A stretch of DNA of 64,000 bases from Escherichia coli (GTDB taxonomy: Bacteria; Pseudomonadota; Gammaproteobacteria; Enterobacterales; Enterobacteriaceae): the NCBI RefSeq assembly GCF_041248615.1, contig NZ_CP158426.1, one strand, 5' to 3'. Positions 1 through 64,000 of this stretch are shown piece after piece (position 1 is the first letter of the stretch; every line of letters starts with the position of its first letter). The position numbers were made by a program, and so were the translations under genes. The notes under the pieces were generated by a model. The model had not been told where the DNA came from, ran no database searches, and saw only the letters and a program-made list of their open reading frames with translations.

Positions 1-1117
1 TCGCCGCGAAACACTGGTAATCGGGCAGTATGGGCGTGACGGTATCAGCCTGGCAGAAGCGCGAGAAGAACTGATTGCTGCAAAGAAGCTGCTTAAAGCA
101 GGCCAGTCGCCGGCCGCGGCTAAACGTGACGGTATCAAAAAGATTCGTGGTGCCGAGACGTTTGCGGTACATACCGACAGTTATATGAAACACGTCATCC
201 TGGCTGAAAGTACCCGCGCAATGAAGCAGGCAGTGATCGACCGTGACATACTTCCGGTTCTTGGCAACAAAATGATGGCTGAAATTACCACATCGATGGT
301 TCGTGATTTGTGTGACCGGATTGTCGAACGCGGTGGTCGGGCAACAGCAGTACAGGCCAGGGAGATCATCAGCAGCGTATACCGTCACGCCAATGACCGT
401 GGTCATGGTTTGTTTAATCCTGCGGCTGACATTAAACCTTCGTCTATCGCCATATTTAAACCACGAGAGCGAACACTGACACCAGAAGAAATTGGTCTGT
501 TCTTCCGCACGCTGGATGCCATTGGTGCTATGGGCACTATGAAAATGGCTTTAAAGCTGGTGCTTATCACTATGGTCCGTAAAGGCGAATTCACCAATGC
601 AACGTGGGATGAAATAGATTTTAAAAAATGGACATGGACAATTCCTTCAGACCGCATGAAGGGAAGTCGGGCGCACGTTATTTACCTGCCTAAACAGGCA
701 CAGGATATATTAGTCGGGTTGCAGATGTGCGCTGGTGGAAGTGAATATCTGGTTCCTGGTCGTTACAATTTCCGGAAGCCATTATCTAATGCCGCGCTGA
801 ACTCTCTGATCGACAGAACGGTGAAAATAATAAATGAAGATGGTGAGCATATTCAGGACTTCACCGTACACGATATGCGCCGTACAGCCAGTACGTTGTT
901 GCATGAGGCTGGTTATCCTTCAGACTGGATTGAAAAGGCTCTGGCACATGAGCAGAAAGGTGTGCGCGCCGTATATAACAAAGCGGAATACGCCAGACAG
1001 CGCGCCTACATGTTGCAGCAGTGGGCCGATATGATTGATTCCTGGATTAACGGGGAGCATACGGATCTGATTCCGTTCTCCCCGTCGAAGTTTGAGAGGT
1101 GGATGGCGGGGGAATAA
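1..1117 (+). CDS. int: Tyrosine integrase (P4-like), 5'-partial
   Basis: Reading frame is open from window position 2 and continuous with ORF 185..1117; C-terminal catalytic region HDMRRT...VRAVYNKAEY...WAD typical of tyrosine recombinases. Confidence 0.88.
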   Translation, partial: RRETLVIGQYGRDGISLAEAREELIAAKKLLKAGQSPAAAKRDGIKKIRGAETFAVHTDSYMKHVILAESTRAMKQAVIDRDILPVLGNKMMAEITTSMVRDLCDRIVERGGRATAVQAREIISSVYRHANDRGHGLFNPAADIKPSSIAIFKPRERTLTPEEIGLFFRTLDAIGAMGTMKMALKLVLITMVRKGEFTNATWDEIDFKKWTWTIPSDRMKGSRAHVIYLPKQAQDILVGLQMCAGGSEYLVPGRYNFRKPLSNAALNSLIDRTVKIINEDGEHIQDFTVHDMRRTASTLLHEAGYPSDWIEKALAHEQKGVRAVYNKAEYARQRAYMLQQWADMIDSWINGEHTDLIPFSPSKFERWMAGE

Positions 1118-1120
1118 CGT

Positions 1121-1315
1121 TTAATTATTCTGCTGATTTTCTTCCATCTCGGCTTCTGCTGCCAGTGATTCAATTTTATCTGCGAATATTGCTGACAGTG
1201 TTGCAAATTCAGCATCAGTGACAGCGGGAATTGGAACAAACCTGATCCCGCTGTGTGCAAGCATGTTTGCAGTTTCAAGGCATTTCCTTAAATCTGCTGG
1301 TGATGCCCTGTTCAT
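1121..1315 (-). CDS. Hypothetical small protein (64 aa), start overlaps stop of methyltransferase gene (ATGA)
   Basis: In-frame ATG at 1315 overlapping MTase stop; the longer 104-aa ORF in the track is likely an overcall. Confidence 0.35.
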   Translation of the reverse strand: MNRASPADLRKCLETANMLAHSGIRFVPIPAVTDAEFATLSAIFADKIESLAAEAEMEENQQNN

Positions 1316-1962
1316 GCTGCACGCTCCCGCCCCTGGTTGTCTGTTGGTGACAGCGGAGCATTGCTGAATGCATTTGTTAATCTGGCAATATCCAACGCGT
1401 ATCCAGGGTGTAGTTGCACTGCCGGGTCTTCGCACTGATTACCCCAAACATCGAAACCATGAGACGACTGGCGGGCGAACAGTTCAATGCGAGAAACATC
1501 GCCTAACAATTGCACAAGTTTTTCACGAACGATATCTGGTTTTCTTGAATGCTCAAGCCGCGGTGCGGTAAATGACTGAACGATCCCTGCATTAATGCGC
1601 GTAGGTAGTTTTCCCTTTACCGCAAACAGGCAATCTTCACTATTGGCGCGAGTCATGTGCCCCATACCCATAACCAGTTTATCTGGTTGTCGACTACCAC
1701 ATTTTATCCACGTGAAGCCCTTCATCGTCATCAGACGAAATCCCCAGGCTTCAACAACTTTTAGTGCTTCGAGTGGTTGTGTTGGCACCCACCACATGGC
1801 CAACAGACAGTTTTCATCGGCCAAATCCCACACAGGAAGGCGGCAGATATCCATCACACTCATAACCGGATATTTAAAACCGGCACCGCGATTACCATCT
1901 GCGGCTTTGTCCCGGTATACCCAGGGTGGATCTGCATAGATTAGTGTGTATTTCTTAGTCAT
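1312..1962 (-). CDS. MT-A70 family DNA N6-adenine methyltransferase (orphan)
   Basis: Motif YADPPW near N-terminus (DPPW catalytic motif); no adjacent restriction endonuclease. Confidence 0.7.
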   Translation of the reverse strand: MTKKYTLIYADPPWVYRDKAADGNRGAGFKYPVMSVMDICRLPVWDLADENCLLAMWWVPTQPLEALKVVEAWGFRLMTMKGFTWIKCGSRQPDKLVMGMGHMTRANSEDCLFAVKGKLPTRINAGIVQSFTAPRLEHSRKPDIVREKLVQLLGDVSRIELFARQSSHGFDVWGNQCEDPAVQLHPGYALDIARLTNAFSNAPLSPTDNQGRERAA

Positions 1963-2254
1963 AAACCACCCCGCAACATCCTATACCGCTATAGTCGCCA
2001 CGGCGAAGGCCGTTACCTTTTGTGATACATTGGTCCCTGCGAACCGCGATCCTTGCACGCTCAACATCACCAGAAGCAACATCCATACACTGAAGCCAAA
2101 GGTGAGCGGCAATGCGGAACTGTCCTTTTTTCTCTCTTTCAATTGCGCGTTTTTCGATCTCTATCGCCGCAGGAGTAACGGCGACAATCTTTGACGGACT
2201 GCGCATTGAAACCTTGTTCATGTGATATTTTTCAAGTCGGCTTAACTTTCTCAC
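1955..2254 (-). CDS. Hypothetical early protein
   Basis: ORF in early leftward operon, 8-nt overlap with downstream MTase start; no recognised motif. Confidence 0.4.
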   Translation of the reverse strand: MRKLSRLEKYHMNKVSMRSPSKIVAVTPAAIEIEKRAIEREKKGQFRIAAHLWLQCMDVASGDVERARIAVRRDQCITKGNGLRRGDYSGIGCCGVVYD

Positions 2255-2363
2255 TTAATCCAACCCTCTCTGAAAATTAATGCCAGCAGATAAAGCCATG
2301 CTGAAACAGAGGCCAGGAATAAGTACCATCCTGACCATTTGCTCCAGTGCCTTAGCAGCACAC

Positions 2364-2612
2364 TCATGCAGCGTTGCTCACAGGACGATATACACGTTGC
2401 TGAACAGGAGGCTTTTTACCCTGGAACTCTGCCGGGCTTGCTGCCTGACGTTCATCAAGCCAACGCTCAACTTCGTCACGGTTCCATGCGCAGCGTTTGT
2501 CAGTGATATACCAGCGTTTAGGAAATTCACCTGCGCGCTCCATACGGTCGATAGTGCTCCATGACAGTGGCACCACCGCCAGGAGTTCCTTCTTACCTAA
2601 TGCACCTTTCAT
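2364..2612 (-). CDS. AlpA-family DNA-binding protein / putative excisionase
   Basis: 82 aa; LSWSTIDRMERAGEFPKRWYI...WNRDEVERWLDER matches AlpA/Xis-type winged HTH; located near int. Confidence 0.65.
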   Translation of the reverse strand: MKGALGKKELLAVVPLSWSTIDRMERAGEFPKRWYITDKRCAWNRDEVERWLDERQAASPAEFQGKKPPVQQRVYRPVSNAA

Positions 2613-2661
2613 AAATACCTCTCTTGGTTGCAGTGCGGCGCGCGTGGCGCCGCGGTGGTGG

Positions 2662-3543
2662 TTACATAGATGTTTCGTTTAATTCTTCCCGACGAACGCT
2701 GTAAACGTCGGTGGCTTTTGCCAGCAGTTCGTCATCATCTGAAAGTTTTTGTGCAATGTATTTGTAAGCCTTATCCAGTTCGGAGACAGTGCTGTAATTC
2801 ATCGCTGCGCTGGTAAAGGCCATCAGCATTTCTTCTGGATCACGGCTATCCGCTTTACGCGTTTGCTCATCATGCTTTTTCACTGGTTTAGCGTTGATCA
2901 GACTGTTCATTCCCGCAGCAGTAGTCGTTTGCGGAGTAATGTCTCGCTCAACGCGCGGTGCCGTTTCCTGTAATTCGTCAGGGGTGTAAACACCGAGAAG
3001 CACATCAGGAGCGTGCAGGCGAGCCCATCGTTTCGTGCAAAGATAGGCAAGCTGCTGGCGCGGATCCTGTTCCCACAATGGAGAGTTACGCACTCCGGCT
3101 TGCGCCATACTGATGGTAAGCTCACGGGGTTCTGCTTCTCCTTTAAGAACTGCTGACACAGTTACCGTCAGATTCGGTGATTTATCTGTTTTGCCGTTAA
3201 CATTCGACCAGTCACCGCTCCAGCGATAATTCAGGCGTGTCGCTAGCAGGCTGGAAGAGGATACGACCGCGTTTACCAACTGTGCTTCGTAGCCTAACGT
3301 TCCGTTTACCACATGCGTTTTCTGCGCCACGGCGAAAGGGTTCATTCCCCACTGTGCCGCCTGCATGGTCACCGCCAGACAATCGGCAGGTTTGCCTTCA
3401 AGATGTTTCGGTACAGTCGCTTTGCTTTGTGACATCAACTCCGCGAAACGCACCAGTTGATTCATGCCCTCGGGGCTGAAGATTGCCGCAGCAGTGCCTA
3501 CAGTTGCGCCTGGTTGTGATGTGATTGCGATATCATTGCTCAT
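2662..3543 (-). CDS. Single-strand annealing protein, Bet/RecT family
   Basis: 293 aa; GMNPF region and ERDITP motif shared with lambda Bet; immediately downstream of exonuclease gene with 4-nt overlap. Confidence 0.6.
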   Translation of the reverse strand: MSNDIAITSQPGATVGTAAAIFSPEGMNQLVRFAELMSQSKATVPKHLEGKPADCLAVTMQAAQWGMNPFAVAQKTHVVNGTLGYEAQLVNAVVSSSSLLATRLNYRWSGDWSNVNGKTDKSPNLTVTVSAVLKGEAEPRELTISMAQAGVRNSPLWEQDPRQQLAYLCTKRWARLHAPDVLLGVYTPDELQETAPRVERDITPQTTTAAGMNSLINAKPVKKHDEQTRKADSRDPEEMLMAFTSAAMNYSTVSELDKAYKYIAQKLSDDDELLAKATDVYSVRREELNETSM

Positions 3544-4361
3544 ACGTACATATCCTGTTTACGTGCCCAGTCAGGGCGTTTAATAATTTCCACGCCGCCC
3601 CATTCATCATTTATGCGGCATTCGTGATAGGTATTCAGATCCCGGCGGAACAGAGCGTGCCCGGCATCGACATCCGGCGCATCCAGCTCGAACACGCGTA
3701 CCGGATACCGACCACAATCAATGCTTTCGCTCACGGCAAGAAAGAAAAAACCATGCGGTTGACCAGTAACCCTCATTGCGCCTTCGCGGTACATTGCGTC
3801 CTGCACGTGGTAGCGGAATTCCTCGATGTGGCGTGCAAAACGGTCCATATCTGCAACCTTTTTCACGTCGACGATCACGTTGTGCTCGTTCAGCCATTTG
3901 TCTGGACGAATGCGGCACAACTCACCCGTCTCTTCATCGTTCCAGTACATTGATGCTTCGCAGTAACCAGGTGCTTCCAGCATCCAGCGTGCCGCCGGAT
4001 GAGCCATTGCGCTATCACGCATGAGCTCAAGTTTTCGCCACTGCTCGACATCAAGTACCGTAATACCCATATCCGCCACATCACGAAGAAATGCTTCTTC
4101 GTCAGCTTTACCTTGTTTTGTCCGACGATCGAATTTCGGTGAAACGATGAAGCGTTTGTCAAACTCTCCAGGTTCCAGAAGCAGACAGTGCAGAGCAGTA
4201 CCCATGTCCAGTGCAGACTTCTTCTCTTCGTCTTCCGGAGCAGCCTTCACCCATTTCAGAAGGGCAGGGTTCTTAGCCACCATATCTAGCTGCGACTTAC
4301 TCACGCCGTCACCGGCGTGGTAGTCCTCGTTGCTGATATCGAAATAAATTCCCGGATTCAT
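3540..4361 (-). CDS. PD-(D/E)XK exonuclease (RecE/YqaJ-like) partner of the annealase
   Basis: 273 aa; N-terminal ISNEDYHAG..SKSQL and RPDKW...VDVKK nuclease motif. Confidence 0.6.
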   Translation of the reverse strand: MNPGIYFDISNEDYHAGDGVSKSQLDMVAKNPALLKWVKAAPEDEEKKSALDMGTALHCLLLEPGEFDKRFIVSPKFDRRTKQGKADEEAFLRDVADMGITVLDVEQWRKLELMRDSAMAHPAARWMLEAPGYCEASMYWNDEETGELCRIRPDKWLNEHNVIVDVKKVADMDRFARHIEEFRYHVQDAMYREGAMRVTGQPHGFFFLAVSESIDCGRYPVRVFELDAPDVDAGHALFRRDLNTYHECRINDEWGGVEIIKRPDWARKQDMYV

Positions 4362-4672
4362 GCCGCGTCCCTCTGCCCATCAATCTGATCAGCCAGATCC
4401 CAGCGGGCGATAATTGCCATTGCCTCGCGCCGGTAGGCATCCATCAGTTCTTCGAACTCAGGGCTGTCTTTAGCAGCCTCCAGCACTTCCTGACGAACGC
4501 CTTTGCCTGTTACAACGTCGAAAGTTGAGGACAGTTGATGAAGTCGGATGCTCTCAATCAGTTCAACTTGTCGGTCATATAGCTGTTCTGACAGGCGGTA
4601 GTCCTTGTCGAATGCCAGCATGATTTTTTGAAGATTTTTCTGCTGATTAACGTTCATTATCAGCCCTCCCAT
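4358..4672 (-). CDS. Hypothetical early protein (104 aa)
   Basis: ORF in leftward early operon overlapping exonuclease start; no motif recognised. Confidence 0.45.
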   Translation of the reverse strand: MGGLIMNVNQQKNLQKIMLAFDKDYRLSEQLYDRQVELIESIRLHQLSSTFDVVTGKGVRQEVLEAAKDSPEFEELMDAYRREAMAIIARWDLADQIDGQRDAA

Positions 4673-4812
4673 ATCTCGTTATCGTTGGCTACATCGCGAG
4701 CTTCTTTGCTGACGAAAGCCCACTTAATGCCTTCCTGTAAGGTGCGGAACTTCCAGCTCATGAATCCGCATGCAGTAACGCAGTACCAACCGTTGATGAT
4801 TTTCCACTGCAT
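4660..4812 (-). CDS. Possible small protein (50 aa), first gene of leftward operon
   Basis: ATG at 4812 preceded by GAGG; below ORF-track threshold; speculative. Confidence 0.25.
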   Translation of the reverse strand: MQWKIINGWYCVTACGFMSWKFRTLQEGIKWAFVSKEARDVANDNEIWEG

Positions 4813-4818
4813 AACTTG

Positions 4819-4908
4819 TTACCTCGGTCTGTTACTGTTGAGGTAATGATTATGCGTATCTGGTTTGATGTCAATAGATATGAGTTAAAAAAATTACCCA
4901 TAAGGTAA
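4819..4908. promoter_or_regulatory. OL-like operator cluster: TTACC half-site at 4819, TTACTGTTGAGGTAA (4832-4846), TTACCCATAAGGTAA (4894-4908)
   Basis: TTACC-N5-GGTAA palindromes located between repressor gene 3' terminator and first leftward early gene. Confidence 0.55.
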
Positions 4909-4920
4909 TCTTGTTGGCAA

Positions 4921-4944
4921 TAAAAAAGCCGCCATAAGGCGGCT
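4921..4944 (-). terminator. Rho-independent terminator downstream of repressor gene
   Basis: Stem AGCCGCC/GGCGGCT, loop ATAA, A-run on plus strand = T-run on minus. Confidence 0.6.
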
Positions 4945-4965
4945 TACTTACTGAAAAATATGATT

Positions 4966-5550
4966 TTATTGTTTGTTTTTTTCGTTCTGGTTGATGACAA
5001 ATTCAATGTAACTTTCGATCTTTGCCTTCTCTGTTTCAGGTAACAATGCGTAGCGCGAGCGGTCATAGTTGATAGTTGCAGGGTCATGCGGATGAATCAG
5101 TAGTTCATATCCGTGACGCCCGAATGCAGATGCAACATTCTCCAGGGTGGAAATGGAAACGCTGACTTCATTGTTTAACAGGCGGCTTATTGTCACCTGG
5201 GCGACGCCGGATGCGCGGTGAAGTTTTCCCTGAGTTGAAAGGTCGCGGCTTTCACTCATCCAGCGTTCCAGGTTGTGAGCTGCCAGCTGACCAATGTCGC
5301 TTGGGCCGACAGGCTGAAAACCTTCCTGAGAAAGCGAGCGATCGATATCAAGCCAGTTACGGGGTTTATTGGCGGCAGCTTCAATTTTTCGCGCAACCTG
5401 GTCGCCGATAACCTTCTTGCCAAGAGCCCAGCGGTTTACCAGATTTGCCTGAGTTCCAAGTTTTTCTGCCATCCGCGTCTGAACACCATTGAATTCACGG
5501 TCGATCAAGTCGTTGAGATTTTGCCTGCGGACGTCCTGGATACTTTTCAT
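4966..5550 (-). CDS. CI-like prophage repressor with two HTH (XRE-type) domains, no S24 peptidase domain
   Basis: 194 aa; two HTH-like segments (res ~10-65 and ~100-150); divergent from Cro-like gene; operator clusters on both sides. Confidence 0.6.
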   Translation of the reverse strand: MKSIQDVRRQNLNDLIDREFNGVQTRMAEKLGTQANLVNRWALGKKVIGDQVARKIEAAANKPRNWLDIDRSLSQEGFQPVGPSDIGQLAAHNLERWMSESRDLSTQGKLHRASGVAQVTISRLLNNEVSVSISTLENVASAFGRHGYELLIHPHDPATINYDRSRYALLPETEKAKIESYIEFVINQNEKNKQ

Positions 5551-5605
5551 TTTCTGGAAAATCGCCTCATATATGAATCAGTAGATGATTCAATTTAAAG
5601 CAATA

Positions 5606-5668
5606 TTACCCAACAGGTAAATGCACCTCATAGGTAACTATCCTTGATTTTTGTTACCTTATGGGTGA
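5606..5668. promoter_or_regulatory. OR-like tripartite operator: TTACCCAACAGGTAA (5606-5620), GCACCTCATAGGTAA (5623-5637), TTACCTTATGGGTGA (5654-5668)
   Basis: Three 15-bp palindromic sites in the 154-bp gap between divergent repressor and Cro-like genes. Confidence 0.65.
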
Positions 5669-5679
5669 ATATTTATTAT
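5651..5679 (+). promoter_or_regulatory. Candidate pR: -35 TTGTTA (5651-5656), 17-bp spacer, -10 TATTAT (5674-5679)
   Basis: Sigma70-like hexamers with 17-bp spacing; third operator overlaps the spacer. Confidence 0.45.
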
Positions 5680-5704
5680 CTGAAATAAATATCAGGCAAT
5701 AGCT

Positions 5705-5935
5705 ATGAGCGATAACGGACATTTCGATTTCAAAAAGCACTGGCTTGCACTTACTCCGGATGAGCGTGAAGCCTTCGCACAGGAAGCCGGAACGACGAGT
5801 CACTATATCCAGACTCACTTAACAGGTAAGCGCAAAATGCCAGGTAAAGTATTGATGAATGGGCTTTTTAAAGCCTGTAAAACAAGACAATGGCTGCGCT
5901 CAAAAGCAGAACTGGCATACTTCTTCTACTCATGA
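5705..5935 (+). CDS. Cro-like small DNA-binding protein
   Basis: 76 aa, divergent from repressor, followed by terminator; HTH-like segment AFAQEAGTTSHYIQTHLTGKR. Confidence 0.5.
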   Translation: MSDNGHFDFKKHWLALTPDEREAFAQEAGTTSHYIQTHLTGKRKMPGKVLMNGLFKACKTRQWLRSKAELAYFFYS

Positions 5936-5956
5936 TATCCAGCCACAACCCTCTGT

Positions 5957-5980
5957 AGACCGCCACCCGGCGGTCTTTTC
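5957..5980 (+). terminator. Rho-independent terminator after cro-like gene
   Basis: Perfect 8-bp stem AGACCGCC/GGCGGTCT, loop ACCC, followed by TTTTC. Confidence 0.7.
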
Positions 5981-5990
5981 ATATCTATTC

Positions 5991-6005
5991 GTACCTCAAA
6001 GGTAA
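5991..6005. promoter_or_regulatory. Operator-like site GTACCTCAAAGGTAA downstream of cro terminator
   Basis: Imperfect TTACC-N5-GGTAA palindrome preceded by ATATCTATTCGTA, a 13-mer that recurs at 34241. Confidence 0.45.
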
Positions 6006-6085
6006 TAAAAAACCAAATCTGGTTGATCTTTTTTTTGTGTCAGCACAAAATGACCGTAATCCCAATACTAATAACAGGGCTTACC

Positions 6086-6286
6086 ATGGAAATCATTACA
6101 CGTATTGATGCCGCAAAGCGCGGACTTAAACGCTACTACACCGGAAAAACATGTAAGCACGGACATGACAGTGAACGCTGGGTTTACAACGGACACTGTG
6201 TTGAGTGCACCATGGAATCAAACCGTCGCATCAGGGCAGAGATTAAGCAGATCATGATTAATTCCTCCCCACAACATTCAAGCTGA
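6086..6286 (+). CDS. Small Cys/His-rich (zinc-ribbon-like) protein, possible regulator
   Basis: 66 aa from ATG 6086; CKHGH...CVEC motif; the longer track ORF from 6023 lacks an RBS. Confidence 0.4.
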   Translation: MEIITRIDAAKRGLKRYYTGKTCKHGHDSERWVYNGHCVECTMESNRRIRAEIKQIMINSSPQHSS

Positions 6287-6301
6287 TAGCGGAGATTAAT
6301 C

Positions 6302-7117
6302 ATGAGCAGACATGCAACAGATTGGGCCTGGGAGACAGATCCAGGTAGCTCGTCATTAAAGCTCATACTGCTCTCGATGGCTGACAGAGCCGATGAATAT
6401 AACCTCTGCTACCCCAGCATAGAACGCCTCGTTAAAGACACTTGCCTGAATAAAAAAACCGTGCAGGCCGGGCTTATATCGCTCATGAAAATGGGGCTTA
6501 TTTCAGATACCGGAGAGAGAAAGGGGGCGACGAAAAGAGTACGGGTTTTCTCTCTTAATATAACCAAAAACGGGAACATTAAAGGCAACCGGGAGGGGGG
6601 TAATGAACCCGAAAACGGTAATGTTACCGAAAACGGGAATATACCCAAAAACGGGATGTTGAATGATCCCAAAAACGGGATGTTGAATGATCCCAAAAAC
6701 GGGATCCAGAACCAGTCATATAACCAGTCATTTAACCAAGAGAGGGAGAGCAGGACAAAAAGCGGGGATTCTGTGCCTCATGACCCCGGCGCAAACAACG
6801 CCGTGATGAATAACTTTGTTCCTCCTGGTGGGCCAGGGCAATTAGGCAAATTTGTCATGCATGAACAATGGCAGCCATCAGATGACTTTCTTCGGAAAAG
6901 CTCATTGCAGGGGATCTACCTGGACAGTCTGCCAACGGCACAGGAACTTGCAGAGTTCAGAATTTACTGGATGGCTGAGGGTAAGGCATACCATCAGGCA
7001 CAGTGGGAGCAGAAGCTGGCAAGGCGGCTGCAGATTAGCAGACAGAAGCAATCAACATTACCTGATAACAACGTTCCGCACTGGAACAGCCCTGAAGCAT
7101 GGGAGGATTTCTTGTGA
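6302..7117 (+). CDS. Replication initiator (O-like) with N-terminal HTH and DnaT-like C-terminal domain; contains origin iterons
   Basis: C-terminus GKFVMHEQWQPSDDFL...EFRIYWMAEGKAYHQAQWEQKLARRLQI resembles E. coli DnaT C-terminus; iteron array inside gene. Confidence 0.7.
   Translation: MSRHATDWAWETDPGSSSLKLILLSMADRADEYNLCYPSIERLVKDTCLNKKTVQAGLISLMKMGLISDTGERKGATKRVRVFSLNITKNGNIKGNREGGNEPENGNVTENGNIPKNGMLNDPKNGMLNDPKNGIQNQSYNQSFNQERESRTKSGDSVPHDPGANNAVMNNFVPPGGPGQLGKFVMHEQWQPSDDFLRKSSLQGIYLDSLPTAQELAEFRIYWMAEGKAYHQAQWEQKLARRLQISRQKQSTLPDNNVPHWNSPEAWEDFL
6564..6707. repeat. Iteron array (6 direct repeats CC(A/G)AAAACGG(G/T)A..., including a perfect 24-bp tandem duplicate 6644-6667 / 6668-6691); probable phage origin of replication
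   Basis: Direct repeats read in sequence inside the O-like gene, analogous to lambda ori within O. Confidence 0.6.
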
Positions 7118-7899
7118 ACAACGTTTTTACCGCGATACAAAACCGTGACGGAGAAGCCCTTTCTCGCATGTCAGGTTATGAGCATCAGTACGTCAACAAT
7201 GACAATGTGGTGAACATGTCAGCAGAGAGGCTTGTTGATGCCCTTTTTAAACAGCTGAAACAACTGTTTCCGGCGGCAGTGGTAACCAACCTGAAGACGC
7301 CAGAGCAGGAAGTTGCTGCAAAACAGCAGTGGATTGCTGCGTTTGCCGAAGGGGGGATCCGAACCCGTGAACAGGTTTCTGCTGGTATGCGCCACGCCCG
7401 CGCCAGTGAATCTCCGTTCTGGCCGTCTCCAGGGCAATTTATCAAGTGGTGCAAAGACAGCAAGATGGTTCTTGGCGTCACCATTGACGATGTGATGGCG
7501 GAGTTTCACCGGTACAGCAAGGAAAAAAGTTTATATCCTGGTGGTCCCGAAAGATTCCCGTGGCGACATCCGGTTATGTACTGGGTCGTATGTGATACCC
7601 GCCGTGCAATGTATCAGCGCCAGCTTAGCGAGATTGAGGTTGAGAAACACGCGCGCAGGCTGCTCGATGATTGGGCGAAAAAGGTGGCTTCCGGACAGCA
7701 GATACCCGATCCGGTGATCAGCATACAGGCAAAGCCAGAACCCATGAGTACACCTCCGGACACAGGGAGAGACGTTTACCATCCACCAGGGCGAAGTTTC
7801 GGGTGCATGCCTAACGCCGCCACCCTTGGGGGAATAACACCGGCGCAGTGGCTGATGGAGGAATACAGGCGGGGAAAGGCGGCAGGATTTATCAAGTAA
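7099..7899 (+). CDS. Replication protein P-like helicase loader
   Basis: Segment QQWIAAFAEGGIRTREQVSAGMRHARASESPFWPSPGQFIKWC aligns with lambda P (RRQWVLAFRENGITTMEQVNAGMRVARRQNRPFLPSPGQFVAWC); true start may be slightly downstream of 7099. Confidence 0.75.
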   Translation: MGGFLVNNVFTAIQNRDGEALSRMSGYEHQYVNNDNVVNMSAERLVDALFKQLKQLFPAAVVTNLKTPEQEVAAKQQWIAAFAEGGIRTREQVSAGMRHARASESPFWPSPGQFIKWCKDSKMVLGVTIDDVMAEFHRYSKEKSLYPGGPERFPWRHPVMYWVVCDTRRAMYQRQLSEIEVEKHARRLLDDWAKKVASGQQIPDPVISIQAKPEPMSTPPDTGRDVYHPPGRSFGCMPNAATLGGITPAQWLMEEYRRGKAAGFIK

Positions 7900-7936
7900 T
7901 ACCAGCGCGATAGCGCATTTTTTTACGCCTCGACAA

Positions 7937-8013
7937 TTACCTGTTAGGTAATAAAATATTCTAAAATCTATTGATTTCGTGTCTTATGTGGTTTTTAATT
8001 ACCTCAGAGGTAA
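7937..8013. promoter_or_regulatory. Two operator-like palindromes TTACCTGTTAGGTAA (7937-7951) and TTACCTCAGAGGTAA (7999-8013) flanking TTATGTGGTT motif
   Basis: Perfect TTACC-N5-GGTAA sites in gap between P-like gene and next gene; second site ends 3 bp before ATG 8017. Confidence 0.5.
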
Positions 8014-8016
8014 ATC

Positions 8017-8370
8017 ATGAGAAAACAGATACAGGCTCTTGGTCGACTCAAAACAGGTCAGATGAACAAAACAGAATCTGCGTATTGCCAGCACCTTGAG
8101 CTGCGTAAACGTGCAGGAGAAATCGTCTGGTATCGATTTGAGGGTATCAAGCTGCGGTTAGCTGACAACTGCTTCCTGACTGTAGATTTTGCCGTGATGT
8201 TGGCTGACGGGCAGTTGGTGATGGTGGACGTTAAGGGAAGTAAGTCAGTCTTTACTGACGATGCGAGAGTCAAGATGAAGGTTGCGGCAGACAGCTATCC
8301 GTTTGTCTTTCAGGTTGCTTATCCAAAACCTAAAAAGCTCGGTGGTGGATGGGAGGTTGAGGAACTATGA
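8017..8370 (+). CDS. Hypothetical protein, DUF1064-like, possible PD-(D/E)XK nuclease fold
   Basis: 117 aa; D...VDVKG motif; family assignment from memory only. Confidence 0.45.
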   Translation: MRKQIQALGRLKTGQMNKTESAYCQHLELRKRAGEIVWYRFEGIKLRLADNCFLTVDFAVMLADGQLVMVDVKGSKSVFTDDARVKMKVAADSYPFVFQVAYPKPKKLGGGWEVEEL

Positions 8371-8975
8371 GCGAGAAGCCCAATGCTGCGGGATTGATTG
8401 TATCCGGTGATAAAAACCCGAATTGGAAGGGTGGGAAAATCGAAAAGGTTTGTTCCGTATGTGGCAGGCAATATCAGGTTAAGCGAGCCAACTCATCTTC
8501 AAGGTTCTGCTCACTTCAGTGTGTAGGAATTTCACAGCGAGGCAAGACGGTAAATCGGGAACTAAAGCGAGTATTAAAAATATGCTGCGTATGCGGATCT
8601 TCGTTCTCCGTTTTCTTGAGTCATGAGAAGCGTCATAAATGCTGCTCGAAACAGTGTTCCAACATAATGCGTTCTTCTCTGATGAAGGGGGAAGGAAATC
8701 CAAACTGGTCTGGTGGATTATCGAGATTGCCGTATCCGTGGGATTTCCGAGAAACGAGCAAGAGGGTTATTGAGCGAGATGGTTTTACTTGTCAGAACCC
8801 AGGTTGTGATGGAACAGACAAAAGGCTAACAACTCATCACATCAATTACGACAAGCAAGACTGTCGTCAGGAGAACCTTATTTGCCTTTGTTCGAGCTGT
8901 AACTCGAAGGCTAATTTCGGTCGGCATAAGTGGCAAAAGTTTTATGAATCACTGATGAAAAATAGATCGGCATGA
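8367..8975 (+). CDS. HNH endonuclease with two N-terminal zinc-ribbon-like modules
   Basis: 202 aa; C-terminal HHINYDKQDCRQENLICLCSSCNSKAN (HNH motif); two CxxC...C..C clusters. Confidence 0.7.
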   Translation: MSEKPNAAGLIVSGDKNPNWKGGKIEKVCSVCGRQYQVKRANSSSRFCSLQCVGISQRGKTVNRELKRVLKICCVCGSSFSVFLSHEKRHKCCSKQCSNIMRSSLMKGEGNPNWSGGLSRLPYPWDFRETSKRVIERDGFTCQNPGCDGTDKRLTTHHINYDKQDCRQENLICLCSSCNSKANFGRHKWQKFYESLMKNRSA

Positions 8976-9036
8976 ATCGACGATCTTTTTAGTTATCAAT
9001 GTAATCAATAAGTTATGCGGATAAGCGAGGGTAAAG

Positions 9037-9618
9037 ATGGAAAGTAATATCAAAGGGTTAGTTGCCGCCGGGCATGAGATGGCTTCGGAACTGAAAGCAG
9101 AATGTGGTGCCGTTGATATGCGTAGTGTGGCAAAGCTGATCAGCGATTTGGCAACGCAACTGGAAGTGCAACTGGTGCGTGCTAATGCGCTGGCCGAAGA
9201 CCAACAGAAAGCGATTGAGTCAATTAAGCAGGCTGATTCGGCTGTTAAGTTGGCACACGAGAAGTTTTCGGCGCTGGCAGCGGAGAATGCAAAGCTGAAG
9301 AAGTTCTGCAAAGACGCTGCATTCGATGCCGATTACGAAGCAGAGCTAGGTATGGAGAGAGGTGGATTCAGTGATGCGCTTAACGAAATCAAAACCCCAG
9401 CCACCGATGCTTTCCTGGCTGAAGTGCGGGCGCAGGGCGTGGATGCTGCTATAGAAGCTGCAAAAAATCTGGTGGCCCAAGAATATGAGTATAAGGATTT
9501 CAAAGCGGCGCAGAGTGATTGCTGTATGCACCCTGGTTCAGACCTGGTAGGGAAGGTTGAAATAACTGAGTGGTTAGTTGACTTTGCTGCCCAGCTTCGC
9601 AAAGGAGGCAACCAGTGA
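9037..9618 (+). CDS. Hypothetical coiled-coil protein
   Basis: 193 aa, alanine/glutamate-rich heptad-like stretch; no motif recognised. Confidence 0.45.
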   Translation: MESNIKGLVAAGHEMASELKAECGAVDMRSVAKLISDLATQLEVQLVRANALAEDQQKAIESIKQADSAVKLAHEKFSALAAENAKLKKFCKDAAFDADYEAELGMERGGFSDALNEIKTPATDAFLAEVRAQGVDAAIEAAKNLVAQEYEYKDFKAAQSDCCMHPGSDLVGKVEITEWLVDFAAQLRKGGNQ

Positions 9619-10100
9619 CTGGACATGCAGCAATCCTCGACATGTGCTGTGGCAGTCGCATGTTCTGGTTCGATAAGAATGACGACCGGGCGATATTTAG
9701 CGATATCAGAAAGGAAGAGCACACATTGTGTGATGGACGACGGCTGATAATTAGCCCTGACCTGATAGCAGATTTTCGTGCATTACCATTTGCAGACGCA
9801 TCGTTTCCGGTTGTTGTATTCGACCCTCCGCATCTTGAGCGTGTTGGTGATAACGCTTGGATGGGAAAGAAATATGGACGGCTGAATAAAGATACCTGGC
9901 GTGATGATTTGCAGCAGGGATTTAAAGAAGCCTTTCGTGTGTTGTGGCCATACGGCGTTCTGATTTTTAAATGGAATGAAACGCAAATACCTGTTCGCCA
10001 AATATTGGCACTGACCGACAGAAAGCCTGTTATCGGTCAACGAACAGGAAAGGGTGACAAGACCCACTGGATTATTTTTATGAAGGAGGGCAACCAGTGA
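9615..10100 (+). CDS. Small SAM-dependent DNA methyltransferase (DPPH motif; N6-A or N4-C)
   Basis: 161 aa; motif I-like ILDMCCGSRMF and motif IV VVVFDPPH; GTG start overlapping upstream stop. Confidence 0.55.
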   Translation: MTGHAAILDMCCGSRMFWFDKNDDRAIFSDIRKEEHTLCDGRRLIISPDLIADFRALPFADASFPVVVFDPPHLERVGDNAWMGKKYGRLNKDTWRDDLQQGFKEAFRVLWPYGVLIFKWNETQIPVRQILALTDRKPVIGQRTGKGDKTHWIIFMKEGNQ

Positions 10101-10864
10101 GCAAAATTGACTATCAGGCACTGCGTGAAAAGGCAGAGAAAGCAACGTGTGGTGTGTGGTCGCTCGAATATGGAGAGAGCCGATTTGATTGTGATGATGC
10201 GCTAATTCATCGTGACGTTGTTGGATATCTTCCCATTTGCAGAATTGAAGGAGCGCATCCTGAAAGCGGTTTCGATGAAGATTTCCAGATGGAACAGCAG
10301 GCCAATGCTGAATTTATTGCTGCCTTTAATCCAAAGGTTGCTTTGGCACTACTGGATGAACGGAAAAAAAACCAGCAATACATCAAATCCCGCGACCAGG
10401 AGAACGAGGATATTGCGCTAACGGTAGGGAAGCTGCGCGTTGAGCTGGAAGCAGCAAAAAAGCGCATAGCAGAACTGGAGAAAAGCGAAGAGCAACTCAT
10501 CAACGAGCGTGACCATGCTGAGTCTGCTTTAGCTGATATGTACTTTGCAGCAACCGGGGATAGGCCTGAGTGGAGTAACTGGTTCGGCTTTTCAGATGCC
10601 GTCGATGCCGTAGTTGACAGAATTGCTGATTTAGAAGCTAAACAATGCATTGAAGAGATGAGTAAACAAAGTTGCGAAGCTCGGGAGCGTGATTTGTTTG
10701 AATCATGGGTAATGCATTCAATTTGTATTTCCAAATCGACGCTTGAAGGATTGCGCACCGAAACTGGATACCGTAACGCGACCTTATCAGGAACAGACTT
10801 CAACCGCATGTGGGAACAATGGAAATCTATCCGCGCCGCTGGCATTCGCATCAAAGGAGAGTGA
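10097..10864 (+). CDS. Ead/Ea22-like early protein
   Basis: 255 aa; N-terminus MSKIDYQALREKAEKATCGVW resembles Ea22-like prophage proteins (memory-based); central coiled coil. Confidence 0.5.
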   Translation: MSKIDYQALREKAEKATCGVWSLEYGESRFDCDDALIHRDVVGYLPICRIEGAHPESGFDEDFQMEQQANAEFIAAFNPKVALALLDERKKNQQYIKSRDQENEDIALTVGKLRVELEAAKKRIAELEKSEEQLINERDHAESALADMYFAATGDRPEWSNWFGFSDAVDAVVDRIADLEAKQCIEEMSKQSCEARERDLFESWVMHSICISKSTLEGLRTETGYRNATLSGTDFNRMWEQWKSIRAAGIRIKGE

Positions 10865-10865
10865 T

Positions 10866-11414
10866 ATGACCACTATAACCGATAAGAAACAGTATCCCAG
10901 CGAGCAATATCTTAATGAGCTGATCACCAACATAGAGTTTGCTGCAAGGGCACCAGTTGAAGTCGTGAGAGCGATGGCAGCAGAGCTACAGAAGCGGCGC
11001 GAAGCTGATAGTGCAGAACCTGCAAGTAATCATGAAGAGTTGCCGCTTGATTATCTCCAAGGTCAAAAAGATGGTCTTGAATGGGCTGCGCAGCTTGCAG
11101 AAGCAAATCACCCACAAACTGGCGACTGGCTTTACGATGACCCGCTGGAGCTGGCTAAAGCTATCAGAAAAGGTCCTGACATGCCCGAATTCGATGGACC
11201 AACTCCGGTAACTCCGGATGGTTGGATAAGCTGTAGTGAGCGAATGCCCGCTCAAGATGATTGGATTTTAATTTATTCAAAGCACGGCGAGTATATGGCA
11301 GGACAGGTACAAGGGGAATACGTGGAGTTGAGCGACGGCACTTTATCGTGGTTAGGGAACGCCTTGTACTGGATGCCTCTACCGGAACCGCCGCAGGAGG
11401 TTAACCGTGGCTAA
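10866..11414 (+). CDS. DUF551-like protein
   Basis: C-terminal WISCSERMP...ALYWMPLPEPP resembles DUF551 signature; ATG 10866 immediately after upstream stop (track ORF start 10743 rejected). Confidence 0.5.
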   Translation: MTTITDKKQYPSEQYLNELITNIEFAARAPVEVVRAMAAELQKRREADSAEPASNHEELPLDYLQGQKDGLEWAAQLAEANHPQTGDWLYDDPLELAKAIRKGPDMPEFDGPTPVTPDGWISCSERMPAQDDWILIYSKHGEYMAGQVQGEYVELSDGTLSWLGNALYWMPLPEPPQEVNRG

Positions 11415-11688
11415 CCTGCAACTAGCCGTTAAAGGTGAATACTTCGATGCCATCATTCGCGGAGAGAAAACGGAAGAGTATCGCCTGTGTAATGACTACT
11501 GGAATAAGCGAATTATGTTCAGGGATTATGACCGACTGATTATCACAAAGGGATATCCGAAGCGCGACGACTCCAGTCGTAGAATTGACGTCCCGTATGA
11601 CGGATATGAAATCAAGACAATCACACATCCCCACTTCGGCGATAAACCGGTAAAGGTATACGCGATAAAGGTAAATATTGATGGCTAA
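11407..11688 (+). CDS. ASCH-domain-like protein
   Basis: 93 aa; GEKTEEYR resembles ASCH GxKTxExR motif. Confidence 0.45.
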   Translation: MANLQLAVKGEYFDAIIRGEKTEEYRLCNDYWNKRIMFRDYDRLIITKGYPKRDDSSRRIDVPYDGYEIKTITHPHFGDKPVKVYAIKVNIDG

Positions 11689-12019
11689 ATCAGCAGCAGA
11701 GCGCAAAGCCGCTCAGAGAGCCAGACAAGCTGCATCTGGTGTGCGTAAGCTGGAGATTGTGCTTGATGCTCAGGAAATTGAAATGCTGGAGCGTAACTGC
11801 GCCGCCCGGCGCCCTGGTCGAGATCCCTATGAAATGGCCGAGTACATCGCGCTGCTGATCCGCCAGGATGATGCCCGGGTGCGCGGGCGTATAAAATCGA
11901 TCAGCAGAAAACGTTGCGGTAAGTGCGGCGAGAGAGTTCCAGTTAATTCATGCCCGTGCAATGGTGACTCGCAATGCTGGGTGACTAAAGGCTGGCATGA
12001 AACGAAATTAATAGTGTGA
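11678..12019 (+). CDS. Hypothetical protein with C-terminal Cys cluster (CGKCG...CPCNGDSQC); candidate regulator
   Basis: 113 aa; stop codon TGA lies inside palindrome GTGACATGTCAC; last gene before packaging module. Confidence 0.45.
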   Translation: MMAKSAAERKAAQRARQAASGVRKLEIVLDAQEIEMLERNCAARRPGRDPYEMAEYIALLIRQDDARVRGRIKSISRKRCGKCGERVPVNSCPCNGDSQCWVTKGWHETKLIV

Positions 12020-12027
12020 CATGTCAC
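12016..12027. repeat. 12-bp perfect palindrome GTGACATGTCAC (copy 1 of 3)
   Basis: Exact palindrome read in sequence; overlaps stop of upstream gene; terminator 41 bp downstream. Confidence 0.9.
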
Positions 12028-12068
12028 GAGTAGATTATGCATGATGAATTTGATGTGTTTTGAATACT

Positions 12069-12094
12069 GCCGCCAACTATGGCGGCTTTATTTT
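12069..12094 (+). terminator. Rho-independent terminator between early/middle genes and packaging module
   Basis: Stem GCCGCCA/TGGCGGC, loop ACTA, followed by TTTATTTT. Confidence 0.7.
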
Positions 12095-12105
12095 GCATGG
12101 TACTA

Positions 12106-12120
12106 TTACCACAACGGTAA
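12106..12120. promoter_or_regulatory. Operator-like palindrome TTACCACAACGGTAA upstream of terS (weaker second site 12124-12138)
   Basis: Perfect half-sites, 18 bp upstream of terS ATG. Confidence 0.5.
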
Positions 12121-12137
12121 CTATTACCACGGTGGTT

Positions 12138-12734
12138 ATGATGCCTGCTGAACCTAAAACCTATAAACGCAAATCAACGCAATTTAAGCCACTAACAGCA
12201 ATGCAGGAGGCTTATTGCCAGTCATACATCAAAACGCCTGAAAACCAGACTCAGGCAGCGATTAACGCAGGATTCTCCCCAAATACAGCGGCAGTTAAAG
12301 CCAGTGTCATGATGCGCGATGAACGCATTCAAAAACGGATTGCCGAGTTGATGGAGGAGCGCAACAAACGAATGCGCGTCAGTGCTGATTACGTTCTCAT
12401 GCGCCTGGTGGAGATCGACCAGATGGACGTGATCGATATCCTCAACGACGATGGGAGCCTTAAACCAATCCGTGAGTGGCCGAAAATCTGGCGCACTACG
12501 CTTAGTGGCTTTGATCTGTCATCGACCATCATGAACATGAACGAGGATTCGATAGAGACAATCCTCAAAAAAATTAAATGGCCTGACAAGGTGAAGAACC
12601 TCGAACTGATTGGTAAGCACGTCGACGTCAACGCATTCAAAGAACGCCTGGATGTTAATGTGAATGTGACAATTGCTGATCGCATAGCGGCAGCCAGGAA
12701 GAGACTGAAAGAACGTCAGGATGGCAATCAGTGA
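12138..12734 (+). CDS. Terminase small subunit
   Basis: LTAMQEAYCQSY...QTQAAINAGFSPNTAAVKAS...RIQKRIAEL resembles small-terminase family signature; track start 12060 lies inside terminator hairpin and is rejected. Confidence 0.75.
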   Translation: MMPAEPKTYKRKSTQFKPLTAMQEAYCQSYIKTPENQTQAAINAGFSPNTAAVKASVMMRDERIQKRIAELMEERNKRMRVSADYVLMRLVEIDQMDVIDILNDDGSLKPIREWPKIWRTTLSGFDLSSTIMNMNEDSIETILKKIKWPDKVKNLELIGKHVDVNAFKERLDVNVNVTIADRIAAARKRLKERQDGNQ

Positions 12735-14206
12735 CAGATACAGCGTTATCTCCTGAAGAGCAGTTAATCGAGGATATTGCAGGGTTCACTCACGATCCGC
12801 TTGGCTATGCCCTCTATGCGTTCCCGTGGGGGGAAGAGGGTACTGAACTGGCACATGCCACCGGTCCACGTCAGTGGCAGGCCGATGCGTTCCGAGAGAT
12901 ACGTGATCACCTGCAGAATCCAGAGACGCGATATCAGCCGCTTATGCTGGCACGTGCTTCTGGTCACGGTATTGGTAAATCCGCATTCATCTCAATGCTG
13001 ATCAACTGGGGCATGTCCACTTGCGAGGATTGTAAGGTCGTGGTGACCGCCAACACCGACAACCAGCTACGAACGAAGACCTGGCCGGAAATTATCAAGT
13101 GGTCGAACCTTGCTATCACGAAAGACTGGTTTACCTGTACCGCTACCGCGATGTACAGCAATGACCCTGGGCACGACAAGCGGTGGCGAGCTGACGCAAT
13201 CCCCTGGTCTGAGCACAACACTGAGGCATTCGCCGGACTACACAACGAGCGCAAACGCATCATCGTGGTATTCGACGAAGCATCCAACATTGCCGATCTG
13301 GTGTGGGAGGTAGCAGAGGGTGCGCTGACGGACGAAGACACTGAGATTATCTGGGTGGCATTCGGAAACCCTACACGTAACACCGGGCGTTTCCGCGAAT
13401 GTTTCCGCAAATATAAACACCGCTGGAAAACTGCGCAGATTGACAGCCGGACGGTGGAAGGCACTAACAAACAGCAGTTGCAGAAATGGGTTGATGACTA
13501 CGGGGAAGACAGCGACTTCGTTAAAATCCGTGTGCGCGGCATATTCCCGGATGCATCTGAATTGCAGTTTATCCCTACCGGCCTTACTGACGAGGCAATG
13601 AAACGGGTGGTAACCGCTGCGCAGGTTGCACATGCTCCGGTGATAATCGGCGTTGACCCGGCATACTCCGGCGTTGATGACGCTGTGATATACCTGCGGC
13701 AGGGGCTGCACAGTAAGGTGCTATGGACTGGTAACAAGACCACCGACGATCTGATTATGGCGAAGCGTATCGCTGACTTTGAAGACCAGTACCAGGCTGA
13801 CGCAGTGTTCATCGACTTCGGTTACGGAACTGGTCTGAAGTCAATCGGTGATGGCTGGGGACGTACATGGCAACTTGTTCCGTTCAGCGGTGCGTCCACT
13901 GACCCGCAGATGCTTAACAAGCGTGGGGAGATGTTCAACTCATGCAAGACATGGCTGAGGCTGGGCGGCATGCTGGATGACCAGGAAACAGCAGACGACC
14001 TGTCGGCGGCAGAGTACAAAGTTCGAGTGGACGGTAAAATCGTTATCGAACCGAAGGAAGATATCAAGGAGCGGCTTGGGCGTTCTCCTGGTAAAGGCGA
14101 TGCGCTACTGCTGACGTTTGCGTTCCCTGTGTCGAAGCGTCTGCGAATTCCCGGGCAGCAGAACCAGCAAGGCAAGGCCATCACAGATTACGATCCATAT
14201 GCTTAA
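12731..14206 (+). CDS. Terminase large subunit
   Basis: 491 aa; Walker A-like ARASGHGIGKS; ATPase and nuclease-type layout; overlaps terS stop. Confidence 0.85.
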   Translation: MTDTALSPEEQLIEDIAGFTHDPLGYALYAFPWGEEGTELAHATGPRQWQADAFREIRDHLQNPETRYQPLMLARASGHGIGKSAFISMLINWGMSTCEDCKVVVTANTDNQLRTKTWPEIIKWSNLAITKDWFTCTATAMYSNDPGHDKRWRADAIPWSEHNTEAFAGLHNERKRIIVVFDEASNIADLVWEVAEGALTDEDTEIIWVAFGNPTRNTGRFRECFRKYKHRWKTAQIDSRTVEGTNKQQLQKWVDDYGEDSDFVKIRVRGIFPDASELQFIPTGLTDEAMKRVVTAAQVAHAPVIIGVDPAYSGVDDAVIYLRQGLHSKVLWTGNKTTDDLIMAKRIADFEDQYQADAVFIDFGYGTGLKSIGDGWGRTWQLVPFSGASTDPQMLNKRGEMFNSCKTWLRLGGMLDDQETADDLSAAEYKVRVDGKIVIEPKEDIKERLGRSPGKGDALLLTFAFPVSKRLRIPGQQNQQGKAITDYDPYA

Positions 14207-14280
14207 TCCGCTGGTGGGGATAATACTGCTGATATCCTCTGGTGAGGATAAAACAAAGCCAGCTCATCGGCTGGCTGTTT

Positions 14281-14292
14281 GTGACATGTCAC
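14281..14292. repeat. 12-bp palindrome GTGACATGTCAC (copy 2 of 3)
   Basis: Exact; 4 bp past stop of minus-strand gene 14297..14653 and directly followed (minus orientation) by hairpin AGCCAGC/GCTGGCT plus T-run. Confidence 0.9.
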
Positions 14293-14296
14293 GGTG

Positions 14297-14653
14297 TTAT
14301 TGCTCGCTTAACTTCTGCTTCAGCAAGTAACCTTCGAGCATCCAGATTTTGTTTACAGCATTCTGCCGGGCAATCTTCCGACCAATTTCTGCATCAAAAT
14401 TTTCCGGACTTGCACAGGCACTCTCTCCGGTGACGGTGAAGCCATTCTTCAGTACCAATACGCAGAAAGTCAGGAGGTCTGTAGATTTATGCGCTGTCCA
14501 TGAATCGCCAACACCCATATTGGCAGCACGAATGCCGTCATAAGCAGTAAAGAAATGCTCTTCAAGAATGATGCTTTCGATATATTGAGGCGTAACGCGC
14601 GGTGCCGTTTTGCCTTTCTCAACGATTTCTTTTTCGATTTGCTGGTCGTTCAT
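14297..14653 (-). CDS. Hypothetical moron protein, antisense to virion genes
   Basis: 118 aa ORF with SD AAGGTGAG upstream of ATG; lies between terL and portal on opposite strand with own terminator; family unknown. Confidence 0.5.
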   Translation of the reverse strand: MNDQQIEKEIVEKGKTAPRVTPQYIESIILEEHFFTAYDGIRAANMGVGDSWTAHKSTDLLTFCVLVLKNGFTVTGESACASPENFDAEIGRKIARQNAVNKIWMLEGYLLKQKLSEQ

Positions 14654-14766
14654 AATCTCACCTTAAAAAAATGCCCGGCGAACCTGGCGAACTGGAAGCA
14701 ATGAGTTATGCCTTCCGTGGCTGTACGGGTTTACAGCATGAAGTCATCGCAATGGCGTCCTGCTGT

Positions 14767-14809
14767 AAAAAAGGGCGGTGATAGTCCTTCAAGGGAAACT
14801 ATCACCGCC
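14767..14809 (-). terminator. Rho-independent terminator downstream of tRNA-Arg
   Basis: 12-bp perfect stem GGCGGTGATAGT/ACTATCACCGCC with A-run on plus strand (T-run on minus). Confidence 0.7.
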
Positions 14810-14852
14810 AAGCCCCTGGAACTTCTGGCATCACGGTCCTTAGGCGTGATTC

Positions 14853-14929
14853 TGGCGTGGCATGCAGGATTCGAACCTGCGACCAACCGCTTAGAAGGCG
14901 GTTGCTCTGTCCGACTGAGCTAATGCCAC
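14853..14929 (-). tRNA. tRNA-Arg (anticodon UCU), phage-encoded
   Basis: 77 nt; reverse complement GTGGCATTAGCTCAGTCGGACAGAGCAACCGCCTTCTAAGCGGTTGGTCGCAGGTTCGAATCCTGCATGCCACGCCA; 7-bp acceptor stem, T-loop GGTTCGAATCC, anticodon loop CTTCTAA, encoded CCA; close to E. coli argU in layout. Confidence 0.85.
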
Positions 14930-15251
14930 AACGCTGAGAGCACTTAGCCTGTTAAGGCGCCACACTTTGTCGCGGCTCCATAAATGCTCTCATCGTTGTA
15001 CCCTCGTCTCTTCCGAGGCGTCACACCGAATCGCCGGGATGGTGAATCCCCGTGCGCGGAATAAAACCGCTCGACTTGCACATTCCGGCTACCTGGTTCG
15101 TTTGCCCGAGCAAGGGAGGGTGCCCCTTAAACGTATCCAGACCGCTATCGGCGCATGTGCCATACACCGTACTGCTCAAAATAAAATCTCACTCCACCTG
15201 TTCAATTTAACGACAGGCCAGTCAGGTTAGTAACCGGAATGAACTCTTTGG

Positions 15252-15266
15252 TTACCTGAAAGGTAA
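15252..15266. promoter_or_regulatory. Operator-like palindrome TTACCTGAAAGGTAA upstream of head gene cluster, followed by ATATGTGGTT-N5-GGTAAT (15309-15329)
   Basis: Perfect TTACC-N5-GGTAA; downstream motif shared with tailspike upstream region. Confidence 0.5.
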
Positions 15267-15356
15267 TAATTTGTGCGTTAAATGTCAACTGTCTACGATA
15301 AATAAATCATATGTGGTTAAATTGGTAATAATTTAATTGCGTACGGAGTCATTGAT

Positions 15357-15563
15357 ATGTGCATGGGTAGCTCACCATCAGTGCCTGCAACACCAGAAGT
15401 TCAGGCAGCACCACAGGAGCAGGATGCCGCCGTTGTTGATGCCCGCGACGAAGAAACTCGTCGCCGTCGCGCTGCTGCTGGTCGTAGTTCTACGCTGCTT
15501 ACCGGTTCTCAGGGCGACACATCAACCGCTAATACCAGCGGTAAAACGCTGCTTGGTCAGTAA
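15357..15563 (+). CDS. Small Ala/Arg-rich head-module protein
   Basis: 68 aa; shares translation initiation context CGGAGTCATTGA(T/A)ATG with portal gene. Confidence 0.4.
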   Translation: MCMGSSPSVPATPEVQAAPQEQDAAVVDARDEETRRRRAAAGRSSTLLTGSQGDTSTANTSGKTLLGQ

Positions 15564-15577
15564 CCGGAGTCATTGAA

Positions 15578-17257
15578 ATGGCGGAAACAACTAAAGAGCG
15601 ATTGAACAAACAGTTCGCACAACTTGAAAGCGAGCGTCAGTCGTTCGAGCCGCACTGGCGCGAGTTGAGTGATTACATCAACCCACGTGGTTCCCGCTTT
15701 CTGACTTCTGAGGTCAACCGTAACGATCGACGCAATACACGCATTATTGATTCGACCGGGACTATGGCGGCGCGCACTCTCGCCAGCGGCATGATGTCAG
15801 GCATCACAAGCCCCGCGCGTCCGTGGTTTCGCCTGGCTACGCCAGATCCTGAAATGATGGATTATGGCCCTGTTAAGTTGTGGCTTGAGGCAGTTCAGAA
15901 CCGCATGAACGATATGTTCAATAAGTCGAATCTCTACCAGTCTCTTCCGCAGTTATACGGAAGCCTCGGCACATACAGCACTGGTGCAATGGCAGTGCTG
16001 GAGGATGACGAGGACATCATTCGCACAATGCCATTCCCGATAGGCAGTTACTACCTGGCTAACTCACCTCGTGGCAGTGTTGACACCTGTTTTCGCAAGT
16101 TCTCTATGACTGTTCGTCAGCTTGTTCAGGAGTTCGGGCTAAATAACGTCAGCGAATCCGTAAAAAGCATGTGGGAAAGCGGCACCTACGAGAAGTGGAT
16201 CGAAGTGATGCATTCGGTTTACCCGAACATTGACCGCGATACATCGAAGCTGGATAGCAAGAACAAGCCATTCAAATCGGTTTATTACGAGGTTGGTGGA
16301 GATAACGACAAGTTGTTGCGTGAGTCCGGATTCGATGAGTTTCCAATTATGGCTCCGCGCTGGGAAGTTAACGGCGAAGATGTTTATGGATCATCATGCC
16401 CGGGTATGCTGGCGCTTGGACCTGTTAAGGCATTGCAGCTTCTCCAGAAGCGCAAGTCGCAGTTGATTGATAAAGCCACCAATCCGCCGATGGTTGCTCC
16501 GACTTCCCTCAAGAATCAGCGCGCCTCCCTTCTTCCTGGCGACATCACGTATATCGATCAGATTACTGGTCAGGATGGCTTCAGGCCTGCTTATCTGGTT
16601 AACCCCAGTACAGCAGATTTGGTGGCAGACATTCAGGACACTCGTCAAATCATTAACAGCGCCTACTTTGTCGATCTGTTCATGATGTTGCAGAACATCA
16701 ATACCCGCTCGATGCCTGTTGAAGCGGTGATCGAAATGAAAGAAGAAAAACTTCTGATGTTGGGGCCGGTTCTGGAGCGTCTGAACGACGAATGTCTTAA
16801 TCCTCTCATTGACCGCGCTTTCTCGATGATGGTGCGCAAAAACATGCTGCCGCCACCGCCTGACGCGATGGAAGGCATGCCCCTGAAGGTCGAATACATT
16901 TCCGTCATGGCTCAGGCGCAGAAGTCTATCGGCCTGTCCAGTCTGGCGTCCACGGTTAACTTCATTGGTCAACTTGCGCAAGCGAAACCAGAAGCTCTCG
17001 ACAAACTCAACGTTGATCAGGCGATCGATGCATTCGCTGATATGTCCGGAGTGTCTCCAACCGTCATTGTTCCGCAGGAACAGGTTGAGCAGGCTCGCCA
17101 GCAACGGGCACAGCAACAACAGCAGCAACAAATGATGGCGATGGGGATGGCGGCGGCACAGGGGGCCAAGACGCTAAGCGAAGCTAAAACTTCGGATCCG
17201 AGTGTGTTGTCAGCTATGGCGAATGCAGTTAGTGGTCAGGGTGGGCAATCACAATGA
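15578..17257 (+). CDS. Portal (head-to-tail connector) protein, podovirus type
   Basis: 559 aa, position after terL, C-terminal Q-rich tail; resembles T7 gp8-type connector by recollection. Confidence 0.75.
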   Translation: MAETTKERLNKQFAQLESERQSFEPHWRELSDYINPRGSRFLTSEVNRNDRRNTRIIDSTGTMAARTLASGMMSGITSPARPWFRLATPDPEMMDYGPVKLWLEAVQNRMNDMFNKSNLYQSLPQLYGSLGTYSTGAMAVLEDDEDIIRTMPFPIGSYYLANSPRGSVDTCFRKFSMTVRQLVQEFGLNNVSESVKSMWESGTYEKWIEVMHSVYPNIDRDTSKLDSKNKPFKSVYYEVGGDNDKLLRESGFDEFPIMAPRWEVNGEDVYGSSCPGMLALGPVKALQLLQKRKSQLIDKATNPPMVAPTSLKNQRASLLPGDITYIDQITGQDGFRPAYLVNPSTADLVADIQDTRQIINSAYFVDLFMMLQNINTRSMPVEAVIEMKEEKLLMLGPVLERLNDECLNPLIDRAFSMMVRKNMLPPPPDAMEGMPLKVEYISVMAQAQKSIGLSSLASTVNFIGQLAQAKPEALDKLNVDQAIDAFADMSGVSPTVIVPQEQVEQARQQRAQQQQQQQMMAMGMAAAQGAKTLSEAKTSDPSVLSAMANAVSGQGGQSQ

Positions 17258-17550
17258 CAGATTACGAAGACGATCAACTGAAAGAAGAAAACGCCCGTAA
17301 GCAACGTGACATGGCGCAGCGTGAAATTGATGACATTCGCTTTGTCATGAGCAGTGAACAGGGGCGTCGCGTTGTCTGGTCGGTGCTGGAGAAAGGCCGT
17401 GTGTTTTCCGCTATCTCACCGATGGACGCTATGGCAATGGCATTTAATGAGGGGCAACGCAATCTGGCGCTGGAACTGTTTCAGCGCGTTATGGCGCATT
17501 GCCCTGAACAGTATTTGAAGATGGCCAAAGAGGCCAGTGAACAGGAGTGA
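17254..17550 (+). CDS. Hypothetical head-module protein
   Basis: 98 aa, overlaps portal stop. Confidence 0.45.
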   Translation: MTDYEDDQLKEENARKQRDMAQREIDDIRFVMSSEQGRRVVWSVLEKGRVFSAISPMDAMAMAFNEGQRNLALELFQRVMAHCPEQYLKMAKEASEQE

Positions 17551-18248
17551 TCATGAATTTATTTGAGCGTTTGCTGTATCGCCGTCTTTGCAATGAGCAA
17601 CCAGTCGATGGTGGAGCAGCTCCGGCTGCGTCAGAACCGTCAGCGCCTGCAGGTGATAACCATGCTCCAGTTGGTGATCCATCACAACCGGAAGGTGATA
17701 AGTCACAACCTGTTGCTGATGGCGATAAACCTGCTGATGACAAAAATCCTGAAAACGATAAGCAGGATGAAAAAAAGGACGGCGATAAACCAGAGGGTGC
17801 GCCTGAGAAGTACGAGTTTCAGGCTGCCGAAGGCGTAGAGCTGGATACAGAAGCGTTGAAGGAATTCGAGCCGGTGGCGCGAGAACTAAACCTGACCAAC
17901 GAGCAAGCGCAAAAGCTGGTTGATGCTTATCCGAAGATTCTGGCAGGTGTTCAGCAGCGCCAGGTAGAAGCCTGGCAGAAAACAACCGAGCAGTGGGCTG
18001 CGGATGTAAAAGCTGACAAAGAAATCGGTGGCGACAAGTTGATTTCTAACCTTAGCGCCGCACAGCGTGCGCTTGACCAGTTCGGGACACCTGAACTCAA
18101 AGAATATCTGAACACCACCGGGCTGGGTAATCACCCTGATCTGGTCAAAACGTTCGTGAAAATCGGAAAGGCGATGTCTGAAGATGGCATGGTCACCGGT
18201 GGTAATGAAGGCCAGCGTAGTGCGGCCGAAGTGCTCTATGGCAAATAA
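17547..18248 (+). CDS. Scaffolding protein (putative)
   Basis: 233 aa, acidic low-complexity N-terminus, helical C-terminus, located between portal and capsid genes. Confidence 0.55.
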   Translation: MIMNLFERLLYRRLCNEQPVDGGAAPAASEPSAPAGDNHAPVGDPSQPEGDKSQPVADGDKPADDKNPENDKQDEKKDGDKPEGAPEKYEFQAAEGVELDTEALKEFEPVARELNLTNEQAQKLVDAYPKILAGVQQRQVEAWQKTTEQWAADVKADKEIGGDKLISNLSAAQRALDQFGTPELKEYLNTTGLGNHPDLVKTFVKIGKAMSEDGMVTGGNEGQRSAAEVLYGK

Positions 18249-18256
18249 GAGAGGAA

Positions 18257-19249
18257 ATGACAATGGCTGTTAAAGGCTTAACTGCGCTAACGCTGGCTGA
18301 CTGGGGTAAGCGCGTCGATCCAAACGGGAAAGTCGATAAGATTATCGAGCTTCTCGGTCAAACTAACCCGATCCTTCAGGATATGCCTTTTGTCGAAGGG
18401 AACCTTCCTACCGGACACCGAACCACCATTCGTTCTGGTTTACCTTCAGCTACCTGGCGTTTGCTGAACTATGGCGTACAGCCAAGCAAATCAACCACAG
18501 TGCAGGTAACCGATTCCGTTGGCATGCTGGAAACCTATGCGGAAGTCGATAAGTCACTGGCTGATCTGAACGGCAATACCGCCGAATTCCGCCTGTCTGA
18601 AGACCGCGCATTTATTGAAGCGATGAATCAGCAGATGGCGCAGACGCTGTTTTATGGTGATTCCAGCGTTAACCCTCAGCAGTTTATGGGACTGTCCTCC
18701 CGCTATTCCAGCCTGTCTGCGGGTAATGCTCAGAATATCATTGATGCTGGTGGCACGGGTACAGATAACACCTCAATCTGGTTAGTGGTGTGGGGCGAAA
18801 ACACCGTGCATGGCATCTTCCCGAAAGGGCAGAAGGCTGGCATCCAGATGGAAGATAAAGGCCAGGTGACACTGGAAGATGCTAATGGCGGCAAGTACGA
18901 AGGCTATCGCACCCATTACAAATGGGATAACGGACTTGCTCTGCGTGACTGGCGTTATGTTGTTCGCATTGCAAACATCGATGTCAGCAATCTTTCAGAA
19001 CCATCCTCTGCCGCAAATATTGCGAAGTTGATGGTTAAAGCACTACATCGCATTCCAAACCGTGGCATGGGCCGCCCGGTGTTCTACATGAACCGCACTG
19101 TAGGCCAGGCTCTTGATCTGCAGTCTCTGGAGAAAACATCTCTGGCTATCAGCGTAAAAGAGACAGAAGGCGAGTGGTGGACTTCATTCCGTGGTGTACC
19201 AATCCGTGAAACTGATGCGCTTCTGGAAACAGAAGCCCGCGTGGTGTAA
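18257..19249 (+). CDS. Major capsid protein
   Basis: 330 aa; position after scaffold; followed by hairpin GTGGGTC/GACCCAC (19266-19285). Confidence 0.7.
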   Translation: MTMAVKGLTALTLADWGKRVDPNGKVDKIIELLGQTNPILQDMPFVEGNLPTGHRTTIRSGLPSATWRLLNYGVQPSKSTTVQVTDSVGMLETYAEVDKSLADLNGNTAEFRLSEDRAFIEAMNQQMAQTLFYGDSSVNPQQFMGLSSRYSSLSAGNAQNIIDAGGTGTDNTSIWLVVWGENTVHGIFPKGQKAGIQMEDKGQVTLEDANGGKYEGYRTHYKWDNGLALRDWRYVVRIANIDVSNLSEPSSAANIAKLMVKALHRIPNRGMGRPVFYMNRTVGQALDLQSLEKTSLAISVKETEGEWWTSFRGVPIRETDALLETEARVV

Positions 19250-19300
19250 CGCCTGTTATTAACCTGTGGGTCGTAACAGACCCACTAATGGAGAAAGAAG

Positions 19301-19738
19301 ATGATCACCGACAAACTGTTGATGTTCTCCGAAGCTCAGGCGGTTACGAATACCGCGGCTTCTACTGACGTAATCGATCTCGGTCCAATTGACGGAAAAC
19401 GTCGTGATATCGGCGTGGGTTACCCGCTTGAGTTTTGGGTGCTGGTTAACGCAGCCGCCGCAGCAAGCGGTGATGCAACTGTAAACATCCAGTTGCAGAC
19501 GAGTGAGAATAACACCTCATGGACCACTATTTATGATAGTGGCGCACTGGTAAAGACCGCCCTGACAGCAGGTAAACGAGTTGTTTCTGCAAAGGTGCCT
19601 GCCGGTGTTCAGCGATATCTGCGTGTTAACTACTCCGTCGCAACTGGCCCACTAACGGCCGGCAAATTCACTGCGGGTATCAGTCTGGATGCTGATGCCA
19701 ATACGCCGTACCCGATCCGCTCAAAAGTAACTGGTTAA
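19301..19738 (+). CDS. Putative capsid decoration / minor structural protein
   Basis: 145 aa, directly after major capsid gene. Confidence 0.4.
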   Translation: MITDKLLMFSEAQAVTNTAASTDVIDLGPIDGKRRDIGVGYPLEFWVLVNAAAAASGDATVNIQLQTSENNTSWTTIYDSGALVKTALTAGKRVVSAKVPAGVQRYLRVNYSVATGPLTAGKFTAGISLDADANTPYPIRSKVTG

Positions 19739-19739
19739 G

Positions 19740-20084
19740 GTGATATCGATGTCAGGTGAGAAACCAAGATACCGCGTTCTGCGCCTCTCTCATATCCATA
19801 ACACACTGTGGCCGGAGGGGGCAGAAATCGAATACGAAGGTGAGCCTGGTAGCGCACTGGAACCTGTTAACGATGCAGCCAGACAGGCAAAAGCAAAAGT
19901 TGCAGGAAAGGTGTCTATGGCAGCAACCAGCATCAAAATCATCAACGATGTGTCAGATGATGGTGAACTGGATAAGCTCCGTGAAGAGTACGAATTGCTC
20001 TTTAACGAGAAGCCACACCATAACGCCAAAGCAGAAACGCTCCGCGAGAAGATCGCAGATAAGCGTAAAGAACTGGGCGTGTAA
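19740..20084 (+). CDS. Hypothetical structural-module protein
   Basis: 114 aa ORF followed by terminator. Confidence 0.4.
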   Translation: MISMSGEKPRYRVLRLSHIHNTLWPEGAEIEYEGEPGSALEPVNDAARQAKAKVAGKVSMAATSIKIINDVSDDGELDKLREEYELLFNEKPHHNAKAETLREKIADKRKELGV

Positions 20085-20100
20085 GCCTCGCGAATCAGAC

Positions 20101-20122
20101 AAGGGGCTTCGGCCCCTTTATT
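20101..20122 (+). terminator. Rho-independent terminator inside structural module
   Basis: Stem AAGGGGC/GCCCCTT, loop TTCG, followed by TTTATT. Confidence 0.65.
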
Positions 20123-20134
20123 GCAGGAGTGTAT

Positions 20135-20458
20135 ATGGAACTCGTAAACCTCAAAACCGGCACTGACAGCTACCAGGATGAGAGCGGAGAAACCAGAACT
20201 CGCGATGAATACCCGTGGGGGCTGTGCATCACGCTGAATAACGACACATTGAATAAGCTGAAGGCGCAACCTAAGGGCGTCGGAACAGAAGTGATGATAA
20301 CTGCAAAGGCTGTTATTCGAGGCCTGTCTGCCAGAGAAACTGACGATGGTGTTAATCGCAGCGCCGATCTGCAGATCACTGATATGGCGATCGCTACTGT
20401 TTCCGGGGATGTAGAAAAATCAGCGGCTGAAACTCTGTACGGCAATGGGGGTGAGTAA
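20135..20458 (+). CDS. Hypothetical structural-module protein
   Basis: ATG 20135 with SD AGGAG 5 nt upstream (track start 20129 is GTG). Confidence 0.4.
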   Translation: MELVNLKTGTDSYQDESGETRTRDEYPWGLCITLNNDTLNKLKAQPKGVGTEVMITAKAVIRGLSARETDDGVNRSADLQITDMAIATVSGDVEKSAAETLYGNGGE

Positions 20459-21063
20459 TGGCCTCTGTAGTAGAGATCTGCAATCGTGCGCTGTCCAATA
20501 TTGGCAATAGCCGTAGCATTAACAGCCTGACGGAAGCCAGCAAGGAAGCGGGGGAATGTTCGCTGCACTTTGAGGCCTGCCGTGATGCTGTGCTTTCTGA
20601 TTTTGACTGGAACTTTGCTACCAAACGCGTGGCGCTTGCAGATACGAACAATCCGCCGCCAGACTGGGAATACGCATACCAGTACCCGTCCGATTGTCTG
20701 CGCATTACTGAAATTATGCTTCCTGGTGTACGCAATCCAACAGCAGCAATGCGCGTTCAGTACGAAGTTGGTGCAGACACCAACGGAACAGGAAAGTTGA
20801 TCTACACAGACCAGCCGCAGGCATGGCTCAAGTATGTATCTCGCGTTTCAGATGTGAACATGTTTGATGCCATTTTTATGGAGGCGTTGGCCTGGCGTCT
20901 TGCGGCAGCTATTAACATGGCGCTGACTGGGAATGCAGACCTCGGTACGTTTGCCCTCAATATGTACAATCGCGTGATTCTTAGTGCTGGCTCGCATAGC
21001 CAGAATGAATCACAGGAACCACAGCCACCGGTTGATGAGTTTACCATTGCGAGGTTGTCCTGA
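20458..21063 (+). CDS. Putative tail tubular protein A / adaptor
   Basis: 201 aa, position equivalent to T7 gp11 ahead of large tubular protein; weak sequence resemblance only. Confidence 0.4.
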   Translation: MASVVEICNRALSNIGNSRSINSLTEASKEAGECSLHFEACRDAVLSDFDWNFATKRVALADTNNPPPDWEYAYQYPSDCLRITEIMLPGVRNPTAAMRVQYEVGADTNGTGKLIYTDQPQAWLKYVSRVSDVNMFDAIFMEALAWRLAAAINMALTGNADLGTFALNMYNRVILSAGSHSQNESQEPQPPVDEFTIARLS

Positions 21064-23534
21064 TGGCTATCAGTTGGATCCAGCCCAGCTTTGCCGGTGG
21101 TGAGATTGGACCGTCTTTGTACGGTCGTATCGACATGGCGAAGTACCAGGTGGCATTGCGCAAGTGCGATAACTTTATCGTGCGGCAGTATGGCGGCGTT
21201 GAGAATCGACCTGGTACGCGTTTTGTCGGTGCCGCCAAATACCCAAATCGGAAATGCCGCCTGATCCCGTTCCAGTTCTCGACGGTTCAGACCTATGCTC
21301 TGGAGTTCGGACACCAGTACATGCGCGTTATCAAAGATGGTGCGTTGGTGCTGAACAGCAGCAATGTTATTTATGAAATTGCCACGCCATATACTGAAGC
21401 CGATCTGTTCCGAATTAAATTCACGCAAAGCGCCGACGTGCTTACGCTGGTTCACCCGGCATACCCGCCGAAAGAGTTGCGCCGATATGCTCATGACAAC
21501 TGGCAACTGGTTGATGTGGTAACGAAGAACGGGCCATTTGAAGATATCAATATTGACGAGTCAGTGACGGTTTATGCCAGCGCCAGCACCGGGACAATTA
21601 CGTTAACGGCAAGCGCCTCTATTTTTGGCGCGGAGCAGGTAGGCAAATTGTTCTATCTGGAACAGCCTGCAGTGGATTCAGTGCCGGTATGGGAAACCAG
21701 TAAGAGTACGTCGATTGGCGATATTCGCCGTGCAGACAGTAACTACTATCGCGCCGTTACAGCAGGCAAAACAGGTACTTTGCGCCCTTCGCATACAGAA
21801 GGCACATCATGGGATGGCTGGGGCGGATCCGGTGATGATGATACTGGCATTGAGTGGGAGTATCTGCACAGTGGTTTTGGCATTGCCCGTATAACTGCTG
21901 TAAATGGCACTACTGCAACTGCTGAGGTGATTTCCTATATCCCTTCGCAGGTCGTTGGCGAGGATAATGCCAGCTATAAATGGGCTAAATATGCCTGGAA
22001 CAGTGTTAACGGTTATCCTGGCACGGTTGTTTATTATCAACAACGTCTTTACTTCGCCGCATCGACAGCGTTCCCTCAGACTATCTGGGCCAGCCGTACT
22101 GGGGATTATAAGGATTTTGGCAAAAGCAATCCTACGCAGGATGACGACAGAATTATCTACACCTATGCCGGGCGTCAGGTTAATGAGATCCGCCACCTGA
22201 TTGATGTCGGTTCGCTGGTGGCACTGACTTCCGGAGGTGAGTACGTCATCACCGGCGACCAGAACAAAGTGTTAACCCCATCATCATTTGCATTCAGCTC
22301 TCAGGGATCAAATGGCTCAAGCAACGTCCCACCAATTGCCGTGGCGAATATTGCTCTGTTCGTCCAGGAGAAAGGCAGTGTTGTCCGTGATCTAGCCTAC
22401 TCATTCGATGTTGACGGCTATCAGGGGAACGACCTGACCATCCTTGCCAATCATCTTTTTCAGAAGCACAGCATTGTTGACTGGTGCTTCTCTATTGTCC
22501 CTTACTCCAGCGCCTTCTGCATTCGTGATGACGGTAAATTACTGGTGATGACCTATTTGCGTGATCAGCAGGTTTTTGCATGGGCACCACAATCCAGTAC
22601 CGGAAAATATGAAAGTACATGCAGTATCAGCGAAGGCAATGAAGATGCGGTGTATTTCGTCGTTAACCGAACCGTTAACGGGCAAAGAGTGAGATACATC
22701 GAGCGACTGTCCAGCCGTTTATTTACCAGCGATGAAGATGCTTTCTTTGTTGATTCTGGCCTTAGCTATGATGGAAGAAATACGTCTGACAGAACGATGA
22801 TCATCACTGGTGGTTCTGGCGAATGGGATTACCGCGCGGAATATACAATCAGTGTTTCTGGTGGTGCGTACTTCACCAGTAGTGATGTTGGTGCGCAACT
22901 ACAGTTCCCTTATACCGGAGCTGGTCCTGATACTGGCTATGAAGTGTCAAAAGAATTACGTTGCGACATTATTTCTGTAACCAGCAATACCGCAGTAGTG
23001 GTTCGTGCTAACAGGAACGTCCCGCCATCCCTCAGGAATGTGGCCACCACGAACTGGCAGATGGCGCGCCGGACATTTGGCGGCTTGTCTCATCTTGAAG
23101 GCCAGACCGTAAACATCCTCTCTGATGCGAACGTGGAACCACAAAAAGTGGTTTCCGGAGGTGCCGTCACGCTGGAATCACCGGGGGCTGTTGTGCACAT
23201 CGGCCTGCCAATAACTGCTGAATTCGAAACACTGGATATCAACATTAACGGACAGGAAACGCTGCTGGACAAAAAACAGGTGATCCCGTCCGTTACTCTG
23301 GTTGTGAATGCCAGTCGCGGCATCTGGGCGACTACGCCCGGCGGTAAATGGTACGAATATCCACAGCGTGAATTCGAGTTCTACGATGATCCTGTTGATG
23401 ATGCTACCGGAAAAGTAGAAGTGAAACTGGACAGTAACTGGGGCAAAAACGGGCGTGTAAAAATCCGTCAGCTTGACCCGTTGCCGCTGTCTGTTCTTGC
23501 CGTTATTCCTCGCCTTACTGTTGGGGGATTCTGA
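21063..23534 (+). CDS. Putative tail tubular protein B (nozzle)
   Basis: 823 aa, N-terminus ...SFAGGEIGPS... and gene order resemble T7 gp12-type proteins. Confidence 0.5.
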   Translation: MAISWIQPSFAGGEIGPSLYGRIDMAKYQVALRKCDNFIVRQYGGVENRPGTRFVGAAKYPNRKCRLIPFQFSTVQTYALEFGHQYMRVIKDGALVLNSSNVIYEIATPYTEADLFRIKFTQSADVLTLVHPAYPPKELRRYAHDNWQLVDVVTKNGPFEDINIDESVTVYASASTGTITLTASASIFGAEQVGKLFYLEQPAVDSVPVWETSKSTSIGDIRRADSNYYRAVTAGKTGTLRPSHTEGTSWDGWGGSGDDDTGIEWEYLHSGFGIARITAVNGTTATAEVISYIPSQVVGEDNASYKWAKYAWNSVNGYPGTVVYYQQRLYFAASTAFPQTIWASRTGDYKDFGKSNPTQDDDRIIYTYAGRQVNEIRHLIDVGSLVALTSGGEYVITGDQNKVLTPSSFAFSSQGSNGSSNVPPIAVANIALFVQEKGSVVRDLAYSFDVDGYQGNDLTILANHLFQKHSIVDWCFSIVPYSSAFCIRDDGKLLVMTYLRDQQVFAWAPQSSTGKYESTCSISEGNEDAVYFVVNRTVNGQRVRYIERLSSRLFTSDEDAFFVDSGLSYDGRNTSDRTMIITGGSGEWDYRAEYTISVSGGAYFTSSDVGAQLQFPYTGAGPDTGYEVSKELRCDIISVTSNTAVVVRANRNVPPSLRNVATTNWQMARRTFGGLSHLEGQTVNILSDANVEPQKVVSGGAVTLESPGAVVHIGLPITAEFETLDININGQETLLDKKQVIPSVTLVVNASRGIWATTPGGKWYEYPQREFEFYDDPVDDATGKVEVKLDSNWGKNGRVKIRQLDPLPLSVLAVIPRLTVGGF

Positions 23535-23998
23535 TGATCGATGTTCAAATTATTCCCGCTACCGAAGAGCATCTTCAGATGATTTTGCCGGATGTTCGTC
23601 AGGCTGATATTGACGAACTGTATGCGGTATCGCTGATGACTACCGAAGATGCGCTGCGCGTTGGTCTTCGCACTGCGACTATGGCCTGGTCAGGGTTCGC
23701 GAACGGAGAACTGGTAACCATGTTTGGTGTATCTCCGGCGTCAATGATCGGTGGCAATGGTACGCCCTGGCTGGTAGGAACCAGCCGTATTGAAAAATAT
23801 CAGAAGACATTTCTGCGCCACTGCCGCCCTGTATTGCAGCAGATGCTGGCAGTTTATCCGCGCCTGGAAAACTACGTCGACGAGCGAAACCATGTTGCCA
23901 AAGCATGGCTGCACTGGCTTGGATTCAGGCTTGAAGAAGCCGCGCCTTATGGTGCTCTTGGTCTTAATTTCCACAGATTTCACATGGAGAGAAAATAA
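23534..23998 (+). CDS. Hypothetical virion protein
   Basis: 154 aa, overlapping start/stop with neighbours. Confidence 0.4.
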   Translation: MIDVQIIPATEEHLQMILPDVRQADIDELYAVSLMTTEDALRVGLRTATMAWSGFANGELVTMFGVSPASMIGGNGTPWLVGTSRIEKYQKTFLRHCRPVLQQMLAVYPRLENYVDERNHVAKAWLHWLGFRLEEAAPYGALGLNFHRFHMERK

Positions 23999-24543
23999 TG
24001 TGCGATCCGGTTATTGCTGGTGGCGCAATGCTCGCCATGAGTGGCATTCAGGCATACACCCAGTACCAACAGGGAAAGTATGCCTCGAAGGTTGCAGAAG
24101 CGAACGCAGATATAGCCACAGCTCAGGCAAATGATGCAATAAACAGAGGTAACGCTGAAGCTGAGCAACGGCGCAGAGAGACCCGGCAGCGGCTTGGTAC
24201 TCAAGCGGCGACAATGGGGGCGACCGGCGCCGATTTATCTACCGGTAACGCGCTGGATATATTTGGCGACACTGCCCAGTTTGGCGCTCTTGATTCGCTG
24301 ACGACGGTGAATAACGCGCAACGCGAGGCTTACGGTTATCAGGTTCAGGCTGCCAACTATAAAGCAGAAGCCAGTTCAGCCCGTAAACAGGGGAATGTGG
24401 GAGCAGCAACAACATTGCTCACTGCGCCTCTGAAGGCATACGGTGCGTACCAGATGTTTGGTGGGACGTGGAGTCCGTTTACTCAAAGCACTCCTGCGCC
24501 AATCGGGGCAGCAGCAGGAACCAGATTACCCGGAGGATTATAA
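23998..24543 (+). CDS. Putative internal virion protein (small, Ala/Gln-rich)
   Basis: 181 aa, N-terminal hydrophobic segment; position like T7 gp14. Confidence 0.45.
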   Translation: MCDPVIAGGAMLAMSGIQAYTQYQQGKYASKVAEANADIATAQANDAINRGNAEAEQRRRETRQRLGTQAATMGATGADLSTGNALDIFGDTAQFGALDSLTTVNNAQREAYGYQVQAANYKAEASSARKQGNVGAATTLLTAPLKAYGAYQMFGGTWSPFTQSTPAPIGAAAGTRLPGGL

Positions 24544-27056
24544 TGCCAGTCGTACCAACAGTATCCGGACGTCAGGTTGAGAGCCGTGGAGTTCAGTCAG
24601 CAGGCTTGCAGACGTTTTCTCAGCCAGGTATTGGTGATGCTTTTGTTCGGGCAGGGGCAGAGGCTATTGATGTTTTTGGTCAGGCAAAACAGCGTGCCAA
24701 TATCGCTCTGGCTCAGGAGGCATCTCTTAACCTCAGTCAGATAAGCAGCGATCTGCTGAATAACCCTGAAACAGGTTTGCTTAACCTGAAAGGGAAAAAT
24801 GCTATTGGAAAAGGTCAGGAGTATACGCAGCAGTTTGATGCTCGGGCCGAACAACTGGCTATGTCGCTGCCGGATGAACAGGCTCGTAATGCTTTCATGC
24901 AGCAGGCGCAGCAGCAGCGCATTCAGTTCACTACGCAGGCAGGGCGGCACGAGATAGGGCAAATAAATGCCTACGAAGAAGGCCAGTTTCAGGCTACGCT
25001 GCTGAACAATGGTAAAAATGCCGCAGCATTGTATGGCGACAACGCCGCATACGTATTGGCTAATAAGCAAACTTTCCAGCAAATTGAGGATTACGGCATT
25101 GCACATGGCTGGAGTGACGAGCAAATCCAGGCCAAGAAAATCGAGTTTAAAGAGAAGGTTGCTGATGCCGCATTGTCCCAGTGGTCGGCAAACAATGCGA
25201 CCGCATTCATCCAAAGTAATGGCGAGTTAAGTGATACTGCTGCTGGAGCTCGCCGTGCTGTAGCAGATAGTGACTCTTCCGAGCGTGCCCGTGGCATACG
25301 CAACAATAACCCAGGAAATCTCGAATACAGCAAAACTAATCCGTGGGTAGGCCAGACCGGTGATGATGGTCGATTTGCTAAATTCGAAACACCTGAACAC
25401 GGGATTCGTGCATTAGGGCGGAACCTGATGTCGTATCAGAGGCAGGGTATTGATACCGTCAGCGAGATAATTAATCGCTGGGCACCGCCTACTGATAAAA
25501 ATGACACTATGTCGTATATCAAAGCAGTGTGCGAACAACTTGGCGTTTCTGCTGATGAGCCTCTCGATGCATCTAATCCTGATACCCTGAAGGCGCTTTG
25601 TGCAGCCATTATCCATCATGAGAACGGTAGCCAGCCATACAGTGATCAGCAGTTAACTGCTGGTGTCAGTGCAGCACTTGGTTTATCAACAATTCCAACC
25701 AACACCAAACGCTATACCGGTAATGCAGCATTCGATGCGGCATCTCCTGAGGCGCAGGCAAGTTTTATGCGACAGGCGGATCAACTGCGTCGGCAGCAGC
25801 AGGCTGAATATAAAACGATGATTGACAGCCAGGTTCGCGATGCGACAGCTGCGTATATGCGTGGCGTTGAATTTCCTAACCCACCTGGTGAGGCTGATTT
25901 TATTGCAGCTTATGGAGTAAGAGAAGGAAACCTGCGATATACCGAGTTCAGAAATACGCAAATCGCCGGACAGTATATAGGCTCTTTCCGCAACATGCCG
26001 ACAAGCAGCATTACAGCATATGTTGAGCAATTACGCCCGGATACTGGTGAGACAGGGGAGGGTTATGCGGCACGAGCCGCTCTTTATGACAACGTTGTGT
26101 CGGCTGCAAGTCAGGTGATAAAGCAGCGACAGGCTGATCCTGTACAGTTCTCTCTTGCCGCCGGACAGGCAAAGCCTATCGACATGAGCAATAAGGATAA
26201 CTTTGGACAGAGCGTTGCCTTGCGTGCTGCTCAGGTCAGTGACCTTGCTAAGTCATATGGCACTCCACTGACGTTCTTTTCCAAAGACGAGGCCAATCAG
26301 ATCGGTGTTTTCTTTCGTGATGCGCCCGTTTCCCAACAGGCAGCATATCTCGATACCATCAGGCAGAGCACTGGTGGTGGGCAGGTGTATATGTCAGCAC
26401 TACAGCAGATCAGTGCCAACGCTCCATCTGCTGCCGTTGCCGGGATACTGATGGATAAGCCAGGTGGTATTTTGGCAGAAAAAAACTGGTTTAATCCGGA
26501 TGTTTCCGTGTCTCCTGAAACCGCTGCGCAGACAATTCTTGCTGGCGCGGCGGCTCGTAAAGGTACTGATGATGCGAAAGGTATTCCGATGCCTAAAGAT
26601 GCTGATCTTCGCCTTGAGTTTTCTGACATGGTGAAGGATGCATTTGCTGGTGACGCTCAGGGGGCATCAATGGCATACGAGATCGCAAAGGATTATTACG
26701 CTGGTGTGATGGCGAAAAAAGGCGTGGTATCAGGCGAAATTGACAATGATGTCTGGAAACAGGCTGTTAACGTAGCTACAGGTGGCGTGCATGACTATAA
26801 CGGAATGGGGAATGTCCTTTTGCCGTGGGGAATGTCTGCAGAGCAATTCGATAAGCAGGTTAATCAGGTTTGGAATGAACAAGTTGTCGGCTCCGGGATA
26901 AAAACACCGCCTGGTCAGTATGGTTTGCAAAGTTACGGCGATAGTCAGTATCTGGTGAAACTTGGTACTGGTTATCTGCTGAAAGATGATGGTTCTCCCG
27001 TTGTTCTTAATCTGACACAGAAGCGTCAGAGATTCTCCGGAGATATTCCGCAATGA
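24543..27056 (+). CDS. Large internal virion / ejection protein, possible cell-wall hydrolase region
   Basis: ATG 24543 overlaps upstream stop (track start 24468 rejected); conserved GIRNNNPGNLEY segment. Confidence 0.5.
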   Translation: MPVVPTVSGRQVESRGVQSAGLQTFSQPGIGDAFVRAGAEAIDVFGQAKQRANIALAQEASLNLSQISSDLLNNPETGLLNLKGKNAIGKGQEYTQQFDARAEQLAMSLPDEQARNAFMQQAQQQRIQFTTQAGRHEIGQINAYEEGQFQATLLNNGKNAAALYGDNAAYVLANKQTFQQIEDYGIAHGWSDEQIQAKKIEFKEKVADAALSQWSANNATAFIQSNGELSDTAAGARRAVADSDSSERARGIRNNNPGNLEYSKTNPWVGQTGDDGRFAKFETPEHGIRALGRNLMSYQRQGIDTVSEIINRWAPPTDKNDTMSYIKAVCEQLGVSADEPLDASNPDTLKALCAAIIHHENGSQPYSDQQLTAGVSAALGLSTIPTNTKRYTGNAAFDAASPEAQASFMRQADQLRRQQQAEYKTMIDSQVRDATAAYMRGVEFPNPPGEADFIAAYGVREGNLRYTEFRNTQIAGQYIGSFRNMPTSSITAYVEQLRPDTGETGEGYAARAALYDNVVSAASQVIKQRQADPVQFSLAAGQAKPIDMSNKDNFGQSVALRAAQVSDLAKSYGTPLTFFSKDEANQIGVFFRDAPVSQQAAYLDTIRQSTGGGQVYMSALQQISANAPSAAVAGILMDKPGGILAEKNWFNPDVSVSPETAAQTILAGAAARKGTDDAKGIPMPKDADLRLEFSDMVKDAFAGDAQGASMAYEIAKDYYAGVMAKKGVVSGEIDNDVWKQAVNVATGGVHDYNGMGNVLLPWGMSAEQFDKQVNQVWNEQVVGSGIKTPPGQYGLQSYGDSQYLVKLGTGYLLKDDGSPVVLNLTQKRQRFSGDIPQ

Positions 27057-28855
27057 GTTACTTTGGCCTTAATCCAGTAAACCAGAATCAGCAGCTTGAC
27101 GAAGCAGCATCAAATCCAGCTGGCTTTAACAGCGATGTTGGTTTTTTCGACAATGCTGTAGGAGCGGCATTGTCTGGTTTGTACTCCGGGCTGGTGGCAA
27201 AGCCAGATCAGTTGCTATGGGCAGGGATGGATAAAATCGTATCCCCGATTGCTCAGTTTGTTAACGAAAACACCTCGCTCAATGACACTTCAGTTTCATA
27301 CATTGCTGAGCAGAGAAAACTAGCAGAGCAGCAGGTTAAGCGGCTGACGCCTGATGCCGCGACAACCGGAACCGCCGGGCAGGTTCTTTATGGGTTGTTC
27401 GATATGGGCGGGCAGGCTGTTGTCGGTACAACGCTCGGTGGTCCTGTCGGAGGTGCAGCGGCGGTAACTTCGCTACAGGGTTTTTCTGAGTTTGAACGGC
27501 TGACAGCACAGGGTGTTGATTTCAGGACGGCGAAGGAAGCGGGATTAGTGCAGGGCATTACTGCTGGTGCCGGAACACTGATCCCTATGAGCCTCGGGTT
27601 ACGTGCTGGTGGTGCGCTGGCGGAAGGTGTGGCGGCTCAGCTTGCGCGGACGGGTGAAAGTTCAGTGCGACGCGCCGCAGCAACAGCAGTACGTGCAACG
27701 CCAGATATTGCCTATGCCGCAGGTACAAATATTGCGTTCGGTATGGCACAGCGTGGGCTTACTGCAAAAACGCTTCGTGATGGTGGCTATAGCGAAATGG
27801 CTAACCAGTATGATGTGTTGGATCGACAGGCAATTGCTATTGATGCTGTTCTTGGGGTGGCGTTTGGTGGTGTCGGCAGATTTATTAACTCTCGCGGCGA
27901 GTCTACAAGCGCACCAAATTTTTCACCAGTTGATATTGATGCTGCACTGGCGGCGAATGCCGCTCATCATGCTGAAATTGATATTGCTCCCGGCGTTCCG
28001 ATCAACGTGCTTTCGCGTAATTCGCACATTCAGGCTCTGCGAAAAGCCATGTCTGATGTTAGCCAGGGGAGACCTGTAGACGTTGCCAGCATTGTTGAGT
28101 CTGCATCTTTCAGTGAAATTCCTGGGCCCAAGAGTCTGCTGTCTCAGGCAGTTAATGAGGCTCTGTCATCTGTAGATGATGGAGTAACGGCGCGCGCTAT
28201 AGAAAATCGGTTGCTTGAAGAACAGGCCGCGCAGCTTTTGTCGCGTGGCGATAGACAGGTTTACCAGTCTGAAATCGCTAATAGCCAACGAATTATTGAA
28301 AATCTCACTGAACAGCGCGCACAAATTCTTGCAGAAGAGCCAACCGGGAGCGGTAAGGCTTTATCTCGTGCTCGATCAGATAAACAGGCCAGACTTCGCG
28401 ATATTGATCAACGAATCCGGCAGGCACAAGAACGCCTGGAATTTTCCCGTAACGCGTTGGCACCGCACGAGCCTGGCGGTCAGTTTTTTGAAGCTCGAGC
28501 AGAACTGGCACGACGACAGCAGGCAGAAAGTGAACTTAATGCTCAGGCTGTTTCATTCTATAAAACAGCAGAGGTCAGGACGCCAGACGAAGTAGCTCCT
28601 TTTGAGCCCGGTAAGATATTGCAACAGACAGAACAAAAAATGATGGCAGATCCGGCAGGAGATATTGATCTGCGTATAGCTGAAGACTCGCTGCTTGAAT
28701 CTCCGGACATGATAATCACCGTGCTGGATGATGATGGTAATCCACAATCGCGCAGTGCGCGTGAAGTACTGGATGAAGCGAACAGGGAAAGTGAGCAGGC
28801 AATACAGGATTCCAGCCTGTTTGATGTCGCTGTGGCGTGTTTCTTGAGAGGTTAA
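27053..28855 (+). CDS. Internal virion / ejection protein
   Basis: 600 aa, Ala/Gly-rich, overlapping upstream stop. Confidence 0.5.
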   Translation: MSYFGLNPVNQNQQLDEAASNPAGFNSDVGFFDNAVGAALSGLYSGLVAKPDQLLWAGMDKIVSPIAQFVNENTSLNDTSVSYIAEQRKLAEQQVKRLTPDAATTGTAGQVLYGLFDMGGQAVVGTTLGGPVGGAAAVTSLQGFSEFERLTAQGVDFRTAKEAGLVQGITAGAGTLIPMSLGLRAGGALAEGVAAQLARTGESSVRRAAATAVRATPDIAYAAGTNIAFGMAQRGLTAKTLRDGGYSEMANQYDVLDRQAIAIDAVLGVAFGGVGRFINSRGESTSAPNFSPVDIDAALAANAAHHAEIDIAPGVPINVLSRNSHIQALRKAMSDVSQGRPVDVASIVESASFSEIPGPKSLLSQAVNEALSSVDDGVTARAIENRLLEEQAAQLLSRGDRQVYQSEIANSQRIIENLTEQRAQILAEEPTGSGKALSRARSDKQARLRDIDQRIRQAQERLEFSRNALAPHEPGGQFFEARAELARRQQAESELNAQAVSFYKTAEVRTPDEVAPFEPGKILQQTEQKMMADPAGDIDLRIAEDSLLESPDMIITVLDDDGNPQSRSAREVLDEANRESEQAIQDSSLFDVAVACFLRG

Positions 28856-28860
28856 ATTAA

Positions 28861-31335
28861 ATGAGACAGGAATGTATACAAGCGGTCCAGCAGGCGGCGC
28901 AGCGCACGTTAACGGCGCGAGAAATACAGAACATTGAAGACCGCATTTATCGAAATATGCGCTCCATTGCTCGTGATGACCCGATGTCGTGGAGACAACT
29001 TTCCGAATCAGAGCGGCTATATCGTGCAGCACAATTGGCATCTGAGGAATTACAGCGAGAAGCGGCATTAAAGAAACGTCGTGTGGCCCTCACTATAGCC
29101 GCACGTCAGAGATTGGATAAATTTATCAATAGCTATCAAGGGGCTGATGGGAAACTTGGCGCTCTTAACCGTACTATTGCTTTTAATGCAGACGGTAAAT
29201 CGAATTTCCTCTCTGTTGAGTCCAGAACAAAAGCCACTCGTGATTATGCATTGAGTCAATTGCAGGAGGCATTCGAAGCAGTTGATCCTCGCTTTTTTGG
29301 TCTGTTTGAAGATGAAGCGGGCGTACGTGACCTGGTATATGAAATGCGAGGGCAAAATACTGGCAATTCTAAAGCAAGAAAAGGTGCTAAGGCGTGGAGA
29401 GAAGTGACAGATCTACTGCGCCGCCGGTTTAATGATGCTGGTGGGGACATTGGCTATCTCGAAAACTGGGGGATCCCTCAGCATCATTCTATGGAAAAGG
29501 TTGGGGCGGTATCAAAGGATAAGTGGGTTAGCGATGTTATAGGTAAGCTGGATCGCAAATATTATATCCGAGCCGATGGACAACTGATGAACGATGCCGA
29601 GTTGTCTGCATTTCTTGGAGAGGCTTATAACACGATCGCTACTGGTGGGCTGAATAAGCTTACTGATACCGGAATGCGAATTTCCGGCGCACGTGCTAAC
29701 CGTGGTAATGCATCACGACAGATACATTTCAAAGATGCAGATTCCTATCTGCAATATCAGCAACTTTATGGCGATCGCTCTCTATGGGAAATCATGGTCG
29801 GTCACCTGGAAGGTATCAGTAAAGATATTGCACTGGTGGAAACATATGGCCCAAACCCCGATCATGTTTTCCGCTCTCTTCTTGATCAGGTGAAGGCAGA
29901 AACGGCAACAGCTAACCCGAGTAAAACCGGTAAAGTCGAGCGGCTGGCGAACAACACAGAGAATCTGTACAACTTTATTTCCGGAAAGACACAGCCTGTA
30001 GCGAATCCGCACATCGCGCGATGGTCTGACAATATCCGCAACTGGCTGGTTGCCAGCAGACTCGGATCTGCGTTGCTATCATCGTTCTCTGATCTTGGAA
30101 CCATGTATCTGTCTGCGAAGGTGACCAACCTTCCAATGAACCAGTTATTCCGCAACCAGCTTGAAGCTATGGACCCAACGAACCGTACAGAACTTGCGCG
30201 GGCGCGCCGCGCTGGTCTGGCGATGGAATCTCTACTTGGCAGCGTTAACCGCTGGGCGATGGATAATATGGGGCCGTCAGTGTCTCGTTGGGCGGCAACG
30301 GCGGTAATGCGTGCCAGTGGGCTTACAGCATGGTCAGATGCGCACAAGCGCGCCTATGGCGTAACCATGATGGGAAGCCTGGGAGAAGTAGTGTCACGGA
30401 CACCAGACCTTCGTAGCCTCGATGATTCTGATTTTCGTATCCTGAAAAGCAAAGGGATTACTGACACAGACTGGAGCGTATGGAAGCTGGCGCAACAGGA
30501 GGACTGGGGGAACGGTAATAATACGATGCTGACACCGGAAAGCATTATGCGTATCCCTGATTCAGCAGTTAAACATCTTGGTGAGCCTGAGCGCGTGAAA
30601 TTTGAGGCAATGCGTAAATTGCTAGGTGCCGTAACTGAAGAAGTTGATATGGCTGTTATTACACCGGGAGCTCGTGAGCAACTGATAACCGGTTCTGGTA
30701 TTCAGCGTGGAACATGGAAAGGTGAATTAACGAGAAGTGTTTTCCTGTTTAAATCTTTCCCTATCTCGGTTGTTATGCGTCACTGGTCACGCGCTATGGG
30801 TATGCCGTCTGCTGGTGGGCGTGCGGCATATATTGCGACGTTTATTGCCAGTACGACCATTCTTGGCGCTTTGTCGCAGCAACTTAACGACCTTGCGTCT
30901 GGTCGTAATCCTCGAGAGATGACAGGAGAAGATGCCGCAAAATTCTGGCTTGGTGCTCTACTGAAAGGTGGTGGTCTTGGCCTTTACGGTGACTTTTTAT
31001 TGTCAGATCACACCAGGTACGGAAGCGGCGCGCTGGCGTCGATGCTTGGCCCGGTAGCTGGTCTGGTTGATGACGTGGTGAAGATTGCTCAGGGCATACC
31101 GTTAAATGCTGTGGAAGGGAAGAGTGAGCAGACTGGTGGTGATCTGGTGAAGCTGGGGAAAGGTTTGATGCCTGGTGCGAATCTCTGGTATTTGAAGGCG
31201 GCTCTCGATCACATGATCTTTAACCAGATGCAGGAGTATTTTTCACCAGGCTATTTGCGTAAAATGGAGCAACGTTCGAAGAAAGAGTTTAACCAGACAT
31301 ACTGGTGGCGACCTCAGGATGTCACTCCGCAATAA
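28861..31335 (+). CDS. Large internal virion / ejection protein
   Basis: 824 aa, third of three consecutive large genes before tailspike. Confidence 0.5.
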   Translation: MRQECIQAVQQAAQRTLTAREIQNIEDRIYRNMRSIARDDPMSWRQLSESERLYRAAQLASEELQREAALKKRRVALTIAARQRLDKFINSYQGADGKLGALNRTIAFNADGKSNFLSVESRTKATRDYALSQLQEAFEAVDPRFFGLFEDEAGVRDLVYEMRGQNTGNSKARKGAKAWREVTDLLRRRFNDAGGDIGYLENWGIPQHHSMEKVGAVSKDKWVSDVIGKLDRKYYIRADGQLMNDAELSAFLGEAYNTIATGGLNKLTDTGMRISGARANRGNASRQIHFKDADSYLQYQQLYGDRSLWEIMVGHLEGISKDIALVETYGPNPDHVFRSLLDQVKAETATANPSKTGKVERLANNTENLYNFISGKTQPVANPHIARWSDNIRNWLVASRLGSALLSSFSDLGTMYLSAKVTNLPMNQLFRNQLEAMDPTNRTELARARRAGLAMESLLGSVNRWAMDNMGPSVSRWAATAVMRASGLTAWSDAHKRAYGVTMMGSLGEVVSRTPDLRSLDDSDFRILKSKGITDTDWSVWKLAQQEDWGNGNNTMLTPESIMRIPDSAVKHLGEPERVKFEAMRKLLGAVTEEVDMAVITPGAREQLITGSGIQRGTWKGELTRSVFLFKSFPISVVMRHWSRAMGMPSAGGRAAYIATFIASTTILGALSQQLNDLASGRNPREMTGEDAAKFWLGALLKGGGLGLYGDFLLSDHTRYGSGALASMLGPVAGLVDDVVKIAQGIPLNAVEGKSEQTGGDLVKLGKGLMPGANLWYLKAALDHMIFNQMQEYFSPGYLRKMEQRSKKEFNQTYWWRPQDVTPQ

Positions 31336-31344
31336 GGAAGTGTT

Positions 31345-31518
31345 GTGTTTTTAATTATTTTGAGTGTAATAATTTCTGGTGGATTGTTATTTATTGACCA
31401 CTACAAATATTTTCTTAACCCTCAGACTCAAGCTATTTGCTGGTTCATCTTTGTTGTGCAGGGAGTAGTTCTTGTTGCAAGCCTTATTGAGGGGAGGCCT
31501 CTTATTTTTACTGGGTAA
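31345..31518 (+). CDS. Possible small hydrophobic protein (57 aa)
   Basis: GTG 31345 with SD AAGGA 5 nt upstream; hydrophobic translation; below track threshold. Confidence 0.3.
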   Translation: MFLIILSVIISGGLLFIDHYKYFLNPQTQAICWFIFVVQGVVLVASLIEGRPLIFTG

Positions 31519-31530
31519 ATAGGTGACTAC

Positions 31531-31827
31531 ATGCAAGCTATAGGATTCATTGTTTATATCGTCGTTGGTCTTTTTCAGTTGGCAGCAATTATGGCTGGGC
31601 TTGAATCATGGTGGGGATTGCACTGGATAATTGCAGCCCCCATCGCTTTCATCGTGAGCTATATTCCATTTGTTGGAGCGATTGTTGGTATGGTTGGCGC
31701 TGTGGATGTATGGCGGTGGGAGTGGTGGCAGGCTGGCCTTCTATTCTTTGGTGGGATAATCTTTGCTATTGTCTGCGGTGGAATGTCATCATTTTTCGAA
31801 TGGCTATCATTCAGAAAAGAGACGTGA
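31531..31827 (+). CDS. Small integral membrane protein (3 predicted TM helices)
   Basis: 98 aa, highly hydrophobic; stop TGA lies inside GTGACATGTCAC. Confidence 0.5.
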   Translation: MQAIGFIVYIVVGLFQLAAIMAGLESWWGLHWIIAAPIAFIVSYIPFVGAIVGMVGAVDVWRWEWWQAGLLFFGGIIFAIVCGGMSSFFEWLSFRKET

Positions 31828-31835
31828 CATGTCAC
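31824..31835. repeat. 12-bp palindrome GTGACATGTCAC (copy 3 of 3)
   Basis: Exact; overlaps stop codon of membrane protein gene; terminator hairpin starts at next base. Confidence 0.9.
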
Positions 31836-31860
31836 AGGCCGCTTTCGCGGCCTTGTTTTT
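31836..31860 (+). terminator. Rho-independent terminator
   Basis: Stem AGGCCGC/GCGGCCT, loop TTTC, followed by TGTTTTT. Confidence 0.7.
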
Positions 31861-32020
31861 AACGAATGCCACCGCCGCCCGGGCGGGAATCCGCAGAACG
31901 CCCACCGCAGCGGGAGCCGTCAGCGGCAGTATCGCTGTCGTGCTGACAACGGCCGGCAAAGGCCTGAGTTGAAGCTACCAGAGACAACAAAACGAACAGT
32001 GCAGCAAATGCTTTTTTCAT
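31859..32020 (-). CDS. Possible small secreted protein (signal peptide), start at internal Met
   Basis: MKKAFAALFVLLSLVASTQAFA signal-like N-terminus; weak RBS. Confidence 0.3.
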   Translation of the reverse strand: MKKAFAALFVLLSLVASTQAFAGRCQHDSDTAADGSRCGGRSADSRPGGGGIR

Positions 32021-32094
32021 TGTGAAAAATTTCCATCTATAAGCCACCTCAATGTGGCGTCAATGAGTGTAGCACTGACTTTTGTTTCGTCCAC

Positions 32095-32117
32095 AAAAAA
32101 GCCCGCAGCGCGGGCTT
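32095..32117 (-). terminator. Rho-independent terminator of AT-rich moron gene
   Basis: Stem GCCCGC/GCGGGC with A6 on plus strand; overlaps stop codon. Confidence 0.65.
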
Positions 32118-32655
32118 ACCAAAACTTGTACCACGGGGATTTATCCTTCAATGGACAATCCTTCCATCGTGTGGCCAACCATTCATATTCTTTAAAATAT
32201 GTGTTTATGTTTTCTTTTTCTCTAATGGCTTGTATAAGAGGTAGCGCAATCTGATAGTTATTTACAACGGAGCTGTAAAATACTTCCTTAATCATGGTCT
32301 CATCATAAGTTTTCCGCTTCACGCTCACAGCCATGCGTTCGTAGAAACCTAGACAGTAAATTATTTCTCTCTTCTCTGTCTTTTCTTCATCCGTAAGATC
32401 AGCCTGCCCATTGCTTGGATACATATAAGAGCGGAATGATTTGTTCGATTCGTGAATGCGGCGCATAGTAGATAGGCCTTTCTTATAATCTACATCAAAC
32501 CTGCTTTCACCAAGGAATACTGAAGTGTGTACTTTTCTCGCTGTATTTACATTATAAATAATAGTAGCGATAGCTATGAACAAGCCAAGCGAAACCGCGA
32601 CTGCACTTACGATTTGAGCCACAGCCATGGCAAATTGCATTTCTTCACTTAACAC
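32116..32655 (-). CDS. AT-rich moron: membrane-anchored protein (N-terminal TM helix plus ~140-aa cytoplasmic domain); candidate superinfection-exclusion / abortive-infection factor
   Basis: 179 aa; GC visibly lower than flanking phage DNA; own GTG start with GGAGA SD, own terminator; lies in a position analogous to P22 sieA (between ejection genes and ant). Confidence 0.55.
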   Translation of the reverse strand: MLSEEMQFAMAVAQIVSAVAVSLGLFIAIATIIYNVNTARKVHTSVFLGESRFDVDYKKGLSTMRRIHESNKSFRSYMYPSNGQADLTDEEKTEKREIIYCLGFYERMAVSVKRKTYDETMIKEVFYSSVVNNYQIALPLIQAIREKENINTYFKEYEWLATRWKDCPLKDKSPWYKFW

Positions 32656-32784
32656 AAACTGTCTCCAGACATGAAAACGGGGCCTAATGGCCCCGTCATT
32701 AAACTATCCGAATGTTAAACGCCTTCGTACTCGTCAAATTTTCTCATGTGGGCTCCTCCTGTATCGGTGCCTAATCGCTATGGA

Positions 32785-32799
32785 TCACCCGTGAGGTAA
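32785..32799. promoter_or_regulatory. Operator-like palindrome TCACCCGTGAGGTAA
   Basis: TTACC-N5-GGTAA variant in gap between moron and ant genes. Confidence 0.4.
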
Positions 32800-32865
32800 T
32801 AGTAAGCTATTCACCTGCAATCTGTACAGAATTATTTAAAGGCACATCCCTGTGCCGCCGCCCCG

Positions 32866-33576
32866 TCAGAAGAACCCTGCCTTGTCGTTGATGTATTCCG
32901 CGTGAGTCTGGATATCACGCAGGCATTTGCTCACACCGACGATGTAGCAAAACATGGTGGTCAGCTCCGCCGCCGCGCCCGATACGTCGTGCCCGTCGTC
33001 CTGTAACTGGTTCAGCAGATTCATCAGCAGTGAGTTCTCCGTCAGGCCGAGAACACCAGACGGAGAATGAATCAGACTGCGGTAGCCGGGCTTCAGTGGG
33101 GCGCTGTAGGTTTTGTTCTCTATCTTCATTGCCTGCATCACTGCTGATGCTGTGGCGTTGGCTACCTGGTCGGCAACCATCTTTATGCGTTCTTCCTGCG
33201 GGAGCGAGTTTTTAATGTAACTTCCGGTGCGGCGGATCTGAGGAAGAACCTCACCTGTAACCCATTTACGAAAGCGGTAGGGGATAGTGCCTGGTGTCAC
33301 CGCATCGCGGCAGCGGAGGATCAGTGTGTAGAGGCCTGACTCGGAGATGATGTTGATCTCTTTTACTCGGCTGTCAAAAATCGCACGATGTTCATGCCCT
33401 ATGTTGAACATAGACCTTTCATCATCATCCAGTTTTTCAAGTGATTGGGTGACGTTTTGGATACGCAGCGCACTACAAACGTCTTGGGCTACAAACCATG
33501 GTTGGCCATCGATAATGATGGAACGGATAGGGTTAACAGATTCAAATTTGAAGATGGCAGTTTGAGCATTAGCCAT
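32866..33576 (-). CDS. Antirepressor (Bro-N domain plus C-terminal Ant-type domain)
   Basis: N-terminus FKFESVNPIRSIIIDGQPWFVAQDVCSAL...ISESGLYTLILR...VLPQIRRTGSY is a Bro-N signature; ATG 33576 has GGAG SD (track GTG start 33591 rejected). Confidence 0.7.
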   Translation of the reverse strand: MANAQTAIFKFESVNPIRSIIIDGQPWFVAQDVCSALRIQNVTQSLEKLDDDERSMFNIGHEHRAIFDSRVKEINIISESGLYTLILRCRDAVTPGTIPYRFRKWVTGEVLPQIRRTGSYIKNSLPQEERIKMVADQVANATASAVMQAMKIENKTYSAPLKPGYRSLIHSPSGVLGLTENSLLMNLLNQLQDDGHDVSGAAAELTTMFCYIVGVSKCLRDIQTHAEYINDKAGFF

Positions 33577-33594
33577 GGTGGTTATCTCCACTTA

Positions 33595-33608
33595 GTGATT
33601 TTAATCAC
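33595..33608. promoter_or_regulatory. Near-perfect 14-bp palindrome GTGATTTTAATCAC overlapping ant ribosome-binding region
   Basis: Read in sequence; 6/7 half-site symmetry; directly upstream of ant SD. Confidence 0.4.
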
Positions 33609-33731
33609 CACCGCAACGCCAATTACTGGTGGTGAACTGGACAAGGTTGGCGTACCGGCCTAAGTGGTACCGGCGTCCTTTCGGACCCCTGCCCAGCCCA
33701 CCATAATTCGGATATAGCTGTGCTTAACGCA

Positions 33732-33755
33732 TAAAAAAACCACGTCTGGCGTGGT
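33732..33755 (-). terminator. Rho-independent terminator downstream of small antirepressor-domain gene
   Basis: Stem ACCACG/CGTGGT with A7 run on plus strand. Confidence 0.6.
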
Positions 33756-33845
33756 ATGCGCCACTTAGTAACTCGGGACGCCAATCCCGGCACTGGATTT
33801 TGCCAGTGCCAGATTACTATGGCACAAGAGGAGTGCGATGTAAAT

Positions 33846-33860
33846 TTACCGCAAAGGTAA
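33846..33860. promoter_or_regulatory. Operator-like palindrome TTACCGCAAAGGTAA
   Basis: Perfect half-sites, 32 bp beyond the 3' end of gene 33892..34149. Confidence 0.45.
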
Positions 33861-33891
33861 ATATAAGCACTCCAGTTGGTAATTGCAAACC

Positions 33892-34149
33892 TTATCTGGT
33901 TTGTTTTCGTAATTGTTCGGCACAATAGTCGAGATGTGTTTGCAGATCCCGCATAGACATCTGTGAGCTGGTGACGTAGTTAATCAGTGCAGTCAGTTCG
34001 GCAAGTGGGCCATCGACATTAAATCCATCCTTATCGAGATCCCGGAGTAATTTCATCAAGTGCGATCCCTCCACCAGTGACCTGACGCCTCCCGGCGTGT
34101 GAATCCTTTCGGTAAATCCGTCTTCCAGTGGATAGTGATACTGCTGCAT
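33892..34149 (-). CDS. Small stand-alone antirepressor-domain protein (85 aa), LexA-box controlled
   Basis: ATG 34149 with SD GGAGAAG; sequence aligns with C-terminal ~65 aa of the Bro-N antirepressor (IH-P-GV...LM-LL..L..DG..V.G..AELT...YV...RD-QTH..Y); LexA box 22 bp upstream. Confidence 0.5.
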   Translation of the reverse strand: MQQYHYPLEDGFTERIHTPGGVRSLVEGSHLMKLLRDLDKDGFNVDGPLAELTALINYVTSSQMSMRDLQTHLDYCAEQLRKQTR

Positions 34150-34168
34150 CTTATCTTCTCCATGCAAT

Positions 34169-34188
34169 AACTGTATATTTATACAGTA
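34169..34188. promoter_or_regulatory. LexA (SOS) box AACTGTATATTTATACAGTA
   Basis: CTGT-N8-ACAG with AT-rich spacer, near consensus TACTGTATATATATACAGTA; immediately upstream of small antirepressor gene. Confidence 0.7.
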
Positions 34189-34225
34189 GCAAATAATTTG
34201 TTTGCTATCCAGCACGTTTTGCAAA

Positions 34226-34240
34226 TCACCTGAAAGGTAA
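34226..34240. promoter_or_regulatory. Operator-like palindrome TCACCTGAAAGGTAA in divergent region upstream of tailspike; followed by ATATGTGGTT-N5-GGTAAT (34271-34291)
   Basis: TTACC-N5-GGTAA variant; shares ATATCTATTCGTA 13-mer with site at 5981. Confidence 0.45.
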
Positions 34241-34344
34241 TATCTATTCGTATTTACAGTCTTTCTATCCATATGTGGTTTTTCAGGTAATAGAATAACC
34301 AGATATGCGGCGCAACGGGTGCTGCGACTATCTGGAGATTTAAC

Positions 34345-36927
34345 ATGACGGTCTCAACCGAAGTTGACCACAACGAATACACCGGTAACGGAGTTACGAC
34401 ATCGTTTCCGTATACTTTCCGCATTTTCAAAAAATCCGACCTGGTTGTTCAGGTGTCTGACCTGAACGGGAACGTAACAGAATTGGTTCTGGATACCGGT
34501 TATACAGTAACTGGAGCTGGCACTTATAGTGGCGGTTCTGTGGTTCTTCCGTCTCCGCTTGCTACTGGATGGAGAATTACGATAGATCGTGTGCTTGATG
34601 TAGTACAGGAGACAGATCTTCGCAATCAGGGAAAGTTTTTTCCCGAAGTGCATGAAGATGCCTTTGACTACCTGACGATGCTGATCCAGCAATGTTTTGG
34701 GTGGTTCAGACGTGCATTGATGAAACCATCTTTGCTTGCAAAATATTACGATGCAAAGCAAAACAGAATTTCTAACCTTGCAGATCCATCACTTGAGCAG
34801 GACGCTGTAAATAATCGCTCAATGCGTAATTATGTCGATGCTGCAATCGCCGGAGTTGTTGGTGGTTTTGGTTGGTTTATTCAGTATGGTTCTGGGGCAG
34901 TATACAGAACGTTCCAGGATAAGATGCGTGACGTTTATAATGTTAAAGATTATGGGGCGAAAGGTGACAATATTAACGATGATACGCTAGCATTTATTGC
35001 AGCAGCAAATGCTCTCGGAGAGGGCGGAAAGTTATATATTCCAACAGGAACATACAATTTAACTGGTCCAGTTAATATACCACCAGTGAATATGTGCGGC
35101 GATGGGCAGGGTGAAACAGTTATTGTGTTTGACAATACCACATCACCAAAAGACGGCTTTGTTTTCGCTGCGCCAACTAAATATGATATTGAATTTGGTT
35201 TAAGTCACCTTACAGTTAAAAGAAAAGGCGGGAATGGAGCTAATGCTATATATACCCCAAGAGGTGTCGGGCTTAACCATCTAAGACCAAAACCAACATT
35301 TAGATTTTTATCTTTCTGTTCTGAAACTGCAAATATTGATTCTGATGAATTCGCTCAGAAATACGGCTGGGAATGGTCTTTTAACTGTGGTGATAGTTGG
35401 CAGTTCACAATCGAACGCATTGATGCTGTTGGATGTTATCAGATAGCCAAAAGTTATAATGAACAGTTCCTTGATGGATTCATTCGCACCGCTCCAGAAG
35501 AGGGGATTTTATCAATGCGTGTGAGTGATATCACAACGCATAATGTTGCAAATTTTTTTGAAATTAAGCAGAAGACATATTTTACATTGCTTAATATTGA
35601 TGCCGCCAAGGCATTACGAGGCATTTACGACGCTGATGATCGTATATTTGAAACGAATCGTTATGCTTATGGTGAATGTATATGCACAAATGTTGGTATT
35701 AATGCCCAACTTGAACCAGTACGGCTGGATAACAGATTCCTGCTCATCATGAATGGTATGTTTATTCACCGCGCAGCAAAAGGTTACGATCATGGTCTGG
35801 AATGGGTTGGTCTTAAGCTTAGTCGTGCTCGCGTGTGTTCATTCCAGGGAATTGAGATCGGCACTGCCAGAGGGTATTCAGGGACTAAGAAAGGGATTGT
35901 TCTTGACGCCGGTGATGCAAATAACTTTACCAATGTAACTTTTGGTTTGCTTGATGTGTGCGCACAGATTGGCGATTCCAATTCACAGTATGGTGCCAAC
36001 TTTGCAACATGCTTTAATAATGTGAGCATTAATGCTGACACCGTATTGTTATTCGATTTGCAGCTATGCAGAAATTTCCATTGTGATGGATACGGAGCAT
36101 CTTCTGCCTACACTCTTCAGCAATTCCATAGGAACAGTGATGACACAAGCAATACTTATACATTTAGTAATGTAGGTAAACACAATCTCTACACTGACAA
36201 CTCGCTGTACCTACATAATTCTGCTTCGCTGGAGAACGGGAAGAATATACGTATTGATACACGAAACGGATTATCTGTTAGCACTCAAGCAGATACTGGT
36301 TCCGCAGGAAATAACTTCCTTATAATTCGTAGGACTGGTGTTGATATAGACAGTTTTGAGTTAAGGACTCGCAGTACAGCAGGTGCATATACATATATTA
36401 ATACACCTGAAACTCATTTTTCTGGCCTTATAAAACCAACTGTTGATAATGTTAACTCAAACGGAACATCAGCATTTCGATGGTCACAGGTATACGCTGG
36501 TACTGGCAGTATCAACACGTCGAATGAAGAGCTGAAATTGCGTATTGAGGCTGACGAGAAAACAACAGAATCAGAGCGTCTTGCTGCGCTTGAAATAAAG
36601 GAAAATATCTGGAGGTTTAAATTTAAAGATGCAGTAAAGATCAAGAGTGATGGCGCTCGGATTCATTTCGGTGTTGGTGCACAAACTGTAGGTAATATTC
36701 TCAGAAAATACGGTCTTGACCCTAATAACTATGCGTTCTGGTGTTATGATGAATGGGATGATATTTATGCTCCAGAAGTATTGATTAGGAGTGTTAAAAA
36801 CAATGAAACAGGAGAGTGGTACGACGAGGAATATTACACAGGAAGGCAGATTATTATTAAACCTGCTGGCTATCAGTATGGTATCAGATACGAGGAACTT
36901 CTGATGTTTATTCTTATGTTTATTTAA
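34345..36927 (+). CDS. Tailspike / tail fibre protein with conserved N-terminal attachment domain and AT-rich exchangeable distal part
   Basis: 860 aa; N-terminal ~190 aa at phage-typical GC, remainder AT-rich; Gly/Asn-rich beta-helix-like repeats; C-terminal segment possibly a chaperone-like domain. Confidence 0.7.
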   Translation: MTVSTEVDHNEYTGNGVTTSFPYTFRIFKKSDLVVQVSDLNGNVTELVLDTGYTVTGAGTYSGGSVVLPSPLATGWRITIDRVLDVVQETDLRNQGKFFPEVHEDAFDYLTMLIQQCFGWFRRALMKPSLLAKYYDAKQNRISNLADPSLEQDAVNNRSMRNYVDAAIAGVVGGFGWFIQYGSGAVYRTFQDKMRDVYNVKDYGAKGDNINDDTLAFIAAANALGEGGKLYIPTGTYNLTGPVNIPPVNMCGDGQGETVIVFDNTTSPKDGFVFAAPTKYDIEFGLSHLTVKRKGGNGANAIYTPRGVGLNHLRPKPTFRFLSFCSETANIDSDEFAQKYGWEWSFNCGDSWQFTIERIDAVGCYQIAKSYNEQFLDGFIRTAPEEGILSMRVSDITTHNVANFFEIKQKTYFTLLNIDAAKALRGIYDADDRIFETNRYAYGECICTNVGINAQLEPVRLDNRFLLIMNGMFIHRAAKGYDHGLEWVGLKLSRARVCSFQGIEIGTARGYSGTKKGIVLDAGDANNFTNVTFGLLDVCAQIGDSNSQYGANFATCFNNVSINADTVLLFDLQLCRNFHCDGYGASSAYTLQQFHRNSDDTSNTYTFSNVGKHNLYTDNSLYLHNSASLENGKNIRIDTRNGLSVSTQADTGSAGNNFLIIRRTGVDIDSFELRTRSTAGAYTYINTPETHFSGLIKPTVDNVNSNGTSAFRWSQVYAGTGSINTSNEELKLRIEADEKTTESERLAALEIKENIWRFKFKDAVKIKSDGARIHFGVGAQTVGNILRKYGLDPNNYAFWCYDEWDDIYAPEVLIRSVKNNETGEWYDEEYYTGRQIIIKPAGYQYGIRYEELLMFILMFI

Positions 36928-37343
36928 AATATAGCGCAGGGATGCGCTATTCAACTATTTTATAAAATTAATAACTATTCATGCGATATAATGTGGCCTC
37001 TTTTATCTTTGCAGAATTAAAAACTATAGAAAATATTTTGTATTATTATAAATGCTTCTGGATCATATTAATCAGTTTGCCATCTATTAGAACTTTGATT
37101 ATTGATGCATCAATTATTTAACATAGTGGTTGTGCGCAACTCCACTAACGATTGAATATAGATTGTTATTTTTGTTTACACTGTCACACAAGAACATCCT
37201 TACCTGTCAATCAACATTATTATTTTTTGATTCCATGATGTTGATTTGTGATGTAAAAAAATACATATTAAACCATATATGGATTGTAATTCGTGGTTAC
37301 AATTCTTGTTGTTTTTTTATGGTGAGATAAAAAAGGTGTTTTA

Positions 37344-37745
37344 ATGTCATTTCAATTAACAGGAGAGTCAATAAATCAATGGCTTAGCCTTGGTTCTCTA
37401 GCAGCGGTGATAGCAGGAGTGCCTCCAGAAGTAGCTCTTGGGTCTTTGTCAGGAGCGGTAATTTTTGTTACCTCTGCTGTAGAGTATCCTGTTCGTCGTC
37501 GTGTACTCTTGTCGATACTCAGCTTTCTTTGTGGTCTTCTCTTTTACAAACCAACTGCATCAATTCTTATAGGCATAGCCAGTCTAATTCCTACCATTAC
37601 TCAGGACTCTTTCGAGAAAGGGATTGTTTTCTCTGCTGGCGCATTTGTGTCAGCAATAGTCGCAGTGCGAATTGGCATCTGGCTCTATCACCATTCCGAT
37701 AATCCACGCGAGTTAATTCCTGGGAGAAAAGACGATGGTAACTAA
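37344..37745 (+). CDS. Putative holin (multi-TM membrane protein)
   Basis: 133 aa, several hydrophobic helices, first gene of lysis cassette. Confidence 0.5.
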   Translation: MSFQLTGESINQWLSLGSLAAVIAGVPPEVALGSLSGAVIFVTSAVEYPVRRRVLLSILSFLCGLLFYKPTASILIGIASLIPTITQDSFEKGIVFSAGAFVSAIVAVRIGIWLYHHSDNPRELIPGRKDDGN

Positions 37746-38043
37746 TGAGCTTGTTTTGCTTATCACCAATGCAGTTATTTGTACTGGCATAGCAATTCGC
37801 GTTGTCACATTCCGGCGTAACGGCTCTCAACACCGAAGGTTGGGAGGCTGGCTTGCTTATTTCCTGATTGTTGCTGCAGCTAGTATTCCTGTTCGTGTCG
37901 TCTATGCAATCTGGTTACGTACGCCAATGGCTGTGGATTTATCTGAGGTCATTATCAACGCTGTCATGCTTGCAGCGGTTATTAAAACGCGCGGTAACGT
38001 CGTGCAGATTTTTAAAATAACGAGGTCTAAACATGGAGATTAA
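37735..38043 (+). CDS. Putative second holin / antiholin
   Basis: 102 aa, three hydrophobic segments, charged C-terminus. Confidence 0.45.
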
Positions 38044-38662
38044 ACAATTCCAGCGAGCTGCTGGTATTAGCGAGGCGCTGGCCGCACGCTGGTTCTCGCA
38101 TATAACTTCTGCGATGAAAGAGTTTGGTATCAGCAAAACCGAAGATCAGGCAATGTTTATTGCTCAGGTCGGGCATGAGTCTGGTGGTTTCACCAGGTTG
38201 CAGGAGAATTTCAACTACAGTGTCAGCGGTCTAGCTAACTTCGTTCGGGCTGGGCGTCTCACTCAGGGGCAGGCTAATGCACTTGGTCGCCGTGCTGGTG
38301 AACCACCATTGCCACTTGAGCGCCAGCGCGCGATCGCAAATCTGGTATACAGCAAACGCATGGGTAACAATGCTCCCGGCGATGGCTGGAATTACCGTGG
38401 GCGCGGGCTTATCCAGATTACCGGTTTGAATAACTATCGTGACTGCGGAAACGGCCTAAAAGTGGACCTGCTGGAGAATCCTGAGCTGTTGACGCAGGGC
38501 GAATACGCGGCTCGTAGCGCGGCGTGGTTCTTCTCCAGCAAAGGCTGCATGAAGTATACCGGCGATATTGCACGTGTAACTTTGATTATCAATGGTGGCA
38601 GGAACGGCATCGACGACCGGAGAGCGCGGTACATCACTGCCAGTAAGGTGCTGGCGGTATGA
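38033..38662 (+). CDS. Endolysin, glycoside hydrolase family 19-like
   Basis: 209 aa; motifs GHESGGF and [15 protein letters not shown]. Confidence 0.75.
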
Positions 38663-39141
38663 TCTGGGCATTCGTAAAAGCATACTGGAAACAGTTGCTT
38701 ATCGTGGCGGTGCTTGCTGTTCTGGTCATATCAGGAGTTGTTGCCTGGAATGTACACGGTAGCCGTCAGTACGACGCCGGGTATGCACAGGCGAAGGAAG
38801 ACCGCAAAGCTGAAGATGAGAGAGTTCGTCAGCACTACGAACAGGAGAAAGCGACCAATGAACGTGAAGCTCAGCAGAGGATCGACCAGGCGCGCAATGA
38901 TGCTCTTGATGCTGCCGCTCGCGCTGGCCGGTTGCAGCAACAACTCTTTGCCATCCGTGAGCAGCTCAGGCAGTATAACGCCATTGTCGGCGCTGGGACA
39001 TCAGCCGCAGACACCGGAGTTTTGCTTGCCGACGTGCTCAGCAAATCTCTCGAGAGAAACAGACAACTGGCAGAGTATGCTGACCGGGCAGCCGAAGCCG
39101 GAAGAGTCTGCGAAAAACAGTACGACACTCTGACCAGATAG
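38659..39141 (+). CDS. Rz-like i-spanin
   Basis: 160 aa, N-terminal TM helix then coiled-coil; contains embedded +1-frame lipoprotein gene. Confidence 0.65.
38858..39133 (+). CDS. Rz1-like o-spanin lipoprotein embedded in Rz
   Basis: Alternate frame inside Rz; ATG 38858 with AGGAG upstream; signal peptide with lipobox LALAGC. Confidence 0.5.
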   Translation: MNVKLSRGSTRRAMMLLMLPLALAGCSNNSLPSVSSSGSITPLSALGHQPQTPEFCLPTCSANLSRETDNWQSMLTGQPKPEESAKNSTTL

Positions 39142-39292
39142 CATGGCATTTTTCATGGTACTGATTTCCGGTGACGGTATATAAAACGGTACTAGAAAAA
39201 TGAAGTTTTGGAAAAATGTTATCACTCAATTTGTTATGATTGTCGTAAATAATTGAGTGGGAATGATTTTGATCCCTGCACTATGAATGAAC

Positions 39293-39322
39293 AAAACCCT
39301 CTGTTACTACAGAGGGTTTTTT
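39293..39322. terminator. Bidirectional intrinsic terminator between prophage end and yfgI
   Basis: Stem AACCCTCTG/CAGAGGGTT, A-run before and T-run after. Confidence 0.65.
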
Positions 39323-39360
39323 ATCTTCAAGAATTATAGGCTTGAAGTTACTTACATCGA

Positions 39361-39900
39361 TTAATTAAACCAGCTGTCCGATTTGTTCTCTTCTGCTTTG
39401 CCCACGCTTTTCATCATATCTCGACCGCCCTCAGTCATATTCCTGTTTGCGTCAGCTTCAGATTGCACCACATCGGTTTGCGCAGCTTTGTGCTTCAGTT
39501 CCTGATCGATAAATTCGTTTTCTCGCTTAACGCGGGCTTCTTCTTTCGCCAGCGCCAGTTTTTGTTTCTGAATCTCTAAACTGCGCAGCTCATCTTCATA
39601 ACTTTGATCGCGTTTTTTGTCCGCAGTGGCTTCGGCGTCCAGTTTATCCTGACGAGCTTTCTTATTCGCCGCTGCCGTTGCCGCTCTTTTATTAGCCGCG
39701 GCCTGGGCGTTTGCGCGACGTTGCTTCTCTTGCTGGATTTCCCTGTTGCGCTCCGCGACCCATTCGTCATGCTGCCTTTGCTCTTCATTTTTACCTTGCT
39801 GTTCCGCTTCTGCGACAGCAGAGAGTTGATCCTGCAATGATGAGGCGATAGCCGGATAGCTTAAGGAGGCTAAGATGGCGCAAAGAAAAACTTTCTTCAT
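39361..39900 (-). CDS. yfgI: YfgI (nalidixic acid resistance-associated periplasmic protein)
   Basis: 179 aa, signal peptide, charged coiled region; matches recollection of E. coli YfgI and local synteny. Confidence 0.85.
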   Translation of the reverse strand: MKKVFLCAILASLSYPAIASSLQDQLSAVAEAEQQGKNEEQRQHDEWVAERNREIQQEKQRRANAQAAANKRAATAAANKKARQDKLDAEATADKKRDQSYEDELRSLEIQKQKLALAKEEARVKRENEFIDQELKHKAAQTDVVQSEADANRNMTEGGRDMMKSVGKAEENKSDSWFN

Positions 39901-39915
39901 GACTCCTCCTGATTA

Positions 39916-40434
39916 TTAGCTCTTTTCAGGACATTTGGTATTTGGCTGAATACGCGTTTCGTTATACGTCGTGGTAATAACAACGGCTAAACCTGTCGTA
40001 AACTGGCACTCTTTACCCACCTGGGTGGAGGTATACACTTTGGTGCCTTCCTTATACGTTAGAGAAACACCTTCCACTAAGGTTTTATCATTCACCATAG
40101 AACCCGCTGCCGCGCCAACAGCTCCGCCGCCAACTGCACCTGCCGTCGTTCCGGAATTGCTGCCAGACCCCACGTTGTGGCCGATTACACCGCCAGCGAC
40201 TGCACCAATAAGCGCGCCGAAGGCTTGTGCGTTTCGTTTATTTTGGGAGTTGTCTACGGCAACTTTTGCGGGAAGAATGGAAATAATATTAACGGTTTTA
40301 GTTTCTTGTTTGGTATTCAGTTGATCGGTTTGATAAACATCGGCGGCATGATCATCAGCATTTGACTGGCATCCTGCCAGAGTGAATGACGCCAACATTG
40401 CCACAGGCAGAAGACATTTTTTAAATTTCATCAC
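39916..40434 (-). CDS. yfgH: YfgH outer-membrane lipoprotein (glycine-zipper)
   Basis: 172 aa, lipobox LAGC, Gly-rich zipper segment. Confidence 0.85.
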   Translation of the reverse strand: MMKFKKCLLPVAMLASFTLAGCQSNADDHAADVYQTDQLNTKQETKTVNIISILPAKVAVDNSQNKRNAQAFGALIGAVAGGVIGHNVGSGSNSGTTAGAVGGGAVGAAAGSMVNDKTLVEGVSLTYKEGTKVYTSTQVGKECQFTTGLAVVITTTYNETRIQPNTKCPEKS

Positions 40435-40744
40435 TATTCCTTGTTATACACATTACGAAAAATAAGACATTTAAGATCATCAAAAGAGGAAAGTAAATGT
40501 ATTGCGTATAAAGGAATAGATTAAATTTATTAAAATTCATGTGGAAAATAATTTATAAAAATACATCATTAAAACATATGTATTAATTTTATATTTATTT
40601 CGCAGCCAAACAGGATAAACATCAGTCAGGACAAAGACGTAAAATTTAAGATGAAAGAATATCTGCCGCTTTGATAATCCCAAAGAGCAAAAGCATCCGA
40701 CAGCGAGGTGCCGTTATGTTCTGTGAAAGTGGAGAAGGTAACCG

Positions 40745-40936
40745 CTAACGTTGTACCGGTGATTCGACGGAGAGTGTGGATTGCTGAGCTTCTTTTTTGC
40801 TCTGATGGTGCTGCCATGCACCGACGGACGAGTAGATAAAACGGCCAAAGAAGAAGATAAAGCTGATGAGCAGTACGATACGGGTCATGCGACTGTTAAA
40901 TCGGTGTCGTTTTCGCATACTGGTTGCCTGACTCAC
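40745..40936 (-). CDS. yfgG: YfgG small membrane protein
   Basis: 63 aa, single TM, conserved position. Confidence 0.7.
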   Translation of the reverse strand: MSQATSMRKRHRFNSRMTRIVLLISFIFFFGRFIYSSVGAWQHHQSKKEAQQSTLSVESPVQR

Positions 40937-41287
40937 AAAAGGTTCCTTGAAGTATGTCCCACGCTGTGGACGGTACTTACATTAAGGCACAACAGGACAA
41001 AATGGTCAATTCTTCGTTATGTAAAAAAGCGTCAGTGGATACATATTTTAATGTTATGGAAGTTAATTTAATTATTTACAATGATGATGTAATAATGATG
41101 AATTAACATGATAAACGTAATAATTCATTAATCAGGGTTATTTTGTTTGATATATATCAATTGGAACTTTCATATGACACTTAGAATCAATGCTCTCTAT
41201 AGTGATGAATAATCATCATTCGAAGTCAGGTGGGATGCCTGTCTGAATACACCTCCTTCAGGATGTGGGGGATTCTGCTGAGCATCT

Positions 41288-43531
41288 ATGAAACTGAATG
41301 CAACTTATATAAAAATACGTGATAAATGGTGGGGGCTTCCGCTGTTCCTGCCTTCTTTAATCTTGCCCATTTTCGCCCACATTAATACTTTCGCGCATAT
41401 TTCTTCCGGTGAGGTTTTTCTCTTTTATCTGCCTCTGGCTCTGATGATCAGCATGATGATGTTTTTCAGCTGGGCGGCATTGCCAGGGATCGCCTTAGGG
41501 ATTTTTGTCCGCAAATATGCAGAGCTGGGTTTTTACGAAACGCTCTCATTAACGGCTAATTTTATTATCATTATCATTCTCTGTTGGGGCGGTTACAGGG
41601 TCTTTACTCCCCGGCGTAACAACGTTTCACATGGTGATACCCGTTTAATTTCCCAGCGTATATTCTGGCAGATTGTGTTTCCTGCAACGCTGTTTCTGAT
41701 ACTTTTCCAGTTTGCTGCGTTTGTAGGATTACTGGCGAGCAGAGAAAATCTGGTCGGCGTCATGCCTTTTAACCTCGGGACCTTAATCAATTATCAGGCC
41801 TTACTGGTGGGCAATCTGATTGGTGTCCCGCTGTGCTACTTCATCATTCGTGCAGTGCGAAATCCGTTTTATTTACGTAGTTATTATTCGCAATTAAAAC
41901 AGCAGGTTGATGTAAAAGTCACCAAAAAAGAGTTCGCACTCTGGCTACTGGCATTAGGTGCTTTACTGCTGCTGTTATGCATGCCGTTAAATGAAAAAAG
42001 CACAATTTTTAGCACCAACTATACCTTGTCATTATTGCTGCCCCTGATGATGTGGGGAGCGATGCGCTATGGTTATAAGCTAATTTCGCTGCTCTGGGCG
42101 GTCGTGTTGATGATCAGCATCCACAGCTATCAAAATTACATTCCCATTTATCCTGGCTATACCACGCAGCTGACCATAACCTCCTCCAGTTATCTGGTAT
42201 TCTCTTTTATTGTCAATTATATGGCTGTACTGGCAACCCGTCAGAGAGCGGTAGCCAGACGCATTCAGCGGCTTGCGTATGTGGACCCGGTGGTTCATCT
42301 GCCAAATGTTCGCGCCCTGAATCGCGCGTTGCGTGATGCCCCCTGGTCTGCGCTTTGTTATTTACGCATCCCCGGCATGGAAATGCTGGTTAAGAACTAT
42401 GGCATCATGCTACGGATTCAATACAAGCAAAAACTTTCTCACTGGCTGTCACCATTGCTGGAACCGGGTGAAGATGTTTATCAGCTATCGGGTAACGATC
42501 TCGCGCTGCGACTGAATACAGAATCGCACCAGGAGCGCATTACCGCACTGGATAGCCATCTCAAGCAATTTCGTTTCTTTTGGGATGGAATGCCGATGCA
42601 ACCGCAGATTGGCGTCAGTTACTGCTATGTGCGCTCGCCAGTGAATCATATCTACTTACTGCTGGGAGAGCTAAATACGGTCGCCGAACTTTCCATCGTG
42701 ACCAACGCCCCAGAAAATATGCAGCGTCGCGGGGCAATGTATTTGCAACGCGAATTGAAAGATAAAGTCGCGATGATGAATCGACTACAGCAGGCGCTGG
42801 AACACAACCATTTTTTCCTGATGGCCCAGCCGATTACCGGTATGCGTGGCGATGTCTACCATGAAATTCTTCTGCGCATGAAAGGTGAGAATGATGAACT
42901 GATCAGCCCCGACAGCTTCTTGCCGGTCGCGCACGAATTTGGTTTATCGTCGAGTATCGACATGTGGGTCATTGAGCATGCGCTGCAATTTATGGCTGAA
43001 AACAGAGCGAAGATGCCCGCTCACCGTTTTGCCATTAATCTGTCGCCAACCTCGGTATGTCAGGCTCGTTTTCCCGTTGAAGTCAGTCAGCTGCTGGCTA
43101 AATATCAAATTGAAGCGTGGCAACTTATTTTTGAAGTCACCGAAAGTAATGCTCTGACAAATGTTAAGCAGGCGCAAATCACCTTGCAGCATCTTCAGGA
43201 ATTAGGCTGCCAGATTGCGATTGATGATTTCGGCACCGGCTACGCCAGCTATGCGCGGCTTAAAAATGTGAATGCCGATCTGCTTAAAATTGACGGCAGT
43301 TTTATCCGCAATATTGTGTCAAATAGTCTGGATTATCAGATAGTGGCGTCGATTTGCCACCTGGCGCGAATGAAGAAAATGCGGGTAGTGGCAGAGTACG
43401 TTGAAAACGAAGAGATCCGCGAGGCGGTGCTCTCTTTGGGGATCGATTATATGCAGGGTTATCTTATTGGTAAGCCGCAACCGTTAATTGATACGCTGAA
43501 TGAAATCGAACCCATTCGCGAAAGTGCCTGA
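41288..43531 (+). CDS. pdeF: c-di-GMP phosphodiesterase PdeF (MASE1-GGDEF-EAL)
   Basis: 747 aa, N-terminal multi-TM sensor domain, C-terminal EAL domain; synteny with ppx/ppk. Confidence 0.9.
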   Translation: MKLNATYIKIRDKWWGLPLFLPSLILPIFAHINTFAHISSGEVFLFYLPLALMISMMMFFSWAALPGIALGIFVRKYAELGFYETLSLTANFIIIIILCWGGYRVFTPRRNNVSHGDTRLISQRIFWQIVFPATLFLILFQFAAFVGLLASRENLVGVMPFNLGTLINYQALLVGNLIGVPLCYFIIRAVRNPFYLRSYYSQLKQQVDVKVTKKEFALWLLALGALLLLLCMPLNEKSTIFSTNYTLSLLLPLMMWGAMRYGYKLISLLWAVVLMISIHSYQNYIPIYPGYTTQLTITSSSYLVFSFIVNYMAVLATRQRAVARRIQRLAYVDPVVHLPNVRALNRALRDAPWSALCYLRIPGMEMLVKNYGIMLRIQYKQKLSHWLSPLLEPGEDVYQLSGNDLALRLNTESHQERITALDSHLKQFRFFWDGMPMQPQIGVSYCYVRSPVNHIYLLLGELNTVAELSIVTNAPENMQRRGAMYLQRELKDKVAMMNRLQQALEHNHFFLMAQPITGMRGDVYHEILLRMKGENDELISPDSFLPVAHEFGLSSSIDMWVIEHALQFMAENRAKMPAHRFAINLSPTSVCQARFPVEVSQLLAKYQIEAWQLIFEVTESNALTNVKQAQITLQHLQELGCQIAIDDFGTGYASYARLKNVNADLLKIDGSFIRNIVSNSLDYQIVASICHLARMKKMRVVAEYVENEEIREAVLSLGIDYMQGYLIGKPQPLIDTLNEIEPIRESA

Positions 43532-43535
43532 ATAA

Positions 43536-43564
43536 TGCGGGCCGACATTTCTTGTCGGCCCGCA
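43536..43564. terminator. Bidirectional terminator between pdeF and ppx
   Basis: Stem TGCGGGCCGACA/TGTCGGCCCGCA. Confidence 0.7.
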
Positions 43565-43569
43565 AAGCA

Positions 43570-47182
<3,613 letters not shown>

Positions 47183-47311
47183 TACCACTTTTACTCCGTT
47201 TTATTCACGGGACACTGCCTGGATATTATGGCGAGCAATATTGGCAGATGTCCAACTATGCCAGAAAAGGGGGAAAAAAACTGCTGGAGCTTGCGATTTA
47301 CAGGTGAATTG

Positions 47312-47340
47312 AAAAACGCCAGCGGCAGAGCTGGCGCTTT
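47312..47340 (-). terminator. Terminator of purMN operon
   Basis: Stem CGCCAGC/GCTGGCG followed by T-run on minus strand. Confidence 0.65.
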
Positions 47341-47353
47341 AACTACGGGGGCA

Positions 47354-47991
47354 TTACTCGTCGGCAGCGTAGCCCTGCGGCGGCAGACGTTGACCATCCA
47401 GCCACGCGGCGTTTTCGTGCATTTTCAGACGACCATCGGCAAACCAGCTAATCACCAGTGGATAAATAGCGTGTTCCTGGGTTTGCACGCGGGCGGTGAT
47501 GTCATCCTCCGTATCACCAGCAAATACCGGGACTTTCGCCTGTAAAATAACCGGGCCACCGTCCAGTTCATCGGTGACGAAATGCACCGATGTACCGTGC
47601 TCTTCATCGCCATTTTCCAGCGCCTGACGATGGGTGTGTAATCCGGGATATTTCGGCAGCAGAGAAGGGTGAATGTTCAGCAAACGCCCGGCATAGTGGG
47701 AGACAAACGCCGGGCTGAGAATGCGCATAAAACCAGCCAGCACGACCACATCGGGTGCGTACATGTCGATTTCATGAATCAACTCCCGGTCATAGGCTTC
47801 ACGACTGTCAAACGCGCTGGCGATGAGCGTATGCGTTGCAATACCCGCCTGGCGGGCGCGTTCAAGGCCGAACGCGTCGGCCTTATTGCTGAAAACTGCC
47901 CGTACGGTGCCTTTAATTTTATTGGTTTTGCAGGCGTCAATAATTGCCTGCAAATTACTTCCGTTGCCGGAAATAAGCACCACAATATTCA

Positions 47992-47992
<1 letters not shown>
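47354..47992 (-). CDS. purN: Phosphoribosylglycinamide formyltransferase
   Basis: 212 aa, matches PurN. Confidence 0.95.
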
Positions 47993-49047
<1,055 letters not shown>

Positions 49048-49092
49048 TTACTTGCGGTAGAAAAATAAAATTCGGCGCAATTCTAACAGGGA

Positions 49093-49108
49093 AAGCAAAC
49101 GTTTGCGA
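49093..49108. promoter_or_regulatory. PurR operator (pur box) upstream of purMN
   Basis: AAGCAAACGTTTGCGA matches pur box consensus ACGCAAACGTTTGCGT. Confidence 0.8.
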
Positions 49109-49353
49109 GACTGCTTTACACAACCTTTTTGCACGTCTTTTCCCCAGGCGCGCGGCAAAACAATACTTGTACCAGGGCAAAGGATCGTTTTCGGATGGAA
49201 TAATCTTCTTCCATAACCATTTGAATACAAAATAACTTTATCTCAAACCGTTATCATTTTGACTAAAGTCAACGAAAATAATATTGCCGGCTTGAAGAAA
49301 GGAGGTATAATCCGTCGATTTTTTTTGTGGCTGCCCCTCAAAGGAGAAAGAGT

Positions 49354-49980
49354 ATGAAGATCGTGGAAGTCAAACACCCACTCGTCAAACACAAGCTGGG
49401 ACTGATGCGTGAGCAAGATATCAGCACCAAGCGCTTTCGCGAACTCGCTTCCGAAGTGGGTAGCCTGCTGACTTACGAAGCGACCGCCGACCTCGAAACG
49501 GAAAAAGTAACTATCGAAGGCTGGAACGGCCCGGTAGAAATCGACCAGATCAAAGGTAAGAAAATTACCGTTGTGCCAATTCTGCGTGCGGGTCTTGGGA
49601 TGATGGACGGTGTGCTGGAAAACGTTCCGAGCGCGCGCATCAGCGTTGTCGGTATGTACCGTAATGAAGAAACGCTGGAGCCGGTACCGTACTTCCAGAA
49701 ACTGGTTTCTAACATCGATGAGCGTATGGCGCTGATCGTTGACCCAATGCTGGCAACCGGTGGTTCCGTTATCGCGACCATCGACCTGCTGAAAAAAGCG
49801 GGCTGCAGCAGCATCAAAGTTCTGGTGCTGGTCGCTGCGCCAGAAGGTATCGCAGCGCTGGAAAAAGCGCACCCGGACGTCGAACTGTATACTGCATCGA
49901 TTGACCAGGGACTGAACGAGCACGGATACATTATTCCGGGCCTCGGCGATGCCGGTGACAAAATCTTTGGTACGAAATAA
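49354..49980 (+). CDS. upp: Uracil phosphoribosyltransferase
   Basis: 208 aa from ATG 49354 with AAGGAG SD. Confidence 0.95.
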
Positions 49981-49996
49981 AGAATAAAAATAATTA

Positions 49997-50025
49997 AAGC
50001 CGACTTTAAGAGTCGGCTTTTTTTT
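49997..50025 (+). terminator. Rho-independent terminator after upp
   Basis: Stem AAGCCGACT/AGTCGGCTT, loop TTAAG, T8 run. Confidence 0.8.
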
Positions 50026-50065
50026 GAGTAAAGCGCCTATAACACATAATACAGAGGATAATACT

Positions 50066-51355
50066 ATGACGCGCCGTGCTATCGGGGTGAGTGAAAGACC
50101 GCCACTTTTACAGACAATCCCGCTTAGTTTGCAACATTTGTTCGCCATGTTTGGTGCAACCGTCCTGGTGCCCGTCTTATTTCATATTAACCCGGCGACT
50201 GTACTGTTATTTAACGGTATAGGAACACTGCTGTATCTCTTCATCTGTAAAGGGAAAATTCCGGCTTATCTTGGTTCCAGCTTTGCCTTTATTTCACCGG
50301 TATTGTTACTGTTGCCGTTGGGGTATGAAGTCGCGCTGGGCGGCTTTATTATGTGCGGCGTGCTGTTCTGCCTGGTTTCTTTTATCGTGAAGAAAGCGGG
50401 GACCGGCTGGCTGGACGTGCTGTTTCCACCTGCGGCAATGGGCGCAATCGTTGCCGTCATCGGTCTGGAGCTGGCGGGCGTAGCTGCCGGTATGGCAGGT
50501 TTACTCCCGGCTGAAGGGCAAACTCCAGACTCCAAAACCATCATCATCTCCATTACCACGCTGGCGGTTACGGTTTTAGGTTCCGTGCTGTTTCGTGGTT
50601 TCCTGGCAATTATCCCGATTTTAATTGGCGTGCTGGTGGGCTACGCGCTCTCTTTCGCAATGGGAATTGTCGATACCACGCCGATTATTAATGCTCACTG
50701 GTTTGCGCTGCCAACTCTCTATACGCCGCGCTTCGAGTGGTTTGCCATTCTGACTATTCTGCCAGCGGCGTTAGTGGTTATTGCCGAACACGTAGGGCAC
50801 CTGGTGGTAACGGCTAATATCGTCAAAAAAGATCTGCTGCGCGATCCAGGTCTGCACCGTTCGATGTTTGCTAACGGCTTGTCGACCGTGATCTCCGGCT
50901 TCTTTGGCTCCACGCCAAATACCACCTACGGGGAAAACATTGGCGTGATGGCGATCACCCGTGTTTACAGTACCTGGGTTATCGGCGGGGCAGCGATTTT
51001 CGCTATCCTGCTTTCCTGCGTCGGTAAACTGGCTGCTGCTATCCAGATGATCCCATTGCCGGTGATGGGCGGCGTTTCGCTGCTGCTTTATGGTGTCATC
51101 GGTGCTTCCGGTATTCGTGTTTTGATCGAATCGAAAGTGGATTACAACAAAGCACAGAACCTGATCCTGACTTCCGTGATTTTGATCATCGGTGTCAGTG
51201 GCGCGAAGGTAAACATCGGCGCGGCGGAGCTGAAAGGTATGGCGCTGGCGACCATCGTCGGTATCGGCTTAAGTTTGATCTTCAAACTGATTAGTGTGCT
51301 GCGCCCTGAAGAAGTGGTGCTGGACGCAGAAGACGCGGATATAACAGACAAATAA
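50066..51355 (+). CDS. uraA: Uracil:proton symporter
   Basis: 429 aa from ATG 50066; NCS2-family transporter. Confidence 0.95.
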
Positions 51356-51449
51356 TGTACCGACCGGGCAGTGTTGCTGCCCGGTTCAAACATCATGGGA
51401 TTCTGTGGTAAACTTCTCGCGATTTTGTGAAATCCTGGTTGAGGTATCT

Positions 51450-52151
51450 CTGAACACACCGGCACAGCTCTCTTTGCCACTTTATCTTCCTGACGACGAA
51501 ACCTTTGCAAGTTTCTGGCCGGGGGATAACTCCTCTTTACTGGCCGCGCTGCAAAACGTGCTGCGTCAGGAACATAGCGGTTACATCTATCTCTGGGCAC
51601 GCGAAGGCGCGGGGCGCAGCCATCTGCTGCACGCGGCTTGCGCGGAATTGTCGCAGCGTGGCGATGCGGTGGGCTATGTCCCGCTGGATAAACGCACCTG
51701 GTTTGTTCCGGAAGTGCTCGACGGTATGGAGCATTTGTCGCTGGTCTGTATCGACAACATTGAGTGTATTGCAGGCGATGAGTTGTGGGAGATGGCGATT
51801 TTCGATCTCTACAATCGAATTCTGGAATCGGGCAAAACACGGTTGTTAATCACCGGCGATCGTCCACCGCGGCAGTTGAATCTGGGATTACCGGATCTCG
51901 CGTCGCGTCTCGACTGGGGGCAGATCTACAAATTGCAGCCACTTTCTGATGAAGATAAGTTGCAGGCGCTACAGTTACGCGCGCGTTTGCGTGGTTTTGA
52001 ACTGCCGGAAGATGTGGGGCGTTTCTTGTTGAAGCGGCTCGACAGAGAGATGCGCACGTTATTTATGACGTTGGATCAGTTGGATCGTGCGTCGATTACC
52101 GCGCAACGTAAGCTGACCATTCCGTTTGTGAAAGAAATTCTGAAACTGTAG
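51450..52151 (+). CDS. hda: DnaA regulatory inactivator Hda
   Basis: AAA+ DnaA-like; start taken at CTG 51450 by analogy with K-12 annotation (uncertain), stop 52151. Confidence 0.85.
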
Positions 52152-52165
52152 ACAAGACGTTTATT

Positions 52166-52228
52166 GTCGGATGCGCACCCATAGTATTCGTCGGCCGGAT
52201 AAGACGCGGCAAGCGTCGCATCCGGCAA
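52166..52228. repeat. REP (repetitive extragenic palindromic) element(s)
   Basis: CGGCCGGATAAGACGCGGCAAGCGTCGCATCCGGCA, typical REP consensus. Confidence 0.75.
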
Positions 52229-52256
52229 TGTGCTTCAACTAGCGATGGAGCACTTC

Positions 52257-52616
52257 TTAACCCACGATTTCCAGCACCTGCTCCGGTGGACGACCAATTC
52301 GCGCTTTGCCATTCGCGACCACAATCGGGCGCTCCATTAGCTTCGGATTATCCACCATTGCCTGAATCAGCGCCTCTTCGCTAAGCGAACTGTCAGCCAG
52401 GTTCAGTTCTTTATAAAGATCCTCTTTCTGGCGCATCAATTCACGAGCGCTATTCATCCCCAGCATTTTCAGCAAATCACGCAGCGTTGCCGCATCGGCG
52501 GGTGTCTCAAGGTAGAGCACCACTTCTGGCTCCACGCCGTTTTCTTTCAGCAGGTTTAGCGTTTCCCGGCTCTTTGAACAGCGTGGGTTATGGTAGATTT
52601 TTACCTGTTTGGTCAT
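52257..52616 (-). CDS. yfgD: ArsC-family reductase YfgD
   Basis: 119 aa, N-terminal CxxS/C motif region (NPRCSKS). Confidence 0.85.
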   Translation of the reverse strand: MTKQVKIYHNPRCSKSRETLNLLKENGVEPEVVLYLETPADAATLRDLLKMLGMNSARELMRQKEDLYKELNLADSSLSEEALIQAMVDNPKLMERPIVVANGKARIGRPPEQVLEIVG

Positions 52617-52636
52617 TGTTCTTCCTTTAATGCGAA

Positions 52637-54100
52637 TTACATCTTGGTATAAGGCTTAAAGCGTTCCTGCAGCTGGCGCAACTGGTCGATGCGCGCATCG
52701 TAACGCGCTTGTTGCAGGCTGCCTAATTTCACCTGAGAACTGGCGCTACTCAACAAGGAAATGGCCTGATCGAGTCGCCCGGCGAGCGCATAACCTTCTG
52801 CTCGCGCAGCCAGTTCCTGATCGCGGTTATTTAGCGCGGCTTCCGCCTGTGCCAGTAAATCCCAGCCGTTGCTGTCATCTTTATTGTTAAAAGTGTAGCG
52901 ATTCAGAATATTGGCCGCTTCTTGTGGTTGACCGCCTTGCAGATAAGCGTTCGCCAGGTTGAGCTGCAACACTGGATTGGTGCGCAAATCGCGGGCATTT
53001 TTCAGGCGATTGATAGCGTCATTGGCTTTGTTTTGCCCAAGATCGATATCGGTAGCCAGATCGAGATACCATGCGTTGCCAGGTTCTGCCGCCAGTAACG
53101 GTTGCAGCGTTTTACGCGCTTCGTCGTATTTATTGGCTTCCATCGCCTGTAAAGCACGACCATATTGCGCCGCTCGTTGCTGACGAACGTTTCCTTTCGC
53201 CCATTCATCCAGCAAATCACTGGTGAGCTGGTTACGTCCGGAATTATACATCCCCAGTGTGCGCGCTTTCGCCAGATAGAAATCTTCCGACGACTGCACC
53301 ACCATCGGACGCATCTGATTAGCACGGTTGCGGGCATCTGCCAGACGACTTTCCGGCAACGGGTGAGTCAATAAAATTTCCGGCGGACGCGAGGAGTAAC
53401 GCGCCTGATCGAGCAATTTTTCGAGGAAGGTCGGCATCGCCTGCGGATCGAATCCCGAGCGTTGCAGCACCTGAATACCAATGCGGTCCGCTTCCTGTTC
53501 ATTTTGCTGGGTGAAACTGATCATCCCCTGGCGCGTTCCCGCCAGTGTACCGGTCAGCGCAGCCATCCCCGCCTGCGGACTGGCCATCGCCAGTAAAATA
53601 GAACCTAATGCGCCGACCCAGGTCAGCGGCGCGCTGCGCTGCTGATCTTCCATCGCTCGCGCCAGGTGACGTTGGGTGACGTGGGAGATTTCGTGCGCCA
53701 TAACTGAAGCCAGTTGACTTTCGTTATCGGAATAACGGAACAGGGCAGAGTGCAGCACCACGTTGCCGCCAAAGAAAGCAAAGGCGTTAATTTCGTCGTT
53801 GTTGATCAGAAAGAAATGAAACGGTGTCTTAACCGAATTGGCATGCGAAACCAGACGCATACCCAGCGAATTAATATATTGCGTTAACAGCGGGTCATTA
53901 ATTAACGGCGCGCTGCCGCGTAGCTGGCGGACATAATAGTCGCCCATCTGCATTTCCTGGCCAATGGAAAGCGTGCTTCCTGCGGAGGTTCCCATATCCG
54001 GCAAGGTGTCTGCGCTGTCGGCAAACGCCGGGGCTACCTGACCAATGGTCATAGCAGCAATGAGGGTTGCAACCAGGTTTTTTTTCAACTGCCTGAACAT
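52637..54100 (-). CDS. bepA: Beta-barrel assembly-enhancing protease BepA (M48 peptidase with TPR)
   Basis: 487 aa, signal peptide, HEISH zinc motif, C-terminal TPR repeats. Confidence 0.9.
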
Positions 54101-54312
54101 AACCTCTATCCTGTATTTCTGAAGATAGTCATTTGACCGATACTGTGAAATATCGTTCCCACCGCGCCGCCTTTGAGTGTAACGGCGAAGATTAGCCCAC
54201 TCAAATGACTTTTCAGTTTCCTGAATCCGTCATAAAAAGCGAAGTCTTTTTTGTGACATTTCGATACAATTGCGGATCGCAATCCCGCTCTTGAGGTTCA
54301 GGGAAGGTCTTT

Positions 54313-55374
54313 ATGCTCGAAATGTTGATGCAATGGTATCGCCGCCGTTTTAGCGACCCGGAAGCGATTGCCTTGCTGGTTATTTTAGTTGCCGGATTTG
54401 GCATTATCTTTTTCTTTAGTGGCCTGCTTGCTCCGTTGCTGGTGGCTATTGTGCTGGCCTATTTGCTGGAATGGCCAACCGTGCGCCTGCAATCTATTGG
54501 CTGCTCCCGCCGCTGGGCGACGTCGATTGTATTGGTGGTTTTCGTCGGTATATTGCTACTGATGGCGTTCGTGGTACTGCCTATCGCCTGGCAACAGGGC
54601 ATCTACTTAATCCGCGATATGCCGGGGATGCTCAATAAGCTTTCTGACTTTGCCGCCACGTTGCCGCGCCGCTATCCGGCGTTGATGGATGCGGGCATTA
54701 TTGATGCAATGGCCGAAAATATGCGCAGTCGGATGCTTACCATGGGCGATTCGGTGGTGAAAATTTCCCTCGCCTCGCTGGTCGGTTTGCTCACCATAGC
54801 TGTCTATCTGGTGCTGGTGCCATTGATGGTCTTCTTCCTGTTGAAAGACAAAGAGCAGATGCTGAACGCCGTTCGTCGGGTGCTACCGCGTAACCGCGGA
54901 CTGGCAGGACAGGTGTGGAAGGAGATGAATCAACAAATCACCAACTATATCCGCGGCAAAGTGCTGGAGATGATCGTGGTGGGGATTGCCACCTGGCTGG
55001 GATTCTTACTCTTCGGGCTGAACTATTCGCTGCTGCTGGCGGTGCTGGTCGGCTTCTCGGTACTTATTCCGTACATTGGTGCATTTGTGGTGACCATTCC
55101 GGTGGTTGGCGTGGCGCTATTCCAGTTTGGTGCTGGCACGGAATTCTGGAGCTGCTTCGCGGTGTATCTGATTATTCAGGCGCTGGACGGTAACCTGTTA
55201 GTACCTGTGTTGTTCTCCGAAGCGGTTAACCTGCATCCGCTGGTCATTATTTTATCAGTAGTGATCTTCGGTGGTTTGTGGGGATTCTGGGGCGTATTCT
55301 TCGCCATTCCATTGGCGACGCTGATCAAAGCCGTGATTCACGCCTGGCCCGATGGGCAAATCGCGCAAGAATAA
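54313..55374 (+). CDS. perM: AI-2E family permease PerM
   Basis: 353 aa polytopic membrane protein. Confidence 0.85.
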   Translation: MLEMLMQWYRRRFSDPEAIALLVILVAGFGIIFFFSGLLAPLLVAIVLAYLLEWPTVRLQSIGCSRRWATSIVLVVFVGILLLMAFVVLPIAWQQGIYLIRDMPGMLNKLSDFAATLPRRYPALMDAGIIDAMAENMRSRMLTMGDSVVKISLASLVGLLTIAVYLVLVPLMVFFLLKDKEQMLNAVRRVLPRNRGLAGQVWKEMNQQITNYIRGKVLEMIVVGIATWLGFLLFGLNYSLLLAVLVGFSVLIPYIGAFVVTIPVVGVALFQFGAGTEFWSCFAVYLIIQALDGNLLVPVLFSEAVNLHPLVIILSVVIFGGLWGFWGVFFAIPLATLIKAVIHAWPDGQIAQE

Positions 55375-55410
55375 TCTTCAGCCCGACGAACTGTTTCGCC
55401 GGGCTGATTT

Positions 55411-56259
55411 TTAGGGTTCCTGACGTAAATAAATAGCCCGATAACAAATACTCACCAGCACTGCACCGCCGATAATATTACCCAGCATCACCGGGAGCAG
55501 ATTGGCGGTAATAAAATGGCTGACCGTCAGTGCCGGAAAATTGTCTGCGCTACTGTGCGCCAGTTGCCAGAAGGGGGGAGGGGCGAAATGGCGAATGGCA
55601 ATGGCGAACGGAATCACAAACAAATTGGCGATACAGTGCTCAAAGCCACTGGCGACAAACAGGGTGATGGGCAAAATCATGGCGACGATTTTGTCGCATA
55701 ATGAACGCCCGCAATAACTCATCCACAGCGCCAGGCAAACCATCAGATTGCACATAATGCCGAGGCTGACAGATTCAGTAAATGTATGATGCATTTTGCC
55801 CTCGGCGCATTGTAAAACCGCGACTCCCCACATCGCGTTTTCACTCATCACCAGCCCGGAAAACCAGATTAACAAACTGAAACAGGCAATACCTGCCAGA
55901 TTACCGCAGGCCACCAGAAGTGCATTAATCAGCCATGTTCGCCAGCTAATAACGCCCCGACTTTTTGCCATCACCGTCATTACCGACGAGGTGAACAGGC
56001 TGGTGCCGCAAACCGCCAGCAAAATAAAGCCGAGTGTAAAGCAAAGGCCACCCACCAGATGGGTTAATGCCTGTGAAGACGGGGCATCGGCGATAACGGA
56101 AAGGTAAAAAGTAAATCCGATCGCCATAAACACGCCAGCGGACATCGCCATTAAAAAGACCGACACTTTGCTGCGGGCAATTTTATGGGCGGCAATCCGT
56201 TCAGCGATTGCCGCTTTTCTGGCGCTCAACTGCAAGTCGAAAGAGAGTTTGTTTCTCAT
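55411..56259 (-). CDS. focB: Formate channel FocB
   Basis: 282 aa FNT-family channel, adjacent to hyf operon. Confidence 0.85.
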   Translation of the reverse strand: MRNKLSFDLQLSARKAAIAERIAAHKIARSKVSVFLMAMSAGVFMAIGFTFYLSVIADAPSSQALTHLVGGLCFTLGFILLAVCGTSLFTSSVMTVMAKSRGVISWRTWLINALLVACGNLAGIACFSLLIWFSGLVMSENAMWGVAVLQCAEGKMHHTFTESVSLGIMCNLMVCLALWMSYCGRSLCDKIVAMILPITLFVASGFEHCIANLFVIPFAIAIRHFAPPPFWQLAHSSADNFPALTVSHFITANLLPVMLGNIIGGAVLVSICYRAIYLRQEP

Positions 56260-56280
56260 GAATACTCCTGCAAAAGCAGA

Positions 56281-58296
56281 TTACAACACCTCGCGAACCG
56301 AGATCCCCAGACGCTGCATTCGTGACAGCAGCGTGGTGCGCTTCATCCCTAATCGTGTCGCCGCGCCACGGGGCCCGGCAACAATGCCATTGGTTTCTCG
56401 CAATACCTGAACAATGCGCTGACGTTCTTCTTCGTCATTCTCTGGCGTCGTCGGGTGCAGCAACTGTGCCATTGAACTGCGAAGCGCTGAATCTTCATTT
56501 AGCGTCGGCAGTAAACGGCTTTGTCGGACATTAAGATGTAAATTCAGACTGTTACCGCGAGTCAGTAGTACCGCCCGCTCAATCACGTTTTCCAGCTCGC
56601 GCACGTTGCCCGGCCAGTCCCACGACATCAACTGGCGTAGCGCCTCGGTCGGGATGGCGTCAATTGCGCGATTCATATGGCGCGCCATTTTTTGCGTGAA
56701 ATGTTTTGCTAAAAGAGGGATATCTTCCGGACGGTCGCGTAGCGGGGGCAATTCCAGTGGGAAGACATTCAGGCGATAAAAGAGATCGCTGCGAAACTGG
56801 CGATCTTCAACCATTTGCCACAAATCACGGTTGGTGGCGGCAATGACTCTGACATTTACCGGGATCGTTCTACTCCCGCCGAGACGCTCAATCTCCCGTT
56901 CCTGCAATACGCGCAGCAGTTTAGGCTGAAGTTCTAACGGCAGATCGCCAATTTCATCGAGAAACAACGTGCCGCCATCGGCAATTTCAAAACGACCACG
57001 ATGGGTATTAATCGCACCAGTAAATGCCCCTTTGTCATGACCGAATAACTCACTTTCCAGAAGACTGGCGGGGATGGCAGCGCAGTTGATTTTGACCAGT
57101 GGCTTGTCGCGTCGTGGGCTAAGTTGATGGATCGCTCTGGCGATCACCTCTTTGCCGGTTCCGGTTTCACCACAAATCAACACCGTACTGTCGCTCTTCG
57201 CCACAATATCTACCTGCTGGAGCAAATCTTCCATTGCCTGGCTTTGATAGATAATGTCACCGACGCCCAGATTCGAAAGGAGCTGCTCGCTAAGCTGGTG
57301 GTTTTCTTGCTGCAAGCTTTCCTGCAAATCGGTCATGCTGCGCCAGGCATCGGCATTGCCAACGGCAATAGCGATGCGATCGGCAATATGTTGTAGTAGC
57401 TGGCAGTTTTCCTCACTAAAGAGAGTGGAAGAGGTATGCGCCAGCAACAATGCGCCCGGTGTATGGTTGCCAAAGGTGAGCGGTATAAGGAGCGCAGATT
57501 CGCAGCCGTTAGATGCAAGTAAGTGTAATAACGGGTCGCGTTGCCAGAGAAACAGATCGTCTGCACGGTGCGTCAAGGTCGGTTGTCGGGTTTGTAGCGT
57601 TTGTGTCAGCAATACACTTTCGCCAGGCATACAGCGTGGCAGACACGCACAATGTGAGGCAGAAAGATCGCTGCACCACAGGCTGAACTTCTCGTTCTTT
57701 CGATGATCGCCCAGTACCATACTGACTGAAGCCAGACCGAAAAAATGATGGATCTCACGAGCGACGTCAGCGATCAGATCGTCGAGATCAAGATGTGACA
57801 ACACTGCATTAGTGATATCCACCAGTACCCGATGATGATCGCGATCTTTCTCCAGCAAACGCAGCGCCACCTGCTGTTCTTCATCATTGAGCCATGATTG
57901 CAGAACCGGAGTGATTATGTGTGCCAGCCAGTTAAACAGTGTGCAATCCTGGGGAGTAAAACGACTGCCGTGGGTGCGAATAAAGCGTAGCTCCGCCATT
58001 CCACTACTGCCGAGAAGGACGGCGTGGCGCGAATAATCGACCATCTCACCCTGATACTCTGTTGTTGCCGTCACATCGCTGCCATCATCATGGTAGCGGT
58101 AATAGAAGTTGCTTTTGAGAACATGCAGTTCAATAAGTTGTACCGGGCTGAACGGCGGCGGCAGCGGGATGAAGGCGCGTAATAAAGACGCCTTGCCGTG
58201 TTTCTGCGCTAACCGCTCCGCGAGCATTCCGTTTACCGCTTCAATTGTTATTCCTTGCGGCGGGGCAAACATCGCCTCGTCTGACATAGCCATCAA
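56281..58296 (-). CDS. hyfR: Sigma54-dependent transcriptional activator HyfR
   Basis: GAF plus AAA+ sigma54 activator domain ([14 protein letters not shown]) and C-terminal HTH. Confidence 0.9.
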
Positions 58297-58322
58297 CAGT
58301 CCTTATTAATGAGAAATCCTTC

Positions 58323-58736
58323 TCACGCAATTTTTCTGGCCATCAGATAGATGGCCGGTTCCTGCACAATTTCATCCAACAGATGAATGAATTGAATGCT
58401 ACGCGCCTGCCACACAGACGTCGCGTCATCCGCCAGTGGCGCGAATGCCCGGGTCAACAGGGCGGTGTGGCTGGTGTCAATAACAATCTCACCAAAAGTC
58501 ATCACCCCCAGCATCTTACGTCGGGCTTGCTCCTCTTCGACCAGTGCAAGCCAATCTTCGTATTCCGTCAGTGGGCAGCGGAAGGCGACATTCAGACAAT
58601 CAATCACGCCAACGTGATGGCCGATAGCCAACGAGTAATACATTACCTGGGAGCTGTGTTCCGGCATCTCGTCGCTACTGGCGATAAATTTTTTTCGCAG
58701 CGTCCAGAAAACAATTTCCCTGCACTCCTCAGCCAT
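58323..58736 (-). CDS. hyfJ: Hydrogenase-4 component J
   Basis: 137 aa, operon position. Confidence 0.85.
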
Positions 58737-59487
58737 GTAACCCCCGGAGAACGCGAAAGAGTTGCTGAACGATACTATTGAGACGCGGATCGTCGGCTTC
58801 GCGCAACCAGGTGTTAACCCGATTTCCTGTGGGATCGTCGCTTAAATGGCGCAGGAGTCGATCGCAAATTTCTCGCCCTTGACGATAGCCCGCCAGCCGC
58901 CTCGCTTCTCGCTCAATGGCGATACGCTGTGATGGCGGGATCTGCGGCCACAGCGGTTGCATGGTCACCCCGGTGGGATCGCGATAATCCACCGCGTGAA
59001 TCTTCTGTTGCAGCAAACCGAGCGCCACGGCGAAACCGTGAATGGTGGCGGCCGGTGTTGGCGGGCAGCCGGGGATCCAAACATCAATGGGGACAATGGT
59101 GTCGCTGCCGCCCCAGACGCTGTAGAGATCGTGGAAAATACCGCCGCCGACACCGCACGCGCCGTAGGAAACACAGATTTTATGATCGGGGGCAGACTCA
59201 TACGCCCGAAGTGCAGGCATACGCATCGCCCGGGTGACTGCGCCAGTAAATAACAAAATATCGGCGTGACGCGGTGATGAAACAACCTTAATGCCAAAAC
59301 GTTCTGCGTCGAATACTGGTGTGATGGCGGCAAAAATTTCGATTTCACAGGCGTTGCAGCCGCCGCAATCGACGCGATAAACGTAGGCTGAGCGACGGAT
59401 ATCCTGTAGCAAATGCCGCTTCATCTTTTGCGTTTGCTCGTCCAGCGTGATGGGCTGGCTGACATGTTGTGTAAGCACTGGACTCAT
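58729..59487 (-). CDS. hyfI: Hydrogenase-4 small subunit (NuoB-like)
   Basis: 252 aa, Cys motifs of NuoB-type Fe-S subunit. Confidence 0.9.
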
Positions 59488-60029
59488 AGCTGCTCCTTAG
59501 CCACCAGCGGTACATCTGTGTTGTCGTTAATCAGCGTCGCGTGTTGTTTGCATTCCGGGCAGACGCTCGCTTGCGCCCGCAACATTTCGCGGTTTTGTGG
59601 CGCATTTTGTTGCTGTGCCAACAGTTCTGCAGCCAGTGCGACGGTTTTTTGCGGGGCAAACGGGCGTTCGCAACGGCTGCAGCGTTGTAGATGGAACGTC
59701 GCGCGGGTATAGAGATCGGCTTTATTGGTGACGGTCAGTTCAAAGTTATTGGTAAGCTGGATGGCTCTGGTCGGGCACACTTCTTCACAACGTCCGCAGT
59801 AAATACAACGCCCCAGATAGAGCTGCCAGGTGCGCGAATTTTGCTGGTCGTTGGTCTGGATAGTCAGCGCATTTGCCGGACAAGCACAGGCGCAGGCACC
59901 GCAGGCAATACATTGGCTGGGCATCAGGTCCGGTTTCCCGCGAAAGCCTGGGCTGACCTCCAGTGGCGCGAAGGGATATTTCACCGTCGCGGTTCCGGCG
60001 CGCATAATAGTTTTAAGTAACTTCAGCAT
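59484..60029 (-). CDS. hyfH: Hydrogenase-4 ferredoxin-type subunit (2x 4Fe-4S)
   Basis: Two CxxCxxCxxxCP motifs. Confidence 0.9.
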
Positions 60030-60038
60030 TTTCTGTCC

Positions 60039-61754
60039 TTACTTCAGCGGCGAACGGTTACGATCAATGCCGTAGCGTTCGATCTCTTTATACGGCACGG
60101 TTTTTGACTGGCGCTTGCGCACATCAACCAGCGTCACACGGTCGGTACAGGAGTAGCAGGGATCAAGGCTACCGATAATTAGCGGTGCGTCAGAAACGGT
60201 ATTGCCGCGCAGCATGTAACGCAGCACTGGCCAGTTGGCGTAGGTGGCGGCACGACAGCGCCAGCGGAACAATTTTTGGTTATCACCGAGCATGCTCCAG
60301 TGCACGTCTTCACCACGTGGCGCTTCAACAAAGCCCAGCGCGAATGCGTGAGGTTTATAGCTAAAGCCTTCGGTCAGCAGTGGGGTATCTGGCATGTTGT
60401 CGAGGGCAAATTCCAGCATTGCCAGCGAATCAAACGTCTCTTTGACACGGACCATCACGCGGGAGAAGACATCGCCGCCGGTAAAGGTAAACAGCGTTTT
60501 GGGAATATTGCCGTAGTCGGCGTAGGGGTGATCAAAGCGCAAATCACGGGCAAAACCACTGCCGCGGATCAGCGGCCCGACAGGGCTATAATCACGGGCG
60601 ATTTGTCGGTCGAGAATGCCAATGCCCTGAGTGCGTTGTTCCATATTCGGCGTGGCAAGTAGCATCTCTACCAGCTCCGACACGTCGGCGCGCATCTCGC
60701 GCACCAGTTTCAGCGTTTGCAGACGTTGCTCTTTGAGAATATCGCGGCGCACACCACCAATCAGATTCAGACCGTAGGTTTTACGCGACCCGGTCAGCAA
60801 TTCCGCCATCGTCATCGACTTTTCCCGCACGCGGAAAAATTGCATAAAGCCGGTATCAAAACCAACAAAATGGCAGGAGAGGCCAAGGTTGAGCAAATGA
60901 CTATGCAGCCGTTCGACTTCCAGCAGAATCGAGCGAATAGTATGCGCTCGTTGCGGCACCTCAATCCCCAGTGCATTTTCAACCGAGTTGGTATAGGCCA
61001 CACTGTGGGCAAAACCGCAAATCCCACACACGCGGTCGGATAAGAAGGTCACTTCGTTGTAGCCCATCCGCGTTTCTGCCAGTTTCTCCATGCCGCGATG
61101 GACATAAAACAGGCGGTAATCAGCATCGACAATTTGCTCGCCATCCACAAACAAGCGGAAGTGACCTGGTTCATCGGAGGTGATATGCAGCGGGCCGACA
61201 GGGATCACCCGCGCATCGCTGTTGCCCTCGTTGATAAACGGATACGTTTCGGTATCAGTCGTCGGTTCTGGGCGCAGTCGATAATCCATCGCGTCTTTGC
61301 GCAGCGGATGCATATCTTCCGGCCAGTCATCGGGCAACACCAGCCGACGCTGATCCGGCAGGCCAACCGGAATCAGCCCGTACATATCGCGAATTTCTCG
61401 CTCGCCCCAGACCGCGGCAGGGACGCGCGGTGTGACTGACGGAAACTCCCGACTGTCGGCATCGACCAGTGCCTTCACCACGATCCAGCATTTTTCGGCC
61501 CCTTCCATAGAAAGGGCATAATAAACCGCGTAATGACCGTTAAGTGTCCGCTCGTCGTTGCCAAACAGGACTGGAAGCCAGCCATCATGTTGATAATAAA
61601 GATAATGCACAACGTCAGGCAGCAGATTGATTTTCACCGTAATGGTGACCTGTTCAGGCGTTTGTCGCTCTTCATCCAGCACCGCGCCGGGGAACTGCAT
61701 TTTCAGGGCGGCGAGAATCGCTTCGCCACGATTTGACGATGAATTAACGTTCAC
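60039..61754 (-). CDS. hyfG: Hydrogenase-4 large (NiFe) subunit
   Basis: NuoCD-like; start placed at GTG 61754 with GGAG SD (track start 61799 likely too long). Confidence 0.9.
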
Positions 61755-63324
61755 TGTGTTTCTCCGAAACAGATGCGGTGCCTGAAGGCAAAAAATCATG
61801 CCAGGTGCTACGTTGTGCAGGCAGGTCGTGCGTCCCTGAGAGGACTATAGTGGAAGCGCCCGCCAGGATCCTGATGACAGGTTGTGGAATATGCGTTCCC
61901 ATCGCCAGCATCATGACCAGCAGAATCACCATTGGCGAGGTGGTCAACCAGCCAAGTTCACCCCGGTTAACGGCCTGCGGCGGTTTCGCCATTAACACCC
62001 GCGCAGCCATCCGTACCAGGCCCGCCAGCACCAGCGTTAACAGCAATAACAGCAGGACGATAAGCAGCAGATGATTACGCGCCAGTCCGGCGGTAACGGT
62101 CATAAATTCGCTAAGAAAAATGTTGAAGGGCGGCATCCCTGCCAACGCCAGCGCACCGCCGCCAAACAGCACGGCGGTAAATGGCATGATTTTAAGCATT
62201 CCGCAGACGACGTTGAGATCGCGCGTGCCGTACTTGAGCAGTACATTGCCGGAACCGCAGAACAGCAGCGTTTTTGCCAGACTGTGGTTTAAGGTGTGCA
62301 GCAGCGCAGCAAAAATTCCCAGCGGCCCGCCAATGCCTAGCGCCACCGCGACCAGTCCCATGTTCTCCACGCTGGAGTACGCCAGCAGACGCTTAATGTC
62401 CCGCTGTACCAGAATGAAAAATGCCGCCACGGCAACCGACAACATGCCGAAGATGAGCAACAACCGGTTGGGGAAATCGCTGCCGATGGCCTGGCAGATA
62501 ATGATGTAATAGCGAATCAGCACCAACAGCGCGCAGTTCAGCAATACGGCGGAGAGCAGGGCGCTGACCGGACTCGGCGCTTCACTGTGAGCATCTGGCA
62601 GCCAGGCGTGCATGGGGAATAGCCCGGTTTTGGTGCCAAAGCCAATTAGCACAAACACAAAGGCCAACAGCATTAATGTTGGGTCAAGCAAGGACGATTG
62701 CTTAAGAACCTCGCTCCAGAATATCGCCATTTCTGCCTGCGGCATAACGCTGGCGGCGTTGGCGTATACCAGCACGGTACCGAACAGACCAAAAGCGACA
62801 CCAACAGTACAAATAATGATGTACTTCCATGCAGCTTCCAGCGATGAACGCTGACCGTAAATGCCTACCAGAAACGCCGAGCTTAAGGTGGTGGCTTCGA
62901 TTGCCGCCCACATCACAATCAGGTTATTGCTGGTAACAACCAGCAGCATGGTGAACAAAAACAGATGGAAGAAACCGTAGTAATCGCACAGCGTAACGGG
63001 TGAAAGCTCGCCGTGTGCCACTTCATGACGCATGTAGCCAATCGAGTAAACACCGGTGAGAAAGCCAATCACACCAAGAATGGCGAGGAACAAACCGCCC
63101 AGACCATCAATGTGAAGCCACAGTCCCGCAGCGAATATTTCTCCCGCATCAGCGGCAGTTTGGACCACCCACAGTGCCAGAATCAGCAGCAGTGTGATCC
63201 CTAAGCCATGTAGTACTGTCACCGTGCGAGTCGCAGAGTGCCCCCGTTTCCGGCAGGCAAAACAGAGCAGCGAAAAAAGCAGCGGCGTGAGCAGGAGTAA
63301 AGCGAACATCACAGAATAACTCAT
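61744..63324 (-). CDS. hyfF: Hydrogenase-4 membrane subunit F (NuoN/L-like antiporter subunit)
   Basis: 526 aa polytopic. Confidence 0.9.
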
Positions 63325-63328
63325 CTCA

Positions 63329-63979
63329 TTATCCCTTCAGCGCGGTCAAGTTATTCACGTCCAGCGTGCCGTGGGTACGCCATATTTTTCTTGCCAGTAA
63401 CACCATCACAATGACGGCGAAGATGGCGTCGGTAGCGATACCAATTTCCACCAGTTCCGGTGCACGCCAGGCAAGAAGCGCCAGTACCAGATGGGAGCCG
63501 TTTTCCATCAGGCAGTAACCAAAAATTTGCCGCAGGATATTGCGCTGGCTGACAATGCACAGCAGGCCAAGCAGAAAATGACCTAACGCCACCGCCAGCG
63601 CTGGTTTCAGCCCGGTAGCCATCGGTAGCTTCACGGGCTGAACGACAAATGCGCAAAGCAGGACAATTAACGCCGCGAGCAGTGTCATCATTGCCGGACC
63701 GAGTAACGCTTTTTCCGGGATGTTCTGGGGAATATTTCGTGCAGCGTAAGTCATGACTAACGGTACCAGCAGCACTTTGGTGATAAAGGCGCTGGCGGAC
63801 CAGATCAGCAGTTGCTCTGCGACGAACAGGCACGAGAGGGTGGCGAAAATAGACACCAGCACCAGCGACTGGCAGGCGTAAAATCCGCATGACAGGCGAT
63901 AGCTTTTGACGCTAATCACAAACAGCGATGTCAGCATCATCAGTCCCGCCAGATTATTTACGATCATAGAACCGGTCAT
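63329..63979 (-). CDS. hyfE: Hydrogenase-4 membrane subunit E
   Basis: 216 aa polytopic; next upstream gene (hyfD) stop lies at window end. Confidence 0.9.
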
Positions 63980-64000
63980 TCATCATCTCCTTACTGCAAC

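Follow-up and report, generated by a model that had tools for sequence, protein, structure and literature searches.

Modular tailspikes of epsilon15-like and P22-like podoviruses

The exchange of receptor-binding domains (RBDs) between Lederbergviruses and Uetakeviruses, with anchors that are conserved within each genus, was described previously (Virol J 2023, PMC10408124). The anchor was reported to be about 205 aa long in Uetakevirus (phiV10) and about 124 aa long in Lederbergvirus, and a gene for O-antigen modification may sit behind the receptor-binding protein (PMC10408124). In both epsilon15 and phiV10, the tailspike gene is followed by a variable serotype-conversion slot, which is occupied by genes for an O-antigen ligase-family protein and a polymerase inhibitor in epsilon15 and by oac in phiV10.

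The tailspike locus of Escherichia coli NRZ14408 is a clear case of this well-known phage mosaicism, a phenomenon already covered by PMC10408124. As in the modular receptor-binding proteins of that study, a conserved genus anchor is joined to an exchanged RBD, with a possible O-antigen modification gene behind it; here, however, a single cell harbours the same RBD in both phage types, and one RBD type spans O7 and O21 hosts. It is very probable that the tailspike consists of three pieces (anchor, beta-helix, and S74 chaperone) with separate histories and an exchanged cassette, and that a decayed acetyltransferase gene forms most of its AT-rich tail. The locus thus illustrates how host range changes in temperate podoviruses: the genus anchor stays, while the depolymerase-plus-chaperone cassette is swapped.

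Organization of the tailspike locus

The window, i.e., the whole analysed stretch of 64,000 nucleotides of the NRZ14408 genome, contains a prophage integrated between guaA and yfgI. On the basis of identity and gene order, the prophage is an epsilon15/phiV10-like (Uetakevirus-like) temperate podovirus. Its tailspike ORF (34345–36927, plus strand) encodes 860 aa and is followed by a 416-bp gap, with the next gene starting at 37344. Comparison of the annotation with RefSeq, epsilon15, and phiV10 demonstrated an epsilon15-like position of the ORF, 3' of the tail/internal virion genes and a gp19-like gene and 5' of the lysis cassette. The genes for epsilon15 gp20 and phiV10 gp25 occupy the same genome slot, in the order gp19-like gene, tailspike, gp23-like/lysis genes. 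The conserved Uetakevirus lysis cassette (37344–39141, plus strand) includes a gp23-like membrane protein, a holin, a GH19 endolysin, and an Rz-like spanin, with Pfam matches to Phage_holin_8, Phage_holin_3_7, Glyco_hydro_19, and DUF2514. Nucleotide similarity to other Uetakeviruses (79–90%) picked up again at 37329–37372, mostly at the ATG at 37344. Judged by these alignments, the exchangeable region extends on its right side as far as 37344, where the conserved lysis cassette starts. An earlier note on this DNA had placed the ORF, the 416-bp gap, and a palindrome inside the gap correctly.

Anchor, receptor module, and chaperone of the tailspike

The first 201 aa (34345–34947, plus strand) constitute a virion-anchor module of the Uetakevirus (epsilon15/phiV10) type. 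Residues 1–165 were 69% identical to phiV10 gp25 (E = 1e-66) and 72% identical to epsilon15 gp20 (E = 3e-68), and no similarity to the phiV10 and epsilon15 tailspikes was found past residue ~166. When compared with the PDB, aa 1–179 matched the tail fibre N-termini 28lx/8ck1 (E = 1e-32), and the Foldseek search with the anchor yielded 8ck1_B (47% identity). For the first ~590–650 nt of the gene, matches of 93–97% were obtained in Uetakevirus phages and in about 500 genomes of E. coli. By homology, aa 1 to ~201 are therefore a genus-typical anchor, which would plug the spike into the tail. The conserved N-terminal attachment domain proposed in the earlier note was thus confirmed by the ~500 genomes carrying the anchor and by the confinement of the phiV10/epsilon15 homology to aa 1–165.

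The receptor-binding/depolymerase module (aa 202–725; 34948–36519, plus strand) comprises a right-handed parallel beta-helix and a short stalk. Pfam domain PF12708 was detected at aa 198–268 with 45.5 bits (cut-off 27). The AF2 model had pLDDT values above 90 over aa ~200–590, with uninterrupted beta-strands, and Foldseek matched the beta-helix to CBA120 TSP3 (4e-8), AlgE4/E6 (1e-7), and the Sf6 and HK620 tailspikes. The predicted structure thus supports a pectate-lyase-like right-handed beta-helix for aa 202–725. Candidate catalytic acids, e.g., D350, D360, D377, E406, D419, D429, D432, and E444, were invariant in the family alignment. We infer both enzymatic activity and trimerisation: as a trimeric beta-helix, the module would bind a surface polysaccharide and probably cleave it. 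The nearest receptor module in an isolated phage belongs to the tail spike of Escherichia phage PSK1 (PP541512.1), with 56% aa identity across 99% of aa 202–860, a divergence big enough for a possibly different specificity.

The remaining part of the protein (aa 726–860 with the stop codon; 36520–36927, plus strand) is an intramolecular chaperone domain of the peptidase S74 type. In the phmmer search against the PDB, the matches were 7y5s (1e-19), T5 pb1 4uw8 (2.5e-13), the endoNF chaperone 3gw6 (1.6e-9), and phi29 gp12 3gud (2e-7); aa 681–856 matched the solved chaperone domains of T5 pb1, endoNF, and phi29 gp12. Foldseek retrieved 3gw6, 4uw8, and 3gud for the C-terminal domain. Hence, over aa ~690–857, the tailspike resembles endoNF (3gw6), the T5 L-shaped tail fibre pb1 (4uw8), and phi29 gp12 (3gud/3suc) both in sequence and in predicted fold, and overall it is arranged like pre-mature phi29 gp12, with the chaperone behind the beta-helix. 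It differs from the epsilon15 and phiV10 tailspikes in having an unrelated receptor part with a C-terminal S74 chaperone. Residue S726 aligns with the cleavage serine of T5 pb1 that is mutated (Ser-to-Ala) in 4uw8, and a Ser/Lys pair five residues apart is located at the aligned cleavage site (S726-N-E-E-L-K731). The motif TS[DN]xxxK, with S726 and K731, was kept in 22 of the 26 family members. In comparison with the solved S74 chaperones, the domain scored just short of the Pfam cut-off (PF13884 at aa 726–790, 19.4 bits, gathering cut-off 22), whereas homologues of the receptor module exceeded it (e.g., P0017 with 58 bits and P0013 with 47 bits). Autocleavage is predicted from the alignment to occur between T725 and S726; the chaperone would drive folding of the trimer and then excise itself ahead of S726. 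The matches to solved chaperone domains and the conserved Ser/Lys pair bear out the chaperone-like C-terminal segment that had been suggested.

Exchange of the receptor module between unrelated prophages

The junction between the anchor and the receptor module was located at 34949. The segment encoding aa 202–860 was found in 13 of the 5426 genomes, and the complete gene together with the gap in six. A second copy is present in strain NRZ14408 itself, in a P22-like phage (“phage_14408_1”), whose Lederbergvirus-type tailspike (WP_192459817.1) is about 98% identical at the nucleotide level over 34949–36960 and 97% identical at the amino acid level from residue ~202 to the end. A block of 1428 nt (35422–36849, plus strand) is 100% identical between the two unrelated prophages. 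That tailspike is anchored by a P22 head-binding domain (PF09008, 129 aa), in contrast to the 201-aa epsilon15-type anchor described here. The two copies also share the hairpin after the stop codon, and an intact gene of a CatB-related O-acetyltransferase is located 3' of the P22-like tailspike gene, whereas only a remnant is left in the window. At least four types of anchor occur among relatives of the receptor module; its homologues bear PF09008, PF18668, or PF03906 anchors, or lack one. The horizontal exchange of a receptor-binding module claimed in the earlier note was therefore substantiated by the ~98% match on another anchor and by the variety of anchors among the relatives, and the separate comparison of the two halves gave clearly different distributions (~500 genomes for the anchor, 13 of 5426 for the module).

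According to the mechanism that we propose, the receptor part, the chaperone, and the hairpin after the stop codon would move as a cassette by recombination between unrelated phages. Since the breakpoints at 34949, 36960, and 37344 are fixed within a few bases, they may aid the grafting of modules onto epsilon15-like or P22-like chassis.

The presence of the same module on two anchors in a single strain goes slightly past the textbook picture, as do the strain-specific SNPs in both copies. The SNPs at 36066 and 36289 were common to both NRZ14408 copies and absent from all other carriers. The 5' part of the module (34949–35421, plus strand) was polymorphic. There, the chromosomal allele of the RefSeq record is identical to that of strains GF4 and AR_0085 and differs from the P22-like copy of the same strain at 69 of the 473 sites. 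In the window, this 5' part interleaves the two alleles, with 38 differences from the chromosomal allele, 31 from the P22-like copy, none unique, and about 30 allele switches.

The sequence of the window at 34952–35403 may be a consensus artefact of the assembly. More broadly, it is moderately probable that assembly or polishing produced both the interleaved alleles and the near-identical sequence of the receptor modules in the two NRZ14408 prophages, in which case the strain would really have a single type of copy or two copies that differ more. In 34949–35421, each site that distinguishes the alleles has exactly one or the other state in the window (38 + 31 = 69), a pattern unlike natural conversion tracts. 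Compared with the RefSeq record for these coordinates, the window is discordant at 40 sites (34952–35403, 36906, and 36952); in addition, the P22-like phage is a separate contig of 41 kb, the ends of which abut assembly gaps. Against this stands the independent occurrence of each allele type in other strains: the chromosomal type was also found in GF4, AR_0085, TUM9803, and EC17CM13, and P22-type fusions were also found in A10, LSC52, GF43, and 2018-10-1CC. Because both allele types are present in other strains, the conclusion that the tailspike is a mosaic is independent of the NRZ14408 assembly. It is also conceivable, though rather doubtful, that the co-resident epsilon15-like and P22-like prophages keep their receptor modules identical by ongoing gene conversion, and that the module recognises something beyond a single O serogroup. 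If true, host-range modules would evolve in concert inside a polylysogen.

Host O serogroups of the module carriers

The O serogroups of four carriers were as follows: NRZ14408 and Br_112_kylling belong to O7, and GF4 and TUM9803 to O21. An O7-specific module, as the O7 host might suggest, was rejected: NRZ14408 and Br_112_kylling were the only two with the module among the ~82 listed of the 96 O7 genomes, and GF4 and TUM9803 are O21. Since the carriers include both O7 and O21 strains, the receptor is not assignable, and the data do not fit a simple rule by which the prophage RBD corresponds to the host O serogroup. The earlier statement that the module determines host range is best kept as a suggestion, given carriers in at least two O serogroups. 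The occurrence of the module in two serogroups, which is also slightly past the textbook, calls for caution in predicting the serogroup from prophage RBDs alone.

Composition of the gap between the tailspike and lysis genes

Directly after the tailspike stop codon, a GC-rich hairpin, ATAGCGCA-GGGA-TGCGCTAT, is located at 36931–36950. Its folding energy was -11.4 kcal/mol on the plus strand and -11.0 kcal/mol on the minus strand, so it is terminator-like on both strands; the promoter/terminator scan, in which this hairpin alone stood out, flagged the minus strand. The hairpin lies within the sequence that the prophage has in common with the P22-like phage, which extends to 36960. Of the three P22-like tailspike loci that were aligned, NRZ and A10 have retained the hairpin, which there also contains the stop codon of the acetyltransferase gene; in VN_P22like it was not conserved, and similarity stopped inside the hairpin.

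The hairpin is followed by a decayed 3' remnant of a CatB-related O-acetyltransferase gene (36947–37180, minus strand), convergent with the tailspike gene. The P22-like copy of the tailspike is followed by an intact, likewise convergent, gene of this type. When the initial 40 nt, which are shared, were left out, the local DNA alignment of the remnant with that gene scored 53; 300 shuffles gave 11.8 +/- 1.4 and at most 20. Collinear peptide matches to WP_000953884.1 were observed at aa 136–153, 159–170, and 174–180. The terminal “...KIVE*” is kept, and stops occur in all three minus-strand frames. No intact acetyltransferase ORF was found in the gap, only the C-terminal ~38% being recognisable, which corresponds to a pseudogene remnant. 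Thus, as in epsilon15 and phiV10, a serotype-conversion slot follows the tailspike; here, its conversion gene is reduced to a remnant. The nucleotide identity of the remnant to the intact gene is about 68%, compared with 98–100% for the adjoining receptor module; therefore, the remnant and the module differ in history, and “one cassette” is a simplification. The 416-bp tail does not simply belong to the module: no more than its first 33 nt accompany the receptor module, and the next ~220 nt are the acetyltransferase remnant. In the proposed mechanism, the cassette would once have carried a convergent O-antigen acetyltransferase gene (serotype conversion, superinfection immunity), which would survive intact in the P22-like phage, with a stop-riddled 3' stub making up most of the AT-rich tail here.

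The remnant contains the perfect 14-nt palindrome ATTGATGCATCAAT (37101–37114); at the aligned position, the intact homologue has ATTGATTCCTCAAA, which is not palindromic. Five perfect 14-nt palindromes were counted in the window, compared with 4.1 +/- 1.9 in composition-preserving shuffles, at least one occurred in 8.5% of the shuffled gaps, and the folding energy of the palindrome as a hairpin was -1.7 kcal/mol. The palindrome pointed out previously is thus present at chance frequency and has no special significance; a role as a binding site was rejected for this reason and owing to the non-palindromic counterpart. Small ORFs in the gap (46 aa at 36981–37121, 66 aa with a TTG start at 37130–37330, and shorter ones) were likewise discarded as lacking support in a region that is a pseudogene remnant.

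The gap ends with an AT-rich spacer (37181–37343), for which comparison with the acetyltransferase gene, its upstream region, and the EC.W1-9 slot gave nothing above the shuffles. The spacer was found only in the six genomes with the whole cassette, to which the gap as a whole is also confined among E. coli. BLAST revealed no similarity of the gap to other phages, including the regions behind the tailspike genes of epsilon15, phiV10, and ZX5, and an Rfam scan of 36500–37800 gave no match at E <= 1.

Alternatively, the tail might regulate the lysis cassette as a promoter/operator, an H-NS-silenced switch, or a small RNA, and the palindrome might be bound by a protein; we consider this improbable. 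The lysis genes do need a promoter or read-through beyond the hairpin at 36931–36950, the gap is 98.7–100% conserved in all six carriers, and several promoter-like hexamer pairs are present (e.g., at 37017–37046, plus strand). However, the six copies are too alike to reveal selection, promoter-like sites numbered 11 compared with 12.1 +/- 3.3 in shuffles, the Rfam match is lacking, such palindromes are no commoner than in shuffles, and the intact acetyltransferase gene lacks the symmetry at this site. Furthermore, the gap has nothing in common with other Uetakeviruses; therefore, it holds no conserved regulatory element. The reading of the tail as mostly a decayed acetyltransferase gene is thus preferred.

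Base composition of the locus

The GC content was 0.445 in the N-terminal 604 nt of the tailspike gene, 0.398 in 34949–36927 (GC3 of the receptor part 0.31), and 0.276 in the gap, compared with a mean of 0.497 for the remainder of the prophage. The receptor part is more AT-rich than every other 1979-nt window of the prophage (minimum elsewhere 0.446), and the gap is more AT-rich than every other 416-nt window (minimum elsewhere 0.375). Since no other prophage segment of either length is equally AT-rich, the compositional shift is real. Windowed GC analysis thus showed a non-uniform composition with the receptor part and the gap as outliers, and the AT shift reported near 34,900 was borne out, with the recombination junction at 34949. 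The description “strongly AT-rich” applies to the gap (0.276) but not to the gene (0.40). The low GC of the entire segment would stem from its foreign origin.

Low GC by itself is no proof of transfer, because conserved neighbours are also low in GC: the anchor, at 0.445, falls under the prophage mean, and so do the conserved genes for the gp23-like protein and the holin (GC 0.44, GC3 0.32–0.40). Nevertheless, it is extremely unlikely that the receptor module evolved in place, its low GC reflecting a functional or codon constraint of beta-helix tailspikes. The sharp limits of homology at 34949 and 36960/37344 already refute this view; together with the presence of the same module on a P22-type anchor and with the anchor's presence in 500 genomes versus 13 for the module, these breakpoints show exchange directly and independently of composition. 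The N-terminal part of the gene, for which a GC content typical of the phage had been stated, actually lies at about the 5th percentile, with a GC3 of 0.40 versus 0.52–0.58 in the portal and capsid genes.

Mosaic Structure of the Tailspike Gene

A single long open reading frame at 34345–36927 (+) encodes the tailspike of 860 aa, and the next gene in the ORF list begins at 37344, leaving a gap of 416 bp, as the earlier note had read from the sequence. That note had also described the gene as a mosaic of a conserved N-terminal attachment domain and a horizontally exchanged receptor-binding part, which the homology searches bore out. When 34345–37343 was compared by megablast with 5426 complete E. 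coli genomes, the first ~590–650 nt of the gene were matched in about 500 of them, and the entire query in only six. The isolated phages phiv142-3, ZX5, EC.W1-9, and HEMP4 matched the gene over its first 350–650 nt only, and the match of epsilon15-like Salmonella phages (73–75%) had the same limits. At the protein level, aa 1–165 were 72% identical to epsilon15 gp20 and 69% identical to phiV10 gp25; past aa 165, comparison with these two proteins revealed no similarity. A separate set of genomes matched query nt 605–2616 (34949–36960), in a gene labelled “phage tailspike protein” with a CatB-related O-acetyltransferase gene behind it. Among them was NZ_LT599830.1 (“phage_14408_1”), 41 kb in length and P22-like, which comes from NRZ14408, the strain of the window. 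The tailspike of this phage, 788 aa long (the P22-like copy), consists of the P22 head-binding domain PF09008 and a part 97% identical to aa 190/202–860. Relatives of the receptor family, obtained by searching aa 196–725 against 5.8 billion proteins, carried PF09008, PF18668 (TSP1/Gp66 N), or PF03906 (T7 tail fibre N) anchors, and some were nearly without an anchor. The receptor core (35422–36849) was present in only 13 of the 5426 genomes. Thus, the limited homology of the anchor, the presence of the module on other anchors, and its rarity directly demonstrated horizontal exchange, independently of composition. Compared separately, the two halves had different matches, namely Uetakevirus-type anchors and P22-like tailspikes.

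The GC content was 0.445 in the first 604 nt of the gene, 0.398 in the rest (34949–36927), and 0.276 in the 416-bp gap, compared with 0.497 ± 0.02–0.03 in the remainder of the prophage. The receptor part and the gap were each more AT-rich than any equal-size window elsewhere in the prophage, in line with the shift noted previously; however, the anchor ranks near the 5th percentile, so that “typical of the phage” does not fully apply to it. The GC3 values were 0.40 for the anchor and 0.31 for the beta-helix part, against 0.52–0.58 for the portal and capsid genes. At third codon positions, both conserved membrane/holin genes at 37344–38043 are likewise low in GC (GC3 0.32 and 0.40). Since these genes belong to the backbone, low GC alone is no marker of recent transfer in this phage.

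The tailspike locus is a new allele of an already described type of modular receptor-binding protein (RBP), in which a genus-specific anchor (~205 aa in phiV10) is combined with an exchangeable receptor-binding domain (RBD) and an O-antigen modification gene optionally lies behind the RBP; RBD exchange between Lederberg- and Uetakeviruses is specifically covered (PMC10408124). The earlier observation was therefore confirmed and its interpretation supported, with corrections concerning the tail, the palindrome, the receptor, and part of the window sequence.

Domain Organization of the Tailspike Protein

The anchor (aa 1–179) matched the tail-fibre N-termini 28lx/8ck1 (1e-32), and PF12708 scored above threshold at aa 198–268. 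The AlphaFold2 model, built with 27 homologues, had pLDDT >90 over aa ~200–590 and consisted of beta-strands throughout; Foldseek matched it to CBA120 TSP3, AlgE4/E6, and the Sf6 and HK620 tailspikes. A possible chaperone-like C-terminal segment had been proposed, and aa 681–856 indeed matched the solved intramolecular chaperone domains 7y5s (1e-19), T5 pb1 4uw8 (2.5e-13), endoNF 3gw6 (1.6e-9), and phi29 gp12 3gud (2e-7), by fold (Foldseek) as well as by sequence, although the score of the Pfam S74 model was slightly under the cut-off. The mutated cleavage serine of 4uw8 aligned with S726, and the S-x4-K pair (S726, K731) was kept in nearly all domain-bearing family members. We infer autocleavage before S726, which would yield a mature spike of 725 aa. 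Endosialidases, phi29 gp12, and T5 pb1, all represented among the PDB matches above, are known examples of beta-helix spikes with S74 chaperones.

Origin of the 416-bp Tail

Similarity to the P22-like locus runs 33 nt beyond the tailspike stop, across a GC-rich hairpin at 36931–36950 (dG about −11 kcal/mol, either strand). In other Uetakeviruses, similarity restarts at 37344, and 36961–37343 was restricted to the six genomes with the whole cassette. The same slot holds minus-strand serotype-conversion genes in epsilon15 (an O-antigen ligase-family protein and a polymerase inhibitor) and the minus-strand serotype-conversion gene oac in phiV10. With its first 40 nt left out, the gap scored 53 (shuffles 11.8 ± 1.4, maximum 20) in alignment with the CatB-related acetyltransferase gene behind the P22-like tailspike, over the 3' part of that gene. 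The peptide matches were collinear with acetyltransferase aa 136–180, the terminal “...KIVE*” was kept, and stops occurred in all three frames. Homology and stops together mark 36947–37180 as a pseudogene remnant of this acetyltransferase, so that most of the tail, correctly described as AT-rich, is a decayed gene; the last ~160 nt of the gap lie outside the remnant. The gap matched no Rfam family, and promoter-like sites were not in excess there. The palindrome ATTGATGCATCAAT is located at 37101–37114, as reported, within the remnant, and the counterpart stretch of the intact gene is non-palindromic. The palindrome is unremarkable, because five perfect 14-nt palindromes occur in the window, where 4.1 ± 1.9 are expected.

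Two Copies of the Receptor Module in NRZ14408

The RefSeq counterpart of the window is 1440001–1504000 of the E. coli NRZ14408 chromosome (NZ_LT599825.1). The two were identical across 43 kb save 40 sites, all in the tailspike region: 38 within 34952–35403, plus 36906 and 36952. At 40/40 of these sites the window has the base of the P22-like copy; elsewhere, where the chromosomal and P22-like copies differ, it has the chromosomal base. The window sequence is never unique and switches allele ~30 times in 470 nt. GF4 and AR_0085, two independent strains, have exactly the RefSeq chromosomal allele. The site-by-site mix indicates that the interleaved stretch probably arose during consensus building or polishing, as an artefact of two co-resident repeats; it touches aa ~203–353, without effect on any conclusion. 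Downstream, 1428 nt are identical between the two NRZ14408 copies, and SNPs 36066 and 36289 are common to both and absent from every other carrier. This suggests either recent exchange or gene conversion in NRZ14408 or the same type of artefact; the two SNPs would fit gene conversion involving both prophages.

NZ_LT599830.1 is a complete P22-like phage genome of 41,305 bp. It was assembled into a linear contig of its own, whose two ends each hold part of the terminase gene, and may represent a phage that had excised or was replicating, or else an unplaced prophage. In addition to the same receptor module, it has an intact CatB-related O-acetyltransferase gene adjoining the integrase.

Receptor and Host Serogroup

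The O-antigen cluster of NRZ14408 is O7 (locus L016, NZ_LT599825.1 1994598–2008679). Among the O7 genomes listed, the module was found besides NRZ14408 only in Br_112_kylling, whereas GF4 and TUM9803, carriers of a near-identical tailspike, are O21 (GF4 cluster, locus L017, 61621–66992). Since carriers are both O7 and O21, the receptor is not assignable from host serogroup, which runs counter to the common view of prophage RBDs as matching the serogroup of the host. In Br_112_kylling (NZ_CP182371.1, 2182163–2185788), an IS4-family transposase splits the same tailspike gene; thus, the spike of that prophage is inactivated.

Prophage Organization

The prophage of ~39 kb is flanked by guaA and yfgI. 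From one end, it carries an integrase and early genes, then terminase, portal, and capsid genes, including “capsid staple gp10,” followed by a T7 gp14-family core protein, large internal proteins, BRO-N and DUF4760 morons, and the tailspike; 3' of the latter are a gp23-like membrane protein, a holin, a GH19 endolysin, and Rz. This gene order is the epsilon15/phiV10 (Uetakevirus) layout, and the lysis genes showed 79–90% nucleotide identity to phages of that type. A tRNA-Arg is annotated at 14853–14929 (−), with a Gp49-family gene on one side and the portal gene on the other. The moron-like minus-strand genes, located after the tail genes and before the tailspike, encode a DUF4760 protein (179 aa) and a protein with a BRO-N domain (241 aa), and lie in a second AT-rich patch upstream of the tailspike (GC 0.39–0.44; 31200–32850, and 32116–33591 on the minus strand). 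A strong terminator-like hairpin with a 12-bp stem, AAAACCCTCTGT...ACAGAGGGTTTT, followed by a T run, is located at 39293–39320, 3' of Rz and directly ahead of the host gene yfgI, close to the right end of the prophage (attR region).

Follow-up and report, generated by a model that had tools for sequence, protein, structure and literature searches.

Where does the prophage in this stretch of the Escherichia coli chromosome end, and what is the short interval between its last gene and the host gene yfgI? The window, by which we mean the whole 64,000-nucleotide sequence that was analysed (contig NZ_CP158426.1), carries some 150 bp between the stop codon of an Rz-like spanin gene at 39141 and the terminator stem-loop shared with yfgI, a gap that an initial annotation, made from the letters alone, had described correctly and had read as a probable attR region. 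We put at about 95% the probability that the stretch, taken as a whole, is best explained as the attR of an intact prophage of the phiV10/epsilon15 type (Uetakevirus), inserted at the 3' end of guaA by integrase-mediated recombination at a short core. The attachment site has already been described; the core is the published one, and there is nothing new in kind about it.

The right-hand junction was mapped from both of its parents. On the host side, window 38600-40500 was used as a query against 5,426 complete E. coli genomes, 5,421 of which gave a match. In roughly 4,900 of the 5,426 the match starts at window position 39252 (query base 653) and runs rightward, with guaA directly upstream, and 530 (about 10%) have the identical phage-yfgI junction. 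The empty site was also read directly in K-12 and LWY24, where guaA runs straight into the DNA that lies to the right of the core. On the phage side, window 36900-39400 matched free phage genomes, among them phiV10, ZX5, phiv142-3, EC.W1-9 and the O157 typing phages, up to 39268 (query base 2369) and no further; epsilon15 likewise ends at 39268. Given that empty-site genomes start at 39252 and free phages end at 39268, the 17 bp common to both constitute the att core, ATTGAGTGGGAATGATT (Table 1). The core reads ATT GAG TGG GAA TGA, the last four codons of guaA (I-E-W-E) and its stop, followed by two further bases, and the copy at attR is an orphan guaA 3' end.

Since the window begins inside int, attL lies outside it, in the public record. 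We read this flank from the E. coli NRZ14408 record (NZ_LT599825.1), of which positions 1440001-1504000 are identical to the window. The core is found there as a 17/17 exact direct repeat at record positions 1439660-1439676 (3660-3676 in stretch L002), 325-341 bp upstream of window base 1. It sits at the end of guaA (L002 3674), and int starts at L002 3867, leaving 192 bp between the guaA stop and int. Within the window the core is unique: neither a window-wide direct-repeat search nor a search for the core with 3 mismatches returned a second copy. The initial annotation had held that the core could not be defined without attL, and had proposed looking for a direct repeat shared with the left junction and comparing the region with the empty site of a non-lysogen. 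The core proved definable, attL being available about 330 bp beyond the window, and both comparisons bore out the attR proposal: the shared repeat is the 17-bp one at attL, and in non-lysogens the guaA flank seen at attL and the yfgI flank seen at attR are linked by one core. The annotation had looked in the right place, as the core and the right arm of its 9-bp inverted repeat overlap.

An attP of 323 bp, spanning the distance between the Rz stop and the start of int, is rebuilt when the core is flanked by the left side of attR and the right side of attL. In phiV10, ZX5, epsilon15, SPN1S and BUCT554 this interval has exactly that length, and the rebuilt sequence aligns end to end with these five free-phage attP sites with only one compensated 1-nt shift. 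For ZX5 (vB_EcoP_ZX5) the core has been given as attgagtgggaatgatt, located in attP 190 bp upstream of int, with the same sequence serving as attB at the guaA 3' end (PMC9782041). The attB, attL and attR of that phage were confirmed by junction PCR and Sanger sequencing, and its authors report the same core sequence for the attP of phiV10 and epsilon15 (PMC9782041).

Table 1. Features of the attachment region and its neighbours. Positions are those of the window; conservation is the share of invariant columns across six attP sequences.
Feature	Position	Strand	Sequence or remark
Tyrosine integrase, C-terminal part	1-1117	+	gene start 134 nt upstream of window base 1 (record 1439867)
Candidate excisionase, AlpA family, 82 aa	2364-2612	-	PHROG 66 and Pfam Phage_AlpA
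Rz-like spanin (DUF2514)	38659-39141	+	last phage gene before attR; open reading frame and Pfam
Phage-derived P arm of attR	39142-39251	.	present in free phages, absent from empty-site genomes
attP 4-53 (P-arm block)	39142-39191		94% invariant columns
Three direct GGTAY/CGGTAY repeats	39154-39193	+	CATGGTACT (39154-39162), GACGGTATA (39173-39181), AACGGTACT (39185-39193)
attP 54-81	39192-39219		32% invariant columns
attP 82-106	39220-39244		52% invariant columns
IHF-consensus-like site	39224-39236	+	ACTCAATTTGTTA; 1 mismatch to WATCAANNNNTTR; contains the left arm of the inverted repeat
attP 107-130 (core and 7 bp to its left)	39245-39268		96% invariant columns
Second IHF-consensus-like site	39246-39258	-	ACTCAATTATTTA; 1 mismatch; overlaps the right arm and the left end of the core
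att core	39252-39268	+	ATTGAGTGGGAATGATT; exact 17 bp, single copy in window
Probable 11-bp sub-region of strand exchange	39252-39262	+	ATTGAGTGGGA; from MK416010
Host DNA downstream of guaA (B' side)	39269-39360	.	colinear with K-12 and LWY24 empty sites
Bidirectional terminator of guaA and yfgI	39293-39320	.	stem-loop, present in empty sites
Host hairpin CTTCAAG/CTTGAAG	39325-39347	.	in LWY24 empty site; imperfect in K-12 (ATTGAAG)
yfgI (DUF5384)	39361-39900	-	host gene right of attR
attB (LWY24)			left flank ...GCTACC, core ATTGAGTGGGAATGATT, right flank TTGAACCCTGCAC...
attP (phiV10)			left flank ...GTAAATA, core ATTGAGTGGGAATGATT, right flank AACAGCTAACTC...
attL (same strain as window)			left flank ...GCTACC, core ATTGAGTGGGAATGATT, right flank AACAGCTAACTC...
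attR (window)			left flank ...GTAAATA, core ATTGAGTGGGAATGATT, right flank TTGATCCCTGCAC...

With both junctions fixed, the prophage extends from record position 1439660 to 1479268, or window -340 to 39268. Its core-to-core distance of 39,592 bp is a unit genome length, the genomes of phiV10, ZX5 and epsilon15 measuring 39.1-39.7 kb. The RefSeq annotation gives it 50 phage CDS and one tRNA gene with zero pseudogene flags, and its left 25 kb are 97-98% identical to isolated Uetakeviruses over 80-87% of the length. The integrase, which contains the Pfam domains Arm-DNA-bind_3 (72 bits), Phage_int_M and Phage_integrase (71 bits), is 99% identical to the Int of phiV10, whose record places it in cd00801 (INT_P4), and 88% identical to that of epsilon15. 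The product of 2364-2612 matches PHROG 66, 'excisionase and transcriptional regulator' (E = 2e-16), and Phage_AlpA (24.2 bits against a cut-off of 21), and this AlpA-family protein may have a role in excision.

A lysogen of Klebsiella allowed us to narrow the region of crossover. In MK416010 attL reads ATTGAGTGGGAATGATT and attR reads ATTGAGTGGGAGTAATC, so that core positions 12-17 are of the phage type at attL and of the host type at attR. As these positions stay with their parental sides, strand exchange would lie in the first 11 bp of the core and is probably confined to ATTGAGTGGGA, as judged from one Klebsiella lysogen with an attB type that we infer. A scan of genome contigs found no empty guaA site in Klebsiella; it did find an unoccupied Enterobacter guaA end of the GAGTAA type. 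This GAG-TAA ending supports GAGTAATC as the host-type sequence and serves as a partial check on the attB type. Inside this 11-bp limit, the best dyad for core-type sites, AAATAATT-GAGTGGG-AATGATTA, matches at 6/8 positions in attP and 5/8 in attB, which weakly suggests a 7-bp overlap GAGTGGG.

Exact copies of the 21-mer ACGATTGAGTGGGAGTAATCC occur across many phyla, and the one hit that was read directly is a guaA end. A conserved T-I-E-W-E-stop C-terminus of GuaA could account for this recurrence, in which case the core would lie on very widely conserved coding sequence.

The initial annotation had also singled out repeated GGTACT elements, a 9-bp inverted repeat and a second hairpin as candidate integrase arm-type or IHF sites. 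All three are present. The GGTACT copies lie at 39157-39162 and 39188-39193, and the right arm of the inverted repeat, AATTGAGTG, lies at 39251-39259 as given; its left arm, CACTCAATT, occupies 39223-39231 rather than 39224-39232, and the hairpin, placed at 39324-39346, is likewise one base off, with CTTCAAG at 39325-39331 and CTTGAAG at 39341-39347. As candidates, the GGTACT copies fared well, since they belong to the part of the P arm that is best conserved and match the integrase-binding motif of the epsilon15 record; that record also has an IHF site annotated at each arm of the inverted repeat. The second hairpin did not survive as an att element, being host DNA that is present in empty sites.

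The two GGTACT copies are the first and third of the P-arm repeats (CATGGTACT and AACGGTACT) and belong to a larger set. GGTAY occurs seven times in attP, three times in the P arm and four times in the P' arm, where GGCGGTACA, GACGGTATT and AAAGGTATA are direct and GACGGTATG is inverted; five of the seven are CGGTAY. The five CGGTAY copies in the rebuilt 323-bp attP compare with 0.2 expected, and none of 1000 shuffles reaches five. The GenBank record of epsilon15 marks GGTGACGGTA as integrase-binding on both arms. Together these data indicate that the GGTAY/CGGTAY repeats are probably integrase arm-type sites. Conservation was scored as invariant columns across six attP sequences, the rebuilt one and those of phiV10, ZX5, epsilon15, SPN1S and BUCT554 (Table 1).

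The inverted repeat called for more caution. A perfect inverted repeat of at least 9 bp with a loop of 3-60 nt occurs in 3.7% of 2000 dinucleotide shuffles of 39142-39290, and by itself the repeat is only marginally unusual. Both one-mismatch IHF matches hold the same positions in 6/6 attP sequences, where the epsilon15 record has its two IHF features. Two such matches do not exceed chance (0.8 expected, p about 0.19). Perfect agreement between the arms of the repeat is confined to the E. coli phages; 8/9 positions match in SPN1S, BUCT554 and the Klebsiella prophage and 6/9 in epsilon15, and since guaA dictates the right arm, compensating changes cannot occur there. Given a count at chance level and a repeat that is degraded in relatives, the IHF assignment is only plausible: the ACTCAAT-containing arms may be IHF-like bending sites beside the core, a suggestion drawn from positional conservation only.

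Could the repeat instead act chiefly through a hairpin formed by the nucleic acid, for example one that stabilises the 3' end of the late lysis transcript or is cut by RNase III, and not as att DNA that binds proteins? The single-stranded DNA fold of the CACTCAATT/AATTGAGTG hairpin is better than all 200 shuffles (z = -4.85), its position, past the Rz stop and ahead of the terminator, is on the transcribed strand, and RNase III sites are annotated at other places in the attP of the epsilon15 record. Against these points, the substitutions in the left arm of SPN1S, BUCT554 and epsilon15 go without compensation and give zero covariation support, no U-tract follows the hairpin, and the part that is conserved is the IHF-consensus TCAA...TTA pattern. 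A scan of 38900-39600 (E up to 1) returned no Rfam family that reached, or came near, its gathering score, and the shuffle frequency given above also counts against this reading. We consider an RNA role of this kind quite unlikely and retain the reading of the arms as att DNA. Still less credible is that the interval encodes the small hydrophobic peptide MKFWKNVITQFVMIVVNN (39200-39256), with its stop codon in the core. The 18-codon open reading frame exists in the window prophage and in phiV10, but ZX5, SPN1S and BUCT554 lack the start codon, epsilon15 has an internal stop and no Shine-Dalgarno sequence is visible upstream; this mini-ORF, not being conserved in relatives, was rejected as extremely improbable.

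A different objection is that the junction is a fossil, left by a cryptic or defective prophage whose attR no longer works in excision. Its P arm does differ from that of phiV10 at four positions. All four substitutions, however, affect columns of low conservation, the arm-type block matches that of phiV10 exactly, both copies of the core are 17/17, and the prophage has unit length without annotated pseudogenes. Its Int, moreover, is 99% identical to that of a viable phage, and the close relative ZX5 was spontaneously induced from the same site (PMC9782041). We therefore regard a dead junction as very unlikely, and an intact attR remains our preferred reading.

The rebuilt attP (window 39223-39268 and L002 3677-3703) contains a further element of symmetry. 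An inverted copy of each half of the core lies about 19 bp outside it, as CACTCAATT, 19 nt and AATTGAGTG on the left and GGAATGATT, 18 nt and AATCATTCC on the right, and the core centre is close to an axis of symmetry for these outer copies. On the right, AATCATTCC extends to 13/16 matches with the core, and a further related copy, TCATTTCTATTCAC, is found beyond the phage terminator. The outer copies might help to organise the recombination complex, either as additional core-type sites for the integrase or as sites for accessory proteins, an idea that we hold to be unlikely. We know of no such extra sites described for the phiV10/epsilon15 group. If this reading were true, then, taken with the Klebsiella evidence, a 7-bp overlap, GAGTGGG, would fall among the codons that specify the universally conserved C-terminus of GuaA.

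To the right of the core lies host sequence, and the terminator and the CTTCAAG/CTTGAAG hairpin were both ruled out as phage att elements, as each is present in the LWY24 and K-12 empty sites. In a non-lysogen the terminator at 39293-39320 serves guaA and, on the opposite strand, yfgI, whereas the lysogen has it downstream of the phage lysis operon. The phage has a terminator of its own downstream of the attL core (L002 3677-3760), and its stem, CCCTCTG/CAGAGGG, is the same as in the host terminator shared by guaA and yfgI. In the lysogen the two would thus trade places, the phage look-alike ending guaA and the host terminator ending the lysis operon. The shared stem suggests that a guaA 3' flank gave rise to the P' side of attP. 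No sigma-70-like promoter reading out of attR was found in 38900-39500.

These data allow us to propose how the two junctions arose. The P4-like tyrosine integrase, with its N-terminal arm-binding domain, would recombine ATTGAGTGGGAATGATT in attP with the identical copy at the guaA end that forms attB. In this scheme Int would occupy arm-type and core sites while IHF bends the P arm. The attL product keeps the guaA frame intact, with the last codons, the stop and a replacement terminator supplied by the phage, and the attR product joins the P arm (39142-39251) through the core to the original DNA downstream of guaA, including the host terminator. Excision would presumably proceed from attL and attR by Int and host IHF, and would probably need the AlpA-like protein (2364-2612). 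The junction positions, the core, the attP reconstruction and the integrase family are established here, and integration at the same site has been published.

Compared with the attP and attB of phiV10, epsilon15 and vB_EcoP_ZX5, the site has the same 17-bp core, the same position between the Rz-like gene and int, the same 323-bp attP and the same arm repeats, and the same guaA target and guaA restoration. Differences in the site are limited to strain-level substitutions, whereas tailspike and accessory genes vary among the relatives.

The att site of phage lambda, a core flanked by Int arm-type, IHF and Xis sites, is the classical architecture of this kind. It shares with the present site a tyrosine integrase that has a separate arm-binding domain and repeated motifs on both arms; the IHF-consensus-like matches flanking the core and the small candidate directionality factor may be further counterparts. 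It differs in that the integrase here is P4-like (Arm-DNA-bind_3) rather than lambda Int, the putative excisionase is of the AlpA type, the 17-bp core belongs to the coding 3' end of a gene rather than to intergenic DNA, and the binding sites here are predicted ones. Integrases of the P4/CP4-57 type, which use tRNA 3' ends, offer a parallel in integrase subfamily and AlpA-family partner, and there too a phage copy of the target 3' end keeps the gene intact after integration. In contrast to those systems, the target here is the protein-coding guaA, and the phage also brings a terminator with a stem identical to that of the guaA terminator.

The meaning of these results is mainly one of annotation: the prophage boundaries are fixed, and guaA remains a complete gene in the lysogen, its 3' end and terminator coming from the phage. 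The 11-bp limit on the crossover and the map of conserved arm motifs could also guide the use of the integrase as a tool for integration at guaA.

Several other features of the prophage were recorded. A tRNA-Arg gene (anticodon TCT) lies at 14853-14929 on the minus strand, between the terminase and portal genes. The accessory genes encoding DUF4760 and BRO-N proteins (32116-34272, minus strand) and the tailspike gene (34345-36927, plus strand; glycosyl hydrolase 28-like) are unlike those of phiV10 and epsilon15, and over this region phage matches begin only at about 37350, upstream of the holin genes, as is usual for a mosaic host-range module. Within the DnaT-like replication gene (6302-7117), the motif CC(C)AAAAACGGGA(A/T) is repeated five or six times at 6556-6708, with three copies following one another in tandem at 24-bp intervals; the repeats look like origin iterons by analogy with the lambda O gene. 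Finally, a palindromic 15-17-mer, (T)TACCT-N3-AGGTAATA, occurs in intergenic positions upstream of several phage operons (5993-6007, 7939-7953, 15254-15268 and 34228-34242), and TATGTGGTT follows it by about 45 nt at three of these four sites; the two together are candidate phage operator/promoter modules.
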